A stretch of 55,826 nt of DNA from contig DAIRVC010000001.1 of assembly GCA_036803025.1 (NCBI GenBank), positions 1-55,826 on the forward strand. The letters are read 5' to 3'. Shown piece by piece: positions 1 through 55,826 of this stretch. Source of the DNA: Anaerolineales bacterium (lineage in GTDB: Bacteria > Chloroflexota > Anaerolineae > Anaerolineales > E44-bin32). The first letter of the stretch is position 1; each line of letters opens with the position of its first letter. The position numbers were made by a program, and so were the translations under genes. The notes under the pieces were generated by a model. That model worked only from the letters and a program-made list of their open reading frames with translations, made no database searches and was not told the DNA's origin.

Positions 1-457
1 CGCCCTGCGGCAGATCGCGCAGGAGTACGCCGGCGATGTCCACATCGTGTACCCCGTGCACCTGAATCCCAACGTCCGCCAGCCGGCCCACGAGCAGCTG
101 GCGGGCCTGCCAAACGTGACCCTTACCGATCCGCTCGACTACCTTCCGATGGTCCACCTGATGAAGCGCGCCACGTTAGTCCTGACCGACTCGGGCGGTC
201 TGCAGGAGGAGGCGCCTGCGCTGGGAACGCCGGTGCTGGTGCTGCGCCGCGTGACGGAGCGCCCGGAGGCGATCGAGGCCGGCACTGCCCGTCTGGTGGG
301 CACTGATCCAGCGCGCATCCTAGCCGAGACCCGCCGTCTTCTGGATGATCCGGCTGCGCATGCGGCCATGGCCCGGGCGGTCAATCCGTACGGCGACGGC
401 CGCGCCGCAGAGCGGATCGTCGAGGCCCTCCTGCAACAGCCGCGCCGCGAGCCGTAG
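1..457 (+). CDS. wecB: UDP-N-acetylglucosamine 2-epimerase, C-terminal part (5' end outside window)
   Basis: The frame is open from the window edge. [23 protein letters not shown] and [13 protein letters not shown] motifs are typical of non-hydrolysing UDP-GlcNAc 2-epimerases. Confidence 0.85.
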
Positions 458-491
458 CCCGGACCCGAGCATCCCCTTGGGGGCGACACCT

Positions 492-1508
492 GTGCGCGTA
501 CTCCTGGTCCCTCACATCCCGGGCTCCGCCGGCCCGGCCAACTTCCAGCGCCGGTTGTCCGCCGGCCTGAGTGCGCGGGGGGTACCGGTCGGGCAGGATT
601 TCTCCGCCGGCCGGGGCGACGTACTGCTGGTGGTCGGGGGGACGCGCAACCTGGCAGCGCTGCTGCGCGCCAAACGGCGCGGCGCAAGGCTCGTCCAACG
701 CCTGAACGGGATGAACTGGATCCACCGCCGCACGCGGACCGGGGCACGTCATTACCTGCGGGCGGAAGTCAACAATCTGCTCCTGAGGCTGATCCGCAGC
801 CGGCTGGCTGAGGCGATTGTCTACCAGAGTCGATTCGCGCAGTCATGGTGGGAGAGAGTCGGCGGCCCGACGGGCGTGCCGACGCACGTGGTCTACAACG
901 GCGTCGCCCTCGACGAGTACCATCCATCGGGCGAGGGATCGCCGCCAGCCGACCGCTGGCGGCTGTTGGTGGTGGAGGGCAACCTGGCCGGGGGGTATGA
1001 GCACGGCCTGCGGGCCGCCTTTGGGCTGGTCGAGCGGTTGACTGCGAAGGCCGACCGCCCGGTCGAGCTGGTCGTCGCCGGACAGGCCCACCCGGCGCTG
1101 CGCGCGCATTGGCAGGCGGCGAGCACCGTCCCGGTCCGCTGGCTGGGACAGGTGCCGTGGGGCGAGATCCCGGCGTTGGATCGCAGTGCGCACGTCCTCT
1201 ACGCCGCCGACCTGAATCCGGCCTGCCCGAACGCGGTCATCGAGGCGCTGGCCTGTGGGCTGCCCGTGGTTTCCTTCGATACCGGTGCGCTGCCCGAGTT
1301 GGTGACCGGCGATTCCGGCCGCCTGGCGCCCTATGGCGGCGACCCGTGGAAGCTCGAGCCGCCCGACCAGGACGGCCTGGCTGAGCGGACCCTCGAACTC
1401 CTGGCCGACCAGCCGCGCTTCCGCCGCGGCGCGCGCCGGCGAGCCGAGGCGGGTCTCGGGCTGGAGGCCATGCTCGACGGCTACTGGGCCGCTCTATTTC
1501 CCCCTTAA
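492..1508 (+). CDS. Glycosyltransferase family 4 (GT-B, retaining type)
   Basis: The GTG at 492 gives N-terminus VRVLLVPHIPGS, and the upstream part of ORF 345.. overlaps wecB. The C-terminal half has the GT4-like E-x7-E region (NAVIEALACGLPVVSFDTGALPELV). Confidence 0.75.
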   Translation: MRVLLVPHIPGSAGPANFQRRLSAGLSARGVPVGQDFSAGRGDVLLVVGGTRNLAALLRAKRRGARLVQRLNGMNWIHRRTRTGARHYLRAEVNNLLLRLIRSRLAEAIVYQSRFAQSWWERVGGPTGVPTHVVYNGVALDEYHPSGEGSPPADRWRLLVVEGNLAGGYEHGLRAAFGLVERLTAKADRPVELVVAGQAHPALRAHWQAASTVPVRWLGQVPWGEIPALDRSAHVLYAADLNPACPNAVIEALACGLPVVSFDTGALPELVTGDSGRLAPYGGDPWKLEPPDQDGLAERTLELLADQPRFRRGARRRAEAGLGLEAMLDGYWAALFPP

Positions 1509-1515
1509 CTCCTGC

Positions 1516-1544
1516 TTGCGCAGGAACCTCAGACGACGAATAAT
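1516..1544 (+). promoter_or_regulatory. Candidate sigma70-type promoter (TTGCGC-17 nt-AATAAT) in an AT-rich island upstream of the first lipoprotein gene
   Basis: Hexamers and the 17-nt spacer were read directly. A 6+2+6 inverted repeat GTGACGcccGTCAC follows at 1557-1570. Confidence 0.4.
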
Positions 1545-1665
1545 CAAGGTTATCCTGTGACGCCCGTCACAAGGAGGCCCTTCCGACCGTTCACTCAACA
1601 GACGATTCGTGCGCCCGCCGCCAGCCGTGGAGCGGTCGCGTAGCGCTCATCTCACTGGAGGCCCC

Positions 1666-3453
1666 ATGGATCCCCGTCGCGCCGGCGCACTGCTACTGGT
1701 TCCTGTCACCCTCTTCCTGGCGGGTTGCGGCGGCGGTGGCGGCGGAGGAGGCGGTGAGGCGCCCGCCGGCGCGATGCCGGCCTTCTGCGCCAGCCAGACC
1801 CCTGTGCAGGTCTCCCCGGCCGACGGGGCGGAGATCGGCAACGCCGGCATCCCGCATCAGTGGCTCAACTTCGTGTACGACGCGAGTGAATGCCAGCCGC
1901 CGTATTTCGAAGCCCAGCATTCCACGAGCCCGGACTTCTCGAGCGACGTCGACCAGGACGAAATCCCGTTGGGGTCCGGGTCTGAGTTCTATGGCGCTTA
2001 TCCACTCCAACCGGGCACGACTTACTACTGGCGAGTGCGCGCCGCGTGGGACGATGCTGCGGCCGCCTGGTCGCCGGTCTGGTCGTTCCACACCATCGAT
2101 GTCTGCGACGCCTCGGACCTGGCTGCGCCGTGGCCGATCGACCCGGAGAATGGCGCCGGGACGGAGGCGATCCTGCCCGGCTTCCATTGGTCCTATCCTG
2201 ATGTGGCCTGCAGCCCGGAGGGCTACCACTTTCAGGTCTCGGCTTCCGAGGACTTCAGCTCCACGCTGATTGACCAGCGCGATCCCACGCCTTTCGAACA
2301 TGCCTACCCGAACGTTGCCTTCGAACCGTGCACACTCCTGTACTGGCGCGTGGCCGCGTACCGCGGCGAAACCGACGGTCCATGGTCGGAGACGCAGAGC
2401 TATTGGGTTGAGCCAGATGAAGGCTGCAGCCTGGCCTGCGCGGCCGCATCGTTGGTCGAACCGGAACCGGTCGCCCCGTCGCTGTATGAGAACGTTGGGA
2501 TGGCGCCGGTCCAGGGTCTGGCGCCGCACCTGCTTCAATGGAGTTACCCGGCGCCTTGCCAGCCGGAGGGTTACGCTGTCCTGCTGTCGGATGAGCCCGA
2601 GTTCGTGAACAACTTCTGGGGCGCAAACACCGGCTCGCCAATCCCGAGTTGGACGCCCTACCTGCCACTGAATCCAGCCACACAGTACTGGTGGGAAGCG
2701 GCAGGGATGGTCGGGACGGATGTAGGACCCTACAGCAACCGGATGACCTTCTTCACCGGTCCCGAGTGCGACTCGTCCGGCCAGCTGGACATTCCCACGC
2801 TGCTCAGCCCGAGCGACGGCGCAAGCGTCGGGACCCTGCACCCGCGACTGCGCTTCACGATCGGCGCAGACGGCTGCGTGCCGGATGGCTACTATGTCGA
2901 CGTCCAGACCGATCCGGATTTCGGCGGTGAGAACGTGCTCGGCCTGGACCCCACGCAGCACATCCTCACCACCAATGTGTACGCGCACAGCCTTGCCTGG
3001 TGCGCGACCTACTACTGGCGCGTCGCGGCGGTCGAAGGTGATGTCCAGGGCGAATTCTCGGAGACCTGGTCGTTCACACCGCTGAGTGCAGTGGAGTGCA
3101 CGGGGAACGCGCCGCTTGTGGTCGGGCTCCAGGAGGCGGCCTGCTACTACGGCCCTGGAGCGGCATTCCAGATCCTTGGCTACTTGCTCGAGGGGGAGTC
3201 GGCGCCGCTCTTCGGCCGCGACATGTCCGGCCTGTGGCTGGCGATCGACAATCCCGACAATCCCGGGCAGCGCTGCTGGCTGGAGCGCCGCTTCGTCGAT
3301 GTCGCCGGTGAAGAGGAGGGCCTGCGAATCTTGAATCCGCCGCCTGCCTGCCGGGCCGAGTTGAGTCAATCGGATTGCACCGCCGCGGGCGGGACGTGGA
3401 CGCAAACGCACGATGTCAGCGGGGCGCCGCAGTCCTTCTGCCAGTGCCCGTAG
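1666..3453 (+). CDS. Secreted lipoprotein with four FN3/Ig-like repeat modules, an SH3-like segment and a Cys-rich tail (paralogue A)
   Basis: ATG 1666 lies 5 nt after GGAG. Lipobox LFLAGC is followed by a poly-Gly linker. YYWRV / LYWRV / YWWEA / YYWRV signatures recur every ~100 aa, and the protein ends FCQCP. Confidence 0.7.
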   Translation: MDPRRAGALLLVPVTLFLAGCGGGGGGGGGEAPAGAMPAFCASQTPVQVSPADGAEIGNAGIPHQWLNFVYDASECQPPYFEAQHSTSPDFSSDVDQDEIPLGSGSEFYGAYPLQPGTTYYWRVRAAWDDAAAAWSPVWSFHTIDVCDASDLAAPWPIDPENGAGTEAILPGFHWSYPDVACSPEGYHFQVSASEDFSSTLIDQRDPTPFEHAYPNVAFEPCTLLYWRVAAYRGETDGPWSETQSYWVEPDEGCSLACAAASLVEPEPVAPSLYENVGMAPVQGLAPHLLQWSYPAPCQPEGYAVLLSDEPEFVNNFWGANTGSPIPSWTPYLPLNPATQYWWEAAGMVGTDVGPYSNRMTFFTGPECDSSGQLDIPTLLSPSDGASVGTLHPRLRFTIGADGCVPDGYYVDVQTDPDFGGENVLGLDPTQHILTTNVYAHSLAWCATYYWRVAAVEGDVQGEFSETWSFTPLSAVECTGNAPLVVGLQEAACYYGPGAAFQILGYLLEGESAPLFGRDMSGLWLAIDNPDNPGQRCWLERRFVDVAGEEEGLRILNPPPACRAELSQSDCTAAGGTWTQTHDVSGAPQSFCQCP

Positions 3454-3580
3454 GGGAGAACCAAGAATGGGATGGGCTGGAACCGGTCGCGAAGTTGACT
3501 GAGGCTCCAGCTGAGTTGGGGACAGGGGCCGGAACGACATGCTGAGTGCTTGCGCGGCCGCGCAAGCTGGGGAGGAACCC

Positions 3581-5353
3581 ATGCGCCGCACGCTCATCCT
3601 GCTGTCCGCATCCCTGCTCGCCGCCTTGGCGCTGGCTGCCTGCGGCGGGACCACGCCGCGAGGCGGCGGGGGCGGCGGCCCGATGCCGTACTGCGCGGCC
3701 GACGAACTGCAGATCCCGGTGCTGGTCTCACCGGCTGATGGCTCGAACGTCGAGATGGCCGGGCTGACCTTTCACTGGATCTACAACCCGGCCGGCTGCC
3801 TGCCGGAGGAGTTCGAGGTTCAGGTTTCGCAGACGGTAACCTTCGACAACTACTCGGGGGCCACGCTGGACTACGGTGAAGACCACTGGTCTCCGCAGGT
3901 GGGCATGCTCCCGGCCACGGTCTACTACTGGCGGATGCGGGCTACGGTCTCAGGCGGTCCCGGCCCGTGGTCCCCGGTCTGGTCGTTCTATACCGGGCCG
4001 GTGTGCGAGGCGGCCGCGCTGGTCGCGCCCCAGACCGTCTTCCCGCACGGGTTCATGTTCGTCTACGACGCGCCCTCCTTCCAATGGACCTATCCGGACA
4101 GCACCTGTGTCGCCGAGGGGTATCACCTGCAGGTCGGCGGCGACGCCGGCTTCACCTCGGTTGTGGCCGACCTGCGGGCGGCCAATCCGGCAACGACATG
4201 GACGCCCGCCTTCGATCTGGTGAACTGCGGCGTCTACTACTGGCGTGTGGCGGCGATCGATGGGGATAGCGACGGGCCGTACTCGGCCGCGCAGACCTTC
4301 TCGGTCAACGCCGCGGCGACCTGCACACAGACATGCACTGCGGACCAACTGGTTGCGCCGGTGCCGCTCTTCCCGCCGCACTACGCCAACGTGGGCACGG
4401 CGCCGACCGAAGGCCTTGTCCCCGGGCTGTTGCAGTGGGGCTATCCAATGCCGTGCTTCCCGGAGGGCTTCGGCGTCCACCTCTCGACCTCGCCGGACTT
4501 CAGCGGCCCGAGCCTGGGCGGCGGCGTCCACCCGGTGACGGCCTTCGGCGGCAACTGGAGCCCCGGTGTTACCTTGGAGCCGGCCACCCAGTACTGGTGG
4601 GAGGTGTTTGCCGGGATCGGCACGACCTTCGGGCCGACCAGCCCGGCGCGCTCGTTCTTCACCGGACCTGAATGTGAGTCCGGCGCCGATGCCGTGCCGC
4701 CGACGTTGCTTTCGCCGCAGGATGGCGCCACCGTCGACACGCTTTCGCCGTGGCTGCGCTATACGCCGGGCGAGGGCGGCTGCGTGCCGGACGGGTGGGC
4801 CATCTACCTGGACACCGACGATGACTTCGCGGGCGAGGATCCGTACGCCTCTTACTACTTCCCCGGGACGAACTTCATGCCCGACCCGTTGCAGGACTGC
4901 ACCACGTACTACTGGCGCGTCTCGCCCATCCAGGATGACTTCGTTTTGCCCTGGTCGGAGGTCTGGTCGTTCCGAACCCAGACCGGAGCCACCTGCCTGG
5001 CCGGCCTCATCCACGGCCTGGCGCTGCAGGAGGTGCCCTGCCACCATGGGCCACACCCCGACTGGCCGGTCGACGGCTACATCCTGCAGGGTGAGCGGAC
5101 GCAGGTCTTCGGGAGCGACATGGCCCGCCGTTGGCTGGCGGTCGACAACCTCGACAATCCTGGCCAGCGCTGCTGGGTCCCGTCGGAGGCGATGGAGCTG
5201 CCCGTGGACGTGAACGAGCTGCGGATTCTGAATCCGCCGCTGGCCTGCAACAGCAGCCTGGCGCAGACGGAGTGTGAGGCGGCCAGCGGGACGTGGACCC
5301 GGTCCGTTGGTGCCGCCGCGCCGGCCACCACGTACTTCTGCCAGTGTCCGTAG
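3581..5353 (+). CDS. Secreted lipoprotein with four FN3/Ig-like repeat modules, an SH3-like segment and a Cys-rich tail (paralogue B)
   Basis: ATG 3581 follows GGAGG. Lipobox LALAAC is followed by poly-Gly. The module order is the same as in 1666-3453, and the C-terminus (DNPGQRCW ... LRILNPP ... FCQCP) is shared. Confidence 0.7.
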   Translation: MRRTLILLSASLLAALALAACGGTTPRGGGGGGPMPYCAADELQIPVLVSPADGSNVEMAGLTFHWIYNPAGCLPEEFEVQVSQTVTFDNYSGATLDYGEDHWSPQVGMLPATVYYWRMRATVSGGPGPWSPVWSFYTGPVCEAAALVAPQTVFPHGFMFVYDAPSFQWTYPDSTCVAEGYHLQVGGDAGFTSVVADLRAANPATTWTPAFDLVNCGVYYWRVAAIDGDSDGPYSAAQTFSVNAAATCTQTCTADQLVAPVPLFPPHYANVGTAPTEGLVPGLLQWGYPMPCFPEGFGVHLSTSPDFSGPSLGGGVHPVTAFGGNWSPGVTLEPATQYWWEVFAGIGTTFGPTSPARSFFTGPECESGADAVPPTLLSPQDGATVDTLSPWLRYTPGEGGCVPDGWAIYLDTDDDFAGEDPYASYYFPGTNFMPDPLQDCTTYYWRVSPIQDDFVLPWSEVWSFRTQTGATCLAGLIHGLALQEVPCHHGPHPDWPVDGYILQGERTQVFGSDMARRWLAVDNLDNPGQRCWVPSEAMELPVDVNELRILNPPLACNSSLAQTECEAASGTWTRSVGAAAPATTYFCQCP

Positions 5354-5380
5354 CCTGACTGACGGTGGCCGGACGCGAAC

Positions 5381-5422
5381 CCGCCGACTTCGGAGGTCCA
5401 GGGAGACTTCCGAAGTCGGCGG
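5381..5422. terminator. Bidirectional hairpin between convergent genes
   Basis: A 14-bp perfect stem, CCGCCGACTTCGGA / TCCGAAGTCGGCGG, lies between the stop at 5353 (+) and the stop at 5436 (-). There is no strong U-tract. Confidence 0.55.
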
Positions 5423-5435
5423 GAGGCCCTGATGC

Positions 5436-6911
5436 CTACGGCCAGGTGTACAGGACCGTGTAGCGCACGGTCGTCTCGCCTTCGGCCGGGACTCGCACCC
5501 GGAACTCGATGGTCGACGAGTCCATCTCACTGTAGTCGGCGTTCGCCCGCACGATCTGCCAATCGGTCCAGCGGAAGAGGTGCTCGACCACGCGCACCTC
5601 GACCGCTTCGTCCTTGTGGTTGCGCAGGGTAATCTCGTACGTTTCCTGCAAGCTGTGGTCTGAGGGGCGGGTGAAGTCGGTCTGGATACGCTCACCGACG
5701 ATATCGAAGGCGTCGCCGACATACAGCCGCACGTCTTCGCCCTCGGGGGTGTGGTCGATGGTGTCCTCGCCGATCAGCAGCGCGCTGCCATCGATATCTG
5801 CCTGGTAGACGCGCACGCGGCCGCGCGGCAGGTCGGCGCCGACCTGTTCGGTGTCGAACTCGAGCATGATCATGACGCGCGAGTTGGTGGCCACCCCGTA
5901 GGAAGGATCGGTCTGCGGGTAGCCGGAGTAGGAGCAATACCAGTAGTAGCTCTGGCACTGCAGGCCGTCGTAGACGAAGAACTTTTCGGCGGGTATGCTG
6001 GCGGCGCTGACGAACTCGATTTGCTTGACCTCGTTCTCGCGTACGGTGACCAGGCGCGGGATCTCATACAGGTGATACTCGAAGAACTCACGCTGCTCGA
6101 CATCGGCGGCGGCGGCTGTCGGCTGCGCCATCATCTCGGGCACGGCATAGGCGGCCTGCGTCAGGCGCTGCAGGTCGCCGGCAATCAACTTGAGCTGCGC
6201 ATCCTCGAAGGTCGCTCCGCTGTTGTTGGTCAGGGTGATCCAGCCGTCCAGATCGATGGCGGCATCGTCCGCCGCCAGCAGCACCACGTAGTCCGACTGC
6301 CAGGTGACGCCGCTGGTCAGGTAAGTGACCTCCACGTCGTGCCGCCCGGCCTGTTCGGCCCACAGCTGCCACAGCAGCGTCGGGCGGGTGATCAGCCCGT
6401 CGGGCAGCTCGGGGAATGAGAACTCCTGAACGTTGTCGAGCCGCACGACGGTCACGCGTCCGTCGTCGGCCTGCAGGATGATGTCGCCCCGGCCGCTGAG
6501 CAGGCTGCCCTCGTAGGTGGCGCCATCCTGGGTGACGACACGGATGTGCTCATCCAGGTACCTGTCCAAGAGCGCCGCTGCGCCGACCAGGTCGTACTCG
6601 TAGTTCTGTTCGAGCACCGAGGTGCCCTCCGGGTCGGTCAGGGACATGAACAGCACGCTGCTGGGGTCGATCGAGGCGGCGACGTCGCTGAAGGCGATCC
6701 GGTTAGCGCCGGCGCTCAGGTCGAACTGCCGGCGGTCGCGGACCAAGGCGGTGCCCTGGTTGTAGACGGTCAGAGACAGGGCGGCCTCGGACGCTTCGGC
6801 GGTCGGCGCCGCCGTAGGCGTCGGCCGGCCGGCCAGGCCGTTGCAGGCCAGTCCCAGGGCCAACACGGCCAGAGCGGCGGACAGCGGGCGGGCGGAACGG
6901 AACGGCGGCAT
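5436..6911 (-). CDS. DUF4139/DUF4140-family (MuiA-like) secreted protein
   Basis: It has a signal peptide with LGLAC. The N-terminal LTVYNQGTALVRDRRQFDLSAGANRIAFSDV..IDPSSV pattern is characteristic of the DUF4140/DUF4139 family. Recognised from memory only. Confidence 0.55.
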   Translation of the reverse strand: MPPFRSARPLSAALAVLALGLACNGLAGRPTPTAAPTAEASEAALSLTVYNQGTALVRDRRQFDLSAGANRIAFSDVAASIDPSSVLFMSLTDPEGTSVLEQNYEYDLVGAAALLDRYLDEHIRVVTQDGATYEGSLLSGRGDIILQADDGRVTVVRLDNVQEFSFPELPDGLITRPTLLWQLWAEQAGRHDVEVTYLTSGVTWQSDYVVLLAADDAAIDLDGWITLTNNSGATFEDAQLKLIAGDLQRLTQAAYAVPEMMAQPTAAAADVEQREFFEYHLYEIPRLVTVRENEVKQIEFVSAASIPAEKFFVYDGLQCQSYYWYCSYSGYPQTDPSYGVATNSRVMIMLEFDTEQVGADLPRGRVRVYQADIDGSALLIGEDTIDHTPEGEDVRLYVGDAFDIVGERIQTDFTRPSDHSLQETYEITLRNHKDEAVEVRVVEHLFRWTDWQIVRANADYSEMDSSTIEFRVRVPAEGETTVRYTVLYTWP

Positions 6912-6985
6912 GGCATCCTCCTGCGCGTCGGGCGTCGTTGATTGATAGACGCCGTCAGGCTCGGGCGTGTTCCCGCGCGCCCGTT

Positions 6986-6994
6986 TGATATAAT
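6986..6994 (+). promoter_or_regulatory. Extended -10 promoter element TGaTATAAT
   Basis: TGATATAAT was read directly, 22 nt upstream of ATG 7017. A GAGGTGG Shine-Dalgarno lies in between. Confidence 0.5.
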
Positions 6995-7016
6995 CCCCGT
7001 AGTCGAGGTGGCTTCT

Positions 7017-7661
7017 ATGTGGAAGGACATCCTTGGACGGAGAGAGGAAGAGGAGAAGGTCAGCGGCGAGGGTCGACTACCGCCCGGCCAATCGCTTACT
7101 CAGAAGTTCCCCGTCCTTCACTACGGACCGGTGCCGCGCTTCGACCCGAAGACCTGGGATCTGCGCGTGTGGGGCGAGGTGCAGGCCGAGCGGCACTGGT
7201 CGTGGGAGGAGTTCCAGAAGCTGCCGCGCGCTCGTCTGCGCATGGATATCCACTGCGTGACGCGCTGGAGCAAGTTCGACACGGAGTGGGAAGGGGTTTC
7301 GCTGCGCGTGTTGGTCGAGCAAGGTCTGATCCAGCTCAGGCCCGCCGCCCGCTACCTGCTGCAGCACTGCGAATACGGTTTCACGGTCAATGTCCCGCTC
7401 GAGGTGGCGCTGGCCGAGAACTTCCTCCTGGCGACGCACAACAACGGCGAACCGCTGACGCCGGATCACGGCTACCCGCTGCGAGGCGTGGTGGGATTCA
7501 TCCCCGGGCGCGAGGACCTGGCCACACCGTATTTCTGGAAGGGCGGGAAGTGGCTGCGCGGGCTGGAATTCCTCAGCCAGGACAGGCTGGGGTTCTGGGA
7601 GCAAGCCGGCTACCACAACCAGGCCGACGTCTGGAAAGAGCAGCGCTTCGCGGGCAGTTGA
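7017..7661 (+). CDS. Sulfite-oxidase-like molybdopterin oxidoreductase (small single-domain type)
   Basis: LPPGQSLTQKFPVLHYGPVP, WSWEEFQKLP, DIHCVTRWSKFDTEWEGV and GYPLRGVVG motifs fit the Mo-co binding oxidoreductase domain. Confidence 0.8.
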   Translation: MWKDILGRREEEEKVSGEGRLPPGQSLTQKFPVLHYGPVPRFDPKTWDLRVWGEVQAERHWSWEEFQKLPRARLRMDIHCVTRWSKFDTEWEGVSLRVLVEQGLIQLRPAARYLLQHCEYGFTVNVPLEVALAENFLLATHNNGEPLTPDHGYPLRGVVGFIPGREDLATPYFWKGGKWLRGLEFLSQDRLGFWEQAGYHNQADVWKEQRFAGS

Positions 7662-7748
7662 AGGGCGCCGGCGGCGGGTCGGCGCGAGGGACGGCAGCGC
7701 GGGTCGCCGCGCCGCCGGGTGGCTGCGGCCCACAGATCGGCGGCAGGC

Positions 7749-8420
7749 ATGGAACACGACCGGCATGCGGCCGAGCGGCTGCGCATGGTCGACGAGCAGA
7801 TGTTCGAGCGCGACATCACCGATGCGCGTGTCCTGGACGCCATGCGCTCCGTGCCCCGGCATGCCTTCGTCCCCGCTGAGATCCAGCACCTCGCCTATGC
7901 CGATGCCCCCCTGCCCATCGGCCACCGTCAGACGATCTCGCAGCCCTACATCGTCGCCCTGATGACCCAGTTGTGCGAATTGGGCCCCGAAGCCCGCGTC
8001 CTGGAGGTAGGGACCGGCTCGGGCTATCAGGCGGCCGTCTTGTCACGCCTGGCGCGGCAGGTGTACACGATCGAGCGGCTGCCCGAGCTGGCGCGGCGGG
8101 CGCGCCAGGCCCTCGCTGCGCAGGGGATTGAGAATGTCACGGTCGTGGAGGGCGATGGGACTTTGGGACTGGCGGAGCACGCGCCTTACGATGCCATCCT
8201 GGTCGCCGCGGCTGCGCCGCGCGTACCGGCCGCGCTCAGAGAGCAATTGACGCCGGCCGGCGTGCTGGTGCTGCCGATCGGCGGGCGCGACGGCCAGATC
8301 CTCGAGCGCTGGCGGCGATGCGGTGACGAGTTCCGCCGCGAGCGGGTGACGGCCGTGGCCTTCGTGCCGCTGGTCGGCGCGCAAGGCTGGCCTCTTTCTG
8401 AAGACGACGAAGAACACTGA
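7749..8420 (+). CDS. pcm: Protein-L-isoaspartate O-methyltransferase (cytoplasmic copy)
   Basis: It contains RHAFVP, QTISQPYIVALMTQ, VLEVGTGSGYQAAVLS and VAAAAP..P..L..QL..GG.LV.P. Confidence 0.9.
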   Translation: MEHDRHAAERLRMVDEQMFERDITDARVLDAMRSVPRHAFVPAEIQHLAYADAPLPIGHRQTISQPYIVALMTQLCELGPEARVLEVGTGSGYQAAVLSRLARQVYTIERLPELARRARQALAAQGIENVTVVEGDGTLGLAEHAPYDAILVAAAAPRVPAALREQLTPAGVLVLPIGGRDGQILERWRRCGDEFRRERVTAVAFVPLVGAQGWPLSEDDEEH

Positions 8421-8424
8421 GGGT

Positions 8425-10722
8425 CTACGCCGAATACGGCTCGTCTTGAGCGGGCCGGCAGCCGTCCCGGCGCATGTGCCGTCGAATCTCGCGCACCAGT
8501 GTCGCGCTGGTATAGGGTTTCTGAATGAAGCCCGCCAGGCCCTTGCCGGTGAAGCGGCGCGTCGCTTCGACCTCGTTGTAGCCCGAGGACAGGATCACTC
8601 GCACGGCCGGGTTGGCGCGTCGCAGTGCGGCCAGGGTGTCGGCCCCTCCCATCCCGGGCATCGATAGATCGAGCAGCACCAGAGCGATCTCCCGCTCCTT
8701 CTCACGGTAGAGCGCCAGGCCCGACTCGCCGTCGGGGGAGGCGTAGACGTGCATGCCGGCGGCCTGGAGGATGTCGGCCACCGCCTCGCGGACCGGTGCC
8801 TCATCGTCGATCACCAGGATGGCGGCGCCGGCCAGCGGTGCCGACTCCTGCGTCGGCGCCTCGGGCTGCGCCGGTTGGAGGCCAGCCGGCACGCCGGCCG
8901 GCAGGAAGATGCGGAAGGTGGTGCCCGCGCCGGGTCGGCTGTCAACCCACAGGCCGCCGTCGTGGCCGCGCACGATACCCAACACAGCCGCCAGCCCCAG
9001 TCCGCGGCCGGTGAACTTGGTGGTGAAGAACGGGTCGAAGATGCGCGAGAGCGTCGCCGCGTCCATGCCCTCGCCGTCATCGCTCACTTCGAGCCGGACG
9101 AAGCGGCCGGGTCTGGGCGCGATGCGCGTCCGGTTGGAGGGCAGGGTGTAGTCGCTCTCGGGTTGGATATCCTCCGCGGCCGTGCTGACTTGAACCAGGC
9201 CCGGGCGCGGGCCGATGGCATCGGCGGCGTTGAGGATCAGATTCATGATCACCTGCTGCATCTGCCCCGGGTCGGCGGCGATGAGCGGCAGGGCATCGTT
9301 CAGTCTCGGCTGAAGGATCACGTTCTTCGGCACAGCCGCCTGGAACAGGTGAAGGTTTTCGTTGATCAGCGCATTGAGATCGACCGGCTGGATCTGGAAG
9401 TGCCCGCGGCCGGAGTAGGCCAGCATCTGCCGGGTCAGGTCGGCGGCCCGCTGCGAGGCCGCCACCGCCTTCTCAATCGCTGCGCGAGCGGGGTGGTCGG
9501 CAGGCAGGCTGCTGAGCGCCAGCGAGGTCTGCCCGAGCATGGCCACCAGCAGGTTGTTGAAATCGTGCGCCACACCGCCGGCCAGGATGCCCAGGCTTTC
9601 CATCTTCACCGCCTGCGACAGCGCCTCCTCCGCCCTGACTCTATAGGTGACATCTCGGATGACCCCCTCTACCGCCACCAGGTTGCCCGAAGCATCGTTG
9701 ACCGGGGAGATGCGGTGCTCGGTCCAGACCACGTGGCCGTCGCGGTGCAGCCAGCGCAGGGTGAGGGGGTCCTTCAGCGAGAACGCCGAGTCGGTGATGG
9801 TCTGCAGGGAAGGCCGGTCTTCGGGGATGATCAGGTCGAGGCCCAGCGCCGGATTGGCGTAGTGGTCTTCCGGCGTGTAGCCGATGAGCCTGGTAATCGC
9901 CGGGCTGATGTACTCGTAGGCGGGTGTGGGTACGATGCGGAAGCGGTAGACGACGTCGGGCAGATTCTCCATCAGCCGCCGGAAGCGTTCCTCGCTCTCC
10001 TGAAGGGCTTCCTTGACCTTGGCCCCCTCGACCACGCCGCCGATGATGGCGAACTCCATCACCATCAGCAGGCCCAGGAAGCCGTACTCGATCGTGTAGA
10101 CGAAGAGATACAGTCCCGTGCTGACCGCCGTGTCGCTGAGGATGCTGGTGAGGAGCAGCAGCAGAGCGATGAGAAGCGGCCGCATGCGAGCTTTGGGTCC
10201 GCGCTTGAGCGCGGTGATCGCCATCCACAGGCAGTAGACGACGCCGAACCACCCGACCACGCTCTGGAGATCGACGAGCGGTCCCGGGGTGGCTTCGTAG
10301 TAGGTCACCGTGAGGCCCAGCGCCAACGGGATGACCTTGGTGGACGGCTGGTCCACAAGCCAGGCCAGCCCACTCTGGTCGAACAGCCCGAACGCGGCCG
10401 CAAACACGCCGTAGACGGTCAGGACCCAGATCAGGCGGCGCGAGCGGTGGCCGGTGTAGTCGGCGACGAACCACAGCAGGGCGATCAAGGCCAGCGACAG
10501 AACGCTGACCTGTGCTCGCTGCCAGGGGATGCCCTCGGCCACCGAACCGACGCTGTACAGGCGGGCGCAGAACGCGTCGTACAGGCTGGCGCCCAGGCTG
10601 GTCGCGGCGAAGGTCAGGTTCTCACGCCGCTGCGGCTGGCGCAGGTAGATGACCAGGTGTGAGACGCCGACGAAGAATGTGATGCTGGCCATGATGATGG
10701 CCGGCATGGATTGGAGAATCAT
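8425..10722 (-). CDS. Hybrid sensor histidine kinase (7-TM sensor, PAS, HisKA, HATPase, receiver)
   Basis: The N-terminus has ~7 hydrophobic helices, followed by a PAS-like segment. H-box GGVAHDFNNLL, G-boxes DDGEGM / GRGLGLA and a C-terminal receiver (VIDDE...LLDLSMPGMGG) are present. Confidence 0.85.
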   Translation of the reverse strand: MILQSMPAIIMASITFFVGVSHLVIYLRQPQRRENLTFAATSLGASLYDAFCARLYSVGSVAEGIPWQRAQVSVLSLALIALLWFVADYTGHRSRRLIWVLTVYGVFAAAFGLFDQSGLAWLVDQPSTKVIPLALGLTVTYYEATPGPLVDLQSVVGWFGVVYCLWMAITALKRGPKARMRPLLIALLLLLTSILSDTAVSTGLYLFVYTIEYGFLGLLMVMEFAIIGGVVEGAKVKEALQESEERFRRLMENLPDVVYRFRIVPTPAYEYISPAITRLIGYTPEDHYANPALGLDLIIPEDRPSLQTITDSAFSLKDPLTLRWLHRDGHVVWTEHRISPVNDASGNLVAVEGVIRDVTYRVRAEEALSQAVKMESLGILAGGVAHDFNNLLVAMLGQTSLALSSLPADHPARAAIEKAVAASQRAADLTRQMLAYSGRGHFQIQPVDLNALINENLHLFQAAVPKNVILQPRLNDALPLIAADPGQMQQVIMNLILNAADAIGPRPGLVQVSTAAEDIQPESDYTLPSNRTRIAPRPGRFVRLEVSDDGEGMDAATLSRIFDPFFTTKFTGRGLGLAAVLGIVRGHDGGLWVDSRPGAGTTFRIFLPAGVPAGLQPAQPEAPTQESAPLAGAAILVIDDEAPVREAVADILQAAGMHVYASPDGESGLALYREKEREIALVLLDLSMPGMGGADTLAALRRANPAVRVILSSGYNEVEATRRFTGKGLAGFIQKPYTSATLVREIRRHMRRDGCRPAQDEPYSA

Positions 10723-10947
10723 CGTCGACAGTCCGCAGGCGGCTGTGGGGTGCCCGGGGAGGAGATTACCGAGGGGCCCTTACGGGATGCAACCGAGGCA
10801 GTGCGAGGGGCAAGGTGCGCAGGCGAAGGCCGCGGCGGGGGCCGGGTGTCCGGGGACCGGTGGGTTGCGTACGCAATCCAGCACACGGTCTGCCACTTCC
10901 ACTTGCTGTTGTGGCCGGCAGCGCCAGGACCGCCGGCGTAGAGCGCG

Positions 10948-12081
10948 TCAACGGCCGAGGTGCATCGGCATGATCACATGCAAGAAGTCATCTCGCCCGA
11001 CCGGGCGGATGACGCCGGGAGCCGAAGGTCCGGTGGTCTCCAGAGCGACATTGGGCGTGTCGATCACGCTCAGAACGTCGAGCAGGTAGCGCACATTGAA
11101 GGCGATCTCGATGGGGGTGCCCTCGATGGTGGCATCGACGACCGTCTCATTCGACCCGGTCTGGGCCGCCGTCGCCGAGACCTCGACCGTCCCGGGTTCG
11201 AGTTCGCCGCGCGGTGTGATCTTCAGGCGCGCCGAGTGGGCCGCCTCGCGGGCGAAGATGTCGGCCGCCTTGCAGGCCTTCAAGAAGGAAAGCGTCGGCA
11301 GCAGGCTGCGGGTGGTGAAGCTGGGCGGGATGATGCCGCGGTAGTCGGGGAATGATCCGTCGATCAGCTGCGAGACAACCTCGACGTTCTTGGTGCGGAA
11401 GATGATCTGGCCTCGGCCGGTGGGCAGCGTCAGGCTGACCGTTTCCTCGCCGTCCTGAACCACGCGCGCCAGCTCGGCCAACGCCCGGGCGGGCACGATG
11501 GCGCGGATCGGGCCGGCGGCCGGGGAGGACAGGTGGGCGTTGCGCACCGACAGGCGGAAGCCGTCGGCGGCGGCCAGAGTCATTTCCCCGGCGTCGATCT
11601 CGACCAGGACGCCGGTCAGCACCGGGCGCGCATCGTCACCCGAGGCGGCGAAGACGACCTGGTTGATCATCTCCCGCAGGTCGGAGACGTTCAGCACCAG
11701 ATCGGTGCCCAGATCGGCCGGGGGCAGGGGCGGGAACTCCTGGGAGTCGATGCATTTGATGTCGTTGTTGGATTGTCCGCAGTGCACGTTCAGCGTCTGG
11801 GTGCGGACGGTCAACTGCATGTCGACCTTGTCGTTTGGCAGGGCGCCGACCAGGTCGGCGAAGGTACGGGCCGGGACGGTCGTCGACCCCTCCTCGTCGA
11901 TCTTGGCACCGATCCAACAGGTGATGCCCAGCTCGAGGTTGGTGGCCGAGAGGCGCAGCCGGCCGGCCTCCGTGGCCACCAGGATGTTGCTCAGAACGGG
12001 CAGGGTGCTGCGGGGGGCGACGGCGCGAGCCACCACATTCAGGCCGCGCGACAGGTTTTCCTGCAGGCAAGAGACCTTCAT
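10948..12081 (-). CDS. dnaN: DNA polymerase III beta sliding clamp
   Basis: The N-terminus is MKVSCLQENLSRGLN..V..R..LP.L.NIL, with three-domain length. The internal ATG at 12081 is preferred over ORF start 12180. No dnaA is adjacent. Confidence 0.9.
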   Translation of the reverse strand: MKVSCLQENLSRGLNVVARAVAPRSTLPVLSNILVATEAGRLRLSATNLELGITCWIGAKIDEEGSTTVPARTFADLVGALPNDKVDMQLTVRTQTLNVHCGQSNNDIKCIDSQEFPPLPPADLGTDLVLNVSDLREMINQVVFAASGDDARPVLTGVLVEIDAGEMTLAAADGFRLSVRNAHLSSPAAGPIRAIVPARALAELARVVQDGEETVSLTLPTGRGQIIFRTKNVEVVSQLIDGSFPDYRGIIPPSFTTRSLLPTLSFLKACKAADIFAREAAHSARLKITPRGELEPGTVEVSATAAQTGSNETVVDATIEGTPIEIAFNVRYLLDVLSVIDTPNVALETTGPSAPGVIRPVGRDDFLHVIMPMHLGR

Positions 12082-12191
12082 CGTGGCTGCGTCCTTGGTC
12101 GGCTGAGTGTCTTCGTCCAAAGTATACAATGAACCTCGCGGCGGTACAACGCTTGGTAGACAAGCCGAGCAGTCTGGCATACACTTGCGCC

Positions 12192-13448
12192 ATGGCCGAG
12201 CGGGACCCGCTGGCGGAAGTCGATGAGCTGCGCCAGATGGTGTTCCGGCTGGCGCGCCTGGTCGAGATCAGCGTCACCCTCAACTCGACGCTCGAGCCAC
12301 GCCGGCTGCTCCAATTCATCATCCAGTCGGCCGCCGACCTGGTCGAGTGCGAATCCGCTTCGATCCTGCTCGTCGACGACAACACACACGCGCTGTCGAT
12401 TGCCGCCGCCACCGGCTCCGACCCGGACGATCTGGCACAAATCCCGGTACCCCTGGAAGGCTCGATCGCCGGGACGATCGTGCGGGAGGACCGCCCGTTG
12501 ATCATCAACGAGGTCGGGAGCGACGCCCGCCGCTACCAGGCGATCGGGGCCAATGTGCGCGGCCCGGTGCGATCGCTCATGGGCGTGCCGATGCGCATCC
12601 GCGAGAAGGTCACCGGGGTCCTGGAAGCCGTCAACAAGCGCCAGGGCGCCTTCGAAGAGGCGGACCTGCAGACGCTGTCGATCATCGCCTCCCAGGCGGC
12701 CGTGGCGATGAACAACGCCAATCTGCTCAGCGCCCTGCAGGGCGCCTACGCCGAGCTGGGCAAGCTGGACAAACTCAAGAGCGACTTCATCGCCATCGCT
12801 TCTCACGAACTGCGAACCCCCCTGGGACTGATCCTGGGCTATGCCTCGATCCTCAAAGAAGAAGCCGGCGAGAGCGCCTCGGAACATGCCGAAGTGGTGC
12901 TCAGCTCGGCGCTGCGCATGCGCTCGCTGATCGAGGACATGACCAACATGAACCTGCTCCAGGTGGGCGCGGCAGAAATGGTGCTCGAGCGCCAGCCGCT
13001 GCGGCGCATCGCCGAGACCGCCTTCGCCGAGGCCGGCGACCTGTTTCAGGCCAAGGGTCAGTTTGCCGAGTTGCGGGTCCCCGGCGACGAGCTCATGGCC
13101 ATGGTCGATGCCGAGCGCCTGGGCATGGCCGTCACCAACCTTCTCAACAACGCCGTCCGCTTTACCCGGGGAGGCGGGCACATCTGGCTGGAACTGGAGC
13201 GCCACGGAGGCGAGGCCTGGTTGCGCGTGCGCGATGACGGCGTCGGTGTCTCCCCCAGCCTGCTCGGACGCATCTTCGATGAGTTCTACCAGGTCGAGGA
13301 CCACATGACCCGCCGGCACGAAGGCATTGGGCTGGGGCTGGCGATCGTGCGAGCGATCGCCAGCGCACATGGCGGCCGGGTCTGGGCGGAAAGCGAAGGC
13401 GAGGGCCGCGGCTCGCTCTTCACGATCGCCCTTCCACTTGCCCCCTGA
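12192..13448 (+). CDS. GAF-domain sensor histidine kinase
   Basis: A GAF-like N-terminal half is followed by H-box ASHELRTPL and HATPase N/G boxes (LLNNAVRFT, DDGVGV, GIGLGLAIV). The start could be 12129 or 12192. Confidence 0.85.
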   Translation: MAERDPLAEVDELRQMVFRLARLVEISVTLNSTLEPRRLLQFIIQSAADLVECESASILLVDDNTHALSIAAATGSDPDDLAQIPVPLEGSIAGTIVREDRPLIINEVGSDARRYQAIGANVRGPVRSLMGVPMRIREKVTGVLEAVNKRQGAFEEADLQTLSIIASQAAVAMNNANLLSALQGAYAELGKLDKLKSDFIAIASHELRTPLGLILGYASILKEEAGESASEHAEVVLSSALRMRSLIEDMTNMNLLQVGAAEMVLERQPLRRIAETAFAEAGDLFQAKGQFAELRVPGDELMAMVDAERLGMAVTNLLNNAVRFTRGGGHIWLELERHGGEAWLRVRDDGVGVSPSLLGRIFDEFYQVEDHMTRRHEGIGLGLAIVRAIASAHGGRVWAESEGEGRGSLFTIALPLAP

Positions 13449-13476
13449 TCGACGACGACCCGGCGCAGCACCCCCC

Positions 13477-14379
13477 GTGAGAGCCCAAGCGCGCCCCTTC
13501 CGCATCGGCGACCTGCCCTTGATGATCGATCTGCTGGCGCGCAGCCGCGCACCCGAGCGGCGGCGCGACTTCCCCGGACGGGCGGACCTTCAGGATGCCC
13601 TGGGCCTGTCAACGGTGCGATCGAACACGCGTGTCTGGCAGGCTGAGCGGGAGCGGATCACGGCCTTCGCCTACATCGACGACTACGCCAACTTGCGTTT
13701 CGAGCTCGACAGGGCGGGTGAGGCGCCGGAGGTGGAAGAGATCGTGGCCTGGGCGCAGCGACAACTGCGAGGTCAGGCGGGCCGGGCGGGCGACCGGCTC
13801 GAGACAAGCTGTGCGGAGGAGGACCTGTCGCGGATCGGCGAACTGGAGCGCTGCGGCTTTGTCCGCCAGCCGGTCCAGACTCTGGAGTTGGTGCGCGATC
13901 TCACGCGGGCGGTTGAGGCGCCGCGGCTTGCGGCCGGGTTCCACCTCCGCCTCGCCGCAGGCGAGGCGGAGATCGACGACCTGGTGGCGTTGCATCGTGC
14001 CGCGTTCGGCACCACGCACATGACGGTCGAGGAGCGGCGGTCGATGATGCAGGCCGACGGATACGAGGCGGCGCTGGATCTGGTAGCCTGCGCGACGGGC
14101 GGGCAGCTGGCGGCCGCTTGCGTGTGCCGAATCGGGGGCGAGGTCGATGGTGAGGGCGCGGTGGATACGATCGCGACCCACCCGGCCTATCGCCGCCGGG
14201 GCCTGGCACGCGGGCTCCTGCTGGAGGGCCTGCAGCGACTGCGCGAGCGCGGCGCATGCCTGGTCCGGCTCGGCACAAGCAGCCACAACCTGCCCATGCG
14301 ACGGACGGCGGCCTCGGTCGGGTTTGTCCCTGCAACGGTGACTGTCTGGTTCGCCCTGCCAGACGCCGACGCTGTCTGA
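13477..14379 (+). CDS. GNAT-family N-acetyltransferase, two-domain (mycothiol-synthase-like architecture)
   Basis: The acetyl-CoA motif HPAYRRRGLARGLL lies in the C-terminal half. The start is uncertain (GTG 13477 or ATG 13522). The upstream part of ORF 13327.. overlaps the kinase. Confidence 0.6.
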   Translation: MRAQARPFRIGDLPLMIDLLARSRAPERRRDFPGRADLQDALGLSTVRSNTRVWQAERERITAFAYIDDYANLRFELDRAGEAPEVEEIVAWAQRQLRGQAGRAGDRLETSCAEEDLSRIGELERCGFVRQPVQTLELVRDLTRAVEAPRLAAGFHLRLAAGEAEIDDLVALHRAAFGTTHMTVEERRSMMQADGYEAALDLVACATGGQLAAACVCRIGGEVDGEGAVDTIATHPAYRRRGLARGLLLEGLQRLRERGACLVRLGTSSHNLPMRRTAASVGFVPATVTVWFALPDADAV

Positions 14380-14490
14380 GGCGAGGGCCGGGCGGGATTC
14401 AGCCGGTGCGCTGCAACGGTCCTCTGAACGAACAGGCGGGCGCAGACCTGGTTCGAAGGCGCGCCCGTCGCAGGTTGCCGGGGGGGAGGA

Positions 14491-15573
14491 TCAGGAAGCC
14501 GGGACGCGACTGATCTGTCCGCGCGTGTGCAGCAGCGTCGAGAATGAGGCCGCCGGCGGCGCGACGCCGAAGACGGGATGCCGGCGGGCGGCCAGGTTCA
14601 CGAGCCGGCTGGCCATGCGCCCGAATGTGTAGCCGGCGGCCTCGGCGGCGCAGGCTAGGCTGGCGTCCGAGCTGATATCGGCGTTGGGGTTGATGTCCAG
14701 GACGTAGAAGATGCCGTCGCGAAGCCGGAGGTCGAAGCGCGCATAATCGCGGCAGCCGGTGGCGCGGTAGGTGGCGAAGACGGTTCGCTGCAGGCAGGCC
14801 AGTTCCTCGTCGCTAAGCGGCGCGGGCAGCCGCAGCTGGATCTTGTCGTAATGCGGTGTACCCGGGGTGAACTTGGCGTCGTACGTGCACAGACGATCGC
14901 GGACATCGTCGAAGTAGGCAAAGTCCATCTCGGCCGGCGGCAGCATCTCGAGTTGTCCATCGCCCCACACGCCGACATGGAACTCGCGCCCGTCGATGAA
15001 ATCCTCGACCAAGGCCGGCTCGCCGAACGTGTCGAGGATGTACTGGACGCGCCCGCGCAAGCTGTCGCCGTCGAGGACGACCGCGTCGCTGGTCACCCCG
15101 TAGCTGGAGTGTTCGTAGGCCGGCTTGACAATCGCCGGGAAGCAATCCCAGTCGCCGATGGCGGCGGTTTCGAAGACGCGCCAGCGCGGCGAGGGAATGC
15201 CGCGCCGATCGAGGAGTGTATTGACGCGCGGCTTGTCCCATGACAGGTCAAGCACGCGCGAAGTCGAGCCCGTGTAGGCGAAGTGCATGGCGGCCAGCGT
15301 GCGCGCCACGCGCGATTCGCTGCGCGGGATTCCCGGCAGCGCCTCGCACCAGTTGAAAACGATGTAGTCCCTGGGATCGTAGGCGCGCAAGCGTGGCGCG
15401 AGATTAGCATCGACTACGGGGACGCTCTCAACCGGATGTCCCAGGTCACGCAGGGCCGCTTCGAGTATGCTGGCCTGCTGGGCTGCTTCCTCCTGGTCGC
15501 CTGACGACCAGGATTGATCAAGATTGTGGAGCAGCAGCACGGGCAGGTCCGTGCGGTCGTTGTATGCGCTCAT
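14491..15573 (-). CDS. ATP-grasp enzyme of the D-alanine--D-alanine ligase family
   Basis: It contains AIVKPAYEHSSYGV, EDFIDGREF and a C-terminal FYVLDINPN ATP-grasp signature. The specific substrate is unknown. Confidence 0.7.
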   Translation of the reverse strand: MSAYNDRTDLPVLLLHNLDQSWSSGDQEEAAQQASILEAALRDLGHPVESVPVVDANLAPRLRAYDPRDYIVFNWCEALPGIPRSESRVARTLAAMHFAYTGSTSRVLDLSWDKPRVNTLLDRRGIPSPRWRVFETAAIGDWDCFPAIVKPAYEHSSYGVTSDAVVLDGDSLRGRVQYILDTFGEPALVEDFIDGREFHVGVWGDGQLEMLPPAEMDFAYFDDVRDRLCTYDAKFTPGTPHYDKIQLRLPAPLSDEELACLQRTVFATYRATGCRDYARFDLRLRDGIFYVLDINPNADISSDASLACAAEAAGYTFGRMASRLVNLAARRHPVFGVAPPAASFSTLLHTRGQISRVPAS

Positions 15574-15850
15574 CCCCATGCCCTCGGGATCTGGCTTCTC
15601 CGGTGGGAGACTTTGACGGCCTCGGTCTCCGGCGCGGATGAGGTCTGGCGAGACCTCCGCTCGATCACCAACCTCCGGTCTCTCGTTCGAGATTCTGCGA
15701 CGCTCGAACCATCTGCATTATTACAGAACCTGGGCGAAATGCAAGGTTTGCGGGCACCTTTTTTCGCCGCGGCGGGGGCCGCCCCGCGGCGCCGCGGAGC
15801 GGCCGGCGCGGCCCGGCGCATCGCGCGCGGGCCTGATTGAGGTCGGAGGC

Positions 15851-16360
15851 GGCCGCGACGGCGCGCGCGACGCTGCGCCGGCGGCAGACGGCCGAGGTGT
15901 GGCGCGCGGGGAGTGTCTTTGACGCGGCAAGTAGTGGGTTGGCGGGCTCGGCGGCACGACTCCGATGCGGGAGGCGTGCGGTTTTCGTGGCGATGAGCGG
16001 CGAGCTCGGCTTGGGCGGCGCACGCGCCGGGGGCGATGGGGGCGGTCAGCCGCGCCAGCGGACCGGCTCAGCCGCGAGAATCTGGGTCGACGGTCTCGCA
16101 GACGCGGCCGCGACGGCGCGCGCGACGCTGCGCCGGCGGCAGACGGCCGAAGGTTGGAGCGCAGGGAGTCTCTCTTACGCGGTAGGAAACGGGTTGGCGG
16201 GCTCGGCGGCACGAATTCGATGCGGGAGGCGCGCGATTCTTGTGGCGATGAGCGGCAGGCGGGGCGTGGGCGGCGCGCTCGCCGGAGGCGATGGGGACGG
16301 TCAGCCGCGCGATCGGACGGGCTTCGTCGTGAGAATCTTGACCGACGATCGCGCAGAGCC
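15851..16360. repeat. Tandem direct repeat, 2 complete 255-bp units (15851-16105, 16106-16360) with degenerate flanks
   Basis: A hand alignment is gap-free with 213/255 identities. The first 45 nt of each unit are identical. The repeat lies in the 1.07-kb gap between the ATP-grasp gene (-) and ssb (+). Confidence 0.85.
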
Positions 16361-16533
16361 GGCCGCGCGCGTGCGGCGCGCGGTCGCCGAGAGAATGAGA
16401 AGCTGCCATGCGCGCGTCGCTGCCGAGAGAAGAGGGGAGTTGCCCCGGTGCGAAGAGGTGCGCCGGGCTTTCGGCTGGGTTCCGATGGCGCGGCGGAAGT
16501 CAGTCCAGCGCAACGGCGGAGGAGCCGCCGGGT

Positions 16534-16561
16534 CTTGACAAGCCTCAGGATAGTAGTACAA
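16534..16561 (+). promoter_or_regulatory. Sigma70-type promoter for ssb (TTGACA-16 nt-TACAAT)
   Basis: Consensus -35 TTGACA at 16534-16539 and TACAAT at 16556-16561 lie ~90 nt upstream of ssb ATG 16653. Confidence 0.6.
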
Positions 16562-16652
16562 TTGTTCTAGATCAACCGGTGGGTGCACTGAACGCTGCCC
16601 CGGCCGCCCGGGCCGGATCGAGACACTGACCCCCATCGGAAAGGAGATCCCC

Positions 16653-17078
16653 ATGTTCCACAAAGTGATTCTCGTAGGCAATCTGGGGCGTGACCCGGAG
16701 ATGCGCTACACGCCCAGCGGTCAGGCGGTGACGAACCTGTCCGTCGCCACCAACCGTACGTATACCGACAGCAGCGGCAGCCCCGTCAAGGAGACCGTCT
16801 GGTTCCGTGTCTCGGTGTGGGGCAAGCAGGCCGAATCCTGCCACCAGTACCTGCGCAAGGGACGCCCGGTGTTGATCGAAGGCCGACTTGTGCCGGACGA
16901 CAACGGCAATCCGCGCATCTGGAATCGACAGGACGGCACCCCGGCGGCCTCGTTCGAAGTGAACGCCCAGACCGTCCGGTTCCTGGGCGGACGCGAAGAG
17001 GCCGGCGCTGCGGCGGCTGACGAAGGCGACCTCGGGCCGAGCGCGAGCCCGGGGACCGAAGACGAGATCCCCTTCTAA
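16653..17078 (+). CDS. ssb: Single-stranded DNA-binding protein
   Basis: The N-terminus is MFHKVILVGNLGRDPEMRYTPSGQAVTNLSVATN (OB fold). A Gly/Ala-rich linker leads to the acidic tip DEIPF. Confidence 0.95.
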   Translation: MFHKVILVGNLGRDPEMRYTPSGQAVTNLSVATNRTYTDSSGSPVKETVWFRVSVWGKQAESCHQYLRKGRPVLIEGRLVPDDNGNPRIWNRQDGTPAASFEVNAQTVRFLGGREEAGAAAADEGDLGPSASPGTEDEIPF

Positions 17079-17093
17079 GGCGCCAGCGTACAT

Positions 17094-17124
17094 CGCCCTC
17101 AGCCGGCCCGGCCGGCTGAGGGCG
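17094..17124 (+). terminator. Hairpin after ssb (possible intrinsic terminator/attenuator)
   Basis: A 13-bp stem, CGCCCTCAGCCGG / CCGGCTGAGGGCG, is followed by CATTTG. The U-tract is weak. Confidence 0.45.
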
Positions 17125-17140
17125 CATTTGCCCGCGGAGC

Positions 17141-17479
17141 ATGCGAATGACCTCACAGCCTGGACAGCCCGCCCCCGGCGGCCGCGTTACCGTTCATCTC
17201 CCGGCCGATCTCCGGCCCCTCTACGCCAACTTCGCCGTGATCACCCACTCGATCGCCGAGTTCGTGATCGACCTGGCCCAGATCATGCCACAGGTCCCGC
17301 AGGCGCGGGTGCAGGCGCGGGTGATCATGACGCCGCTCAACGCCAAGTTGCTGCTGAGGGCGTTGGGCGAGAACATAGCCAAGTACGAGGCGCTCCACGG
17401 CACGGTCCAGGTGCCGGAAGGCTCGTCCTTGGCTGACCAGCTCTTTCGGCCCGCGCCGGGAGAGACCCCGCCGGAATAG
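17141..17479 (+). CDS. DUF3467-family protein
   Basis: LYANFAVITHSIAEFVIDLAQIMP...ARVIMTPLNAKLLLRAL is the DUF3467 pattern as I remember it. The start may be ATG 17147, which lies 7 nt after GGAG. Confidence 0.6.
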   Translation: MRMTSQPGQPAPGGRVTVHLPADLRPLYANFAVITHSIAEFVIDLAQIMPQVPQARVQARVIMTPLNAKLLLRALGENIAKYEALHGTVQVPEGSSLADQLFRPAPGETPPE

Positions 17480-17487
17480 GGAGAGAG

Positions 17488-18123
17488 ATGGACAGCCTGG
17501 ATTCCATCGCTGAACAAATCCGCCAGCACCTGGAGGAGAAGAACGCGGCGCGCGATCGGGCCCTGCAACATTCGCGCACGCTCATCCGCCATTGCGCCAA
17601 CGCCATCCGTGCCGCCCATCGCGACGAACGCCGGGCCGCCGAAGAGCATCTGACCCAGGCCCGCCAGCTGGCCGAGATGCTGCGGGGCGAGTTGGCCGGC
17701 TACCCCGATCTGTACCACGCCGGATACACCCAGGACGCGCTCAAGGAATACGCCGAGGCCAGTATTGTCTTTGCGCTGCTCGGGTCCGGCGCACTGCCCC
17801 ATCCGCAAGATCTGGGCATCGAGTACGCGGCCTACCTGTGCGGCCTGGGCGAGGCGGCTGGCGAACTGCGCCGACGTGTGCTGGACCTGCTGCGCAGCGA
17901 GGATATCCAGCAGGCCGAGTCTCTCCTCTCGGCCATGGACGACATCTACGCCCTGCTGGTTACCATCGACTATCCGGATGCCATCACCGGGAACTTGCGA
18001 AGGACGACCGACATGGTGCGCGGTGTGACCGAGCGGACCCGTGGCGACTTGACCACCAGCTTTCAGCAGCACGAACTGAGGCGGGCGCTCAAAGCGGCCG
18101 AGGACAGGCTGCCGCGCGGCTGA
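17488..18123 (+). CDS. Translin-family protein (bacterial translin/TRAX-like)
   Basis: It is all-helical. GLGEAAGELRRRVLDLLR and YPDAITGNLRRTTDMVRGVTERTRGDL resemble the translin family GEL.R and LR...D..R...E blocks. The gap to the upstream gene is 8 nt. Confidence 0.65.
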   Translation: MDSLDSIAEQIRQHLEEKNAARDRALQHSRTLIRHCANAIRAAHRDERRAAEEHLTQARQLAEMLRGELAGYPDLYHAGYTQDALKEYAEASIVFALLGSGALPHPQDLGIEYAAYLCGLGEAAGELRRRVLDLLRSEDIQQAESLLSAMDDIYALLVTIDYPDAITGNLRRTTDMVRGVTERTRGDLTTSFQQHELRRALKAAEDRLPRG

Positions 18124-18126
18124 GGC

Positions 18127-18372
18127 GTGACCCAGCGAACCCTGTCCGCCTCCGAGGTCTCGGAATTCGCCTTCTGCCGGCGGGCGTGGTGGTACGCGCG
18201 GCAGGGCGAGGTCTCCCGCTATCCGCGCCGCCTGCAGACGGGGGAGGAATGGCACCGTGCTCAAGCTCGGGGCGTTCTGGCGGCAGGCTGCCTGCGCATG
18301 GCGGGCTACGCACTCCTGGTGGCGGCGGCGGTCCTTGGCGCCGCCAGCCTCACGGCCGGCCTGCTGAGGTAA
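18127..18372 (+). CDS. Cas4/DUF83-like nuclease, N-terminal fragment with C-terminal TM helix
   Basis: SASEVSEFAFCRRAWWY matches the Cas4 N-terminal Cys motif. The ORF ends in the hydrophobic helix GYALLVAAAVLGAASLTAGLL. GTG 18127 lies 3 nt after the translin stop. Confidence 0.6.
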   Translation: MTQRTLSASEVSEFAFCRRAWWYARQGEVSRYPRRLQTGEEWHRAQARGVLAAGCLRMAGYALLVAAAVLGAASLTAGLLR

Positions 18373-18376
18373 GTCG

Positions 18377-18886
18377 GTGGGGACGCTGATCCCGCTCCTG
18401 GCGCTCCTGGGTCTTGTGCTGATCTGGCTTGCCGGCCGCGGTCAGGCGCAGTCTGGGATGCCGCGCGGTCGGGTCGTTTATCTTGACCCGGGCAGCCTGG
18501 GGCCGGCGCCCGATCCACTCTACGATGCGAAGTTGGATCTCGCCGGCCGCCCCGACTTCCTGCTCTCCACGGCTGAAGGGGTCATCCCGGTGGAGGTCAA
18601 GTCAGGTCGGGCGCCCCTGCAACCGCATGACTCGCACCTGCTGCAGTTGGCTGCCTATTGCCGGCTGGTGCAGGCGCGTGAGGACCGCCGCCCACCCCAC
18701 GGCGTGCTCAAGTACGCCGATCGCTCACTGGCGGTCCCCTTCTCGGCCAGCCTGGAGGAGCGGCTGCTGGATACCCTGGCCGAGATGCGCCGGGCTGAGG
18801 TGCGCACGCCGGACCGCTCACACGAGTCCGCCGGCCGCTGCCGGGCCTGCGGCTACCGCGAGGGCTGCGACCAGCGGCTGGGCTAG
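18377..18886 (+). CDS. Cas4/DUF83-like PD-(D/E)xK nuclease, core fragment with N-terminal TM helix
   Basis: An N-terminal helix LIPLLALLGLVLIWLAG is followed by GRPDFLL...IPVEVKSG (D...ExK), QLAAY (QhxxY) and a C-terminal CRACGYREGC (C-x2-C-x5-C). GTG 18377 lies 7 nt after GAGG. Confidence 0.7.
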   Translation: MGTLIPLLALLGLVLIWLAGRGQAQSGMPRGRVVYLDPGSLGPAPDPLYDAKLDLAGRPDFLLSTAEGVIPVEVKSGRAPLQPHDSHLLQLAAYCRLVQAREDRRPPHGVLKYADRSLAVPFSASLEERLLDTLAEMRRAEVRTPDRSHESAGRCRACGYREGCDQRLG

Positions 18887-18906
18887 GGCCGCGGCGCGCC
18901 TGCGCA

Positions 18907-18912
18907 TATAAT
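18907..18912 (+). promoter_or_regulatory. TATAAT box 7 nt upstream of nadK ATG (probable leaderless transcript)
   Basis: A perfect TATAAT at 18907-18912 precedes ATG 18920. No Shine-Dalgarno is possible in the 7-nt gap. Confidence 0.45.
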
Positions 18913-18919
18913 AGCCACG

Positions 18920-19789
18920 ATGGCTGACCCCCAACCCCCGCGACGGATCGGCGTGGCCGCGCACCCTCAGATGCCGGAAGCGATCGCGCTGGCCGGAACC
19001 ATCGCCGACTACCTCACCGCGCGCGGGCTGAGTGTCTTCCACGGCCTGCTCTACGACCAATCCCTGCGCGACACGGTTGAGCAGGGGGGTGTTGACCTGC
19101 TGGTCGTCCTGGGAGGGGACGGGACGATGCTGCGCGCCGGTCACCTGTGTGCGCCGGCCGGCGTCCCGATCCTGGGCATCAACCTGGGGCGCTTCGGCTT
19201 CCTGATCGAAGTGGATCGTGAGAACTGGCAGCCGGCGTTGACGCAGGTCCTGAGCGGCGAATTCTGGCTCGAGCGGCGAATGATGCTGCGCATCGACCTG
19301 CTGCGACGAGACCAGTCGATCGGCCAATGGGACGTCCTGAACGAGTGTGTCGTCGGACGAGGTGAGGTGGCCCGGCCGGTGCGCCTGATGGCCGAGGTCG
19401 ATGGGCGCTACGTGACGACCTACGTCGCCGACGGGCTGATCGTCGCCACGCCGACGGGCTCGACCGCCTATGCATTGGCCGCCGGCGGGCCGATCCTGCC
19501 TCCGGAGCTGCGCAATATCCTGATGATCGCCGTCGCTCCCCACCTCTCGGTGGACCGGGCGATCGTCCTGCATGACGGCTCGCGCGTGCGGGTGACCGTG
19601 CGCACCGACCACCAGGCTACCCTGAGCGCCGACGGCCAGGCGCCCGTGCGCCTGGAGGACGGTGACCTGGTCGAGGCACGGGCCGGCGAGCACACCGCCC
19701 TGTTTGTGCGCACGCGAGACGCCGGTTACTTCTACGCCAGCCTGCTTTCCAGGATGGGGCGGAATCCCACGGCCGGAGACGCACCATGA
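18920..19789 (+). CDS. nadK: NAD+ kinase
   Basis: It contains VVLGGDGTMLRA, GINLGRFGFL and ATPTGSTAYALAAGGPI motifs. Confidence 0.92.
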   Translation: MADPQPPRRIGVAAHPQMPEAIALAGTIADYLTARGLSVFHGLLYDQSLRDTVEQGGVDLLVVLGGDGTMLRAGHLCAPAGVPILGINLGRFGFLIEVDRENWQPALTQVLSGEFWLERRMMLRIDLLRRDQSIGQWDVLNECVVGRGEVARPVRLMAEVDGRYVTTYVADGLIVATPTGSTAYALAAGGPILPPELRNILMIAVAPHLSVDRAIVLHDGSRVRVTVRTDHQATLSADGQAPVRLEDGDLVEARAGEHTALFVRTRDAGYFYASLLSRMGRNPTAGDAP

Positions 19790-20316
19790 CGATCGCATCG
19801 CTGACTTGCGCCAACCACCCCGGCCGCGAGACGACGCTGCGCTGCAACCGCTGCGAGAAGCCGATCTGCAGCCAGTGCGCCGTGTTGACCCCGGTCGGCT
19901 ACCGCTGCCGGGAATGCGTGCGCGGCCAACAAGCGGTGTTCGACACTGCCCAGCGGACGGACTACCTGATCGCCGGCGCCATCTCTCTGGTGCTGGTCGG
20001 GGCGGCCACGGCCCTGTTGGGCGTCCTCGGGTTCTGGAGCCTGATCGTCTCGCCGCTGGCGGGAGGCGGCGTGGGCGAGGTCGTGCGCTGGGCGGTCCGC
20101 CGCCGGCGCAGCCGGCGCCTGCCTCTGGCGGCCTCCATCGGCGGCGCGCTCGGCGTGGCGGCGAACCTCGTTGTGCCGCTCAGCCTGCTGCCGTTCCTGG
20201 GGAAGGTCGACCTGCAAACCGTCGGAGCGCTCCTATCGACAATGCTCTGGCCGCTGGTGACCGGGGCGGTCATTGTGGGTTCGCTTTACTATCGATTGCG
20301 CGGCATCCGCCTATAG
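19786..20316 (+). CDS. B-box-type zinc-ribbon membrane protein
   Basis: The N-terminus CANHPGRETTLRCNRCEKPICSQC...YRCRECV has 8 Cys/His ligands and is followed by ~4 TM helices. The ATGA overlaps the nadK stop. Confidence 0.6.
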   Translation: MTIASLTCANHPGRETTLRCNRCEKPICSQCAVLTPVGYRCRECVRGQQAVFDTAQRTDYLIAGAISLVLVGAATALLGVLGFWSLIVSPLAGGGVGEVVRWAVRRRRSRRLPLAASIGGALGVAANLVVPLSLLPFLGKVDLQTVGALLSTMLWPLVTGAVIVGSLYYRLRGIRL

Positions 20317-20332
20317 GACGATCGACGCCCGC

Positions 20333-22072
20333 ATGCTGACCGACCTTCATATCCAGGACTTCGCCATCATCGACCGGCTGGACCTCACGTTCGGCGCCGG
20401 CTTCGTAGTGTTCACCGGCGAAACCGGTGCCGGGAAGTCCATCATCATCGACGCAGTCGAGATGCTATTGGGCGGGCGCGGCGATTCCACGCTGATCCGC
20501 ACCGACGCCCCGGCGGCGGTCATCGAGGGCACATTCCACCTGCAGGGCCGGGCGGGCCAGGAGGTGGCGGAGGTCCTCGAGCGCGAGGGCCTCCAAGATG
20601 AACCGCAGTCCGTCGTGCTGGGGAGGGAGATCCGCCGCGAAGGGCGGAGCATCTGCCGCATCAACGGTCGGACGGTCGGGCTGGCGCTGCTGCGTGAGGT
20701 CGGAGACCTGCTCGTCGATGTGCATGGTCAATCGGAACACCTCAGCCTGCTGCGCGTGCGCGAGCACATCGCTCTGCTGGACCGCTTTGCGCAGGTCGAG
20801 GACGAGCGAGAAGGATTCACTGAGCGCTACGACCGGTTGACGGCGATTCGGCGCGAGCTCGACGAATTGCGCCAGCGGGAGAAGGACGCCGCCCGGCGGA
20901 TAGAGATGCTTACCTTTCAGGTGAACGAGATCGAGTCGTCGGCGCTCAAACCGGGCGAGCTGGCCGGGCTGCAGGATGAACGCACGCGTCTGGGCAACGC
21001 CGAGCAGTTGGCGGCGCTGACCGATCAGGCGGTGGCGGCGCTGGACGAGGCGGGCGAGACGGGTGAGCCGTCGGCGCGTGACCTGCTTGGGCGGGCGGGC
21101 GCGGCGCTGCACAGCCTGGCCAAGATCGACAGCAGCCGTGAGCCCGAGAGCGCCGAGGCCCAGGCGCTGCTCGAACAGGCCGGCGAACTTGCCCGGCGGT
21201 TGCGGGTGTATCGCGAGAGCGTTGAGTTCAGCCCCCACCGGTTGGACGAGGTCGAAGAGCGCCTCGGCCTGATCCGATCGCTGGAGCGCAAGTACGGCGG
21301 AAGCATCGAGGCGGTCCTGGCGCATGCGCAGGCGGCCCGGCAGGAACTGGAGACGATCACGCATGCCGAGGAGCGCATCCGGACCCTGGAGGCCGATGAA
21401 GCCGCGGGCCTGGCCGAACTGGGGGCGCTGGGAAACCGGTTGTCGCAGGCGCGGCGCAAGGCGGGGGAGAAGTTGAGCTCGGCGATCGAGGCCGAACTGG
21501 CCGACCTGCGCATGGCGGGAGCCCGCTTCGGAATCGACCTGAACTGGGAGGACGATCCGGCCGGCGCCGCGGTTGGAGAGCGCCGCGTTGCCTTCGGTCG
21601 GGCCGGGCTGGATCGGATCGAGTTCCTGGTCGCTCCCAACCCCGGCGAGGGCCTCAAGCCGCTGGCCAAGATCGCCTCTGGAGGCGAGACCTCGCGGCTG
21701 ATGCTCGGGCTGAAGGGCGTCCTGGCTCGGGCCGACCGCACGCCGACACTGATCTTCGACGAGATCGATCAGGGCATTGGCGGCCGCGTGGGCGGCGTGG
21801 TCGGCGAGAAGCTGTGGCGGCTGGCGCGCACGCACCAGGTCCTGTGTATCACCCATTTGCCGCAGCTGGCCTCGTTCGGCGACCAGCACTTCAAGGTCGA
21901 GAAAGAAGTACGCAAGGGGCGCACCGTCACAACCGTGAAAGACCTGGCTGACGAGGCGCGCGTCCCCGAGCTGGCGCTGATGCTGGGGACGGCCAGCGAG
22001 GCGACCATGGAGAGCGCGGTCGACCTGCTGCGCGGCGCGACGGAGACCAAGATGAAGGCCTCCCGCGCCTGA
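20333..22072 (+). CDS. recN: DNA repair protein RecN
   Basis: It has MLTDLHIQDFAIIDRL..F..GF.V.TGETGAGKSIIIDA (Walker A), a long coiled-coil and a C-terminal ASGGETSRLML...IFDEID.GIGG. The nadK-recN linkage is the classic one. Confidence 0.93.
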   Translation: MLTDLHIQDFAIIDRLDLTFGAGFVVFTGETGAGKSIIIDAVEMLLGGRGDSTLIRTDAPAAVIEGTFHLQGRAGQEVAEVLEREGLQDEPQSVVLGREIRREGRSICRINGRTVGLALLREVGDLLVDVHGQSEHLSLLRVREHIALLDRFAQVEDEREGFTERYDRLTAIRRELDELRQREKDAARRIEMLTFQVNEIESSALKPGELAGLQDERTRLGNAEQLAALTDQAVAALDEAGETGEPSARDLLGRAGAALHSLAKIDSSREPESAEAQALLEQAGELARRLRVYRESVEFSPHRLDEVEERLGLIRSLERKYGGSIEAVLAHAQAARQELETITHAEERIRTLEADEAAGLAELGALGNRLSQARRKAGEKLSSAIEAELADLRMAGARFGIDLNWEDDPAGAAVGERRVAFGRAGLDRIEFLVAPNPGEGLKPLAKIASGGETSRLMLGLKGVLARADRTPTLIFDEIDQGIGGRVGGVVGEKLWRLARTHQVLCITHLPQLASFGDQHFKVEKEVRKGRTVTTVKDLADEARVPELALMLGTASEATMESAVDLLRGATETKMKASRA

Positions 22073-22243
22073 GCGACACCTCTGTCCTGTTGTTTGTGCC
22101 GCATTCCTCAATCACGTTTGGCGGGCGGGGCAACCCCGGAGGCTCGCGCGGGTTAACTGGTTTCACAGGAGCTGCCACCGGGCTCAGCGGCGGGCCTCTC
22201 CCAGGCGGAGATCCTCACGCCGGGCCGAAGTGGGGAGGCCGAC

Positions 22244-22654
22244 ATGTGGTTCAATCCTCTGATGACCGCGGTCCTGCGTTCGCCGTTTCACGCTCTGCTC
22301 AGCCGCAACACGATGCTCATTAGCGTCCGGGGGCGCAAGAGCGGGAAGGTCTACGCCACGCCGGTGAACTACGTCCCGGTGGGGGATGAGCTCTGGACGG
22401 TCAGCTTGCGCAAGCGGACCTGGTGGCGCAACCTGCGCGGCGGTGCGGCCGTGACGCTCTTGCTTCGAGGCCGGTCCGTGCAGACGACCGCGCAGGTCGT
22501 TGAGACGCAAGAGGATGTGGCGAAGGGGCTGGGCCGCCTGGTCGAAGCCGCACCCGCATACGGCCGCTACTTGGGGGTGGGCGGGAGCCTGGAGGGGCCG
22601 GCACTTCAGGAAGCGGCGCGTGAGCGCGTTCTGATCAAAGCGCGCGGCGCATGA
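22244..22654 (+). CDS. DUF385 / deazaflavin-dependent nitroreductase-like family protein
   Basis: The SVRGRKSGKVYATPVNY...WWRNLRGG..V.L pattern resembles the split-barrel DUF385 family. Confidence 0.5.
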   Translation: MWFNPLMTAVLRSPFHALLSRNTMLISVRGRKSGKVYATPVNYVPVGDELWTVSLRKRTWWRNLRGGAAVTLLLRGRSVQTTAQVVETQEDVAKGLGRLVEAAPAYGRYLGVGGSLEGPALQEAARERVLIKARGA

Positions 22655-22684
22655 CGGCTGCGCGTTTCCACGTGGGGGGTCAGC

Positions 22685-23542
22685 GTGAGTGAGCCAGGAT
22701 CCTCTCAGGGGCGATCGGGGTTGCGCGGTTGGGCGAGGGACCACGCTCTGCAGGTCTTCTTCGGCCTGGCGCTGCTGATCACCTGGACGATCGAGGCGCC
22801 GTTGATCGCGGCCGAATACGGGTGGATCAAGCGGCCGGTGCCGATGGCGCTGCACTATCTGGGGGCTTACGGCCCGATGCTGGCGGCGATCGTCACCACC
22901 GCACTCGGCCAGGGCGCCGCCGGATTGAAGGAGCTGCTCAGCCGGGTCACGCGCTGGCGTGTCGGCTGGGGCTGGATTGCCGCCGCCCTGTTGTCTCCGG
23001 CACTGCTGTTCGCTGTGGGCATCCTTGCAGCCCGGTTGGTGAGCGGTGATTGGCCCTCGCTGCGTCAGCTCGGCCAGGTCAACTACCTGCCGAATCTCGG
23101 CCTGGGCGCGTGGCTGCTCTGGTTTCTGACCTTCGGTCTGGGTGAGGAGACCGGCTGGCGCGGATTCGCGCTGCCGCGCCTCCAACGCACGCGTTCGGCC
23201 GGGTCGTCCACGCTGTTCCTTGGTCTGTTCTGGATCGTCTGGCACCTGCCGGCCTTCTTCTATCTGGACACGTATCAGGCGCTGGGCCTGTGGATGCTGC
23301 CCGGCTTTGCTTTCTCGGTGCTGTGTGGTGCGGTCGTCTACACCTGGCTGTACAACAGCACCGGCGGCAGCATCCTGATGGCCGCGCTGTGGCACGCCTC
23401 GTTCAACTACTTCAGCGCCTCGGACGCCGGCCAGGGTGTGGTGCAAATCGTGATGAGCGCCGGCGTAATCGCGGCCGGGTTGCTGATCCCGCGCATCCTC
23501 GGCCCGGAGAACTTCTCGCGAATCCCGCGCCAGCGTCTGTGA
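22685..23542 (+). CDS. CPBP-family intramembrane glutamic endopeptidase (CAAX protease-like)
   Basis: It is a polytopic membrane protein with GEETGWRGFALPRLQ, a WH motif and HASFN. Confidence 0.8.
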   Translation: MSEPGSSQGRSGLRGWARDHALQVFFGLALLITWTIEAPLIAAEYGWIKRPVPMALHYLGAYGPMLAAIVTTALGQGAAGLKELLSRVTRWRVGWGWIAAALLSPALLFAVGILAARLVSGDWPSLRQLGQVNYLPNLGLGAWLLWFLTFGLGEETGWRGFALPRLQRTRSAGSSTLFLGLFWIVWHLPAFFYLDTYQALGLWMLPGFAFSVLCGAVVYTWLYNSTGGSILMAALWHASFNYFSASDAGQGVVQIVMSAGVIAAGLLIPRILGPENFSRIPRQRL

Positions 23543-23576
23543 TGGCTGAGGGCGCCAGGGAGAGCGAAAGGCGGGG

Positions 23577-24248
23577 ATGAAGGAGGGAGATCGCGGCCTG
23601 GGACGGAGCGGATGGCTGTGGGCGAGTTGGGTGGCGGCCAACGCGCTGGGTGAGCTGGTCGGCCTCGGGCTGACCGGGGCCATCGGTGCCTTGATCTTGT
23701 CTCGGCAATCGACGCTGGGGGACTCACGCGCCCTGTTCGAGTTGCTGCTGGCCGTGGTCAGCGGCGCGTGCGTCGAAGGCGTGGCGGTTGGCTTGGCTCA
23801 GTGGACAGTGCTGCGGCGAGTCCTTACGGGGATCGCGCGTCGGACCTGGATCCTGGCTACAGCTGTCGGCGCGGCGGTCGCCTGGGCGCTGGGGATGCTC
23901 CCCAGCACAATGATGGACACGGGCGGGGAGGCAAGCGCGCCGGGACCGGAGCCGAGCGCGGCGACGATCCTGGTCATGACCATCGGGCTTGGGATCGTCG
24001 GCGGAGCGATCCTGGCCGGCCCGCAGTGGCTGATCTTGCGCAGGCACCTAGCGGGCGCGGGCTGGTGGGTCCTGTTCAATGCCGCCGCCTGGGCGGCCGG
24101 GATGCCGATCGCGTTCGCGGCGGTGAGTGCGGTCATCGACGGGCGCGGGATCGCCATCGCCGCCGGCTTGCTGCTGGCGACGGGCGCAGTCGTAGGGGCG
24201 ATCCACGGGCTGGGACTGGTGTGGTTGGTGCGAGAGCGGGCCGTGTGA
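23577..24248 (+). CDS. Hypothetical polytopic membrane protein with internal duplication
   Basis: About 6 hydrophobic helices are present. The motif G.AQW.VLRR.L / GPQWLILRRHL occurs twice. No family was recognised. Confidence 0.4.
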   Translation: MKEGDRGLGRSGWLWASWVAANALGELVGLGLTGAIGALILSRQSTLGDSRALFELLLAVVSGACVEGVAVGLAQWTVLRRVLTGIARRTWILATAVGAAVAWALGMLPSTMMDTGGEASAPGPEPSAATILVMTIGLGIVGGAILAGPQWLILRRHLAGAGWWVLFNAAAWAAGMPIAFAAVSAVIDGRGIAIAAGLLLATGAVVGAIHGLGLVWLVRERAV

Positions 24249-24369
24249 GGCGGCGGGTTGCACGTGGACTCCGACTGGAATGGGACCGCCGTGCCACTAG
24301 GCGGTCCGAATCTCAGGTCGCAACGCGGAGGCTGCGCCGAGGCCTGTCCGGGCTCCAAGGGGGACAACC

Positions 24370-24906
24370 ATGTCAGTGCATCCGATCCGCAAACGCCTGC
24401 GCCTCGAGACATATGACTACACCTCGCCCGGGGCGTACTTTGTCACCGTCTGCACACATCAGCGCAACTGCCTGTTCGGCGAGGTCCTAACCGGCGGCAT
24501 GCTCCTCTCGGAGGCTGGCCTGGCGACCTTCAGGACATGGCAGGAGCTGCCTCAGCATTTCGCGGACATCCATGTGGATGCCTTCGTTGTCATGCCCAAC
24601 CACGTGCATGGGATCGTGTTTCTGGAGGCATCACCGGTAGGGGCGAAGCATGCTTCGCCCCTACCGAAGGGAAGGAATGTACACGGCACCACGCCTGGGT
24701 CCTTGGGGGCGATCGTGCAGGCGTTCAAATCGGCGGCCTCGCGCCAGATCAACAGCCTGCGCGGCACGCCCGGGGCGCCGGTCTGGCAGCGAGGCTATTT
24801 TGAGCACATCGTGCGTTCGCCGCGCGAACTTGACCGGCTTCGCGGCTACATCGAATCCAATCCGCTCCGCTGGGAGTTGGACCGGGAGAATCGCGCGGGT
24901 CTGTAG
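24370..24906 (+). CDS. REP-associated tyrosine transposase-like protein (RAYT / IS200-like Y1 HUH family)
   Basis: It has YFVTVCT, the HUH motif MPNHVHGIVFL, and the catalytic Tyr region PVWQRGYFEHIV. Palindromes are associated (see repeats). Confidence 0.8.
   Translation: MSVHPIRKRLRLETYDYTSPGAYFVTVCTHQRNCLFGEVLTGGMLLSEAGLATFRTWQELPQHFADIHVDAFVVMPNHVHGIVFLEASPVGAKHASPLPKGRNVHGTTPGSLGAIVQAFKSAASRQINSLRGTPGAPVWQRGYFEHIVRSPRELDRLRGYIESNPLRWELDRENRAGL
24635..24666. repeat. REP-like 32-bp perfect palindrome inside the RAYT CDS
   Basis: CGGTAGGGGCGAAGCA|TGCTTCGCCCCTACCG was read directly. It encodes ..PVGAKHASPLP.. between the HUH and Tyr motifs. Confidence 0.85.
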
Positions 24907-24922
24907 GGGCGAGGCAAGACCG

Positions 24923-24954
24923 ACGTAGGGGCGAAGCGCGCTTCGCCCCTACGT
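24923..24954. repeat. REP-like 32-bp perfect palindrome downstream of the RAYT gene (also a likely bidirectional terminator)
   Basis: ACGTAGGGGCGAAGCG|CGCTTCGCCCCTACGT shares the GTAGGGGCGAAGC arm with 24635-24666. A half-site GTAGGGGCGAGG at 24903-24914 overlaps the stop codon. Confidence 0.85.
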
Positions 24955-24973
24955 TCTCTATCGGAGGACGATC

Positions 24974-27451
<2,478 letters not shown>

Positions 27452-27647
27452 GGTCTACCTTCCTTTGGCGCCCGCAACATTGGGCGCCGGCGGGAGGATT
27501 ATAGTCCGCGGCGTGAGGCCCCGTCTATTAACGTTCCATATGAGCTTCCCGTCAAGCGCGGCGCGGGTTGACATCCGGCGCCGGGCGAGTAACTTTCGGG
27601 TGCCGGCAGCATCCAACACGAGAGAGACTTTCATCGGAGAGACACGC

Positions 27648-28058
27648 ATGGAAATGGAGATCACTTTCCCCGGCGGGGCCCGAGTGGATGCCCAGTTTGG
27701 GGCGTACAGCGTCCGCACCGATCAGCCGCCGCAGGGCGGCGGGGAAGGCTCAGCGCCGTCGCCCTTTGCCTACTTCCTGGCCTCGCTGGGGACGTGCGCC
27801 GGGATCTATGTGCTGAACTTCTGCCGAAAGCGCGGCCTGCCGAGCGAGGGCATTCGCCTGCTGCAGCGCAGCCACACCAATCGGGCCAGCGGCATGGTCG
27901 AGAAGGTCGAGATCGAGATCCAGCTGCCGCAGGGCTTCCCCGAGAAGTACCGCGAGGCGCTCATCCGGGCGGCCGAGCTGTGCGCGGTCAAGAAGCACCT
28001 GGAGAACCCGCCGGCCTTCGAGGTGACCACGCGCAGCCTGACGACCGCACAGGGCTGA
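27648..28058 (+). CDS. OsmC-family peroxiredoxin-like protein
   Basis: It contains SPFAYFLASLGTCAGIYV and ELCAVKKHL (the two OsmC Cys). The internal ATG at 27648 is preferred over ORF start 27369. Confidence 0.75.
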   Translation: MEMEITFPGGARVDAQFGAYSVRTDQPPQGGGEGSAPSPFAYFLASLGTCAGIYVLNFCRKRGLPSEGIRLLQRSHTNRASGMVEKVEIEIQLPQGFPEKYREALIRAAELCAVKKHLENPPAFEVTTRSLTTAQG

Positions 28059-28127
28059 GGCAGGGCAGCGACCGATTCAGGCGCGTCGGCCGACGCCCTT
28101 GCTGTACAATCGCGGTGGAGGTGGGGA

Positions 28128-28892
28128 ATGCGAGCCCGGCGCTCCACCCTGCAGCGCGCCGCGGCAGCCCTCCTGGCGCTCGCCCTCGGCGGCTCACAAC
28201 GCCTGCCCCTGAATGACCCGGCCGCAACCCGGGTCACCGACGGCGATCAAGCCGACTATGCCGAGGCGCGGGCGCGCATGGTCGTCGAGGGGATCGTCGG
28301 CTGGGGGATTGAGGACCCGGACGTGATCGCGGTGATGGGGCGAGTACCGCGCCACGAGTTCGTCCCCGATGAGTACCTCGACCTGGCCTACGCGAATCAC
28401 CCGTTGCCGATCGGTTACGGCCAGACGATTTCCCAGCCCTATATCGTGGCGCTGATGACCCAGGAGCTGGGGGTTCAATCTGGCGATCGCGTGCTGGAGG
28501 TGGGGACCGGCTCCGGCTATCAGGCGGCGGTCCTGGCCGAACTGGGCGCGCAGGTCTACACGATCGAAATCATCGGGGCGCTGGCGGAGACGGCTGCCGA
28601 GCGGCTGGAGCGCTATCCGAATGTGACCACCCGGCACGGGGACGGCTACGGCGGTTGGCCGGAAGAGGCGCCTTTCGAGGCCATCATCGTCACCGCCGCG
28701 CCTGACCATGTGCCGCCGCCGCTTCTGAGCCAGTTGGCAATTGGCGGGCGGCTGGTGATCCCAGTCGGCCCGATCGGGGACTATCAGGAACTCTGGCGCA
28801 TCACGCGCCTTCCGGAGGATCAGATCGAGTCGGTCAGCCTGGGAGGGGTGCGCTTCGTACCTCTGCTGCGCACCGAGAAGGTGTCCGAATAG
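28128..28892 (+). CDS. pcm: Protein-L-isoaspartate O-methyltransferase with N-terminal signal-like extension
   Basis: The core motifs match the first copy (RHEFVP, QTISQPYIVALMTQ, VLEVGTGSGYQAAVLA). It is preceded by MRARRSTLQRAAAALLALALGG. Confidence 0.85.
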   Translation: MRARRSTLQRAAAALLALALGGSQRLPLNDPAATRVTDGDQADYAEARARMVVEGIVGWGIEDPDVIAVMGRVPRHEFVPDEYLDLAYANHPLPIGYGQTISQPYIVALMTQELGVQSGDRVLEVGTGSGYQAAVLAELGAQVYTIEIIGALAETAAERLERYPNVTTRHGDGYGGWPEEAPFEAIIVTAAPDHVPPPLLSQLAIGGRLVIPVGPIGDYQELWRITRLPEDQIESVSLGGVRFVPLLRTEKVSE

Positions 28893-28927
28893 CACACCCA
28901 AATGCGCGGATGGTCACTTGGGCAGGC

Positions 28928-28956
28928 CGGCCCCGGTCTCTATACTTGCAGGCAGC
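28928..28956 (+). promoter_or_regulatory. Candidate promoter for bfr (TTGGGC-17 nt-TATACT)
   Basis: Hexamers and spacer were read directly, ~35 nt upstream of ATG 28992. An AAGGAG Shine-Dalgarno is present. Confidence 0.45.
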
Positions 28957-28991
28957 CATACCGATTACGTGTGTGAACAAGGAGCGAAGCC

Positions 28992-29465
28992 ATGAAGGGC
29001 GACCCCAAAGTCATCGAAGTCCTCAATCAACTGCTGGCCGACGAACTGACCGCCATCAACCAGTACATCCTGCATTCCGAGATGTGCGCCAACTGGGGCT
29101 ACGATCGCTTGCACGAGGCGATCGAGAAGCAGGCCATCGAGGAGATGGGCCACGCCGAGCAGCATATCGCTCGCATCCTCTACTTGGAGGGCATGCCGAT
29201 CGTCTCCAAGCTCAATCCGCTGAAGATCGGCTCGACCATCCCCGAGATGATCGCTGTGGACCTGCAGGCCGAGGCCGATGCGATCAAGGCCTACAACGCC
29301 GGCATCAAGGTGGCGATGAGCGCCGGCGACGAGGGCTCGGCCGAGATGCTGCGCAAGATCGTCCAGGATGAAGAACGCCACGCCGATTGGAACGAGGCCC
29401 AGCGCGATCAGATTGGACACATGGGCGTCGAGAACTACCTGGCCACCCAGAACGCCGAAAAGTAG
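28992..29465 (+). CDS. bfr: Bacterioferritin
   Basis: It has MKGDPKVIEVLNQLLADELTAINQY, the ferroxidase ligand pattern E..EEMGHA and a Met for heme ligation. The length of 157 aa fits. Confidence 0.92.
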   Translation: MKGDPKVIEVLNQLLADELTAINQYILHSEMCANWGYDRLHEAIEKQAIEEMGHAEQHIARILYLEGMPIVSKLNPLKIGSTIPEMIAVDLQAEADAIKAYNAGIKVAMSAGDEGSAEMLRKIVQDEERHADWNEAQRDQIGHMGVENYLATQNAEK

Positions 29466-29490
29466 CCGCCGCCTCTTGGTGGACGAAACG

Positions 29491-29520
29491 GGGACGGGCA
29501 GGAGCCCGTCCCTATTTCAT
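29491..29520. terminator. Intrinsic terminator hairpin between bfr (+) and the membrane protein gene (-)
   Basis: GGGACGGGC-agga-GCCCGTCCC is followed by TATTTCATT. Confidence 0.7.
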
Positions 29521-29535
29521 TGCCAGGCGGGCCGG

Positions 29536-31923
29536 CTAGGCGGGATCCGGCGCGGCGAGATGGGCGACGAGATACGCACCCGCCCCGGCCAGGAGTGCCG
29601 CCGTCAATCCGGCGTCGAGAGCCAGCGTCGCCGCCAACACGCCGCCCACCCCGCTGGAGGCGCCGTTAACCCCCCAAGCCCACGGCAATAGGGAAGGTGC
29701 GCGGGCTTCCACTTTGCGCAGGCCGGCGGCAAACGGCACACCCATCAGGAGCCCGGCGGGGAAGACGGCCGCCGAGGCGAGCAGCAGTCTGGCGGCCAGG
29801 GACCAGCCCAGACCAAGCTCGATCAGACCCGGCAGGGCCAGCGCGGTCAGGCAGAGCGTCAGCGTCAACGCAGCCAAGGCCGGACGCAGACGCAGGCGAG
29901 GCGCCAGCACTTGACTTCCGATCCCGGAGGCGAGCAGCAGAACCGAGAGCACGACCCCGGCCGTCAGGGTAGGGCGGTCGAGAAGCAATGTCAGGCGTTG
30001 GATGAGGGGGACCTCCACCAGCAGATAGCCCGCGCCCAACGCGCTGAAGTACACGCCCAGCCGGGCCCACCCGGGTGCGAGGTTGGACACGGATCGACGG
30101 CCGTCGGAGGGCGGGATGCGCCTGAGCAGCCACAGCGGGATGATCACGAGCGGGAGGGAGATGGCCAGCATCAGGCCCAGCAGAAGCATCAGGACCAGGT
30201 AGCCGCTGCCGCCGAACGGCTGCCAGGTCCGGCCGAGGCCTGCCAGCACCGCCGGGGTCTGTCGCCAACGGAAGAAATGGAAGAAGAAGGGCCGATCGTC
30301 CGTTGCGGGTGCAAGGTTGAATTCGTAGCCGGCGACTGTCGAGGACGGATCGGTCAGCAGCGAGGCGGCCAGTGCGTGGTAGCGATCTTCGGGCAGGCGA
30401 TTGAAGCGATTGACCTCGTCCTCGGTCAGGCCGGGGAAGACCATGGGGTCGTAGGCGTTCTGCTCCATGAAGTTGCGCGTGACGGCGATCTCCTCCGGCT
30501 GCCAGGCGCGCAGTGCAACCAGGATCGTGGCGGTGCGCATGCTGCGAAAGGCGATCAGATGCTCGGCCGGGCGCTCGATGCCGGCGCGGTCCAGCGCGGC
30601 CAGGATGGTCGTCAGCGCGCGAATCGACTCGCTGGGCGGGGTCTGAAGCCAGCGTGTAAGGACCAATACACCATCCGGGGCGAGGCGGTCCAGCGCCTGC
30701 TCGATCGCTTCGACGGTCAGCGTGAAGTCCTCCGCCAGGCTGAATGCGCCGGAGCTGACCGGGTGATACGGATCACTCAAGCAAAACTGAACGACATCAA
30801 AGGCGGCGCCGCTCAGTTGAAGCGCCCCGCGGCTCGAGCGGGGAAGGACCTCGACCTGCGGCTGCATGATCAATTCGCGTGTGTAGCGCCCATACCGCCC
30901 GCGCAGTAGTTCGTCGACCAGCGGTTCGTCGGTCGGCAGGCTCACGTGGGCTGCGCCAGCGCCGAGGGCCATGAGGGCATCCAGTCCGGCGCCGGGATCG
31001 AGCAGCAGCGTGCGCGCACCGGGTCTGAGGCGGTAGACCAGCGCGGCGGGAAGGCGGCCGGCCAGGTCGATGATTAGCGGATCGCTGGGGAACGCGGCCG
31101 TAAGCGGAATCGGCCCGTCGCCGTCGAGGAAGAGGGCTGCCTGTACGGGCAAGGTACTGGGGGCCAGGAGACTGAGCCCAGGCAGAACGTGGATGCCCGG
31201 GCCTTCGACGACGTCCAGGCGTGCTGAGGCGCTCCAATCCGAGATGGTGAGCTGAGCCCCCTGGGCCAGGCGCGCCGCGCTGAGCGGCTTGTAAGGCGAC
31301 AGGCGCAGGCTCAGCCATGACGGCGAGGCGGCCATCGCCACGAGGCACAGCACCGCCGCGGTGCCGGCGGCCAGTGCGCTCGAACGCCGCGCGGGGAAGC
31401 AACTTGAGCCCAGGAACGCGGCCGCGGCCGAGGCCAGGACCACTCCCTCGGGGGGCAGGCTGCTCAGCAGGATCAGGGCGCCGGCGCATCCCAGTGCCGC
31501 GCCGATCAGGTTGGCGGCGTAGACGCGGTGCAGAGCTCCCCCGGCCGTCGTCAGGCCGATGGCGACGATCCAACCGACCATGACGAAGGGCACACCGGCG
31601 GCCAGGAAGTAGACGGCCAGTATCACCACCTGCGTCCCATCCCAGGCCAGATTGTAGGAGTCGAACGGCAGCCAGTTGATGACGGCGTAGGCGAGCAGGA
31701 TGGCCGCGCCCAGCGCCGCCGACAAGACAGCCGGCGACGCATGGCGGCGGCGAACGGTGACCAGGAGTCCGCTGGCGGCACTGGCCAGGACTGCCAGGCT
31801 GACGACGACGAAGGCGAAGTGGTGGAACTGCTGGATGGCGAAGAGGCGTGTCAGCGTGATCTCGAAGGCCAATCCCGCGGCAGAGACGACAGCCACTCCC
31901 AGAATGGACCGAGGTCGGATCAC
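29536..31923 (-). CDS. Polytopic membrane protein with central spermidine-synthase-like (SAM-MTase fold) domain
   Basis: About 7 TM helices (GLAFEITLTRLF...) are followed by a soluble domain with LLLDPGAGLD and FDVVQFCLSDPY, then about 7 more TM helices. GTG 31923 is chosen because the longer ORF overlaps moaA. Confidence 0.5.
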   Translation of the reverse strand: MIRPRSILGVAVVSAAGLAFEITLTRLFAIQQFHHFAFVVVSLAVLASAASGLLVTVRRRHASPAVLSAALGAAILLAYAVINWLPFDSYNLAWDGTQVVILAVYFLAAGVPFVMVGWIVAIGLTTAGGALHRVYAANLIGAALGCAGALILLSSLPPEGVVLASAAAAFLGSSCFPARRSSALAAGTAAVLCLVAMAASPSWLSLRLSPYKPLSAARLAQGAQLTISDWSASARLDVVEGPGIHVLPGLSLLAPSTLPVQAALFLDGDGPIPLTAAFPSDPLIIDLAGRLPAALVYRLRPGARTLLLDPGAGLDALMALGAGAAHVSLPTDEPLVDELLRGRYGRYTRELIMQPQVEVLPRSSRGALQLSGAAFDVVQFCLSDPYHPVSSGAFSLAEDFTLTVEAIEQALDRLAPDGVLVLTRWLQTPPSESIRALTTILAALDRAGIERPAEHLIAFRSMRTATILVALRAWQPEEIAVTRNFMEQNAYDPMVFPGLTEDEVNRFNRLPEDRYHALAASLLTDPSSTVAGYEFNLAPATDDRPFFFHFFRWRQTPAVLAGLGRTWQPFGGSGYLVLMLLLGLMLAISLPLVIIPLWLLRRIPPSDGRRSVSNLAPGWARLGVYFSALGAGYLLVEVPLIQRLTLLLDRPTLTAGVVLSVLLLASGIGSQVLAPRLRLRPALAALTLTLCLTALALPGLIELGLGWSLAARLLLASAAVFPAGLLMGVPFAAGLRKVEARAPSLLPWAWGVNGASSGVGGVLAATLALDAGLTAALLAGAGAYLVAHLAAPDPA

Positions 31924-31981
31924 GGGCAATCCATCAGATTGGCTCAGCAGCCCGCCGTGCGACGGCCGGGCGGCCCGAATG

Positions 31982-32992
31982 TCAGCCGCCGATCTCGCAC
32001 ATGTGCAGGTCGTTCGCCAGCCAGCCGCGGTCGAGCCTGTGCCCCTCGGGCTTGGCGGCGACGGCCTGCAGGAGAAGAGGTTCGAGCGGCAGCCCGGAGT
32101 GCAGCGCCTCGCGAATCGAGAAGTCCACGCCGGACAGCAGACACGGCCGCAGACGGCCATCAGATGTCAGGCGCAGGCGATTGCAGGCGTGGCAGAAGCG
32201 CTCGCCGAGCGGCGCGATGAATCCGACCGTACCCTTAGCGCCGCGCAACCGGTAGCTGCGCGCCGGTCCGCCGCCCGGGGGAGCTTCTGACGATTCGAGA
32301 GCCAGGCTCGCCATGCGGCGGCGCATCTCATCGACCGGCAGGAAGCGGTCGCCCGCAGCCGGATAATCGGCGCCCCAGTCGCCCTGATTGCCGATCGGCA
32401 TCAATTCAATGAAGCGAACATGCCAGGGGTGCTCGACCGTCGTCAGCGCCAGATCGACCAGTTCGTCGTCGTTCAGGCCGCGCACGACGACGACATTCAG
32501 CTTGAGCGGCGTCAGCCCGGCAGTCTCGGCTGCAGCCAGCCCGTCCAGAACGCGCCTCAGGTCGCCGCCGCGTGTGATCTTGCGAAAGCGCTCGGGCTGA
32601 AGGCTGTCCAGGCTGACGTTGACGCGCCGCAGCCCGGCGCGCGCCAGTTCCTGCGCCATGCCGGCCAGGCGCTGGCCGTTGGTCGTCAGGCTGACCTCCT
32701 CCACGCCGTCGATGCCGGCGATGGACTCGATCAAGCCGGTCAGGCCCGGGCGCAGCGTCGGCTCGCCGCCCGTCAGGCGGACTCGGCGGACGCCCAGGCG
32801 CGCCGCAGCCCGCGCGACGCGCAGGATCTCCTCGTCCGTCAACGGCTCAACGGCGGTCGGCCTGCGCGGGCCGGGTGTGCAGTAGACGCAGCGCAGGTCG
32901 CAGCGAGCGGTGACGGACACACGCAGGTAGTCGATGACGCGGCCGTAGCCGTCGCGCAGGTCAGCTGGTTGCGATCGTGGGTCGTTGATCAT
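31982..32992 (-). CDS. moaA: GTP 3',8-cyclase (molybdenum cofactor biosynthesis protein A)
   Basis: It has the radical-SAM motif RVSVTARCDLRCVYC, LTGGEPTLR and the C-terminal Cys cluster CHACNRLRLTSDGRLRPCL. Confidence 0.92.
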   Translation of the reverse strand: MINDPRSQPADLRDGYGRVIDYLRVSVTARCDLRCVYCTPGPRRPTAVEPLTDEEILRVARAAARLGVRRVRLTGGEPTLRPGLTGLIESIAGIDGVEEVSLTTNGQRLAGMAQELARAGLRRVNVSLDSLQPERFRKITRGGDLRRVLDGLAAAETAGLTPLKLNVVVVRGLNDDELVDLALTTVEHPWHVRFIELMPIGNQGDWGADYPAAGDRFLPVDEMRRRMASLALESSEAPPGGGPARSYRLRGAKGTVGFIAPLGERFCHACNRLRLTSDGRLRPCLLSGVDFSIREALHSGLPLEPLLLQAVAAKPEGHRLDRGWLANDLHMCEIGG

Positions 32993-33097
32993 GAATACAC
33001 TGCGGCCCCGCCGGGCCGACCCGGCGGACCGAACTGATTGTAACGCCGGCGCAGTCAGGCGCGGCATGATGGATATCCCGGCGAGCGGCGACGAGGC

Positions 33098-35197
33098 TCA
33101 CGCGGAGCGCAGCAGCCGGGCTGAATTGGCCATGACGAACAGGTCGGGAATCGATTGTCCGGCCGCCGCCGCCACCGGTGGGAGCAGGCCGAAGGCCGCC
33201 AGACCGATGCCGAGCAGGTTATAGACAACGCCTAACGCCAGGTTCTGCTGGATGACTCGGAACGTGCGCCGCCCCAGCCGGACGGCTTCGGGCACGGCGC
33301 GCCAATCGTCGCTCATCAAGGCCACGTCGGCCGCCTCCAGCGCGGCGTCGGTACCGGCCACGCCCATGGCGATGCCGACATCGGCCTGCGCCAGCGCCGG
33401 GGCGTCGTTGACGCCGTCACCCAGCATCAGGACGGTCCGGCCGCTGGCCTGCAGCTCGCGCACCACGGCGATCTTGTCGGCCGGGAGCATCTCAGCCCGG
33501 TAGTCGACCTGCAGCGTCTCGGCCAGGCTGCGGGCGGTGCTCTCGGTATCGCCGGTCAGCAGGAGCATGTGCTCGATGCCCAGCCCCCGAAGCTCCTCCA
33601 GGGACCGACGCACCTCTGGGCGCAGCGTGTCGGCGACGGCCAGCGCGCCGATGGTCTGATGACCGTGAGCTACGTAGAAGACGGTCTTGCCGGCCGCCTC
33701 CCAGGCGCGTATCTGACCGTCGGGGTCAGGCAGGGGCAGGCCGCGCTCGGCCAGCAGGCGTCGGCTGCCGACGATCAGGTCCATGCCCCTCCAGACCGTC
33801 CGCACGCCCAGGCCCGGCAGGGCTTCAAATACCTGCTCGTCGCCTGTGTCGTGGGCCGGCCCGGGCGCGGCGCGGCGCACGGCCGCGGCGATGGGATGCT
33901 CGGAGTGCCGTTCGGCCGCGGCGGCCAACTCCAGGATCTGCTCGGACGAGCGACCGTCGAACGCCAGTGCGTCGGTCACGCTCGGTATGCCCAGCGTCAG
34001 CGTCCCGGTCTTGTCCATCACGAGCGTGTCGACGCGGGCCAGGAGCTCGAGGTAGCGGCCGCCCTTGATCAGGATGCCGGCGCGCGCCGCCCGGCCGACA
34101 GCGGCAATCACAGCCGTCGGGGTAGCCAGGGCGACCACACAGGCGCAGGCAACCAACAGCACGGCGACGGCGGCACTTGGATCGCGCCCGATGGCGTAGG
34201 TCACCGCCGCGGCCGAGGCGACGATCGGGATGTACCAGGCCGTAAAGCGGTCAGCCAGTCGCTGGACGGGCGCCTTGTTGGCTTCGGCCTGCTCGACCAG
34301 GCGAACGATGCGGCCGAGCGTCGTGTCGGCGCCGACGCGCGTGACGCGGACCTGGAGGGCGCCGCCGTGGACGATCGTTCCGGCGAAGACCGACTGACCT
34401 GGACCGCGTTCGACGGGGAGGCTCTCGCCGGTGATCGGGGATTGGTCGACCGCAGCCCGGCCGGAGGCGACCAGGCCGTCGGCCGGGACGCGTTCACCCG
34501 GCCGGACCACAAGCAGCTCGCCGGCGCGCAATTCGCCCGCCGGTCGATCGACTTGACCGTCTTCCGTGAGCACGTGAGCGGCGGGCGGGGCCAGGTCCAT
34601 CAGCGTTCGGATCGCCTGTCGAGAGCGCTCCGTTGTGACGCCCTCCAGGTAGTCGGCGACGCGCATGAAGAACACGATCACCACGGCCGCCAATGTCTCG
34701 CCCGCCGCCAGCGCGCCGACCACGCCCAAGGTCATCAGCGCGTGTGCGGTCACCTGGCGATGCCAGAGCGCCCGTGCCACGTTGACGAAAATCGGGGCGC
34801 CGCCCAGGGCGACTGCGGCCAGCGGAACCCAGGCCGGCAGGCCACCCAACGCGGTCTCGAGAAGGCCAAGCCGCTCGCCGAGCACCTCGACCGTAATCAG
34901 CAGGGTAACCAGCCCGGCAAACAGCCAGCCGGCACGGCCGAGGGCCTTGGCCGGGTCGACGCGCGCTGGTGTGGCCGGGGACTGGACGCCGTAGCCGGAG
35001 CGCAGCACGGCGGCGCGGATCTCGTCGGGTGTGACTAGGCCGGGGTCGTAGCGCACTTCCAACCGCTCAGCGGCGAGCAGTGCGTGCGCCTCGGTGATTC
35101 CCGGCAGTTGGCGGACGGCGGACTCGACGTGCATCACGCACTCGGCGCAATCCATGCCGGTCACGCCCAACCTCAGGTCCTGCGCCGTGCCGGACAT
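33098..35197 (-). CDS. Heavy-metal translocating P1B-type ATPase
   Basis: It has the N-terminal HMA motif GMDCAECV, plus TGES, DKTGTLT, SEHPIA and GDGVNDAPAL. The TM motif reads CAC instead of CPC. The ATG overlaps the arsR-like stop (ATGA). Confidence 0.9.
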   Translation of the reverse strand: MSGTAQDLRLGVTGMDCAECVMHVESAVRQLPGITEAHALLAAERLEVRYDPGLVTPDEIRAAVLRSGYGVQSPATPARVDPAKALGRAGWLFAGLVTLLITVEVLGERLGLLETALGGLPAWVPLAAVALGGAPIFVNVARALWHRQVTAHALMTLGVVGALAAGETLAAVVIVFFMRVADYLEGVTTERSRQAIRTLMDLAPPAAHVLTEDGQVDRPAGELRAGELLVVRPGERVPADGLVASGRAAVDQSPITGESLPVERGPGQSVFAGTIVHGGALQVRVTRVGADTTLGRIVRLVEQAEANKAPVQRLADRFTAWYIPIVASAAAVTYAIGRDPSAAVAVLLVACACVVALATPTAVIAAVGRAARAGILIKGGRYLELLARVDTLVMDKTGTLTLGIPSVTDALAFDGRSSEQILELAAAAERHSEHPIAAAVRRAAPGPAHDTGDEQVFEALPGLGVRTVWRGMDLIVGSRRLLAERGLPLPDPDGQIRAWEAAGKTVFYVAHGHQTIGALAVADTLRPEVRRSLEELRGLGIEHMLLLTGDTESTARSLAETLQVDYRAEMLPADKIAVVRELQASGRTVLMLGDGVNDAPALAQADVGIAMGVAGTDAALEAADVALMSDDWRAVPEAVRLGRRTFRVIQQNLALGVVYNLLGIGLAAFGLLPPVAAAAGQSIPDLFVMANSARLLRSA

Positions 35198-35553
35198 CAG
35201 CGCCTCGCCTGTGATGAGCGCAACTCGGCCGGTTGATAGCGCGGGCAGGCATCGATCTGCGGGCCGGTGCGCCGCAGGAGGCGGTCGATCTGCTCCAGGA
35301 GGGTGCGCACATCCGGATCGGCCAGGGCGTAGTACACAAAACGACCCTGCGGACGGGCGCTGACCAGGCCGCAATCGCGCAGGCAGGCCAGGTGGTTGGA
35401 GACGTTCGGCTGTGTCAGGCCGGTCTCTTCGACCAGGTCGGAGACGCAGGCCGGCCCGCGTCGCAGCGCCTGCAGGATGGCCAGGCGGGAGGGCTCGGCC
35501 AGGCCTTGAAGGAGATGGGCGCGGGTCTCCGGGCGAATCGGGCTGCGGGTCAT
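35197..35553 (-). CDS. ArsR/SmtB-family metalloregulator
   Basis: The winged HTH reads LAEPSRLAILQALRRGPACVSDLVEETGLTQPNVSNHLACLRDCGLV. It is translationally coupled to the ATPase. Confidence 0.88.
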   Translation of the reverse strand: MTRSPIRPETRAHLLQGLAEPSRLAILQALRRGPACVSDLVEETGLTQPNVSNHLACLRDCGLVSARPQGRFVYYALADPDVRTLLEQIDRLLRRTGPQIDACPRYQPAELRSSQARR

Positions 35554-35560
35554 GCCCCGG

Positions 35561-35569
35561 ATTATATCA
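35561..35569 (-). promoter_or_regulatory. Extended -10 element TGATATAAT 7 nt upstream of the arsR-like ATG (probable leaderless transcript)
   Basis: The reverse complement of ATTATATCA at 35561-35569 is the element, and the ATG is at 35553-35551. Confidence 0.5.
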
Positions 35570-35625
35570 GGGTCGAATGATGTGTTCTCCGCCGGCGATT
35601 CAGCCAGGCGGCCGGGCGGGCGGTC

Positions 35626-37119
35626 TCAATCAGCCGTCACCCATTCCCGGAAGAGCGCCTCGAGATCGCAGCCGCAGTGAGCTTCAGCCAGCGCTTGCAG
35701 GCTCTCCGGCGTGGCGATCCCCCAGCGCTGTGTCCGGTAGTACTCCTGCAGGAACTCGTCCATCGCCGGCTGCCCGAGGGCCTCGGCCAGTGCTTCGAAG
35801 AACAGACCGCCGCGGCCGTAGACGATGGCGCCGTATTCGAGCGGGGTGTAGTCGCGCACCGGCAGGCCGATCGGGATTGGGGCGCGCTCGACACGCTCCC
35901 AGCGCTCGACCATCGCCTGGCGATAGCCGTCGGCGCCTTGCGGCCCATAGCGGTCGGCGAAGTAGCGCAGCGTCAGATACTGCGCCAGCGACTCGTCCAG
36001 CCACGGGTCGTCAAGCTGGTCGTTCCCGACCGTGCCGTAGACCCACTGATGCGCGACCTCGTGGGTGACGACGGATTCGAACCACCCCTGCGGAAAGGTG
36101 TCATCCTGGGGGTCGTAGAACGCCAGATTGAGGGAGATGATGCCGGGATACTCAACGCCCATTGCGTCGATGGGGATGCTGACCAGATCCAGCTCCGTGT
36201 ACGGATAAGGGCCCAGGAGGTGGTTGAAGAATGTCACGGCGGCGGAGGCGTACTCGAGGACGCTGTCGGAGGCGGAGGCGTAGGCCGGGAGGGTGTAGCT
36301 GACCAGTGTTGTCTCGCCGAGCGTGAGGCTATGTGCCTCGAAGTCTGAGCTGCCGGCCAAATGGAAGTCGCGCACCGGCCCGGCGATGAAAGTGCTCCGC
36401 TGGCGCCCGCCCTCCAGGCTGCGTGCAGTCTGCAGTCCAGCGCCGGCCAGGATCAGATCGGCCGGCGCGTCCAGAGTGACCTCGAAGTAGGCGACGTCGG
36501 CATAGACGATGTCGGCGTGATCGGGCGGGTCCTCGACGTTCCAGCCTTCGTCGTCGTAGACGGCGATCATGGGGTAGAAGTGCGAGAGACTCAAGATCCC
36601 TTCCGAGAGAGTCAACAGCCCGTATCCAGACTGGCTGTCCTGCGGGACGGCGACCTCAAACTCGAGCGAGATCTCCAGCTGCCCGCCCGGCTGGAGGGCG
36701 GGGTCGAGGGGCACGCGCAGGAGGCTGCCCCCCAGTTCGAGCGCGAAATCCGCCGGAGTCTCCCCGATGCGGACGGAGGACACCTCCGCCGTCCCGCCGA
36801 TCAGGCCGGGAAAGAGCCGCATGACCAGACTGTCGAGAGCGACCGTCTCCTGGTTGGTGTAGAGGACCCGCTGGCTGCCCGTCAGGCTGCGCAGGTCGTC
36901 TGCCAGATGCAGGTCGATCGTGTAGCGGGTCGCCTCGGCGGTCTGTTCAAGAGCCGCCCGTTCGCTGGCCACCAGCCCGGCGGCCAGCGGATCGCCGCCG
37001 GGGGCGACGAACGGGGGCGGCGTCCGGGGCGCCGTGCCAGGGGAGGCCGGCGACGAGCCGCAGGCGGCCACGCTTAGGACGGCGGCCAGTCCAAAGAGAC
37101 GGACGATGCGGGAGTGCAT
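35626..37119 (-). CDS. M1-family zinc metallopeptidase (aminopeptidase N-like) lipoprotein
   Basis: It has lipobox LSVAAC, HEVAHQW (HExxH) and a downstream WLDESLAQY glutamate. Confidence 0.8.
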   Translation of the reverse strand: MHSRIVRLFGLAAVLSVAACGSSPASPGTAPRTPPPFVAPGGDPLAAGLVASERAALEQTAEATRYTIDLHLADDLRSLTGSQRVLYTNQETVALDSLVMRLFPGLIGGTAEVSSVRIGETPADFALELGGSLLRVPLDPALQPGGQLEISLEFEVAVPQDSQSGYGLLTLSEGILSLSHFYPMIAVYDDEGWNVEDPPDHADIVYADVAYFEVTLDAPADLILAGAGLQTARSLEGGRQRSTFIAGPVRDFHLAGSSDFEAHSLTLGETTLVSYTLPAYASASDSVLEYASAAVTFFNHLLGPYPYTELDLVSIPIDAMGVEYPGIISLNLAFYDPQDDTFPQGWFESVVTHEVAHQWVYGTVGNDQLDDPWLDESLAQYLTLRYFADRYGPQGADGYRQAMVERWERVERAPIPIGLPVRDYTPLEYGAIVYGRGGLFFEALAEALGQPAMDEFLQEYYRTQRWGIATPESLQALAEAHCGCDLEALFREWVTAD

Positions 37120-37274
37120 GGGAGTCCTCCCTGGAGATGCCTCTGATTACATACACCGAGAACAGTGGAAGGGTTCGTTCGGCCGATCTTCGTTGCGTGC
37201 GACGCGGAACTGCTCTAGAATGGCGATAGGGACTGGCGAGGGGATTCCTCCCGGCGGGCAGGTGGGGGTGCGCC

Positions 37275-37790
37275 ATGGCGGTGCGGCCGACTTCGCTCGA
37301 GATCTTCACCACTACCCATCATATTACGGGTCAGGTTCATCCGGGGCCGCTGGGCTTGTTCGCTTTTGTCAACCGGCTGACCGAGTCGTCGCTCGAGATC
37401 GAGGCGGCCCACATCCATGCCTTGCACCAGCTGCCGGAGGAGGCCGAGTCGCTGCCCAGCTTGTGGATGGTCAAGGCGGAGATCGCTGCCATGGCGGTCG
37501 GCAGCCGGGGCGAGATCGGCGCGACCGGCGGAGCGCGCGGCGGCTACACCAAGCCTTTTCCGCACCGGGTGCGCATCCTGCTGACCGGCTACGAGATCCG
37601 GGCGCTGGTCGAGAGCGCCGGCAAGCTCGATTTCTCCGGGCTGGTCCTGGAGGGCGAGCGGCTGTTTGTGGCCGCCTATGAGGCCGAGCTGCGTGCGGTG
37701 CTGTTTCCAAGGGTGCAGCTCGCTGCCGGCGGCGTGCTCTTCAACCGGCGCATGGTCCAGGCTATCTCGCTGCAGCGGGGGTCTGGGTGA
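37275..37790 (+). CDS. Hypothetical protein, no family recognised
   Basis: The 171-aa ORF has balanced, non-Arg-rich composition, unlike the antisense ORFs around it, and has its own intergenic spacing. Confidence 0.45.
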   Translation: MAVRPTSLEIFTTTHHITGQVHPGPLGLFAFVNRLTESSLEIEAAHIHALHQLPEEAESLPSLWMVKAEIAAMAVGSRGEIGATGGARGGYTKPFPHRVRILLTGYEIRALVESAGKLDFSGLVLEGERLFVAAYEAELRAVLFPRVQLAAGGVLFNRRMVQAISLQRGSG

Positions 37791-38069
37791 TGGGCGCGCC
37801 GGATGGGGCTGGTCGCGCCAGGCACGCGCCGCAAGGAACGCCCAGCAAGAAGGTGCGAGAGCTGCGGCGGCACTTGGCGGCACGAGGCCCTTGGGCGGCC
37901 GCCCGCCTGGGCATGGGCCCAAGAGAGTGTTCCCGATCGACCGGGGGAGACAGCGCTTGCGAGCGCAGACAGGTGCAATCCAGGCGTGAGCCGGTCGGAC
38001 CCGGCGACCGGGAAAGACGGGACTGGGCCAACGGCATGTGTCAGGAAGGAACGGCGCTGGAGACGAACG

Positions 38070-39788
38070 ATGAAAGAGGGACGTAAGACCAAAGCACAAC
38101 TCGAGGGCGAACTCGCCGAACTGCGCCTGCGGATCCAGGAGATGGAAGCCGCGCAACGCGAGCGCCGCAGGTCGGAGGAGGCACTGCAAGCTTCTGAAAC
38201 CCGATACCGGCGGCTCTTCGAGACGGCCAAGGACGGCATCCTGATCCTTGACGCAGACAGCGGACAGATCATGGACGTCAATCCCTTCCTGGTGGAGATG
38301 TTGGGCTATTCTCACGAGGACTTCCTGAGCAAGGAGCTTTGGGAGATCGGGCCCTTCAAGGATGTTGAGGCGAGCCGGGTGGCCTTTCGAGAGCTGCAGA
38401 GCAGGGAGTACATCCGTTACGAACACCTCCCCCTTGAAACCAGGAGAGGCCGGCCCATAGATGTGGAGTTTGTAAGCAACATCTATCAGATCGATGGCAA
38501 GCGAGTGATTCAATGCAACATCCGCGACATCACTGACCGCGTTCGGCGGGAACGTGAGTTGGAGTCCATCGCCGCGATCGGGGCTGCGCTGCGGACTTCC
38601 CCCACGCGCGGCGACATGCTGCCCGTCATCGTTGACGAGGTGCGCGGCTTGATCCACGCCGAGGGCGCGGCCCTCGTCGCGTACGACACGGCCACGGGCG
38701 AATCAGTCGTTGTGTTGGCAAGGGGGGAATGGACAAGCTGGACAGGGATGCGGCTGCCGCCGGGCCACGAGGTTCTCGGGCACTTGTTCGCCACCGGCCG
38801 GCCTTTCGTCAGCGCTGATGCGCAGACCGACTCGCGGATCACGCAGCCGAGCCTGTTCGGTCCCTTGCGAGGCGTGGTGGGCATGCCGCTCACAGAGCAA
38901 GGACGCACGATTGGTGCACTCTGGATTGGCCGCAAGACCGAGATCGTCCGCAATGAGCTTCGGCTGCTGAACGTCATTGGTGAGATTGCAGCCAATGCGC
39001 TGTTTCGCGCGGAGGTCCTGGAAACCCTGGAATCTCGAGTGGAGGAACGGACGCGTGCGCTGGCTCAGGCAAACGAGCGCCTCAAGGCGCTCGACCGGGT
39101 GAAGGACGAATTCATAGCCAACATCAATCACGAACTCCGCACGCCCTTTACGAACATCAAGCTGTACCTCGGCCTCCTGGAGCGCGGCAGGCCTGACAAG
39201 CGGGTTGTCTATATGCTGACATTGGACCGCGAAGTGGCTCGCCTGGAGAAGATCATCGTAGATCTGCTCGACTTTTCGCGAGTTGATCGAGGCCTGGCCA
39301 AGGTCGAACTTGCCCCGCTGAATGTCAACCAGATCGTGGACTATCTCATCGTCGACCGATCCGCTCTCGCCACCGAGTACGGCCTTACGCTCACGTATGC
39401 GCCTGTGGCGGATCGTCTGCTGGCGCTGGCCAATCCGGTCCTGCTGTCGCAGGTCATCTCCAATCTCCTCGCCAACGCGCTTCAGTACACACCACCCGGC
39501 GGCACAGTGACAGTCTCGACCGCCCTCGCACAGGATCAGGCTCGCGAGTGGGCAATCGTCACGGTGCGCGACACTGGACCAGGCATCTCGGCGGAAGACC
39601 GGCCGCGCTTGTTTGAGCGGTTCTTTCGAGGAGAGGCGGCGCGGAAGGCCATGGCTCCCGGCACCGGCTTGGGATTGGCAATATGCAAGGAGATTGTGGA
39701 GCGGCTCGGTGGTCGCATCACCGTCGACAGCGAGCCGGGTCGAGGTGCGGCCTTCAGTGTGTGGCTTTCGCGCCCCACGGAGCTTTGA
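38070..39788 (+). CDS. PAS/GAF sensor histidine kinase
   Basis: A coiled-coil N-terminus is followed by PAS (YRRLFETAKDGILILD), a GAF-like segment, H-box NHELRTPF and HATPase (LLANALQYT, DTGPGI, GTGLGLAICKEIV). ATG 38070 is preferred over ORF start 37803. Confidence 0.85.
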   Translation: MKEGRKTKAQLEGELAELRLRIQEMEAAQRERRRSEEALQASETRYRRLFETAKDGILILDADSGQIMDVNPFLVEMLGYSHEDFLSKELWEIGPFKDVEASRVAFRELQSREYIRYEHLPLETRRGRPIDVEFVSNIYQIDGKRVIQCNIRDITDRVRRERELESIAAIGAALRTSPTRGDMLPVIVDEVRGLIHAEGAALVAYDTATGESVVVLARGEWTSWTGMRLPPGHEVLGHLFATGRPFVSADAQTDSRITQPSLFGPLRGVVGMPLTEQGRTIGALWIGRKTEIVRNELRLLNVIGEIAANALFRAEVLETLESRVEERTRALAQANERLKALDRVKDEFIANINHELRTPFTNIKLYLGLLERGRPDKRVVYMLTLDREVARLEKIIVDLLDFSRVDRGLAKVELAPLNVNQIVDYLIVDRSALATEYGLTLTYAPVADRLLALANPVLLSQVISNLLANALQYTPPGGTVTVSTALAQDQAREWAIVTVRDTGPGISAEDRPRLFERFFRGEAARKAMAPGTGLGLAICKEIVERLGGRITVDSEPGRGAAFSVWLSRPTEL

Positions 39789-39999
39789 TACTGCAAGGGG
39801 CCGTGGGTGCTGGAGTGTGGCGCCGGCCCCTGGCGATGGAGTAATTGGGCCTCGTCGTCGAGACCAAGCCCCGCCTGACAGCCGCGATCGACCGTGAGAA
39901 CCTTCAGCCGACGACGAATTCGAGAGCCGGGAGCGTTTCGCCTGAGGTGACGGGCGAGGGCCCGCGCGAGAAGGCTGCACCGGGCGGGAGTGTGCTCGA

Positions 40000-40270
40000 G
40001 GCGCCGAACCTTGCCCCGACCGGAACGCCGGCGGAGAATGCCGCCTGGTTCACAAGAACAGGGCATAGGTAGGCAGTCGGGATGGTCGGGCACGACCATG
40101 ATGGTCGACATTTCGGCGGATACCGCTCGTCTCCTGGGTGTGCTATACCGTCTGGTGAAGGCCGGCAACAGTCTGATCGTGGTCGAACACAATCTGGACG
40201 CGGTAAAGGCCGCCGATTGGGTGATCGCACTGGGGCCGAAAGGCGGCGCGGGGATGCGGACCGGCGTGAG
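40000..40270 (+). pseudogene. Degenerate remnant of a UvrA-like ABC ATPase C-terminus
   Basis: ORF 39990.. translates to ...[41 protein letters not shown]. This matches the UvrA C-terminal L..vl..Lvd.GntvvviEHnldvi..aDwiiDlGPeGG block, but the Walker B DEPTTGLH is missing and there is no upstream gene body. Confidence 0.55.
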
Positions 40271-40356
40271 GTCGCCCGGTGTTGGGATCTGGGATTCGTT
40301 CTCCGCTTGACGATCAGGGGGCACGGCTGAGGCTCGTGCGGCTCAAGAAGTTGCCC

Positions 40357-42081
40357 ATGGTTCTGCGCCGATCGGCCTATCTGACTCTAATCGTCGTTGT
40401 TGCGGCGCTGGTCGGGGGCTGCCAGGCCGCCGCACCTTCGCCCACGGCCGCGGCCTCAGCGACCGCAGCGGCGACCTCCGAGCCCACCGCGAGTGAGCCG
40501 GATTCCCCCCATCGGATCGGCATCCGGGTGGTCGGCGGGGTGGGGGAGTTCTACGATCGGCTGACAGGAGAGACGTTCGTCCCGCGCGGCAACAACTACA
40601 TCCGCCTGGGCTCCCAACAGTCGCTCTCCGGCGGGACGATGGTCTACCACTCGACCTTCAACGTCGGCGCCTACGACCCCCTGGCGGCGGAGCAGGCGCT
40701 CAGCCGGATGCAGGACGAAGGCTACAACGTCGTGCGGGTCTTTCTCAACGGCGGTTGCCGCGAGACGTGCATCGGGGATGCCGCCGGCAGGCTGTCGGCT
40801 GCTTACGTCGCCAACGTGGCGGAGTTCCTCCAGAGGGCGAGCGCGCACGAGATCTTCGTCATCTTGACAACGGACGCAGAGCCGGGGACGGCTCACTACA
40901 TCGACCTGCTCGATACGGATTGGAGCGCCAGTTTTGGGGGGACAAACAGCTCCCACCTGCGGCGCGGCGGAATCCTGGTGGGGCGGGCCTTCTGGCAGGA
41001 CCTGATCGCCGCTCTGAGAGAGCAGAACGCGCCGCTGGAGGCGATCTTCGCCTACGAGTTGCGCAACGAGCTCTTCTTCGAGACCAACGCCCCCCCGCTG
41101 AGTCTCTCGAGCGGATCGGTCGTGGCGGGAAGCGGCCGCACGTACGACATGGCCTCCGACGAGGACCGCCAGCGGATGATGGACGAGGGCCTGGTGGCCT
41201 GGATCGATCAGATCCGGGGCGCTATCCTGGAGGTCGACCCGACCGCGCTGGTAACGGTCGGTTTCTTCCCGCCCGACAGCCCGAATCCCTGGCCGAGCGC
41301 GCCACGCTACATCCGGACCGAAGCGGCGATCTGGGAGTCATCGGTCGACTTCCTGGATTTCCACCCCTATCCCGGAGGATACGGGCTCGGGGAGTTGGTC
41401 GAGAACTTCGGTATGGAAGGCCTGCTGCTTCGTCCGGTCATCATGGGCGAGTTCGGCTCCGCCCGGTCGACGTACGCTTCCGCCTCCGCCGCGGCCCGCG
41501 CGCTTCACGACTGGCAAGTGGATTCGTGTCAGTACGGTTTCGACGGCTGGCTGCTGTGGACGTGGGACAGCGATGAGCAGGGGGACTTTTACAACGGACT
41601 TGCCGATGGCGGCCTGATCAACGAGGTGCTCTCCCCGAGGACTCGGCCGGACCCTTGCCGGCCGGGCGACTTCCCCTTCTTCGAGACCAACCTGGCGCTG
41701 GGTGCAACGGCGCGCGCCTCCCGATCATTGCCCGGGAATCCCGCCTCCAATAGCATCAATGGGGTCACCTCCGATTGGTGGGGCGCAGGCGATTTCGCCA
41801 CACAGTGGATCGAGATCGATCTCGGTGAGCCGGTCACGATCGCGCAGATTCGCCTGGTGGTCTCGCAGTCCCCGGCTGGCCGAACGCGCCACACCCTGTT
41901 GGGCGGCGCCGTGGCGGGGGAGCTTGCGGAGCTTCAGGTCTTCGATGGCTCGACATCGGACGGCCAGGTGCTCGAATACCATCCGGCGACGGCGCTCGAA
42001 GGGGTGCGCTACGTCCGTGTGGTGACGACGGTCAGCCCGTCCTGGATCGGTTGGCGGGAGATCGAAATCCTCGCCCCATAG
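40357..42081 (+). CDS. Lipoprotein glycoside hydrolase (GH5-like clan A) with C-terminal F5/8 type C (discoidin/CBM32-like) domain
   Basis: It has lipobox LVGGC, GYNVVRVF, YELRNE (acid/base) and IMGEFG (nucleophile). The C-terminus TQWIEIDLGEPVTIAQIRL...VRYVRV...WREIEI is the discoidin pattern. Confidence 0.6.
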   Translation: MVLRRSAYLTLIVVVAALVGGCQAAAPSPTAAASATAAATSEPTASEPDSPHRIGIRVVGGVGEFYDRLTGETFVPRGNNYIRLGSQQSLSGGTMVYHSTFNVGAYDPLAAEQALSRMQDEGYNVVRVFLNGGCRETCIGDAAGRLSAAYVANVAEFLQRASAHEIFVILTTDAEPGTAHYIDLLDTDWSASFGGTNSSHLRRGGILVGRAFWQDLIAALREQNAPLEAIFAYELRNELFFETNAPPLSLSSGSVVAGSGRTYDMASDEDRQRMMDEGLVAWIDQIRGAILEVDPTALVTVGFFPPDSPNPWPSAPRYIRTEAAIWESSVDFLDFHPYPGGYGLGELVENFGMEGLLLRPVIMGEFGSARSTYASASAAARALHDWQVDSCQYGFDGWLLWTWDSDEQGDFYNGLADGGLINEVLSPRTRPDPCRPGDFPFFETNLALGATARASRSLPGNPASNSINGVTSDWWGAGDFATQWIEIDLGEPVTIAQIRLVVSQSPAGRTRHTLLGGAVAGELAELQVFDGSTSDGQVLEYHPATALEGVRYVRVVTTVSPSWIGWREIEILAP

Positions 42082-42118
42082 GCGGGAGCGCGCCGTCACG
42101 CCCGCGGGAGGGTCTGGC

Positions 42119-42949
42119 ATGTTTGAGCTTCCAGAGGTTGTGACACTTGCCCGACAGGTCAACGAGACCCTGGCTGGAAAGCGTGTCAAAGAAGCAGCGC
42201 TGGGAACCGTGGCTCACAAGTTCGTCTGGTACAACCGCACGCCGGCCGAGTTCGCCGCGCTGGCACGCGGCAAGACGATCGGCCGGGCGTACGCGCGCGG
42301 CAAATGGCTGTTCATCCCGCTCGAGCCGGGCTTCATGCTGCTGTTTGGCGAATTCGGCGGCAGGTTTCTCTATCACGCGCCCGGGGCGGCGCTGCCTGCC
42401 CGGCGCCATCTCCTGCTGACCTTCCACGACGGCTCGTCACTTAGCGAGACTACACTGATGTGGGGGGCGATGGAGCTGCATCGAGCGGGCGAGGAGCGCG
42501 ACCGGAAGTATATCCGGGACATGCGCCCGGCGCCCAACGAACCCGAATTCACCCTGGAATACTTCTCGGCGCTGATCGACGATACCCTGCGCCTCGACAA
42601 GAAGACCGCCAAAGGGCTGCTGACACAGGACCAGCTGATCCCCGGGTTGGGCAATGCCATCGCCCAGGACATCCTCTTCGCCGCCCGGCTTTCGCCGCGC
42701 CATCCGATCGATGAGCTCGACAGGGCCCAGCGGCGGGATCTGTACAGGGCGATCGTGCACACGGTGGCCGAGGTCACCCGCCGAGGTGGACGTTCTGACG
42801 AAGTGGACCTGTACGGCAACCCAGGCGGCTACCAGCGGCTGATGGACAAGCTCGCCGCCGGCCGCCCATGCCCGACCTGCCGGACGAAGATCGTCAAGAT
42901 CCAGTACCTGGGAGGCGCCTGCTACTACTGCCCGCGTTGCCAAGGCTAG
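42119..42949 (+). CDS. Fpg/Nei-family DNA glycosylase homologue lacking the N-terminal Pro2
   Basis: It has MFELPEV (canonical MPELPEV), RGKWLF, the H2TH motif LIPGLGNAIAQDILFAARLSP and the zinc finger CPTC...CYYCPRCQ. Confidence 0.75.
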   Translation: MFELPEVVTLARQVNETLAGKRVKEAALGTVAHKFVWYNRTPAEFAALARGKTIGRAYARGKWLFIPLEPGFMLLFGEFGGRFLYHAPGAALPARRHLLLTFHDGSSLSETTLMWGAMELHRAGEERDRKYIRDMRPAPNEPEFTLEYFSALIDDTLRLDKKTAKGLLTQDQLIPGLGNAIAQDILFAARLSPRHPIDELDRAQRRDLYRAIVHTVAEVTRRGGRSDEVDLYGNPGGYQRLMDKLAAGRPCPTCRTKIVKIQYLGGACYYCPRCQG

Positions 42950-42960
42950 AGCACCCCGGC

Positions 42961-42989
42961 TTGACTCGCGCCGCAGCTGGTGCGATACT
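42961..42989 (+). promoter_or_regulatory. Sigma70-type promoter (TTGACT-17 nt-GATACT) driving the riboswitch leader
   Basis: Hexamers and the 17-nt spacer were read directly, ~20 nt upstream of the riboswitch P1. Confidence 0.55.
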
Positions 42990-43009
42990 CCGCTTACAAC
43001 CGAACCGAT

Positions 43010-43158
43010 AGGGCCGAGGTGGCCGTTTGCCCGGATGCGACGGCCACCCAGGGGAAGCCGGTCACTGCCGCACAACGCGGCCGAAGTCCGGCGCTGTCCC
43101 GCAACTGTAGGGGCGTGGTCAGGTGACCCGCCCGAGCCAGGATACCCGCCTCGGCCCG
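43010..43158 (+). promoter_or_regulatory. Cobalamin (B12) riboswitch
   Basis: P1 is GGCCGAGG (43012-19) / CCTCGGCC (43149-56) and P2 is GGTGGCCG/CGGCCACC. The conserved core reads AGGGGAAGCCGGT ... GAAGTCCGG ... GCTGTCCCGCAACTGTA, and the B12 box reads GAGCCAGGATACCCGCC. Confidence 0.85.
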
Positions 43159-43210
43159 CGACGCGAACACCCTTCGCGGAAAGGAGGTGGCGCATGTCCT
43201 ATCCAACGTG

Positions 43211-43253
43211 GGCCTTCCCCTGACCGTCTCAAGGGAAGGCCTTCCCTTTTCCC
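43211..43253 (+). terminator. Intrinsic terminator (riboswitch expression platform/attenuator)
   Basis: GGCCTTCCC-loop-GGGAAGGCC is followed by TTCCCTTTTCCC. It lies between the aptamer and the first gene of the operon. Confidence 0.65.
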
Positions 43254-43336
43254 GCCAGGCGGGAGGCGCGGCTCCAGGATCCACATCCCTACAACCGCCC
43301 CGGGCGCGAGCCTCCGCCCGGGCGAAGGAGAACGAC

Positions 43337-44377
43337 GTGAAGGTCAAATCCATGCTGGCAGCGCTGGCGGCTGCGGCGCTGATGCTCCCGGGCGCGGCGC
43401 TGGCGCAGTACGACGCACACATCGAACGTGCCGTCGAGTCGTTGCACGATTGGCAGCAAGAGGACGGCGGTTTCACCAACGGATTCGCCGAGGGCAGCAA
43501 CCTCGGGGCCACGGCCGACGCCGTGCTGGCATTGGTCGCGGCAGGCGAGGATCCGGCCGCCTGGTCGCTGAACGGGCACACCCCGATCGATGCGCTGGCG
43601 GCTCAGTTGGGGAACCTGAGCGGGGCGGGCGAGGCGGCCAAGGTGGCGATGGCGGTGACCGCGGCCGGCCTCGATCCGCGCACCTTCGGCCAGACTGACT
43701 TGATCGCACAGGTCGTCAATGGATTCGATCCGGGCAACGGCTTCTTCGGCGGCGGGCCTTTCGACAGCGCCCTGGCCTTGATCGCGCTGGCCGCCGCGGA
43801 CGAGCCGCTGCCGGCTGGCGCGGTCGACGGCCTGCTGGCGGCGCGCCTGGACGACGGCTCATTCTCGTTCACGGGCGACCGGACGCCGGGCGCCGGCGAC
43901 AGCAACACCACCGCGCTGGCGATCCAGGCGCTCGTCGCTTCCGGCGCGGGGGACCAGATCGGCCCGTCAGTCGAAAACTTGCGCCTGACCCAGAACGAGG
44001 ACGGCGGCTGGACCTACCAGAAGCCCAGCCCGTTTGGCGAGGAGACCGACGCCAACTCGACCGCCCTGGCCATTCAGGCGCTGCTGGCTGCCGGCGAAGA
44101 TCTGGCCGCTTGGGGAGATCCGCTGGGAACGCTGCTCGGCCTGCAAGGTCCGAGCGGGGCCTTCTACTTTAATCAAGCCACGGGAACCGACAACGTGCTC
44201 GCCACGCTGCAGGCTATCCCGGCCCTGGCCGGCCTGACCTACGCGGAGGTCGCGGCGCGCGATGGCGATCTCGCCCCTGCCCCGCGGACGACCCCGACAG
44301 GGACGGCGCTGGTCGTCCTGGGAGTCCTGGCTGTCGTGCTGGCTGCCAGCCTGATCATGGCCCGGCGGCGAGGATGA
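43337..44377 (+). CDS. Secreted, C-terminally membrane-anchored alpha/alpha-toroid protein (prenyltransferase/squalene-oxidase-type repeats)
   Basis: GTG 43337 lies 6 nt after GAAGGAG. The signal peptide is MLAALAAAALMLPGAALA. QEDGGF / LDDGSF / NEDGGW / GPSGAF repeats alternate with NSTALAIQAL helices, and the C-terminal helix is LVVLGVLAVVLAASLIM followed by RRRG. Confidence 0.7.
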   Translation: MKVKSMLAALAAAALMLPGAALAQYDAHIERAVESLHDWQQEDGGFTNGFAEGSNLGATADAVLALVAAGEDPAAWSLNGHTPIDALAAQLGNLSGAGEAAKVAMAVTAAGLDPRTFGQTDLIAQVVNGFDPGNGFFGGGPFDSALALIALAAADEPLPAGAVDGLLAARLDDGSFSFTGDRTPGAGDSNTTALAIQALVASGAGDQIGPSVENLRLTQNEDGGWTYQKPSPFGEETDANSTALAIQALLAAGEDLAAWGDPLGTLLGLQGPSGAFYFNQATGTDNVLATLQAIPALAGLTYAEVAARDGDLAPAPRTTPTGTALVVLGVLAVVLAASLIMARRRG

Positions 44378-45447
44378 CTGTGGGCATGCAAGCCGGGAAC
44401 GGAGCGGACCAAGGGCACCCGGTCCGCTCCGCCCTCTCGCCCTCGCGACTGCACCCGGCGGCCTGGATGGCCTGGACGGCCAGCGCCGCGGCGGTCGGGC
44501 TGCTGGTTCGCAATCCCTGGTATCTGGCCATCCTGGGGACGCTGGCGATCGCGTTGCACGCGCGGCTGACGGCGAAGCGGCTGAACTGGCCGCGCCTGCG
44601 CCTCTACCTGAGCCTGGTGGCTTTTCCAGGTCTCCTCAACCTGTTCTTGAGCCGCGTCGGCGACACGGTTCTCCTGCATCTGCCGCTGCGCTGGATCGGC
44701 GGGCCGTATACGCTGGAAGGGCTCCTGTTCGGGCTGTCGGCCGGCGTGCAGATCGCCAGCCTGATGGCCGTCTTCTCCGTCTTCGGCGCGGCCGTCAAGC
44801 CGACCGACATCCTGCGGCGCATGCCGCGCGGGTTGTATCCGGTGGGATTGAGCGCGTCGATCGCGTTGACCGTCGCGCCGCAGGCCAGGCGCTCCTTCGC
44901 CGCGATTCAGGAGGCCCACCAGGTGCGCGGCCGTCAACCGCGCGGGCTGCGCGATCTGCCGGGCATCGTCACCCCGTTGGTCGTCCTCAGCCTGGAGGGG
45001 GCCATGGGACTGGCCGAGGGGATGGTGGCGCGAGGCTGGCAGGGGGACGGGCCGCCACGCGGGCGGGGTTGGCTGGCCGCCGCCGGCTGGCTGCTGCTCT
45101 CAGCCGCAGTGGTCGTCGTGTTGACTCTGCCAGCAGGAGGCCTGGCAGGCATCGGCCTGCTCCTGCTGGCGGTCGCGTTCCTGGCCGGTGGGCGGTCTCG
45201 ACGCCCGGCCGAAGGACGCTATCGCCCCGACGTCTGGCGGGGCGCAGATACCCTGCTGAGCGGCGTGGCGCTGGGCGTGTTGGCGGTCTGCATGTTCCTC
45301 GCCGCTGCTGCGCCGGCTGCCCTGGCGTACTACCCGTACCCGCGTGCCGCCTGGCCGGACTTCGCCGTTGGGGTGGCGCTGGCCGTATTGCTGTTGGGCT
45401 TGCCGCTCTGCTTGCCGGGCACACGAGGCGCGCATGCTGGCGGTTGA
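44374..45447 (+). CDS. ECF-transporter T component (CbiQ/EcfT family) with C-terminal extra TM region
   Basis: The CbiQ-like core includes ...QARRSFAAIQEAHQVRG... and LSLEGAMGLAEGMVARGW. About 110 additional residues with 3-4 hydrophobic helices follow. The ATGA overlaps the upstream stop. Confidence 0.7.
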   Translation: MTVGMQAGNGADQGHPVRSALSPSRLHPAAWMAWTASAAAVGLLVRNPWYLAILGTLAIALHARLTAKRLNWPRLRLYLSLVAFPGLLNLFLSRVGDTVLLHLPLRWIGGPYTLEGLLFGLSAGVQIASLMAVFSVFGAAVKPTDILRRMPRGLYPVGLSASIALTVAPQARRSFAAIQEAHQVRGRQPRGLRDLPGIVTPLVVLSLEGAMGLAEGMVARGWQGDGPPRGRGWLAAAGWLLLSAAVVVVLTLPAGGLAGIGLLLLAVAFLAGGRSRRPAEGRYRPDVWRGADTLLSGVALGVLAVCMFLAAAAPAALAYYPYPRAAWPDFAVGVALAVLLLGLPLCLPGTRGAHAGG

Positions 45448-47056
45448 GGGCCTGACCTACACCTACCCGCAGCGGCAGCGGCCGGCGCTGCAGGATATAG
45501 ACCTGCACGTCCAGGCGGGCGAAGCGGTCCTGGTTGCCGGCCGATCGGGATCCGGGAAATCGACACTGCTGCGCGCCTGCAACGGGTTGGTGCCGCGCTT
45601 CTACGGCGGCCGCTTTGCAGGCCGGGTTGTGGTCGGCGGGCTGGATACCCGCAGCGCCGCGCCGGCGCTTCTGGCCGGCAAAGCCGGCCTGGTCTTCCAG
45701 GAGCCGCAGGGCCGATTCCTGACCTCGACCGTCGCTGATGAGATTGCCTTCGGCCTGGAGATCGCCGGCCTCGCGGCGGCAACCATCCGCCAGCGCGTGG
45801 GCGATATCTTGGAGCGCCTGGAGTTGACGGGCCTCGTCGATCGGCCGCTCGACCGGCTGTCCGGTGGTGAGCAGCAGCGCGTGGCGATTGCAGCCGCTCT
45901 GGCGCGACAGCCGCAGCTGCTTGTCCTGGATGAACCGACTTCGCAACTCGACGGGCAATCGGCCGAAGCCGTCTTGGCCTGGGTGACCGAGTTGCGGCAC
46001 AGGCTGGGCCTGACCGCGCTGATCGCCGAGCATCGGCTAGGCCGGCTTCTTGCGGCCGTGGACCGTGTATTCTATCTCCCGGAGACCACGGGCGCCGGAA
46101 TGGCCGGCCCCCCCGCCGCCATCCTCGAGCGCATGCCCTTTGGGCCCCCGCTGTCCCGGCTATCGCGGGCGTGGGGACTCCCGGCGCCGATCAGCCCGGA
46201 GTCGCTGGAGACCTTGCGCCGGAAAGTGCTGGGTCTTGCGCCGGGCGCGGGACGATCGCTCCCGGCAGGCCAGGCCCGGCTGTCTGCGAGCGGGCTTTCG
46301 TTCGCCTACAATGGCATCCCGGCGCTTGTGGAGGTCGGACTGGAGGTGCGGCCGGGCGAGGTGCTGGCCGTGCTGGGCCGGAACGGCTCGGGCAAGTCGA
46401 CGCTGCTGCGCGTGCTGATGGGCCTGCTGCGAGCCTCGCACGGCGAGGTCAGGCTGGATGGGGAACGACTGGACGAGACGCCGGTCCCGCTGCGTGCCCG
46501 CCGGATCGGATATGTTCCGCAGTGGCCCTCGGCGCTGCTCTTCGCCGATAGCCTGCTGGAGGAGCTGTGGATCACCCTGCGGAATCACGGGCTGGAGGAG
46601 GCGCCGCCCCTCCCGCCGGAAACGCTGCTGCGAGACCTGGGGCTGACGCAAGTGGCCAGTCACTATCCGCGTGACCTCTCTGCCGGAGAGCAGCAGCGGG
46701 CGGCCATTGCCGCAGTGCTGGTGGCACGCCCGGGCGTCGTCCTGCTGGACGAACCAACCCTGGGGATCGACCCGCTGGCACAGCAGGAGATCGGGCACCT
46801 GCTGGATCGGTGGCGGGGCGAGGGCATGGCCATCGTCCTGGCGACGCACGACGTCGAGTTCGCCGCGGCGTACTCGGATCGGGCGATGATCTTGGATCGG
46901 GGGAGCGTGGTGGCGGTCGGGCCGACAGCGGAGACGCTCTTTGGGCAGCCGATGCTACGGACCGCCCTGCAGCAACTGACCGGGAGGGCTCGACCGGCCA
47001 GCCCGGATGAACTGCTCAACGATCGGGGTCCAGGAGAGGCACATGCCGAGCATTGA
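45434..47056 (+). CDS. Fused double ABC ATPase (EcfA1-EcfA2 / CbiO-like)
   Basis: Both sets of motifs are present: GRSGSGKST / LSGGEQQRVAIA / LLVLDEPT and GRNGSGKST / LSAGEQQRAAIA / VVLLDEPT. The 14-nt overlap is with the T gene. Confidence 0.88.
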   Translation: MLAVEGLTYTYPQRQRPALQDIDLHVQAGEAVLVAGRSGSGKSTLLRACNGLVPRFYGGRFAGRVVVGGLDTRSAAPALLAGKAGLVFQEPQGRFLTSTVADEIAFGLEIAGLAAATIRQRVGDILERLELTGLVDRPLDRLSGGEQQRVAIAAALARQPQLLVLDEPTSQLDGQSAEAVLAWVTELRHRLGLTALIAEHRLGRLLAAVDRVFYLPETTGAGMAGPPAAILERMPFGPPLSRLSRAWGLPAPISPESLETLRRKVLGLAPGAGRSLPAGQARLSASGLSFAYNGIPALVEVGLEVRPGEVLAVLGRNGSGKSTLLRVLMGLLRASHGEVRLDGERLDETPVPLRARRIGYVPQWPSALLFADSLLEELWITLRNHGLEEAPPLPPETLLRDLGLTQVASHYPRDLSAGEQQRAAIAAVLVARPGVVLLDEPTLGIDPLAQQEIGHLLDRWRGEGMAIVLATHDVEFAAAYSDRAMILDRGSVVAVGPTAETLFGQPMLRTALQQLTGRARPASPDELLNDRGPGEAHAEH

Positions 47057-47678
47057 ACAGGCGCGGGCCTGGTATGACCCGCGCGATCCGGTGCACGGTT
47101 TCGATCATGTCCTGCGGGTGCTGAGGCTGGCCGAGCGGCTCGGACGTGAGGAAGGTGCCGACCTGGAGATCCTGCGCGCCGCGGCCTTGTTGCACGATGC
47201 TGCGGGAGCCCACCCGGGCCAGGGTCAGGCGCGGGCTCAGCACGAGCAGCGCTCGGCCGAATTCGCCGGCGAGGTGCTGGCGCAGGAGGGCTGGCCGGCC
47301 GAGAGGATCGCCGCCGTGCAACACTGCGTGCGGGCTCATCGCTTCCGCGGTCACGACCGGCCGGAGACGGCCGAGGCGCGCGTGCTGTTTGATGCCGACA
47401 AGCTGGACGTGATGGGCGCGTTCGGCGCGGCGCGGACGATCGGCTACGCCGTGCAGGCCGGCCTGCCGGTCTACAGCGAGCCTTCAGCGCAGTTCCTGGA
47501 GACCGGCCGGGAAGCTCCCGGGGAGGAGCACAGCGCCTACCATGAGTACCTGTTCAAGCTGCGCCATGTGCGCGAACGCCTGCTGACCGAGGCGGCCCGC
47601 CGGCTGGGCGAACGCCGCCACGCGGCGTTGACGGCGTTCTTCGAGCAGCTGGCGGCCGAATCGCGGGCCGAAGCCTAG
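47043..47678 (+). CDS. HD-domain metal-dependent phosphohydrolase
   Basis: It contains HGFDHVLRVLRLA ... AALLHDA (H...HD) and FDADKLD. The ATG overlaps the ATPase gene end by 14 nt. Confidence 0.75.
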   Translation: MPSIEQARAWYDPRDPVHGFDHVLRVLRLAERLGREEGADLEILRAAALLHDAAGAHPGQGQARAQHEQRSAEFAGEVLAQEGWPAERIAAVQHCVRAHRFRGHDRPETAEARVLFDADKLDVMGAFGAARTIGYAVQAGLPVYSEPSAQFLETGREAPGEEHSAYHEYLFKLRHVRERLLTEAARRLGERRHAALTAFFEQLAAESRAEA

Positions 47679-47770
47679 CCGGCGCATTTCATCCGTTCAA
47701 CCCGCGCAGCCTCCGTCGACGAAACCCCGCCTGCCCAGGCGGGCGCGAGGCTTTCGGCGCGCGCGGTTCA

Positions 47771-47799
47771 TTGACCGCCAGGACGTCGGCTGGTATCAT
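47771..47799 (+). promoter_or_regulatory. Sigma70-type promoter for surE (TTGACC-17 nt-TATCAT)
   Basis: Hexamers were read directly, 18 nt upstream of ATG 47817. Confidence 0.55.
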
Positions 47800-47816
47800 G
47801 ACCGCAGGACTCCGAA

Positions 47817-48665
47817 ATGGAAAACGATCACAAACCGCAAATACTGCTGACCAATGATGATGGTATCCGCTCGCCCGGGTTGTGGGCGGCGGCCGAGGCG
47901 CTGGAACGCATCGGCTTCGTCACCGTCGCCGCGCCGCGCGAGCAATCCTCCGGTGCCGGCCGCGGCATGCCGCTCGGCTCGGACGGCCGCATCCGGCAGG
48001 AGCAGGTCGAGGTCGGCGGCAAGCGCTGGACCGTCTACGCGGTCGGCGGCTCGCCGGCCCAAGCGGTGCAGCACGGCATCCTGGAACTGATGCCGCGCAA
48101 GCCCGACCTGGTCGTCTCGGGGATCAACTACGGGGAGAACCTGGGCACGGGCGTGACGATCTCCGGGACGGTCGGGGCAGCGCTGGAAGGCGCCGCCGCC
48201 GGCGTGCCGGCGCTGGCGATCTCAGTCGAGACCGATCCGGCCCTTCACCTCACGCACTCGCCCGAGACCGACTTCTCCGGCGCAGCCCATTTCACCCGCC
48301 TTTTCGCTGAACTGCTGCTGCAGTTGGATCGCCCGGCCGATCTGGATGTGCTTAAAGTCGACGTGCCGGCCGAAGCGACGGCCGAGACTCCCTGGCGGGT
48401 GACGCGCCTATCGCGGGCGCGCTACTTCGTGCCGGTGAGACCTGTGCGCCAGCGGCTGGAGGACCGGGCCGGCGTCGGCTACAAGATCGACGTGGACGAT
48501 TCGGCCTTGGAGCCGGACTCGGACACCTACGCGCTGCGAGTGGACCGGGTGGTCGCGGTGACTCCGCTCAGCCTGGACTTGACCTCCCGCCTCAAGCTCG
48601 ATGCGATCGAGCGCTTGCTTCGAGAGGACCTACCTCAAGGTCGAGCGGTACAAGCGGCGCGCTAG
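47817..48665 (+). CDS. surE: 5'/3'-nucleotidase SurE
   Basis: It contains ILLTNDDGIRSPGL, SGINYGENLG and GTVGAALEG. Confidence 0.92.
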   Translation: MENDHKPQILLTNDDGIRSPGLWAAAEALERIGFVTVAAPREQSSGAGRGMPLGSDGRIRQEQVEVGGKRWTVYAVGGSPAQAVQHGILELMPRKPDLVVSGINYGENLGTGVTISGTVGAALEGAAAGVPALAISVETDPALHLTHSPETDFSGAAHFTRLFAELLLQLDRPADLDVLKVDVPAEATAETPWRVTRLSRARYFVPVRPVRQRLEDRAGVGYKIDVDDSALEPDSDTYALRVDRVVAVTPLSLDLTSRLKLDAIERLLREDLPQGRAVQAAR

Positions 48666-49441
48666 CCCGCAAGCACTTCCAGCAGGCTGTCGTGGAGCAA
48701 TCCATTGCTGGCCAGAATCGAGCTCGGCTCGGCCAGGGGGTCCGCCTGGCCGTCCATGCGCGACGTCCGCCCGCCGGCCTCCTGTACCAGCAGCAGCCCG
48801 GCGGCTAGATCCCAGGCGGATAGTCGCATGCCCCAGAAGGCGTCCACCCGGCCGGCAGCGACATAAGCCAGGTTGATGGCCGCCGAGCCCAGCCGCCGTA
48901 CGTCATGGGTCCGCAGGCACACAGCCGCGAATTGCGCCAGGTTGTTGTCGGGGTTGCTGCGCAGGTCGTAGGGGAAGCTTGTGGCTGCCAGGCAATCATC
49001 CAGCGCATGCGTGGCCGAGACGGACACCGGCTGGTCGTTCAGTAGTGCGCCCTGTCCGAGGCCGGCGGCGAAGAGCTCATCGCGTAGCGGGTCGTAGACG
49101 ACGCCCAGGATCGTCCGACCGTTGTGCGCGCAGGCGATGGAGACCGAGAAGATGGGCAGGCCATGCGCGAAATTGGAGGTTCCGTCCAGCGGATCGACTA
49201 GCCAGCGCCACTCCCCGCTGCCGCTGGCGCCGCTCTCCTCCGCCAGAACGGCGTCCCCCGGATAGGCACGCCGCAGACCGTCCAGGATGATCTCTTCGCT
49301 GCGCACATCGTACTCGGTCACCAGGTCGACCACGCCCTTGCGGTCGACATGCATCGACTTGCCGTAGCCCTCCCGCAGCAGCGCTCCGGCTTGCCGGGCC
49401 AGCCCGATCGCCAAGGCCAATCGCTCTTCGCTCATGGGCAC
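48662..49441 (-). CDS. Inositol monophosphatase family protein (SuhB-like)
   Basis: It contains EESG, WLVDPLDGTSNF and GSAAINLAYVAAGRVDAFW. The stop shares the CTAG tetranucleotide with the surE stop. Confidence 0.85.
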   Translation of the reverse strand: MPMSEERLALAIGLARQAGALLREGYGKSMHVDRKGVVDLVTEYDVRSEEIILDGLRRAYPGDAVLAEESGASGSGEWRWLVDPLDGTSNFAHGLPIFSVSIACAHNGRTILGVVYDPLRDELFAAGLGQGALLNDQPVSVSATHALDDCLAATSFPYDLRSNPDNNLAQFAAVCLRTHDVRRLGSAAINLAYVAAGRVDAFWGMRLSAWDLAAGLLLVQEAGGRTSRMDGQADPLAEPSSILASNGLLHDSLLEVLAG

Positions 49442-49584
49442 ACCAGGACCCCTTCATGGATTGCGTGCCGGCCCAGCAGACCACGGCCCGGCGGCGCGCC
49501 CGCATTCTATCAGGCTGGCAGCCGGATCCGGGCCGGCGGATTCGATCCCGCTGGACCTCAATCGCCGAGGCGGGCCGCGGCCGG

Positions 49585-50826
49585 TCAGAGGGTCCAGACG
49601 GAGAGCGTCTCGATATGAAAAGTCTGTGGGAAGAGATCAAAGGGGGTGACGCTGTCCAGCCGGTAGCCCCCATCCGCCAGCTGGCGAGCATCGCGTGCCA
49701 GGGTCGCCGGATCGCAGGAGACATAGACCAGGCGGGGCGAGCGGCGCGCCAGGAGCGACTTGACCACGGTCGATCCCAATCCGGCGCGCGGCGGATCGAT
49801 AAGAACCGCATCCGGTCGCGCGTCGATGGCCGGGAGCGCCTCTTCCACCGAAGCCTCGAACAGACTGACCGCCTCGAATCGGCCGAGGTTGTGCTCGAAG
49901 TCGGCGCAGGCGCTGGCCGACTCCTCGACGGCGACCACCTGTGCGCCGGCGTCGGCCAGGTAGGCGCTGAACAGCCCGACACCGGCGTACAGGTCGAAGA
50001 CCGTCTGCCCGGGCGTGACAGTCAAAGAGGACAGGGCGCGGGCAGCCAGCTCGGCGGCCAGTGCGCTGTGGACCTGGAAGAAGGAGGCGGCCGAGACGCG
50101 GAAGAGGTGCGGCCCGACCTGCATGACGAGGTGGTCGGTGCCGGCCAGCACAACCGACCCCGTCGGCCACGACCAGACGACCGACGTAGGATGGTCGACC
50201 GCCAACTCGATATCGGGCTCGCGGTCGGCCTCGAACAGGATCAGGCACTCGTCGTCGGCCCCACAGCGCAGCACCACGCGCCGCAGCCCTGCGATCGGGG
50301 CGAGGTCGAGCCGGGGCCACAGGTCGGCCAGCGGCGGCACAGGCAGGTGGCACTCCTCGAGGGTGACCATACGCTGTGAGCCGGCCGCCTGGAGCGCCAG
50401 ACGCCCGCCGGCATCGACCGAGAACTGCATATGGTTGCGCGTGTTCCAGGGGGTCGGTGAGGCGACGGTCGCCTGAACGGGCGGGTCGACGAATCCGCCC
50501 AGTCGCCGCAGCTGGGCGGCGACGATCTCACGCTTGGCGGCCAACTGCGCCGTGTATGTCAAGTGCTGGTAGTGACACCCGCCGCAATGCATGAAGTGCC
50601 GGCAGCGGGCCGCGATCCGGTCGGGCGAGGATTCAAGGACCTCGACCAGGCGAGCGCGCGCCCAACGCTCATGCGCCTCGGTGACCTCAGCCAGGATGCG
50701 TTCGCCCGGCGCGGCGAAGGGGACGAAGACCATGCGCCCGTTCGCCTCGCGGCCGAAGGCTTCCCCGCCGTAGGCGGCGCCGCTCAGGGTGAGCTCCAGC
50801 CGTTCCACAGATGGCGTCCCTCTCAA
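49585..50826 (-). CDS. 23S rRNA (uracil-C5)-methyltransferase, RlmD/RumA family (TRAM + Fe-S + SAM MTase)
   Basis: It has a TRAM-like N-terminus, the Cys cluster CRHFMHCGGCHYQH, DLYAGVGLFS, DPPRAGL and VYVSCDPATLARD. The start is uncertain (TTG 50826 or GTG 50808). Confidence 0.85.
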   Translation of the reverse strand: MRGTPSVERLELTLSGAAYGGEAFGREANGRMVFVPFAAPGERILAEVTEAHERWARARLVEVLESSPDRIAARCRHFMHCGGCHYQHLTYTAQLAAKREIVAAQLRRLGGFVDPPVQATVASPTPWNTRNHMQFSVDAGGRLALQAAGSQRMVTLEECHLPVPPLADLWPRLDLAPIAGLRRVVLRCGADDECLILFEADREPDIELAVDHPTSVVWSWPTGSVVLAGTDHLVMQVGPHLFRVSAASFFQVHSALAAELAARALSSLTVTPGQTVFDLYAGVGLFSAYLADAGAQVVAVEESASACADFEHNLGRFEAVSLFEASVEEALPAIDARPDAVLIDPPRAGLGSTVVKSLLARRSPRLVYVSCDPATLARDARQLADGGYRLDSVTPFDLFPQTFHIETLSVWTL

Positions 50827-50854
50827 CAGGATAGATCCGTCAGTGAAGCCTGGG

Positions 50855-52348
50855 TCAGTAGCCGAAGTGCTGTCGACTGCCGCCGGCGGCGAGTGCGGTC
50901 ATGAGGCGCGGCAGGTCGCGCGCCACGTCCCAGGTCAACATGACGATCAGGATCAGCGTGGCCGCCAGAACCAGCCAGGTGCCGGTCTGCCGACGGCGCA
51001 GATCGGTGACTAGTCGGCGCACCGGATGCACACTGGTCCAGGCGCCCGCGGCGTAGGCCGCCAGAAGGGGTACGAGCGGCAAGTGGAAGCGGGCCTCAGC
51101 CAGGATGGGGATGTAGGCCAGCAAGGTTGTGCCGACAAGGGCAAGGGCTAACGCACGCGGGCGACCCTCCACAGCCCAGGCCATGCCCCACGGCGCCGCC
51201 AGGCTGACGCCGATCCAGGGCAGGACCAGCCACAGGTAGGCGGCTCCGAGCCACGGTTGAGGGATCTCTCCCAGGAAGCCGTTGCTGTAGAAGTAGATCA
51301 GTTCTCGGTCCTCGAGTCCCCAGAAGTGCGTCATGCGCGAGGCCAAGAGCCAGATGGCCCGCGACGGGTCGTCGCGGACGAAGCCGAGCGCTTGTGCGGT
51401 CGCCCAGCGATCGCGCTGGCCGTCGTCCAGGAACCGCAGCGGCTGAACCGCAGCGGTGGTGTTGAACCCGCCATCCCCCTGGGGGTAATAGCCCACATAC
51501 AGATTGTAGCCGGCGGAGTTGTCGACAAAGGCTGGCCGTCCCAGCAGCAGGCTGTTGCGGATCATCCAGGGAAGCAGGACCAGGCTTGCGGCTGCGGCGA
51601 GGACAAGGCTGCGACAGAGGCGGGCGCGCGATGGGCCGGGTCGGGTGGAGAGCGGCCAGGCCAACCACGCGGCGGCCAGCGGCAGAAAGAGGACCAGGGC
51701 GCCGCGGGTGAGGGTGGCGAACCCGAGCGCGAGGCCTGCCAGTGCGGCCGACTGCCAGCGCCTGGAGCGGTCGGCGAAAAGGAGGAAGAGCAACCCCAGC
51801 AGGAGCGCCGGAAGGTAGACATTCTCGGAGGCCAGCCCGATCGGGTACACCCACAGGATCGGGTACAGCGCAACGACCGCGCCGGCAATGCGGGCGGGGG
51901 GCAACCGCAGGCCAAGTGCGACAGCCAACGCGGCCGTCCCGGGAGCGAGCAGCGCTCCCAGGAGGGCCTGGATCAGCCGCACCGCGGCCAGGCGGTCGGT
52001 CATCCCGACGACGGCGTAGACAGCCGCCAGGAAGAAGGGGTAACCAGGCGGGCGAAAGGTCGTCAGGTATCCGGCCTCGGGAACGGAGTCGGTCGGCAGG
52101 TCGACACCGTAGTACCGGTCCAGATACGGGCGCAGCTGCTCGACATCGCTGCGCCCATACCAGCGATAGCCGTCGCCGGCAGCCAACGAGCGACCGAGCA
52201 TGTCGTACTGGAACATGTCGTCCAGACCAAGGGGCAGGTCGAGGAAGGTCAGGGCAAGCGCAAGGCGCGGCACCAAAGCCAGCAGGAACAAAGCCCCGAG
52301 CCAACGAGGGGAGAGCGTGAGTGGGGAGGGGGGCCCGGTGGACCGCAT
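50855..52348 (-). CDS. ArnT/PMT-like (GT39/GT83-type) polytopic glycosyltransferase
   Basis: There are about 11 TM helices, and the first loop DDMFQYDMLGRSLAAGDGY resembles the ArnT/PMT_2 acidic loop. Confidence 0.65.
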   Translation of the reverse strand: MRSTGPPSPLTLSPRWLGALFLLALVPRLALALTFLDLPLGLDDMFQYDMLGRSLAAGDGYRWYGRSDVEQLRPYLDRYYGVDLPTDSVPEAGYLTTFRPPGYPFFLAAVYAVVGMTDRLAAVRLIQALLGALLAPGTAALAVALGLRLPPARIAGAVVALYPILWVYPIGLASENVYLPALLLGLLFLLFADRSRRWQSAALAGLALGFATLTRGALVLFLPLAAAWLAWPLSTRPGPSRARLCRSLVLAAAASLVLLPWMIRNSLLLGRPAFVDNSAGYNLYVGYYPQGDGGFNTTAAVQPLRFLDDGQRDRWATAQALGFVRDDPSRAIWLLASRMTHFWGLEDRELIYFYSNGFLGEIPQPWLGAAYLWLVLPWIGVSLAAPWGMAWAVEGRPRALALALVGTTLLAYIPILAEARFHLPLVPLLAAYAAGAWTSVHPVRRLVTDLRRRQTGTWLVLAATLILIVMLTWDVARDLPRLMTALAAGGSRQHFGY

Positions 52349-52380
52349 GGGTGGTGGCGCCGAAGAGTCGCCGGGACTGA

Positions 52381-53451
52381 CTAGGCTTGCCCGTCGAGGA
52401 AGGCGTCGATGTGGCCAAGAAGGCGCTCGACATCGTCGAGCCGGGTCTCACCCAGATGGCCGATGCGGAAGGTGCGGTTCTTGAGCGGCCCGTACCCGTT
52501 GGCGATCACCATACCGTGGCGGGCCAGACATGCATTCAGCTCATTGACGTCCAGATTGCGCGTGTTGTTGATGGCTGTGACCGTCTTAGAGCGATAACCC
52601 TCGCGGGCGAGCAGGCCGAGGCGCGCCTGCGCCCAATCCTGGACGCGGGCAGCCATGGCTTGGTGTCGAGCGTAGCGCCTATCCAGGCCCTCAGCCAGCA
52701 TGTGCGTCAGCTGCACTTCGAGTGCGTACAGGAGGGAGATGGCCGGGGTGGCCGGCGTGGTGTTCTGGGAAAGGGCGTGGTCGAGCAGGACGAAATCGAA
52801 GTACCAGCCGCGGTGTGGGATCGCACGGGCGCGCGCCATAGCCCGATCGCTGACCGCGGCGAAGGCCAAGCCGGGCGGCAGCGCGAAACACTTCTGTGAG
52901 GAGGTCAGGACGACATCGAGATCCCACTCATCCATCTCCAGGCGGACCCCGCCTGCGGACGAGACCGCGTCGACCAGGATCACCAAGTCCGGATTGACCC
53001 GACGCGCGCGGGCGGCCAGTTCGGACAGTGGGTTCTCGACGCCAGTCGAGCTCTCGTTGTGGACGATGGCCAGCGTGTCGTACGTTCGGCCGCGCAGCGC
53101 CTTCTCGAGCAGGTCAGGCGTGTGCGGCTGGCCCCAGTCGACATCGAGGCGGTCGGCGGGCAGGCCATTGGCGCAGGCGATGTCGAACCAGCGCTCGGCA
53201 AAGGCCCCCCCAATGCAGACCAGCAGGCGTTCGGCGACGCAGTTGCGCACCGCCGCCTCCTGCAGGCCGCTTCCGGATGAGGCGCTGATCAGGACGCGCT
53301 GACGGGTGTTGAAGACCTGTTGCAGGCCGGGCTGGAGCCGGGCGAACAGATCGGTGATCGTCTGGCTGCGGTGCCCGACCATAGGTCGGGTCTGCGCCGC
53401 CAGGGTCTCAGGCGAGACATCGGTGGGTCCGGGGATGAACAGGCGCGTCAT
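52381..53451 (-). CDS. Class V aminotransferase (serine--pyruvate / alanine--glyoxylate type)
   Basis: It has MTRLFIPGPTDVSPE, HNESSTGV and SSQKCFALPPGLAF (PLP lysine). ATG 53451 is preferred over ORF start 53616. Confidence 0.8.
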   Translation of the reverse strand: MTRLFIPGPTDVSPETLAAQTRPMVGHRSQTITDLFARLQPGLQQVFNTRQRVLISASSGSGLQEAAVRNCVAERLLVCIGGAFAERWFDIACANGLPADRLDVDWGQPHTPDLLEKALRGRTYDTLAIVHNESSTGVENPLSELAARARRVNPDLVILVDAVSSAGGVRLEMDEWDLDVVLTSSQKCFALPPGLAFAAVSDRAMARARAIPHRGWYFDFVLLDHALSQNTTPATPAISLLYALEVQLTHMLAEGLDRRYARHQAMAARVQDWAQARLGLLAREGYRSKTVTAINNTRNLDVNELNACLARHGMVIANGYGPLKNRTFRIGHLGETRLDDVERLLGHIDAFLDGQA

Positions 53452-53606
53452 AGGCACCGCGGGCGGGATCGGCTGGGGCGATTGTATCAGACCGCCCCGG
53501 CCGGCAGGCGTCCGGCTCCTGGCGGGTCCATCCTGCGGGCCTCCAGGGGCTGGGAGCCTTCCCAGCAGGGCTTCATCCACCAAATCGAGGATATTGAAGC
53601 GCGCAT

Positions 53607-53634
53607 TGACTCCCATGGCAAGTATCGTATAATG
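53607..53634 (+). promoter_or_regulatory. Sigma70-type promoter (TTGACT-16 nt-TATAAT)
   Basis: Consensus hexamers were read directly, ~25 nt upstream of the DUF2089 gene. Confidence 0.55.
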
Positions 53635-53657
53635 CCCTCAAGAATATTGAGTTCTAT

Positions 53658-54059
53658 GTGGATTTCCTTGGGAGGGCCGTGGTGAACCGTGTCCCGACGA
53701 CGTGCCCGGTGTGCAGTGAGCCGTTGGAGATCACCCGGTTGTACTGCAGGTCGTGCGACACGACTCTCGAGGGGCACTTCGAGGTCGGCCGGCTGGGTCG
53801 CCTGTCAGCCGAGCAGCTGGATTTCCTCGAGACCTTCGTGCGTTGCGAGGGGCGCCTGAACCGCATGGAGAAGGAGTTGGGGCTGTCGTACCCCACGCTG
53901 CGCTCTCGCTTGAACGAAGTGATCCGCAGTCTTGGGTTTCCGCTCGGGCCCGAGCCGCCGGTGCTTTCAGATGACGAGCGGCACCGCATCCTGGACGATC
54001 TCGCCGGCGGGCGGATTACCTCCGAGGAAGCCATGCGCTTGCTGCAGCGGGAGATCTAG
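53658..54059 (+). CDS. DUF2089-family zinc-ribbon/HTH protein
   Basis: It has CPVCSEPLEITRLYCRSCDTTLEG, then LSAEQLDFLETFVRCEGRLNRMEKELGLSYPTLRSRL. Confidence 0.7.
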   Translation: MDFLGRAVVNRVPTTCPVCSEPLEITRLYCRSCDTTLEGHFEVGRLGRLSAEQLDFLETFVRCEGRLNRMEKELGLSYPTLRSRLNEVIRSLGFPLGPEPPVLSDDERHRILDDLAGGRITSEEAMRLLQREI

Positions 54060-54083
54060 CTGCGCCGGCCGAGAACGGGGAGG

Positions 54084-55229
54084 GTGGGCATGGAGTCCGT
54101 GAATCTCGAGGGCGGAGAAAACCCCAAGGTGCATATCACGTCCGTCGGTGGGGACCTGCGTCTGACGGGGCGCGGCGGGACCACTGTCGAGGCGCAGGCC
54201 GGGCCGCGCGGCGCGCTCAGCGCGCGGGAGGTGGGCGACGGGATCGAGATCGCCTGCCGGTCGGCCTGTCTGGTCTTCCTGCCCCCGGGCGCGCTGGTCA
54301 CCGCCGACAGTGTCGGCGGCGACGTGCGGGTGACCGGAATGTCCGGCGACCTTGCCATCGGGACCATCGGCGGCGACCTGGTTCTTCGACGCGCCGGCAA
54401 GGTGACGCTGACGCGTGTCGGCGGCGACGCCGTCCTGAGCCGTGTGGCCGGTGGTCTGTCGGCCGAATGGATTGGCGGCGACGCCGTGCTTCAGCAGGTC
54501 GACGGCCAGGTGAGGCTGCGCTCCTTGGGTGGCGACCTGGTCATGGAGGGCGACGGTCGCGACGTGGAGGTGACGGCTGGCGGGGACGCCCGGCTTCGCC
54601 TGACACCGGTGCCCGGCGGGCGCTGTGTGGCGCACGCCGGCGGCGACCTGGCCTGCCGGCTGCCGGACGAGGCTTCGGCGCGCCTGGTGCTCAAAGCGGG
54701 CGGCGACCTGGATATCGGCGCCAAGGGCGTGACCGGGCGTAGCGGCGAGGTCGTCACGCTGGAGATGGGGACTGCCGAAGCGCTGATCGAGCTGACCAGC
54801 GGGGGGGACCTGAAGGTCAGCGGGGCTGGCAAGTGGGCCGGCGCGGATGTCGATCTGAGCGACCAGATTCGCTCACAGGTCGAAGCCGAAATGGAGGCGG
54901 CGCTGGCCCAGGTGGAGGCAAGCCTGGAAGCCATCGAGGGCGGGCCGATAGGGATCGACACCGACCGCTTGTCGCGCGACATCCGGCGGGCGACGGACCG
55001 TGCCCAGCGGCGGGCGGTGCGGGCGCGCGTACGTGTTGAGTCGTCCGGCCGGGGGGAAGGCTGGCGCGACGGCTTGCCGCGCGGCGAAGCCTTCGAGAAT
55101 GCGAGCCCCGCGGCGAAGGCCGATGCCTCCGAACAGGAGCGCCTGACCGTCCTGCGTATGCTCGAGCAGGGGACGATCAGCGTGGATGAGGCCGAGAAGC
55201 TCCTGCAGGCGCTGGAGCCCGGCGCTTGA
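54084..55229 (+). CDS. DUF4097-like beta-helical repeat protein with C-terminal SHOCT-like helix
   Basis: A periodic GGDL/GGDV/GGDA repeat recurs roughly every 20 aa. The C-terminus reads ERLTVLRMLEQGTISVDEAEKLLQALE. Confidence 0.55.
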   Translation: MGMESVNLEGGENPKVHITSVGGDLRLTGRGGTTVEAQAGPRGALSAREVGDGIEIACRSACLVFLPPGALVTADSVGGDVRVTGMSGDLAIGTIGGDLVLRRAGKVTLTRVGGDAVLSRVAGGLSAEWIGGDAVLQQVDGQVRLRSLGGDLVMEGDGRDVEVTAGGDARLRLTPVPGGRCVAHAGGDLACRLPDEASARLVLKAGGDLDIGAKGVTGRSGEVVTLEMGTAEALIELTSGGDLKVSGAGKWAGADVDLSDQIRSQVEAEMEAALAQVEASLEAIEGGPIGIDTDRLSRDIRRATDRAQRRAVRARVRVESSGRGEGWRDGLPRGEAFENASPAAKADASEQERLTVLRMLEQGTISVDEAEKLLQALEPGA

Positions 55230-55826
55230 CCGCCGCCATCCTCAGCCGCACGCGGGCCAATCGCAGCGGGATGCGCCCCATCGACGGGCGCCGCGACCTG
55301 GCTGCCGTGGCGCGCTTGATCGGGGACGTCTTCGCCGGCCGCCTGGATGGCCATGGCCGGCGCATGCTGCGCGAGATGCGCTGGGTCGGGGGCGCCGGAT
55401 GGATGGGCTGGCTCGTCGGCTGGATGCTCCTGCCGTCGATGTCGCCTCCCTTGGGATTCGTCTGGGAAGACGCCAGCCGCCTGGTCGGCAACGCCAGCCT
55501 GCTGCGCGTCGAGGGGTTTCCCGAGCGTTGGGTGGTGGCGAACGTCGCCGTACGGGAGGGCTTCCGTCGCCGGGGGATCGCCCGTCGCCTGGTGCAGGGA
55601 TGTCTCGACCTGGCGCGGGATCAGCATGCGCAGCGCGTGCTGCTGCAGGTGGACGCTGACAACGCGGGCGCGCAGGCGTTGTATCTTTCCCAGGGATTCC
55701 GGGTGCTGACGACGCGCACGGCCTGGTCCCGGTCAGCCTCACGGTGGGGGAGTGCCGAGCAGGGGTCCAGCCCGGCGCGCCCGCGCCGCCGAGGAGAGTG
55801 GCAAGCGCAGTGGGAGCTCGCCCGCC
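55226..55826 (+). CDS. GNAT-family N-acetyltransferase (3' end outside window)
   Basis: The frame is open to the window edge by hand translation. The acetyl-CoA motif VAVREGFRRRGIARRLV is followed by LLQVDADNAGAQALYLSQGF. The start is TTG 55226 (TTGA overlap) or ATG 55271. Confidence 0.6.
   Translation, partial: MTAAILSRTRANRSGMRPIDGRRDLAAVARLIGDVFAGRLDGHGRRMLREMRWVGGAGWMGWLVGWMLLPSMSPPLGFVWEDASRLVGNASLLRVEGFPERWVVANVAVREGFRRRGIARRLVQGCLDLARDQHAQRVLLQVDADNAGAQALYLSQGFRVLTTRTAWSRSASRWGSAEQGSSPARPRRRGEWQAQWELAR

Follow-up and report, generated by a model that had tools for sequence, protein, structure and literature searches.

Archaeal homomeric C3PO enzymes, represented by AfTRAX (3ZC0/3ZC1) and NeC3PO (5JR9/5JRC), are encoded by a single gene for a protein of ~200 aa and perform two-metal cleavage within a closed octameric barrel. 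They act on short ssRNA and less well on DNA, NeC3PO preferring ssRNA over ssDNA at least 10-fold, and Glu82, Glu85, Asp117 and Glu121 of NeC3PO are catalytic by experiment (PMC5100593). Eukaryotic C3PO, a hetero-octamer of translin and TRAX, belongs to the same fold family and has the same catalytic residues in its TRAX-type subunit. In Chloroflexi, a translin-superfamily gene has been known since 2012 from Gupta et al., as cited in PMC5100593 and PMC5424206.

The other described systems close to this locus belong to the Cas4 family, whose typical member is a single soluble polypeptide of about 160–220 aa. Solo-Cas4 proteins (COG1468), encoded with no cas genes or CRISPR array nearby, include one from Methanosarcina mazei (PMC12501428) and a monophyletic group found in many Chloroflexi by Hudaiberdiev et al. 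in 2017 (PMC5704561); that survey makes no mention of a split, of transmembrane helices or of a TRAX-like neighbour. ACE1 of cyanobacteria (9IAB/9IAC), as outlined in PMC12094033, is another non-CRISPR Cas4-family enzyme paired with a second nucleic-acid enzyme, in that case Argonaute. The PD-(D/E)XK fold is also shared by AddB, AdnA/AdnB, Dna2 and MGME1, all of which except MGME1 carry an iron-staple as well. No paper linking DUF3467, translin and Cas4 was found in our literature search, in keeping with the initial annotation of the locus described here, which knew of no pathway combining these parts. The parts are thus already known, and it is their combination and the splitting of Cas4 that are undescribed.

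The window, by which we mean the whole 55,826-nt stretch of Anaerolineales DNA that was analysed (contig DAIRVC010000001.1), contains four ORFs at 17141-18886 on the + strand, separated by gaps of 8, 3 and 4 nt. The initial annotation had read them as a tightly coupled set encoding a DUF3467 protein, a translin-family protein and a split PD-(D/E)xK/Fe-S Cas4-like nuclease, preceded by ssb and a hairpin and followed by nadK, B-box and recN genes. ORF coordinates confirm the layout, and profile matches confirm the flanking genes and the DUF3467 and Cas4 assignments, the latter also through motifs and Foldseek comparisons; the 3–8-nt spacers support tight coupling. The features are as follows.

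16535..16562, + strand: sigma-70-like promoter (TTGACA, 16 nt, TACAAT) preceding ssb, 11/12 consensus matches
16653..17078, + strand: ssb (PF00436, E 8.9e-31; TIGR00621, 121 bits)
17094..17124, + strand: hairpin with a perfect 14-bp stem, 3′ of ssb
17141..17479, + strand: DUF3467 protein, 112 aa (PF11950)
17488..18123, + strand: TRAX-like putative nuclease, 211 aa (AfTRAX and PRK14562 family matches)
18127..18372, + strand: putative Cas4 N-terminal half, 81 aa (matches Cas4 profile positions 3-45)
18377..18886, + strand: putative Cas4 C-terminal half, 169 aa (Cas_Cas4; TIGR00372 positions 61-178)
18907..18912, + strand: exact TATAAT, 7 nt 5′ of the nadK ATG
18920..19789, + strand: nadK, first gene of the neighbouring nadK-Bbox-recN unit (18920..22072)
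19786..20316, + strand: B-box zinc-finger and transmembrane protein (zf-B_box, 27 bits; gathering score 24.1)
about 20333..22072 (start probable), + strand: recN (TIGR00634, 533 bits)

Automatic annotation labels genes of the cluster 'haloacid dehalogenase', 'CRISPR-associated Cas4' or 'hypothetical', and in places it misses the 81-aa Cas4 half, for which the call at one related locus (L004) is 46 aa.

The ssb product is a canonical single-strand DNA-binding protein ending in the C-terminal tip DEIPF, and the promoter preceding its gene is the sole consensus promoter on the + strand between 16300 and 22400, where shuffled sequences average 0.3. The hairpin 3′ of ssb is borne out by its stem and by the 70 nt around it, which fold at −40.7 kcal/mol (z = −3.25). 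Stems of 7 bp or more occur at the equivalent position in 60/61 related loci with highly varied sequences, and the hairpin is probably a partial terminator or attenuator. A TATAAT-like box is found beyond it in just 4/61 spacers, and one lies 6–8 nt 5′ of the nadK start at 52/63 loci, some of which lack Cas4. With the hairpin kept, no promoter following it and TATAAT preceding nadK, the unit runs from ssb through Cas4 and sets nadK-recN apart: the genes from DUF3467 to the Cas4 C-terminal half appear to be reached by transcription continuing from ssb, and the TATAAT at 18907..18912 probably acts as the promoter of a leaderless nadK-Bbox-recN transcript and bounds the cluster on its downstream side. 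The proposed link to recN therefore stands as adjacency and is weaker as a shared unit; nadK-Bbox-recN is probably conserved synteny on a transcript separate from that of ssb-Cas4.

The DUF3467 protein matches PF11950 at 68.2 bits (gathering score 25; E 6.6e-19). Translation probably starts at the ATG at 17147, given an invariant M3 and a homologue length of 110 aa. The predicted fold (AF2 pLDDT 82) consists of three strands and a long helix, and a conserved SLADQLFRP motif comes after these at the C-terminus. Foldseek returned no significant structural neighbour in the PDB (best E 0.17), and a sequence search of the PDB gave no match. Among its weak matches were RuvC, PC4/Sub1 and Pur-alpha; kinship with these proteins was rejected, as they share only a common three-strand-plus-helix motif. 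Bacteroidales DUF3467 proteins belong to the same family, with 40–52% identity in the core, and differ in being encoded by stand-alone genes, next to rpsL-rpsG-fusA or following rpoC, that adjoin neither a translin-like gene nor Cas4.

The TRAX-like protein matches AfTRAX (3zc1) with E 5.7e-23, NEQ131 (5jr9) with E 1.5e-13 and the NCBIfam PRK14562 family at 270.7 bits (E 7e-81); its Pfam Translin score of 19.4 bits lies under the gathering score of 25.9. Its residues Glu87, Glu90, Glu122 and Glu126 align to NeC3PO Glu82, Glu85, Asp117 and Glu121, the third of these being an Asp that is matched by Glu in the protein of this locus. Glu90 is invariant, Glu87 and Glu126 are present in at least 90% of sequences, and position 122 is Asp or Glu in 29/30 diverse homologues. 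Since these E/E/(D or E)/E residues are kept, the protein is probably a metal-dependent nuclease acting in an oligomeric barrel like that of archaeal C3PO. The window and every related locus hold only one translin-superfamily gene, which by sequence assigns the protein to the archaeal homomeric type. The assignment to the translin superfamily thus holds through the AfTRAX and PRK14562 matches, and a translin and TRAX pair does not; unlike eukaryotic C3PO, the locus has no separate translin subunit and no RNAi or Argonaute context. The initial annotation had also called translin rare in bacteria, which needs correction: besides having been known in Chloroflexi since 2012, the gene is common there, with 7991 matches and 467 species genomes. 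The locus departs from its archaeal counterparts in its bacterial (Anaerolineae) host and in its neighbours: where the archaeal genes have SepRS, EndoV and riboflavin kinase, it has ssb, DUF3467 and Cas4.

The two last ORFs are, as judged from their sequences, halves of one Cas4 enzyme with complementary motifs. The C-terminal half matches Pfam Cas_Cas4 at 35 bits (gathering score 22.7) and reaches 54.5 bits with TIGR00372, under the cut-off of 65; with the two halves joined, the score rises to 68.4 bits, over that cut-off. The N-terminal half carries the first Fe-S cysteine Cys17, an RAWW motif and the motif I residue His43, followed by transmembrane helix 1. The C-terminal half begins with transmembrane helix 2 and continues with GRPD(F/Y), EVK, QLAAY, RSH and CX2CX5C, so that RecB motifs I, II and III and QxxxY are all present across the pair, the D/ExK site and QxxxY coming from this second half. 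His43 of the N-terminal half and Asp141, Glu154, Lys156, Gln171 and Tyr175 of the C-terminal half are invariant in 24 species, as are the predicted Fe-S ligands Cys17 (N-terminal half) and Cys236, Cys239 and Cys245 (C-terminal half). The top Foldseek match of the C-terminal half is type I-C Cas4 (8d3l_J, E 4.9e-6), and fold matches of the split Cas4 also include SSO0001 and Pcal_0546. Alignment depth was available for the C-terminal half only, and the AF2 pLDDT of the N-terminal half is about 60 for that reason; reassembly of the halves is accordingly read from the motifs.

The window lacks a CRISPR-like repeat array and gene calls at related loci include no cas genes, which makes this a solo-Cas4. 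It shares with other solo-Cas4 proteins RecB motifs I–III, QxxxY and the four cysteines. It differs from them in being encoded by two ORFs with the break between motif I and motif II, in having a transmembrane helix in each half, in distributing Fe-S ligands and active site over two polypeptides, and in lying beside a TRAX-like gene in every homologue examined. The helices are located at the break, one per half, and in all species both have Kyte-Doolittle values above 1.6. The cytoplasmic flank carries on average 2.0 K+R at helix 1 and 2.65 at helix 2, and the outer flanks carry 0.35 and 0.07; hydropathy and the positive-inside rule are the basis of the topology used below. In contrast to AddB, AdnA/AdnB, Dna2 and MGME1, the pair has no helicase or translocase domain, is predicted to be membrane-anchored and is much smaller.

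Gene order was compared across 80 species-level Anaerolineae genomes or loci with translin identity of 57–76%, all of them close relatives because the profile was built from a 4-sequence alignment. In 62/72 loci the translin-like gene is directly preceded by DUF3467, Cas4 lies 3′ of it in 55/77, and ssb is found no more than 1.6 kb 5′ of it in 56/64 species loci; conservation is confined to one class, and shared ancestry inflates these locus counts. Dozens of species-level genomes carry the block, with translin identities as low as about 57%, and a search started from Cas4 homologues recovers an equivalent block. With the order recurring and the gene 5′ of ssb varying (23 clusters across 50 loci), chance does not account for the arrangement. 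The translin-Cas4N-Cas4C trio is kept even in unrelated contexts (L071, L073, L079 and L068). The Cas4 pair is dispensable, since at least 7 losses of it left ssb-DUF3467-translin intact. Translin relatives below about 50% identity, on metagenomic contigs of which some possibly come from other Chloroflexota, have unrelated neighbours. Archaeal TRAX adjoins SepRS-like and Endonuclease V genes rather than DUF3467 or Cas4, as also reported in the literature (PMC5424206). Conservation of the neighbourhood, which had been suggested as a check, thus extends through Anaerolineae and fails in Bacteroidales and archaea, and the DUF3467-TRAX-Cas4 linkage is lineage-specific, not reaching beyond Anaerolineae. 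The initial annotation had named failed HMM searches, or an order conserved nowhere, as grounds for discarding the proposal; the profiles supported the assignments and the order recurs in related genomes.

Based on these data, we propose, with a probability of roughly 55%, that the cluster is an Anaerolineae-specific operon for a single-stranded nucleic-acid processing module, expressed by read-through from ssb past the attenuating hairpin in the order ssb, DUF3467, TRAX-like nuclease and two-gene Cas4-family nuclease. SSB would coat the single-stranded substrate. The two Cas4 halves would associate by way of a transmembrane hairpin that leaves the catalytic parts of both on the cytoplasmic side, and together they would restore a composite active site and a 4Fe-4S cluster shared between the two chains. 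By analogy with characterised Cas4 enzymes, the tethered nuclease might trim or cut DNA ends, including 5′ single-stranded tails. A role in processing single-stranded DNA ends is plausible because the fold is shared with AddB, AdnA/AdnB, Dna2 and MGME1. The TRAX barrel may degrade short single-stranded products or RNA fragments, and DUF3467 could have an adaptor or regulatory function, perhaps exerted by the conserved motif at its C-terminus. Rather than CRISPR adaptation, the most likely role would be a housekeeping one in DNA repair, recombination or nucleic-acid turnover. Repair nucleases would not be expected to carry a membrane anchor, which counts against the repair reading. We further suggest, tentatively, that the C3PO-like barrel and the membrane-tethered two-subunit Cas4 may form one machine at the cytoplasmic membrane, with DUF3467 as adaptor and SSB as substrate chaperone, whose task would be to process DNA ends or single-stranded nucleic acids.

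The genes might instead have been inherited side by side with no common pathway, DUF3467 and TRAX acting in RNA metabolism and Cas4 being an independent accessory. We regard this explanation as rather unlikely, and are equally doubtful of the RNA role that it would entail, such as clearing fragments from tRNA or rRNA processing. Several observations are nonetheless consistent with it. The archaeal SepRS and EndoV neighbours (PMC5424206) point to RNA or tRNA metabolism over DNA repair, NeC3PO shows its at least 10-fold preference for ssRNA (PMC5100593), and Bacteroidales DUF3467 resides beside rpsL-rpsG-fusA or after rpoC; the repeated loss of Cas4 left the other three genes unmoved, and the linkage is limited to one class. 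However, the 3–8-nt spacers and stop-start geometry favour co-translation, the translin-like gene and the Cas4 pair stay adjacent despite wholly changed surroundings at L071 and L073, and each split Cas4 homologue examined adjoins a translin-like gene.

A role in anti-phage or anti-plasmid defence, in which the tethered Cas4 would attack the ends of entering DNA and TRAX would destroy the fragments or make guides from them, is in our judgement improbable. It draws on the analogy with pAgo and the Cas4-family ACE1 as outlined in PMC12094033, ACE1 being among the fold matches, although the similarity is weak (E 5e-3) and the partner here is a TRAX-like protein, not Argonaute; no evidence of guide generation of the ACE1/Argonaute kind was found at the locus. 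Cas4-family enzymes do act in immunity, a membrane anchor would station the nuclease at the entry point of foreign DNA, the Cas4 pair varies in presence and absence as accessory defence genes do, and a Cas4-less clade has another PD-(D/E)XK gene (PDDEXK_3) beside the translin-like gene. Against this, PADLOC-DB 2.0 holds no match for DUF3467, the TRAX-like protein or the B-box protein and only generic Cas4/DruK matches for Cas4. Searches of 50,697 phage records and of IMG/VR gave no relative of the translin-like protein; for DUF3467, IMG/VR gave none and the phage records a single partial match (MT836236.1, 42% identity over 59% of the query). A link of the cluster to mobile elements was rejected, these searches being empty save for that match. 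Moreover, the locus is fixed beside ssb, without mobile-element or defence-island neighbours and with no Argonaute or cas gene nearby. The initial annotation had considered a repair or defence role plausible; end processing stands as our interpretation, and the defence signal drew no support from PADLOC or phage sequences.

The Cas4 split is genuine and old: all 56/56 related species having both halves encode them in separate ORFs. Neither the 80 loci nor the top 120 C-half homologues, which measure 160–198 aa throughout, yielded an unsplit Cas4 with a transmembrane insertion. The junction has a modal spacer of 3 nt (36/56) and a Shine-Dalgarno-like GAGG/GGA followed by stop, 3 nt and start, a geometry that by sequence is arranged for termination-reinitiation coupling. 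Sequencing frameshift and pseudogene were rejected as causes of the split given the 56/56 species and their invariant residues, and selenocysteine or read-through at an in-frame TGA was rejected as the main reading.

That the split is unreal, reflecting a sequencing frameshift, pseudogene decay, or read-through or recoding that yields one protein, is very improbable: 46/58 junctions are in frame with a single stop between the halves and TGA is the stop in 48/58, which could suggest read-through or selenocysteine, but TAA and TAG also occur, 12/58 junctions including that of the window are out of frame, the next start codon stands at a constant distance of 3 nt, the TGA lies inside a Shine-Dalgarno-like GAGGTGA and also terminates the translin-like gene of the window, the one true remnant (L014) looks quite unlike a split pair, and catalytic and Fe-S residues are invariant at 40–72% identity, which indicates purifying selection, not decay.

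On this reading, translational coupling would be what keeps the divided Cas4 gene functional. An obligate split of an Fe-S PD-(D/E)XK nuclease is an unusual protein architecture, broken at an inserted transmembrane hairpin such that cluster ligands and catalytic residues are spread over two chains. To our knowledge, no physiological role has been described for prokaryotic TRAX/C3PO homologues or solo-Cas4 nucleases. Genetic coupling of TRAX and solo-Cas4 in a large, widespread class offers a testable system for both roles. If the two do work as a C3PO-like and two-subunit-Cas4 machine, it would represent a new pathway of repair, DNA uptake or immunity.

The initial annotation described four plus-strand ORFs with ssb before them and nadK, a B-box protein gene and recN after them, and all were recovered in place, with spacers of 8, 3 and 4 nt, in order, between ORF1 and ORF4:

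16653-17078, + strand, ssb, upstream of ORF1
17141-17479, + strand, ORF1, 112 aa, DUF3467 protein
17488-18123, + strand, ORF2, 211 aa, translin superfamily, TRAX-like
18127-18372, + strand, ORF3, 81 aa, Cas4 N half
18377-18886, + strand, ORF4, 169 aa, Cas4 C half
18920-19789, + strand, nadK, downstream of ORF4
19786-20316, + strand, B-box zinc-finger membrane protein gene, downstream of nadK
20333 (probable ATG) to 22072, + strand, recN, downstream of the B-box gene

The recN start is placed at 20333 because the RecN model alignment begins at residue 21. The true start of ORF1 is probably the second ATG, at 17147, since M3 is invariant among the homologues, which are 110 aa long. Elsewhere, the window contains a 255-bp tandem duplication in apparently non-coding DNA upstream of the ssb promoter (15849-16367; 2.0 copies, 84% identical) and a cobalamin riboswitch (RF00174, 43000-43167, + strand) that scores 53.9 bits where the gathering score is 31.5.

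Although ORF2 scores 19.4 bits against Pfam Translin, under the 25.9 threshold, it matches over nearly its whole length the two solved archaeal homomeric C3POs, Archaeoglobus fulgidus AfTRAX (E 5.7e-23) and Nanoarchaeum equitans NEQ131 (NeC3PO; E 1.5e-13), as well as the NCBIfam PRK14562 models (E 7e-81). These matches uphold the translin assignment and place ORF2 unambiguously, by sequence, in the translin superfamily. The name of the PRK14562 models, 'haloacid dehalogenase superfamily', is a misleading label; NCBI records call the translin-like protein 'haloacid dehalogenase'. Alignment to NeC3PO equates E87, E90, E122 and E126 of ORF2 with E82, E85, D117 and E121, which coordinate two catalytic cations and whose mutation abolished or weakened cleavage (PMC5100593). 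Among 30 diverse ORF2 homologues, E90 is invariant, E87 and E126 are kept in at least 90%, and position 122 holds D or E in 29. Because the NeC3PO catalytic residues are conserved, ORF2 is TRAX-like and probably active as a nuclease rather than a passive translin.

The DUF3467 assignment of ORF1 was likewise supported by HMM search (PF11950, 68.2 bits; gathering score 25), marking it as a clear family member. Its AlphaFold model (52 homologues, pLDDT 82) consists of three strands and a long helix, with a short helix at the C terminus that carries the conserved motif SLADQLFRP. Foldseek comparison of this model with the PDB gave no significant neighbour (best E 0.17), and a sequence search of the PDB gave no match.

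ORF3 covers Cas4 profile positions 3-45, with the first Fe-S cysteine and the motif I histidine, and ORF4 covers positions 61-178, with motifs II and III, QxxxY and CX2CX5C. Against TIGR00372 (cut-off 65 bits), ORF4 alone falls below at 54.5 bits, whereas the joined ORFs reach 68.4. As the initial annotation had proposed, ORF3 and ORF4 are thus, by profile match, two halves of one Cas4-family nuclease. In the joined AF2 model, whose N half lacks alignment depth, residues 120-220 form a confidently predicted core (pLDDT >90); the best match of the model in the PDB is the type I-C Cas4 8d3l_J (E 4.9e-6), and other top matches are a Cas4-Cas1 fusion, MGME1, SSO0001, ACE1, Dna2 and AdnA. The halves are separate ORFs (~81 and ~169 aa) in all 56 loci from which both could be extracted; for the C half, every one of its best 120 homologues in the database measures 160-198 aa. 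Residues C17, H43, D141, E154, K156, Q171, Y175, C236, C239 and C245 are invariant in 24 species (40-72% identity), indicating purifying selection on the split enzyme. Public gene calls shorten or miss the 81-aa N half, which is called as 46 aa (6745-6885) in L004, the locus of the closest relative.

At the Cas4 junction, the halves lie in the same frame with one stop between them in 46 of 58 cases. The commonest layout is GAGG/GGA, TGA, 3 nt, then ATG or GTG (modal spacer 3 nt, 36/56). The stop thus overlaps a Shine-Dalgarno-like sequence, a geometry that, as read from these sequences, is that of termination-reinitiation coupling. Recoding was rejected as the main reading on the strength of this geometry, of TAA and TAG stops at other junctions and of the 12 of 58 junctions, including that of the window, that are out of frame. 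The break falls between two hydrophobic helices that ordinary Cas4 lacks (best 19-residue Kyte-Doolittle windows: mean 2.4, minimum 1.68). Mean K+R counts are 2.0 before and 0.35 after helix 1, and 0.07 before and 2.65 after helix 2, following a clear positive-inside rule. We infer that the helices form a transmembrane hairpin, that the break lies in its outer loop and that both catalytic parts face the cytoplasm; once reassembled, the halves would share a composite active site, and their cluster would take ligands from both chains. The Cas4 split is real, ancient and linked to a membrane anchor.

Loci were fetched from 80 species-level genomes encoding a close translin relative, all Anaerolineae or Chloroflexota bar one contig binned as Methanosarcinales. 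This contig (JAIWHF010000033.1, labelled 'Methanosarcinales archaeon') has a complete bacterial ssb-to-recN block with 64% translin identity and is probably a mis-binned Anaerolineae contig. Among loci with enough flanking sequence, all from one class, DUF3467 lies directly upstream of the translin-like gene in 62/72, ssb within 1.6 kb upstream in 56/64, and the Cas4 pair, nadK and recN downstream in 55/77, 58/72 and 50/61, respectively. Searches begun from Cas4 homologues find the same block on 5.4-Mb and 313-kb contigs. The block has a defined upstream edge, since the gene preceding ssb varies (23 clusters in 50 loci). A Clp-type AAA+ chaperone gene follows recN in 33 of 46 related loci (L009 and 32 others); the window instead has F420H2-dependent quinone reductase-like and Rce1-like (CPBP) genes there, assigned from L004.

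A tree of the translin proteins, built by neighbour joining, implies at least seven losses of the Cas4 pair. One is illustrated by a deletion scar in L014 (8546-8758), where only the last ~38 residues of the C half (RSH...CX2CX5C) persist, flanked by the translin-like gene and nadK. In one Cas4-less clade, a PDDEXK_3 gene (GxxExxY, PF13366, E 8e-36; L045 7429-7863, L066 6109-6561, L041 147-614) separates DUF3467 from the translin-like gene, and may be a replacement partner or a mere insertion. In early-branching genomes, the translin-like gene still adjoins the Cas4 pair with nothing else around them shared; L073, for example, has genes for a LysM protein, a beta-helix protein and a radical SAM enzyme beside them.

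Translin relatives at ~50% identity or less sit among unrelated genes (for a cyclase and a polysaccharide deacetylase, or for an H+-PPase), archaeal TRAX relatives adjoin a SepRS-like synthetase and Endonuclease V, in agreement with the published arrangement (PMC5424206), and Bacteroidales DUF3467 is a stand-alone gene adjoining rpsL-rpsG-fusA or after rpoC. Because these have other neighbours, the DUF3467-translin-Cas4 association is, on the gene orders compared, an Anaerolineae invention: gene order is conserved within Anaerolineae and not beyond. In archaeal L090 (3673-6812) and L091 (5001-6256), TRAX lies beside a SepRS-like class II synthetase, Endonuclease V and a CTP-dependent riboflavin kinase, consistent with the published TRAX-SepRS operon. 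Bacteroidales DUF3467 (L092 5983-6291; L093 5998-6312) borders the rpoBC/str ribosomal region; both records are filed as 'plasmids' in PLSDB, yet bear core ribosomal operons and so are probably chromosome pieces. In Aggregatilineales-like L083 (8806-12090) and L084 (8719-11931), the translin-like gene follows a divergent ssb and precedes a gene for a ~1,090-aa protein with TIR, Ser/Thr kinase and SH3 domains.

Between 16300 and 22400, the + strand has a single consensus sigma-70 promoter, ahead of ssb (16535-16562). The hairpin previously noticed after ssb has a perfect 14-bp stem (17094-17124), and folding of the 70 nt around it gives -40.7 kcal/mol (z = -3.25). A strong hairpin occupies the ~72-nt ssb-DUF3467 spacer in 60 of 61 loci, its position kept and its stem sequences widely different; a -10 box occurs there in 4/61. 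This pattern fits an attenuator past which the four genes would be read less than ssb; the hairpin probably acts in this way, or as a partial terminator, keeping expression of the downstream genes lower. An exact TATAAT (18907-18912 in the window) lies 6-8 nt before the nadK start in 52/63 loci, Cas4-less ones included, suggesting that nadK, the B-box gene and recN form a separate leaderless transcript from a conserved promoter. The apparent read-through from ssb and the separate TATAAT suggest that, of the two flanking genes earlier taken as functional hints, ssb and not recN is the partner. Adjacency of nadK and recN is common in bacteria generally.

Judged from sequence, the locus encodes an active-site-competent TRAX-like nuclease and a Cas4 that is split yet complete and bears transmembrane helices, tightly coupled and conserved. 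We propose, with a probability of about 0.55, that these proteins form one module with a housekeeping role, whether in repair, recombination or the turnover of nucleic acids. The two Cas4 chains would pair at the inner membrane face and trim or cut single-stranded DNA ends, like characterised Cas4 enzymes; the TRAX barrel would degrade the short single-stranded products, preferring RNA over DNA by analogy with NeC3PO; SSB would present the substrate, and DUF3467 would serve as an adaptor. A less probable alternative, with perhaps one chance in four, is that the proteins have independent functions and merely share one locus; the best evidence that the translin-Cas4 link exceeds inherited order is their adjacency in the otherwise changed early-branching genomes. 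Defence is unlikely. DUF3467 has one partial match in phage records (MT836236.1, 42% identity over 59% of the query, E 2e-11), and the translin-like protein has no relative there; neither has a relative in IMG/VR or a match among PADLOC models, no CRISPR array was found in the window, and related loci yielded no cas gene calls. An unreal Cas4 split is very improbable, given separate ORFs at all 56 loci that yielded both halves and residues invariant across species.

The translin superfamily has been known in Chloroflexi since 2012, as cited in PMC5100593 and PMC5424206, and a monophyletic solo-Cas4 was described in many Chloroflexi in 2017 (PMC5704561). The latter account makes no mention of a split, a membrane anchor or translin. 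In line with the earlier remark that no described bacterial pathway is known to combine these parts, a literature search found nothing linking DUF3467, translin and Cas4, and DUF3467 only in one paper on an unrelated subject. The parts were thus already known; what is new here is the Cas4 architecture and a conserved partnership for a bacterial C3PO homologue.

Follow-up and report, generated by a model that had tools for sequence, protein, structure and literature searches.

Burroughs, Balaji, Iyer and Aravind (2007) described surface transcobalamin-like toroid/beta-grasp proteins, in which an SLBB beta-grasp domain may or may not be accompanied by an alpha/alpha toroid; they are encoded with CbiQ/CbiO and are predicted to scavenge B12 (PMC1796856). 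Deletion and complementation experiments have tied the five-gene system Lsa1836-1840 of L. sakei to heme uptake (bioRxiv 10.1101/864751). ECF-CbrT of L. delbrueckii is a characterised ECF-type transporter of vitamin B12 (PMC5997447). In eukaryotes, transcobalamin, intrinsic factor and haptocorrin are extracellular (alpha/alpha)6 toroids, each with its own fused beta domain that sandwiches cobalamin.

The operon analysed here lies in a 55.8 kb window (the whole stretch of DNA that was analysed) and resembles each of these systems in part. As in those of PMC1796856, the gene of a secreted or surface-anchored alpha/alpha toroid shares its operon with those of a CbiQ-like T component and CbiO-like ATPases, with a predicted role in scavenging B12 or its precursors; however, the window has the toroid only, and SLBB/DUF4430 is neither fused to it nor encoded beside it. 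With L. sakei Lsa1836-1840 it shares a T component, an ATPase in which A and A' are fused, and an extracellular 'alpha-like' toroid that is a protein of its own, whereas that unit's S component (Lsa1836) and its 'beta-like' protein (Lsa1839) are both absent; the window has an HD hydrolase instead and a cobalamin riboswitch, in contrast to the heme link of the L. sakei system. SCO2321/SCO2322-type five-gene operons show the same order of toroid, (beta-like), T and AA, with a homologous toroid, an extended T and a fused AA, but they also encode an S component of the PF12822-like kind and a secreted protein resembling SCO2322, and their tail genes are different (DUF4916/NUDIX, or PF01902 and PF01497). 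ECF-CbrT likewise uses a T component and two ATPase domains, for cobalamin/cobinamide uptake, and its EcfT is the closest PDB match of the window T; it differs as a group II system, in which the module is shared, A and A' are separate proteins, CbrT is the S component and an extracytoplasmic binder is lacking. The eukaryotic carriers share with gene 1 the toroid, the extracellular location and a presumed B12-related function, but the gene 1 product stays below the PF01122 threshold and has no such beta domain.

We favour, as probable, the reading that the operon (Table 1) supplies the energising module, and one accessory protein at the cell surface, of an ECF-type system for corrinoid uptake that is repressed by B12, with an S component most likely encoded elsewhere. 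Such a system is already known and is not new in kind, since toroid binders acting with CbiQ/CbiO in scavenging were published earlier (PMC1796856; bioRxiv 10.1101/864751); the general idea of an extracytoplasmic binder working with CbiQ/CbiO, put forward in a sequence-only reading of this DNA, had therefore been anticipated.

Table 1. Features of the operon, its leader and the downstream neighbour (positions counted from the first letter of the window).
Feature	Position	Strand	Basis
Sigma-70-type promoter-like element	42961..42989	+	TTGACT-17 nt-GATACT, TG before -10 hexamer
Cobalamin riboswitch aptamer RF00174, full length	43000..43167	+	Covariance-model match
Conserved, putative switching block CCTTCGCGGAAAGGAGGTGGCGC	43171..43193	+	Near-invariant in 8/8 aligned leaders
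Intrinsic-terminator-like hairpin GGCCUUCCC / GGGAAGGCC and tail UUCCCUUUUCCC	43210..43253	+	Fold; kept in relatives
Gene 1, toroid protein, 346 aa	43337..44377	+	GTG start, RBS AAGGAG 6 nt upstream
Gene 2, EcfT (T component), 357 aa	44374..45447	+	Pfam CbiQ, PDB and Foldseek matches
Gene 3, fused EcfA-EcfA' ATPase, about 540 aa	45434..47056	+	Two complete ABC domains
Gene 4, YedJ/YpgQ-like HD-domain phosphohydrolase, about 211 aa	47043..47678	+	Pfam HD 64.3 bits
SurE-family gene	47817..48665	+	Pfam SurE 160 bits

The promoter and the cobalamin riboswitch proposed in the sequence-only reading are both borne out. The promoter-like site is the sole one in the 700 nt scanned, with 0.1 expected by chance, and in 29/29 related leaders the aptamer is preceded by a TTGACN-16..18-TATACT element, at a spacing of 7-14 nt in 28 of them and of 26 nt in the remaining one. 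The RF00174 match, which had been suggested as the check, reaches 53.9 bits (E 1.1e-10; gathering score 31.5 bits) over model positions 1-189 and spans the B12-box region GAGCCAGGAUACCCGCC. Upstream of the orthologous toroid gene, RF00174 was found in 23 of the 24 genome loci scanned and in five further loci (L001-L003, L033 and L036), with scores of 50-79 bits in the orthologous leaders. Within the switching block, GGAGGUGGCG could form base pairs with the 3' strand of helix P1 in the aptamer, and in the minimum-free-energy fold it is paired with ACCCGCCUC; the block may have a regulatory role. An ATG at 43194, after the block, was rejected as the start of a leader peptide because it is not conserved.

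The claim of a terminator hairpin with a T-rich tail holds for the hairpin, which extends from GGCCUUCCC to GGGAAGGCC (43210-43241) and is followed by UUCCCUUUUCCC. All of the related leaders examined (28/28) have a corresponding GC-rich hairpin and T-rich tail, and its stems vary between loci while the pairing is kept. In the window the tail is the weak point of the claim: UUCCCUUUUCCC is too weak for a strict terminator scanner, which called no terminator in the leader. By analogy with other members of the riboswitch family, plentiful adenosylcobalamin would bind the leader RNA and favour the terminator hairpin, stopping transcription, and the operon would be transcribed when B12 is scarce.

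The four genes (43337-47678) overlap, in agreement with the proposed operon, and the starts of genes 1 and 2 coincide with those of database proteins of equal length and 100% identity, P0001 (346 aa) and P0121 (357 aa), respectively. Sequence and model together identify the gene 2 product as a genuine EcfT. It matches Pfam CbiQ (PF02361) with 33.4 bits (cutoff 25), its best PDB sequence match is the L. delbrueckii EcfT (5d3m_D/6fnp, E 9e-6), and six EcfT chains are the sole Foldseek matches of its AF2 model (pLDDT 84) with E < 0.1. Both coupling-helix Arg-Gly motifs are present, with A181, R185, R220 and G221 invariant and G186 nearly so, and a family-specific extension of about three TM helices follows at the C-terminus. 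Gene 3 overlaps the end of gene 2 and starts at either 45344 or 45434, its length in Table 1 being counted from M31 of the 45344 ORF. Its product matches Pfam ABC_tran twice (E 9e-57) and TIGR01166 cbiO with 258.9 bits, above the cutoff of 211.8; the top NCBIfam matches, ECF_ATPase_1 and ECF_ATPase_2, are both below their equivalog cutoffs. Judged by these matches, it is a genuine ECF-type ATPase. The earlier assignment of EcfT, fused EcfA-A and HD hydrolase is thus confirmed by the CbiQ, ABC_tran and HD matches, and genes 2 and 3 would form the T-A-A' motor.

Comparing the operon with its relatives revealed a full five-gene form (toroid, small beta-like, T, AA and S) in three Chloroflexota loci (L026, L028 and L036) and three Actinobacteria loci (L030, L031 and L035). 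RF00174 lies upstream of the five-gene operon in 5/6 loci scanned (L026, L028, L030, L035 and L036), and L031 has a match just below threshold (29 bits). Toroid, T and AA are 39-59% identical to the window genes in L026/L028; in actinobacterial-type loci, T is about 30% and the toroid 27-35% identical. The S proteins belong to a large, PF12822-like family annotated as ECF S component, which has no sequence similarity to CbrT, and the small secreted beta-like partner is not detectably DUF4430 by sequence. In L036 and L038 the operon includes an additional BtuF-family PF01497 gene. One metagenomic contig (L047) carries RF00174 (66 bits) followed by genes for beta-like, S-like, CobS, TIM-barrel, CobU and CobT proteins, and no toroid, T or AA; this contig connects the S family with cobamide salvage and indicates that the two halves of the system are separable.

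Because orthologous operons encode an S component and a second small secreted protein, the window operon is a reduced version of a system that depends on S, and the two usual genes that it lacks (S and beta-like) are probably located elsewhere in the genome. What stands of the sequence-only reading is the B12-regulated ECF module with a tethered toroid; the view that a missing S component marks a new mechanism, with the binder feeding the T/A module directly, finds no support in that form, as orthologous operons in other Chloroflexota and in Actinobacteria do encode a PF12822-like S and the small secreted protein. In the favoured reading, the gene 1 product, a catalytically inactive (alpha/alpha)6 toroid held on the outer face of the membrane by its C-terminal anchor, would capture or concentrate corrinoids as the transcobalamin alpha domain does. 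A PF12822-like S component would dock on T and carry the corrinoid through the membrane, possibly with the help of a small secreted beta-like partner. The absence of the beta-like partner from the operon counts against this probable reading, as it is needed for high-affinity binding in transcobalamin.

The same architecture might serve a different cargo, either heme or another tetrapyrrole, or cobalt ions, and we regard this as a doubtful possibility, albeit the least doubtful of the alternatives. B12 riboswitches control cobalt transporters in many bacteria, commonly CbiMNQO, and the Pfam name of the T family, CbiQ, is 'cobalt transport protein'. On the other hand, neither CbiM nor CbiN is encoded, and a metal ion needs no large toroid binder. 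For heme, the five-gene homolog of L. sakei is tied experimentally to heme and not to B12, which also counts against the corrinoid reading (bioRxiv 10.1101/864751). Nevertheless, a cobalamin riboswitch controls the system in two phyla, related operons have links with cobS/cobU/cobT and a BtuF-family protein, and no heme-related gene or regulator lies nearby.

An ECF transporter has an integral-membrane S component, whose gene in a dedicated group I system lies in the same operon, and none is encoded in the operon here, as the sequence-only reading had noticed. Searches with HMMs of the S-like and beta-like proteins that sister operons encode gave no match in all six frames of the window, and no S-family match was found among its multi-TM proteins, two of which (23550-24248 and 29536-32166) have no family assignment. 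Nor does an S gene lie within about 6 kb of the ~24 orthologous operons. These absences, together with the clear purifying selection on the operon, its retained riboswitch and the conserved extra C-terminal membrane region in T, would agree with S-independent transport, in which the toroid hands the corrinoid straight to the extended EcfT and the extra TM helices, perhaps with the toroid anchor, form the path. We consider this unlikely. The T proteins of the S-encoding loci L031, L035 and L036 (336-383 aa) have the same C-terminal extension, which therefore is no substitute for S, and Foldseek matched its three or so helices to no S fold. In addition, no ECF transporter is known to work without an S subunit (see PMC5997447). 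The order of S-family genes relative to T-AA varies, and such genes also occur unlinked from T-AA, in one case behind their own B12 riboswitch. Since S genes of the sister-operon family do occur in trans, an S component acting in trans is the simpler and most likely reading of these gene arrangements.

It is very improbable that the operon is a decaying remnant whose transport activity went with the lost S and beta-like genes. Two standard genes of the full system are indeed missing, but all four remaining genes are intact and overlapping, and the toroid retains 47 residues invariant among 50 aligned homologs at 49-77% identity. The order toroid-T-AA-HD is kept in every complete Chloroflexota locus of the reduced type, about 24 in all, and recurs there with the riboswitch, as the earlier reading's conservation check had asked; promoter, riboswitch and terminator are kept with this architecture in ~24 different genomes.

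The gene 1 product comprises a signal peptide (cleavage at about ALA before QY), an (alpha/alpha)6 toroid (residues ~27-307) and, after a variable linker, one C-terminal TM helix (~321-345) and a basic tail. The signal peptide, toroid and C-terminal TM anchor proposed before are thus borne out, and the AlphaFold2 model (pLDDT 91) matches (alpha/alpha)6 toroids in Foldseek. The structural comparison supported the earlier expectation insofar as transcobalamin/haptocorrin alpha domains superpose on the model (7qbg, 2bb5 and 4kki; E ~1e-4, TM 0.49-0.53), but terpene-cyclase-like (alpha/alpha)6 toroids ranked first (E 1e-7), and on this model the fold comparison gives no preference for transcobalamin over terpene cyclases. 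This ranking and the weak matches to PF01122 (Cobalamin_bind; gathering 25 bits) count against the corrinoid reading. The gene 1 product itself has no PF01122 match at E up to 0.01; weak matches occur in 7/50 members of the toroid family (best E 0.0023), and the L026 ortholog scores 22.7 bits.

Pfam toroid families match the gene 1 product just under threshold: SQHop_cyclase_N with 21.9 bits (cutoff 26.2) and SQHop_cyclase_C with 22.1 bits (cutoff 26.1), a similarity restricted to the QW-like repeats, and PF00432 (prenyltransferase) with 22.7 against 26.5. There is no gene for a prenyltransferase alpha-subunit near gene 1. The catalytic DxDD motif of terpene cyclases is absent, and the position reads D-S-N-T. 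The invariant G-D188-S-N190-T-T of the toroid family aligns with S-D-V-D-D-T of drimenyl diphosphate synthase, and thus the central Asp of DxDD is Asn in the toroid family. That the toroid is an enzyme acting on envelope lipids (a class II terpene cyclase or prenyltransferase), with only an incidental link to the transporter, is hardly credible, although in Foldseek and Pfam it most resembles squalene-hopene-cyclase-like toroids, since the resemblance is confined to repeat motifs and all Pfam scores are below their gathering thresholds, the DxDD general acid is invariantly replaced, the protein is predicted to be secreted and anchored outside the cell, and its gene is always the first behind the B12 riboswitch, adjoining the ECF genes.

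NCBIfam NF053823 (SCO2321_fam) matches with 94.9 bits (E 4.6e-27; equivalog cutoff 300), which places the gene 1 product by sequence as a homolog of the SCO2321 family outside the equivalog. We found 516 homologs. No C-terminal beta-grasp (SLBB/DUF4430) domain is present in the protein or encoded in the operon, and none of 19 sampled toroid relatives is a toroid-DUF4430 fusion. Toroid relatives also occur in many other surface architectures with no known B12 link, an observation that counts against the corrinoid reading. We regard the gene 1 product as a candidate surface corrinoid-binding accessory protein.

Gene 4 overlaps the end of gene 3 and sits where the sister operons have the S component. 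The best PDB sequence matches of its product are 2pq7, 3gw7 (YedJ) and 5dqv, and all complete loci of the toroid-T-AA-HD type have an HD homolog after the ATPase gene. The co-transcribed hydrolase may, speculatively, process the cargo or nucleotides. Membership of the SurE gene in the operon is uncertain; it lies ~140 nt downstream of gene 4, and in nearly all toroid-T-AA-HD loci a SurE gene follows the HD gene on the same strand.

The window carries a reduced operon, in which the genes for a toroid protein, EcfT (T), a fused EcfA-A' (AA) and an HD hydrolase (HD) stand behind a cobalamin riboswitch, without genes for a small secreted beta-like protein and an integral-membrane S component. This reduced architecture, conserved in a Chloroflexota lineage, is the new finding. 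Every complete Chloroflexota locus of the reduced type (about 24 loci) has the order toroid-T-AA-HD, followed in nearly all of them by a SurE gene. Of the 24 genome loci scanned, 23 have RF00174 upstream of the toroid gene, as do loci L001-L003 and L033. The closest relatives of the window, whose G+C content is 68%, are Anaerolineales/Chloroflexota metagenome-assembled genomes.

Coordinates of the features in the window and, where a locus (L) is named, in related loci
Feature	Position	Description
Promoter-like element	42961-42989	TTGACT-17-GATACT
Cobalamin riboswitch	43000-43167	RF00174, 53.9 bits (gathering score 31.5)
Switching block	43171-43193	CCTTCGCGGAAAGGAGGTGGCGC; immediately 3' of the aptamer; near-invariant
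Terminator-like hairpin	43210-43241	GC-rich; then UUCCCUUUUCCC
Gene 1, toroid	43337-44377	346 aa: signal peptide, toroid domain, one C-terminal TM helix, basic tail
Gene 2, EcfT	44374-45447	Pfam CbiQ above threshold
Gene 3, fused EcfA-A'		two complete ABC domains
Gene 4, HD hydrolase	47043-47678	YedJ/YpgQ-like
TRAM/tRNA-U5-methyltransferase-type gene	49585-50826	near neighbour of the operon
Rce1-like CAAX protease gene	22655-23542	
6-TM protein	23550-24248 (+)	232 aa
Membrane protein	29536-32166 (-)	876 aa; about 11 predicted TM helices; no Pfam/NCBIfam match
Heavy-metal P-type ATPase gene	33098-35566	
Beta-like and S-like locus	L047:3495-8779	metagenomic; RF00174 (66 bits), then beta-like, S-like, CobS, TIM-barrel protein, CobU, CobT
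TRAM/tRNA-U5-methyltransferase gene and orphan S-like gene	L090:3643-5777	S-like gene directly after the methyltransferase gene
Last operon gene, Phycicoccus	L035:8876-9415	DUF4916/NUDIX
Operon end	L036:9828-11446	PF01902 PP-loop protein and PF01497 binding protein
Group II intron domain	L015:43-114	unrelated to the operon
glmS ribozyme	L036:16572-16830	unrelated to the operon
T-box leader	L077:4619-4845	unrelated to the operon

The proposed promoter and riboswitch are both found in the leader, and the RF00174 match covers the whole model. Among 29 related leaders, 28 have the element TTGACN-16..18-TATACT at 7-14 nt upstream of the aptamer, and the last has it at 26 nt. Because the same element recurs at this place, the window site is more than a chance match. 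The block behind the aptamer is Shine-Dalgarno-like but can pair with the P1 3' strand, and it therefore probably serves the expression platform as its switching helix. We aligned it in the window and the leaders of L002, L004, L006, L013, L020, L022, L026 and L047, the last of which holds a near-copy of the window's block. A 9-codon leader peptide from 43194, after this block, was rejected, since its ATG is not conserved among the aligned leaders. As for the proposed terminator, the hairpin and its tail are present, but a strict scan called no terminator. An equivalent hairpin and T-rich tail exist in all 28 related leaders compared, with stem sequences that vary between loci and pairing that is retained. 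From these elements, we infer that the leader acts by transcription termination, as an OFF switch.

Homologous toroid, T and AA genes are accompanied by two further genes in the full operons of L026 and L028 (Chloroflexota genome loci), L036, and the actinobacterial-type loci L030, L031/L032 and L035, the last from Phycicoccus jejuensis. The first extra gene encodes a small secreted, anchored, Cys-rich beta-like protein with a weak match to NCBIfam SCO2322_fam. In our own reading, its motif pattern seems to resemble DUF4430; Pfam gives no match at E up to 1, and a profile search against PDB sequences returned none. The second encodes a 6-TM S-like protein, whose match to PF12822, the ECF S-component profile, spans the full model and falls slightly short of threshold in L031. 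This gene follows the ATPase gene, the position that HD occupies in the window. Many of the more than 7,500 homologs in this S-like family carry a PF12822 record in Pfam and the label 'ECF transporter S component' in their sources. The family shows no sequence similarity to any solved S component, including CbrT of ECF-CbrT, the characterised ECF-type B12 importer (PMC5997447). RF00174 lies upstream in L026, L028, L030, L035 and L036, five of the six loci, and L031 has a 29-bit subthreshold match. The analysis shows the family to be controlled by cobalamin riboswitches in two phyla.

As the sequence-only reading noted, the reduced operon has no recognisable S component, and neither does the rest of the window. 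HMMs of the S-like and beta-like proteins of the sister operons find no match in the window's six-frame ORFs, and most of its multi-TM proteins are a histidine kinase, an Rce1-like protease, a P-type ATPase and a PMT_2 protein. The 6-TM protein considered as a hidden S finds no support in Pfam, NCBIfam or PDB; its gene adjoins that of the Rce1-like protease. A gene for a larger membrane protein lies upstream of the P-type ATPase gene.

Scanning metagenomes with the S-like profile yielded 80 loci. Their gene order is fluid (toroid-beta-T-AA-S, toroid-beta-S-T-AA or toroid-T-AA-beta-S). S stands alone in L076, L080 and L090, and beside a BtuF-family PF01497 gene in L082 and L088. The divergent Chloroflexota-type S was rejected as free-standing, lying directly after T-AA in L037 and after a truncated upstream gene in L038. 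The 9.8 kb contig L047 lacks toroid, T and AA genes; it complements the window's operon and provides the strongest link between the S family and cobamide salvage. It ties the family to salvage by placing the S-like gene with CobS, CobU and CobT behind RF00174. Since this contig carries beta and S but not toroid-T-AA, the two halves of the system need not lie together. We favor the reading that the reduced operon is a corrinoid uptake module with its S subunit acting in trans, which we regard as fairly likely.

Systems of this kind have been predicted before. Bacterial transcobalamin-like SLBB proteins, often fused to an alpha/alpha toroid and secreted or anchored, accompany CbiO-like and CbiQ-like genes, and Burroughs et al. 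(2007, PMC1796856) predicted that they scavenge B12 or B12 precursors. In L. sakei, lsa1836-1840 encode S, fused AA, T, and beta-like and alpha-like transcobalamin proteins (Verplaetse et al., bioRxiv 10.1101/864751). The observation behind the sequence-only reading of a tethered toroid feeding an S-less T/A module is real, with all its listed sequence features present in the window, but the concept was already known. In the literature searched, we found no biochemical B12 tests of the toroid/beta-grasp-assisted ECF systems predicted in 2007. The L. sakei genes have been experimentally linked to heme uptake (bioRxiv 10.1101/864751). A different cargo for the reduced operon, heme or cobalt, is unlikely in our view; the riboswitch upstream of the toroid gene is a cobalamin one.

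The assignment of gene 2 as EcfT is borne out by its Pfam match, by its best PDB sequence match (L. delbrueckii EcfT) and by its model (pLDDT 84), which matches only EcfT chains at E < 0.1. Both coupling-helix Arg-Gly motifs are invariant. At its C-terminus, gene 2 has about three extra TM helices. These could form a translocation path if the tethered toroid captured corrinoid and passed it directly to EcfT, an S-independent transport that would be a hybrid of binding-protein-dependent ABC importers and ECF transporters. However, the extension is also present in full operons that encode S, so it does not stand in for S, and we consider such transport quite improbable. Gene 3 is a fused EcfA-A' and gene 4 an HD hydrolase, as proposed. 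With all four genes intact and the reduced architecture kept in about 24 genomes, a non-functional remnant is very unlikely.

The surface-tethered architecture proposed for gene 1 is predicted from its sequence, and its AlphaFold2 model is confident (pLDDT 91). Foldseek matches the model to (alpha/alpha)6 toroids, led by single-domain squalene-hopene-cyclase-like proteins and drimenyl diphosphate synthase (E ~1e-7, TM 0.55-0.60); transcobalamin and haptocorrin rank below them (E ~1e-4, TM ~0.5), so the fold alone cannot discriminate between them. The likeness to cyclases in sequence is restricted to the repeat motifs. Where cyclases have DxDD, the toroid family has an invariant G-D-S-N-T-T with Asn in place of the catalytic Asp, and all Pfam toroid families score below threshold for the window toroid. 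These features argue that the gene 1 protein is a non-catalytic, surface-displayed toroid, and that it is an enzyme is the least probable of the readings. PF01122, the eukaryotic cobalamin-binder family, matches only 7 of 50 members of the toroid family, and weakly, and one ortholog reaches 22.7 bits (cutoff 25).

A sortase signal at the toroid C-terminus was rejected: the Chloroflexota family has no conserved motif there, only a plain TM anchor. The actinobacterial L030 protein has an LASTG motif, which we read as a putative sortase signal. A deep profile search finds 7,605 representatives of the toroid at E up to 1e-3, which makes this a very large family. Its relatives P0361-P0510 include proteins with two to four tandem toroids, often with PKD, and one with CWB2 cell-wall-binding repeats; no obvious connection to B12 is seen in these surface architectures. 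Pfam found such domains, and no DUF4430 fusion, in the 19 longer relatives.

Gram-positive-type and Chloroflexota bacteria are abundant in soils, sediments and bioreactors, and to our knowledge their B12 uptake routes are poorly known. Here, what a widespread Chloroflexota lineage retains behind the riboswitch is the toroid-T-AA half alone. Separate encoding of the two halves would make this a naturally occurring dedicated ECF module whose S subunit is encoded in trans; otherwise, it would be the first ECF transporter to lack an S subunit. Either way, the toroid ectodomain, the beta-like protein and the S protein are concrete candidates for cell-surface corrinoid capture.

The last operon gene varies by lineage and is nucleotide-hydrolase-like in most, which may relate to cargo processing inside the cell. 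It is HD in the reduced Chloroflexota type and DUF4916/NUDIX in Phycicoccus; L038 ends like L036, and the PF01497 protein of both seems to lack a signal peptide. In the window and its relatives, the reduced operon always has a gene of the TRAM/tRNA-U5-methyltransferase type nearby, and the place of such a gene beside the L090 S-like gene may be coincidence. We also notice a Chloroflexota-type toroid and T, about 52% identical to the window's, on the 1.7 kb contig JAAXVP010000509.1 (L029); its label as a Thiobacillus sp. MAG is probably a binning error.
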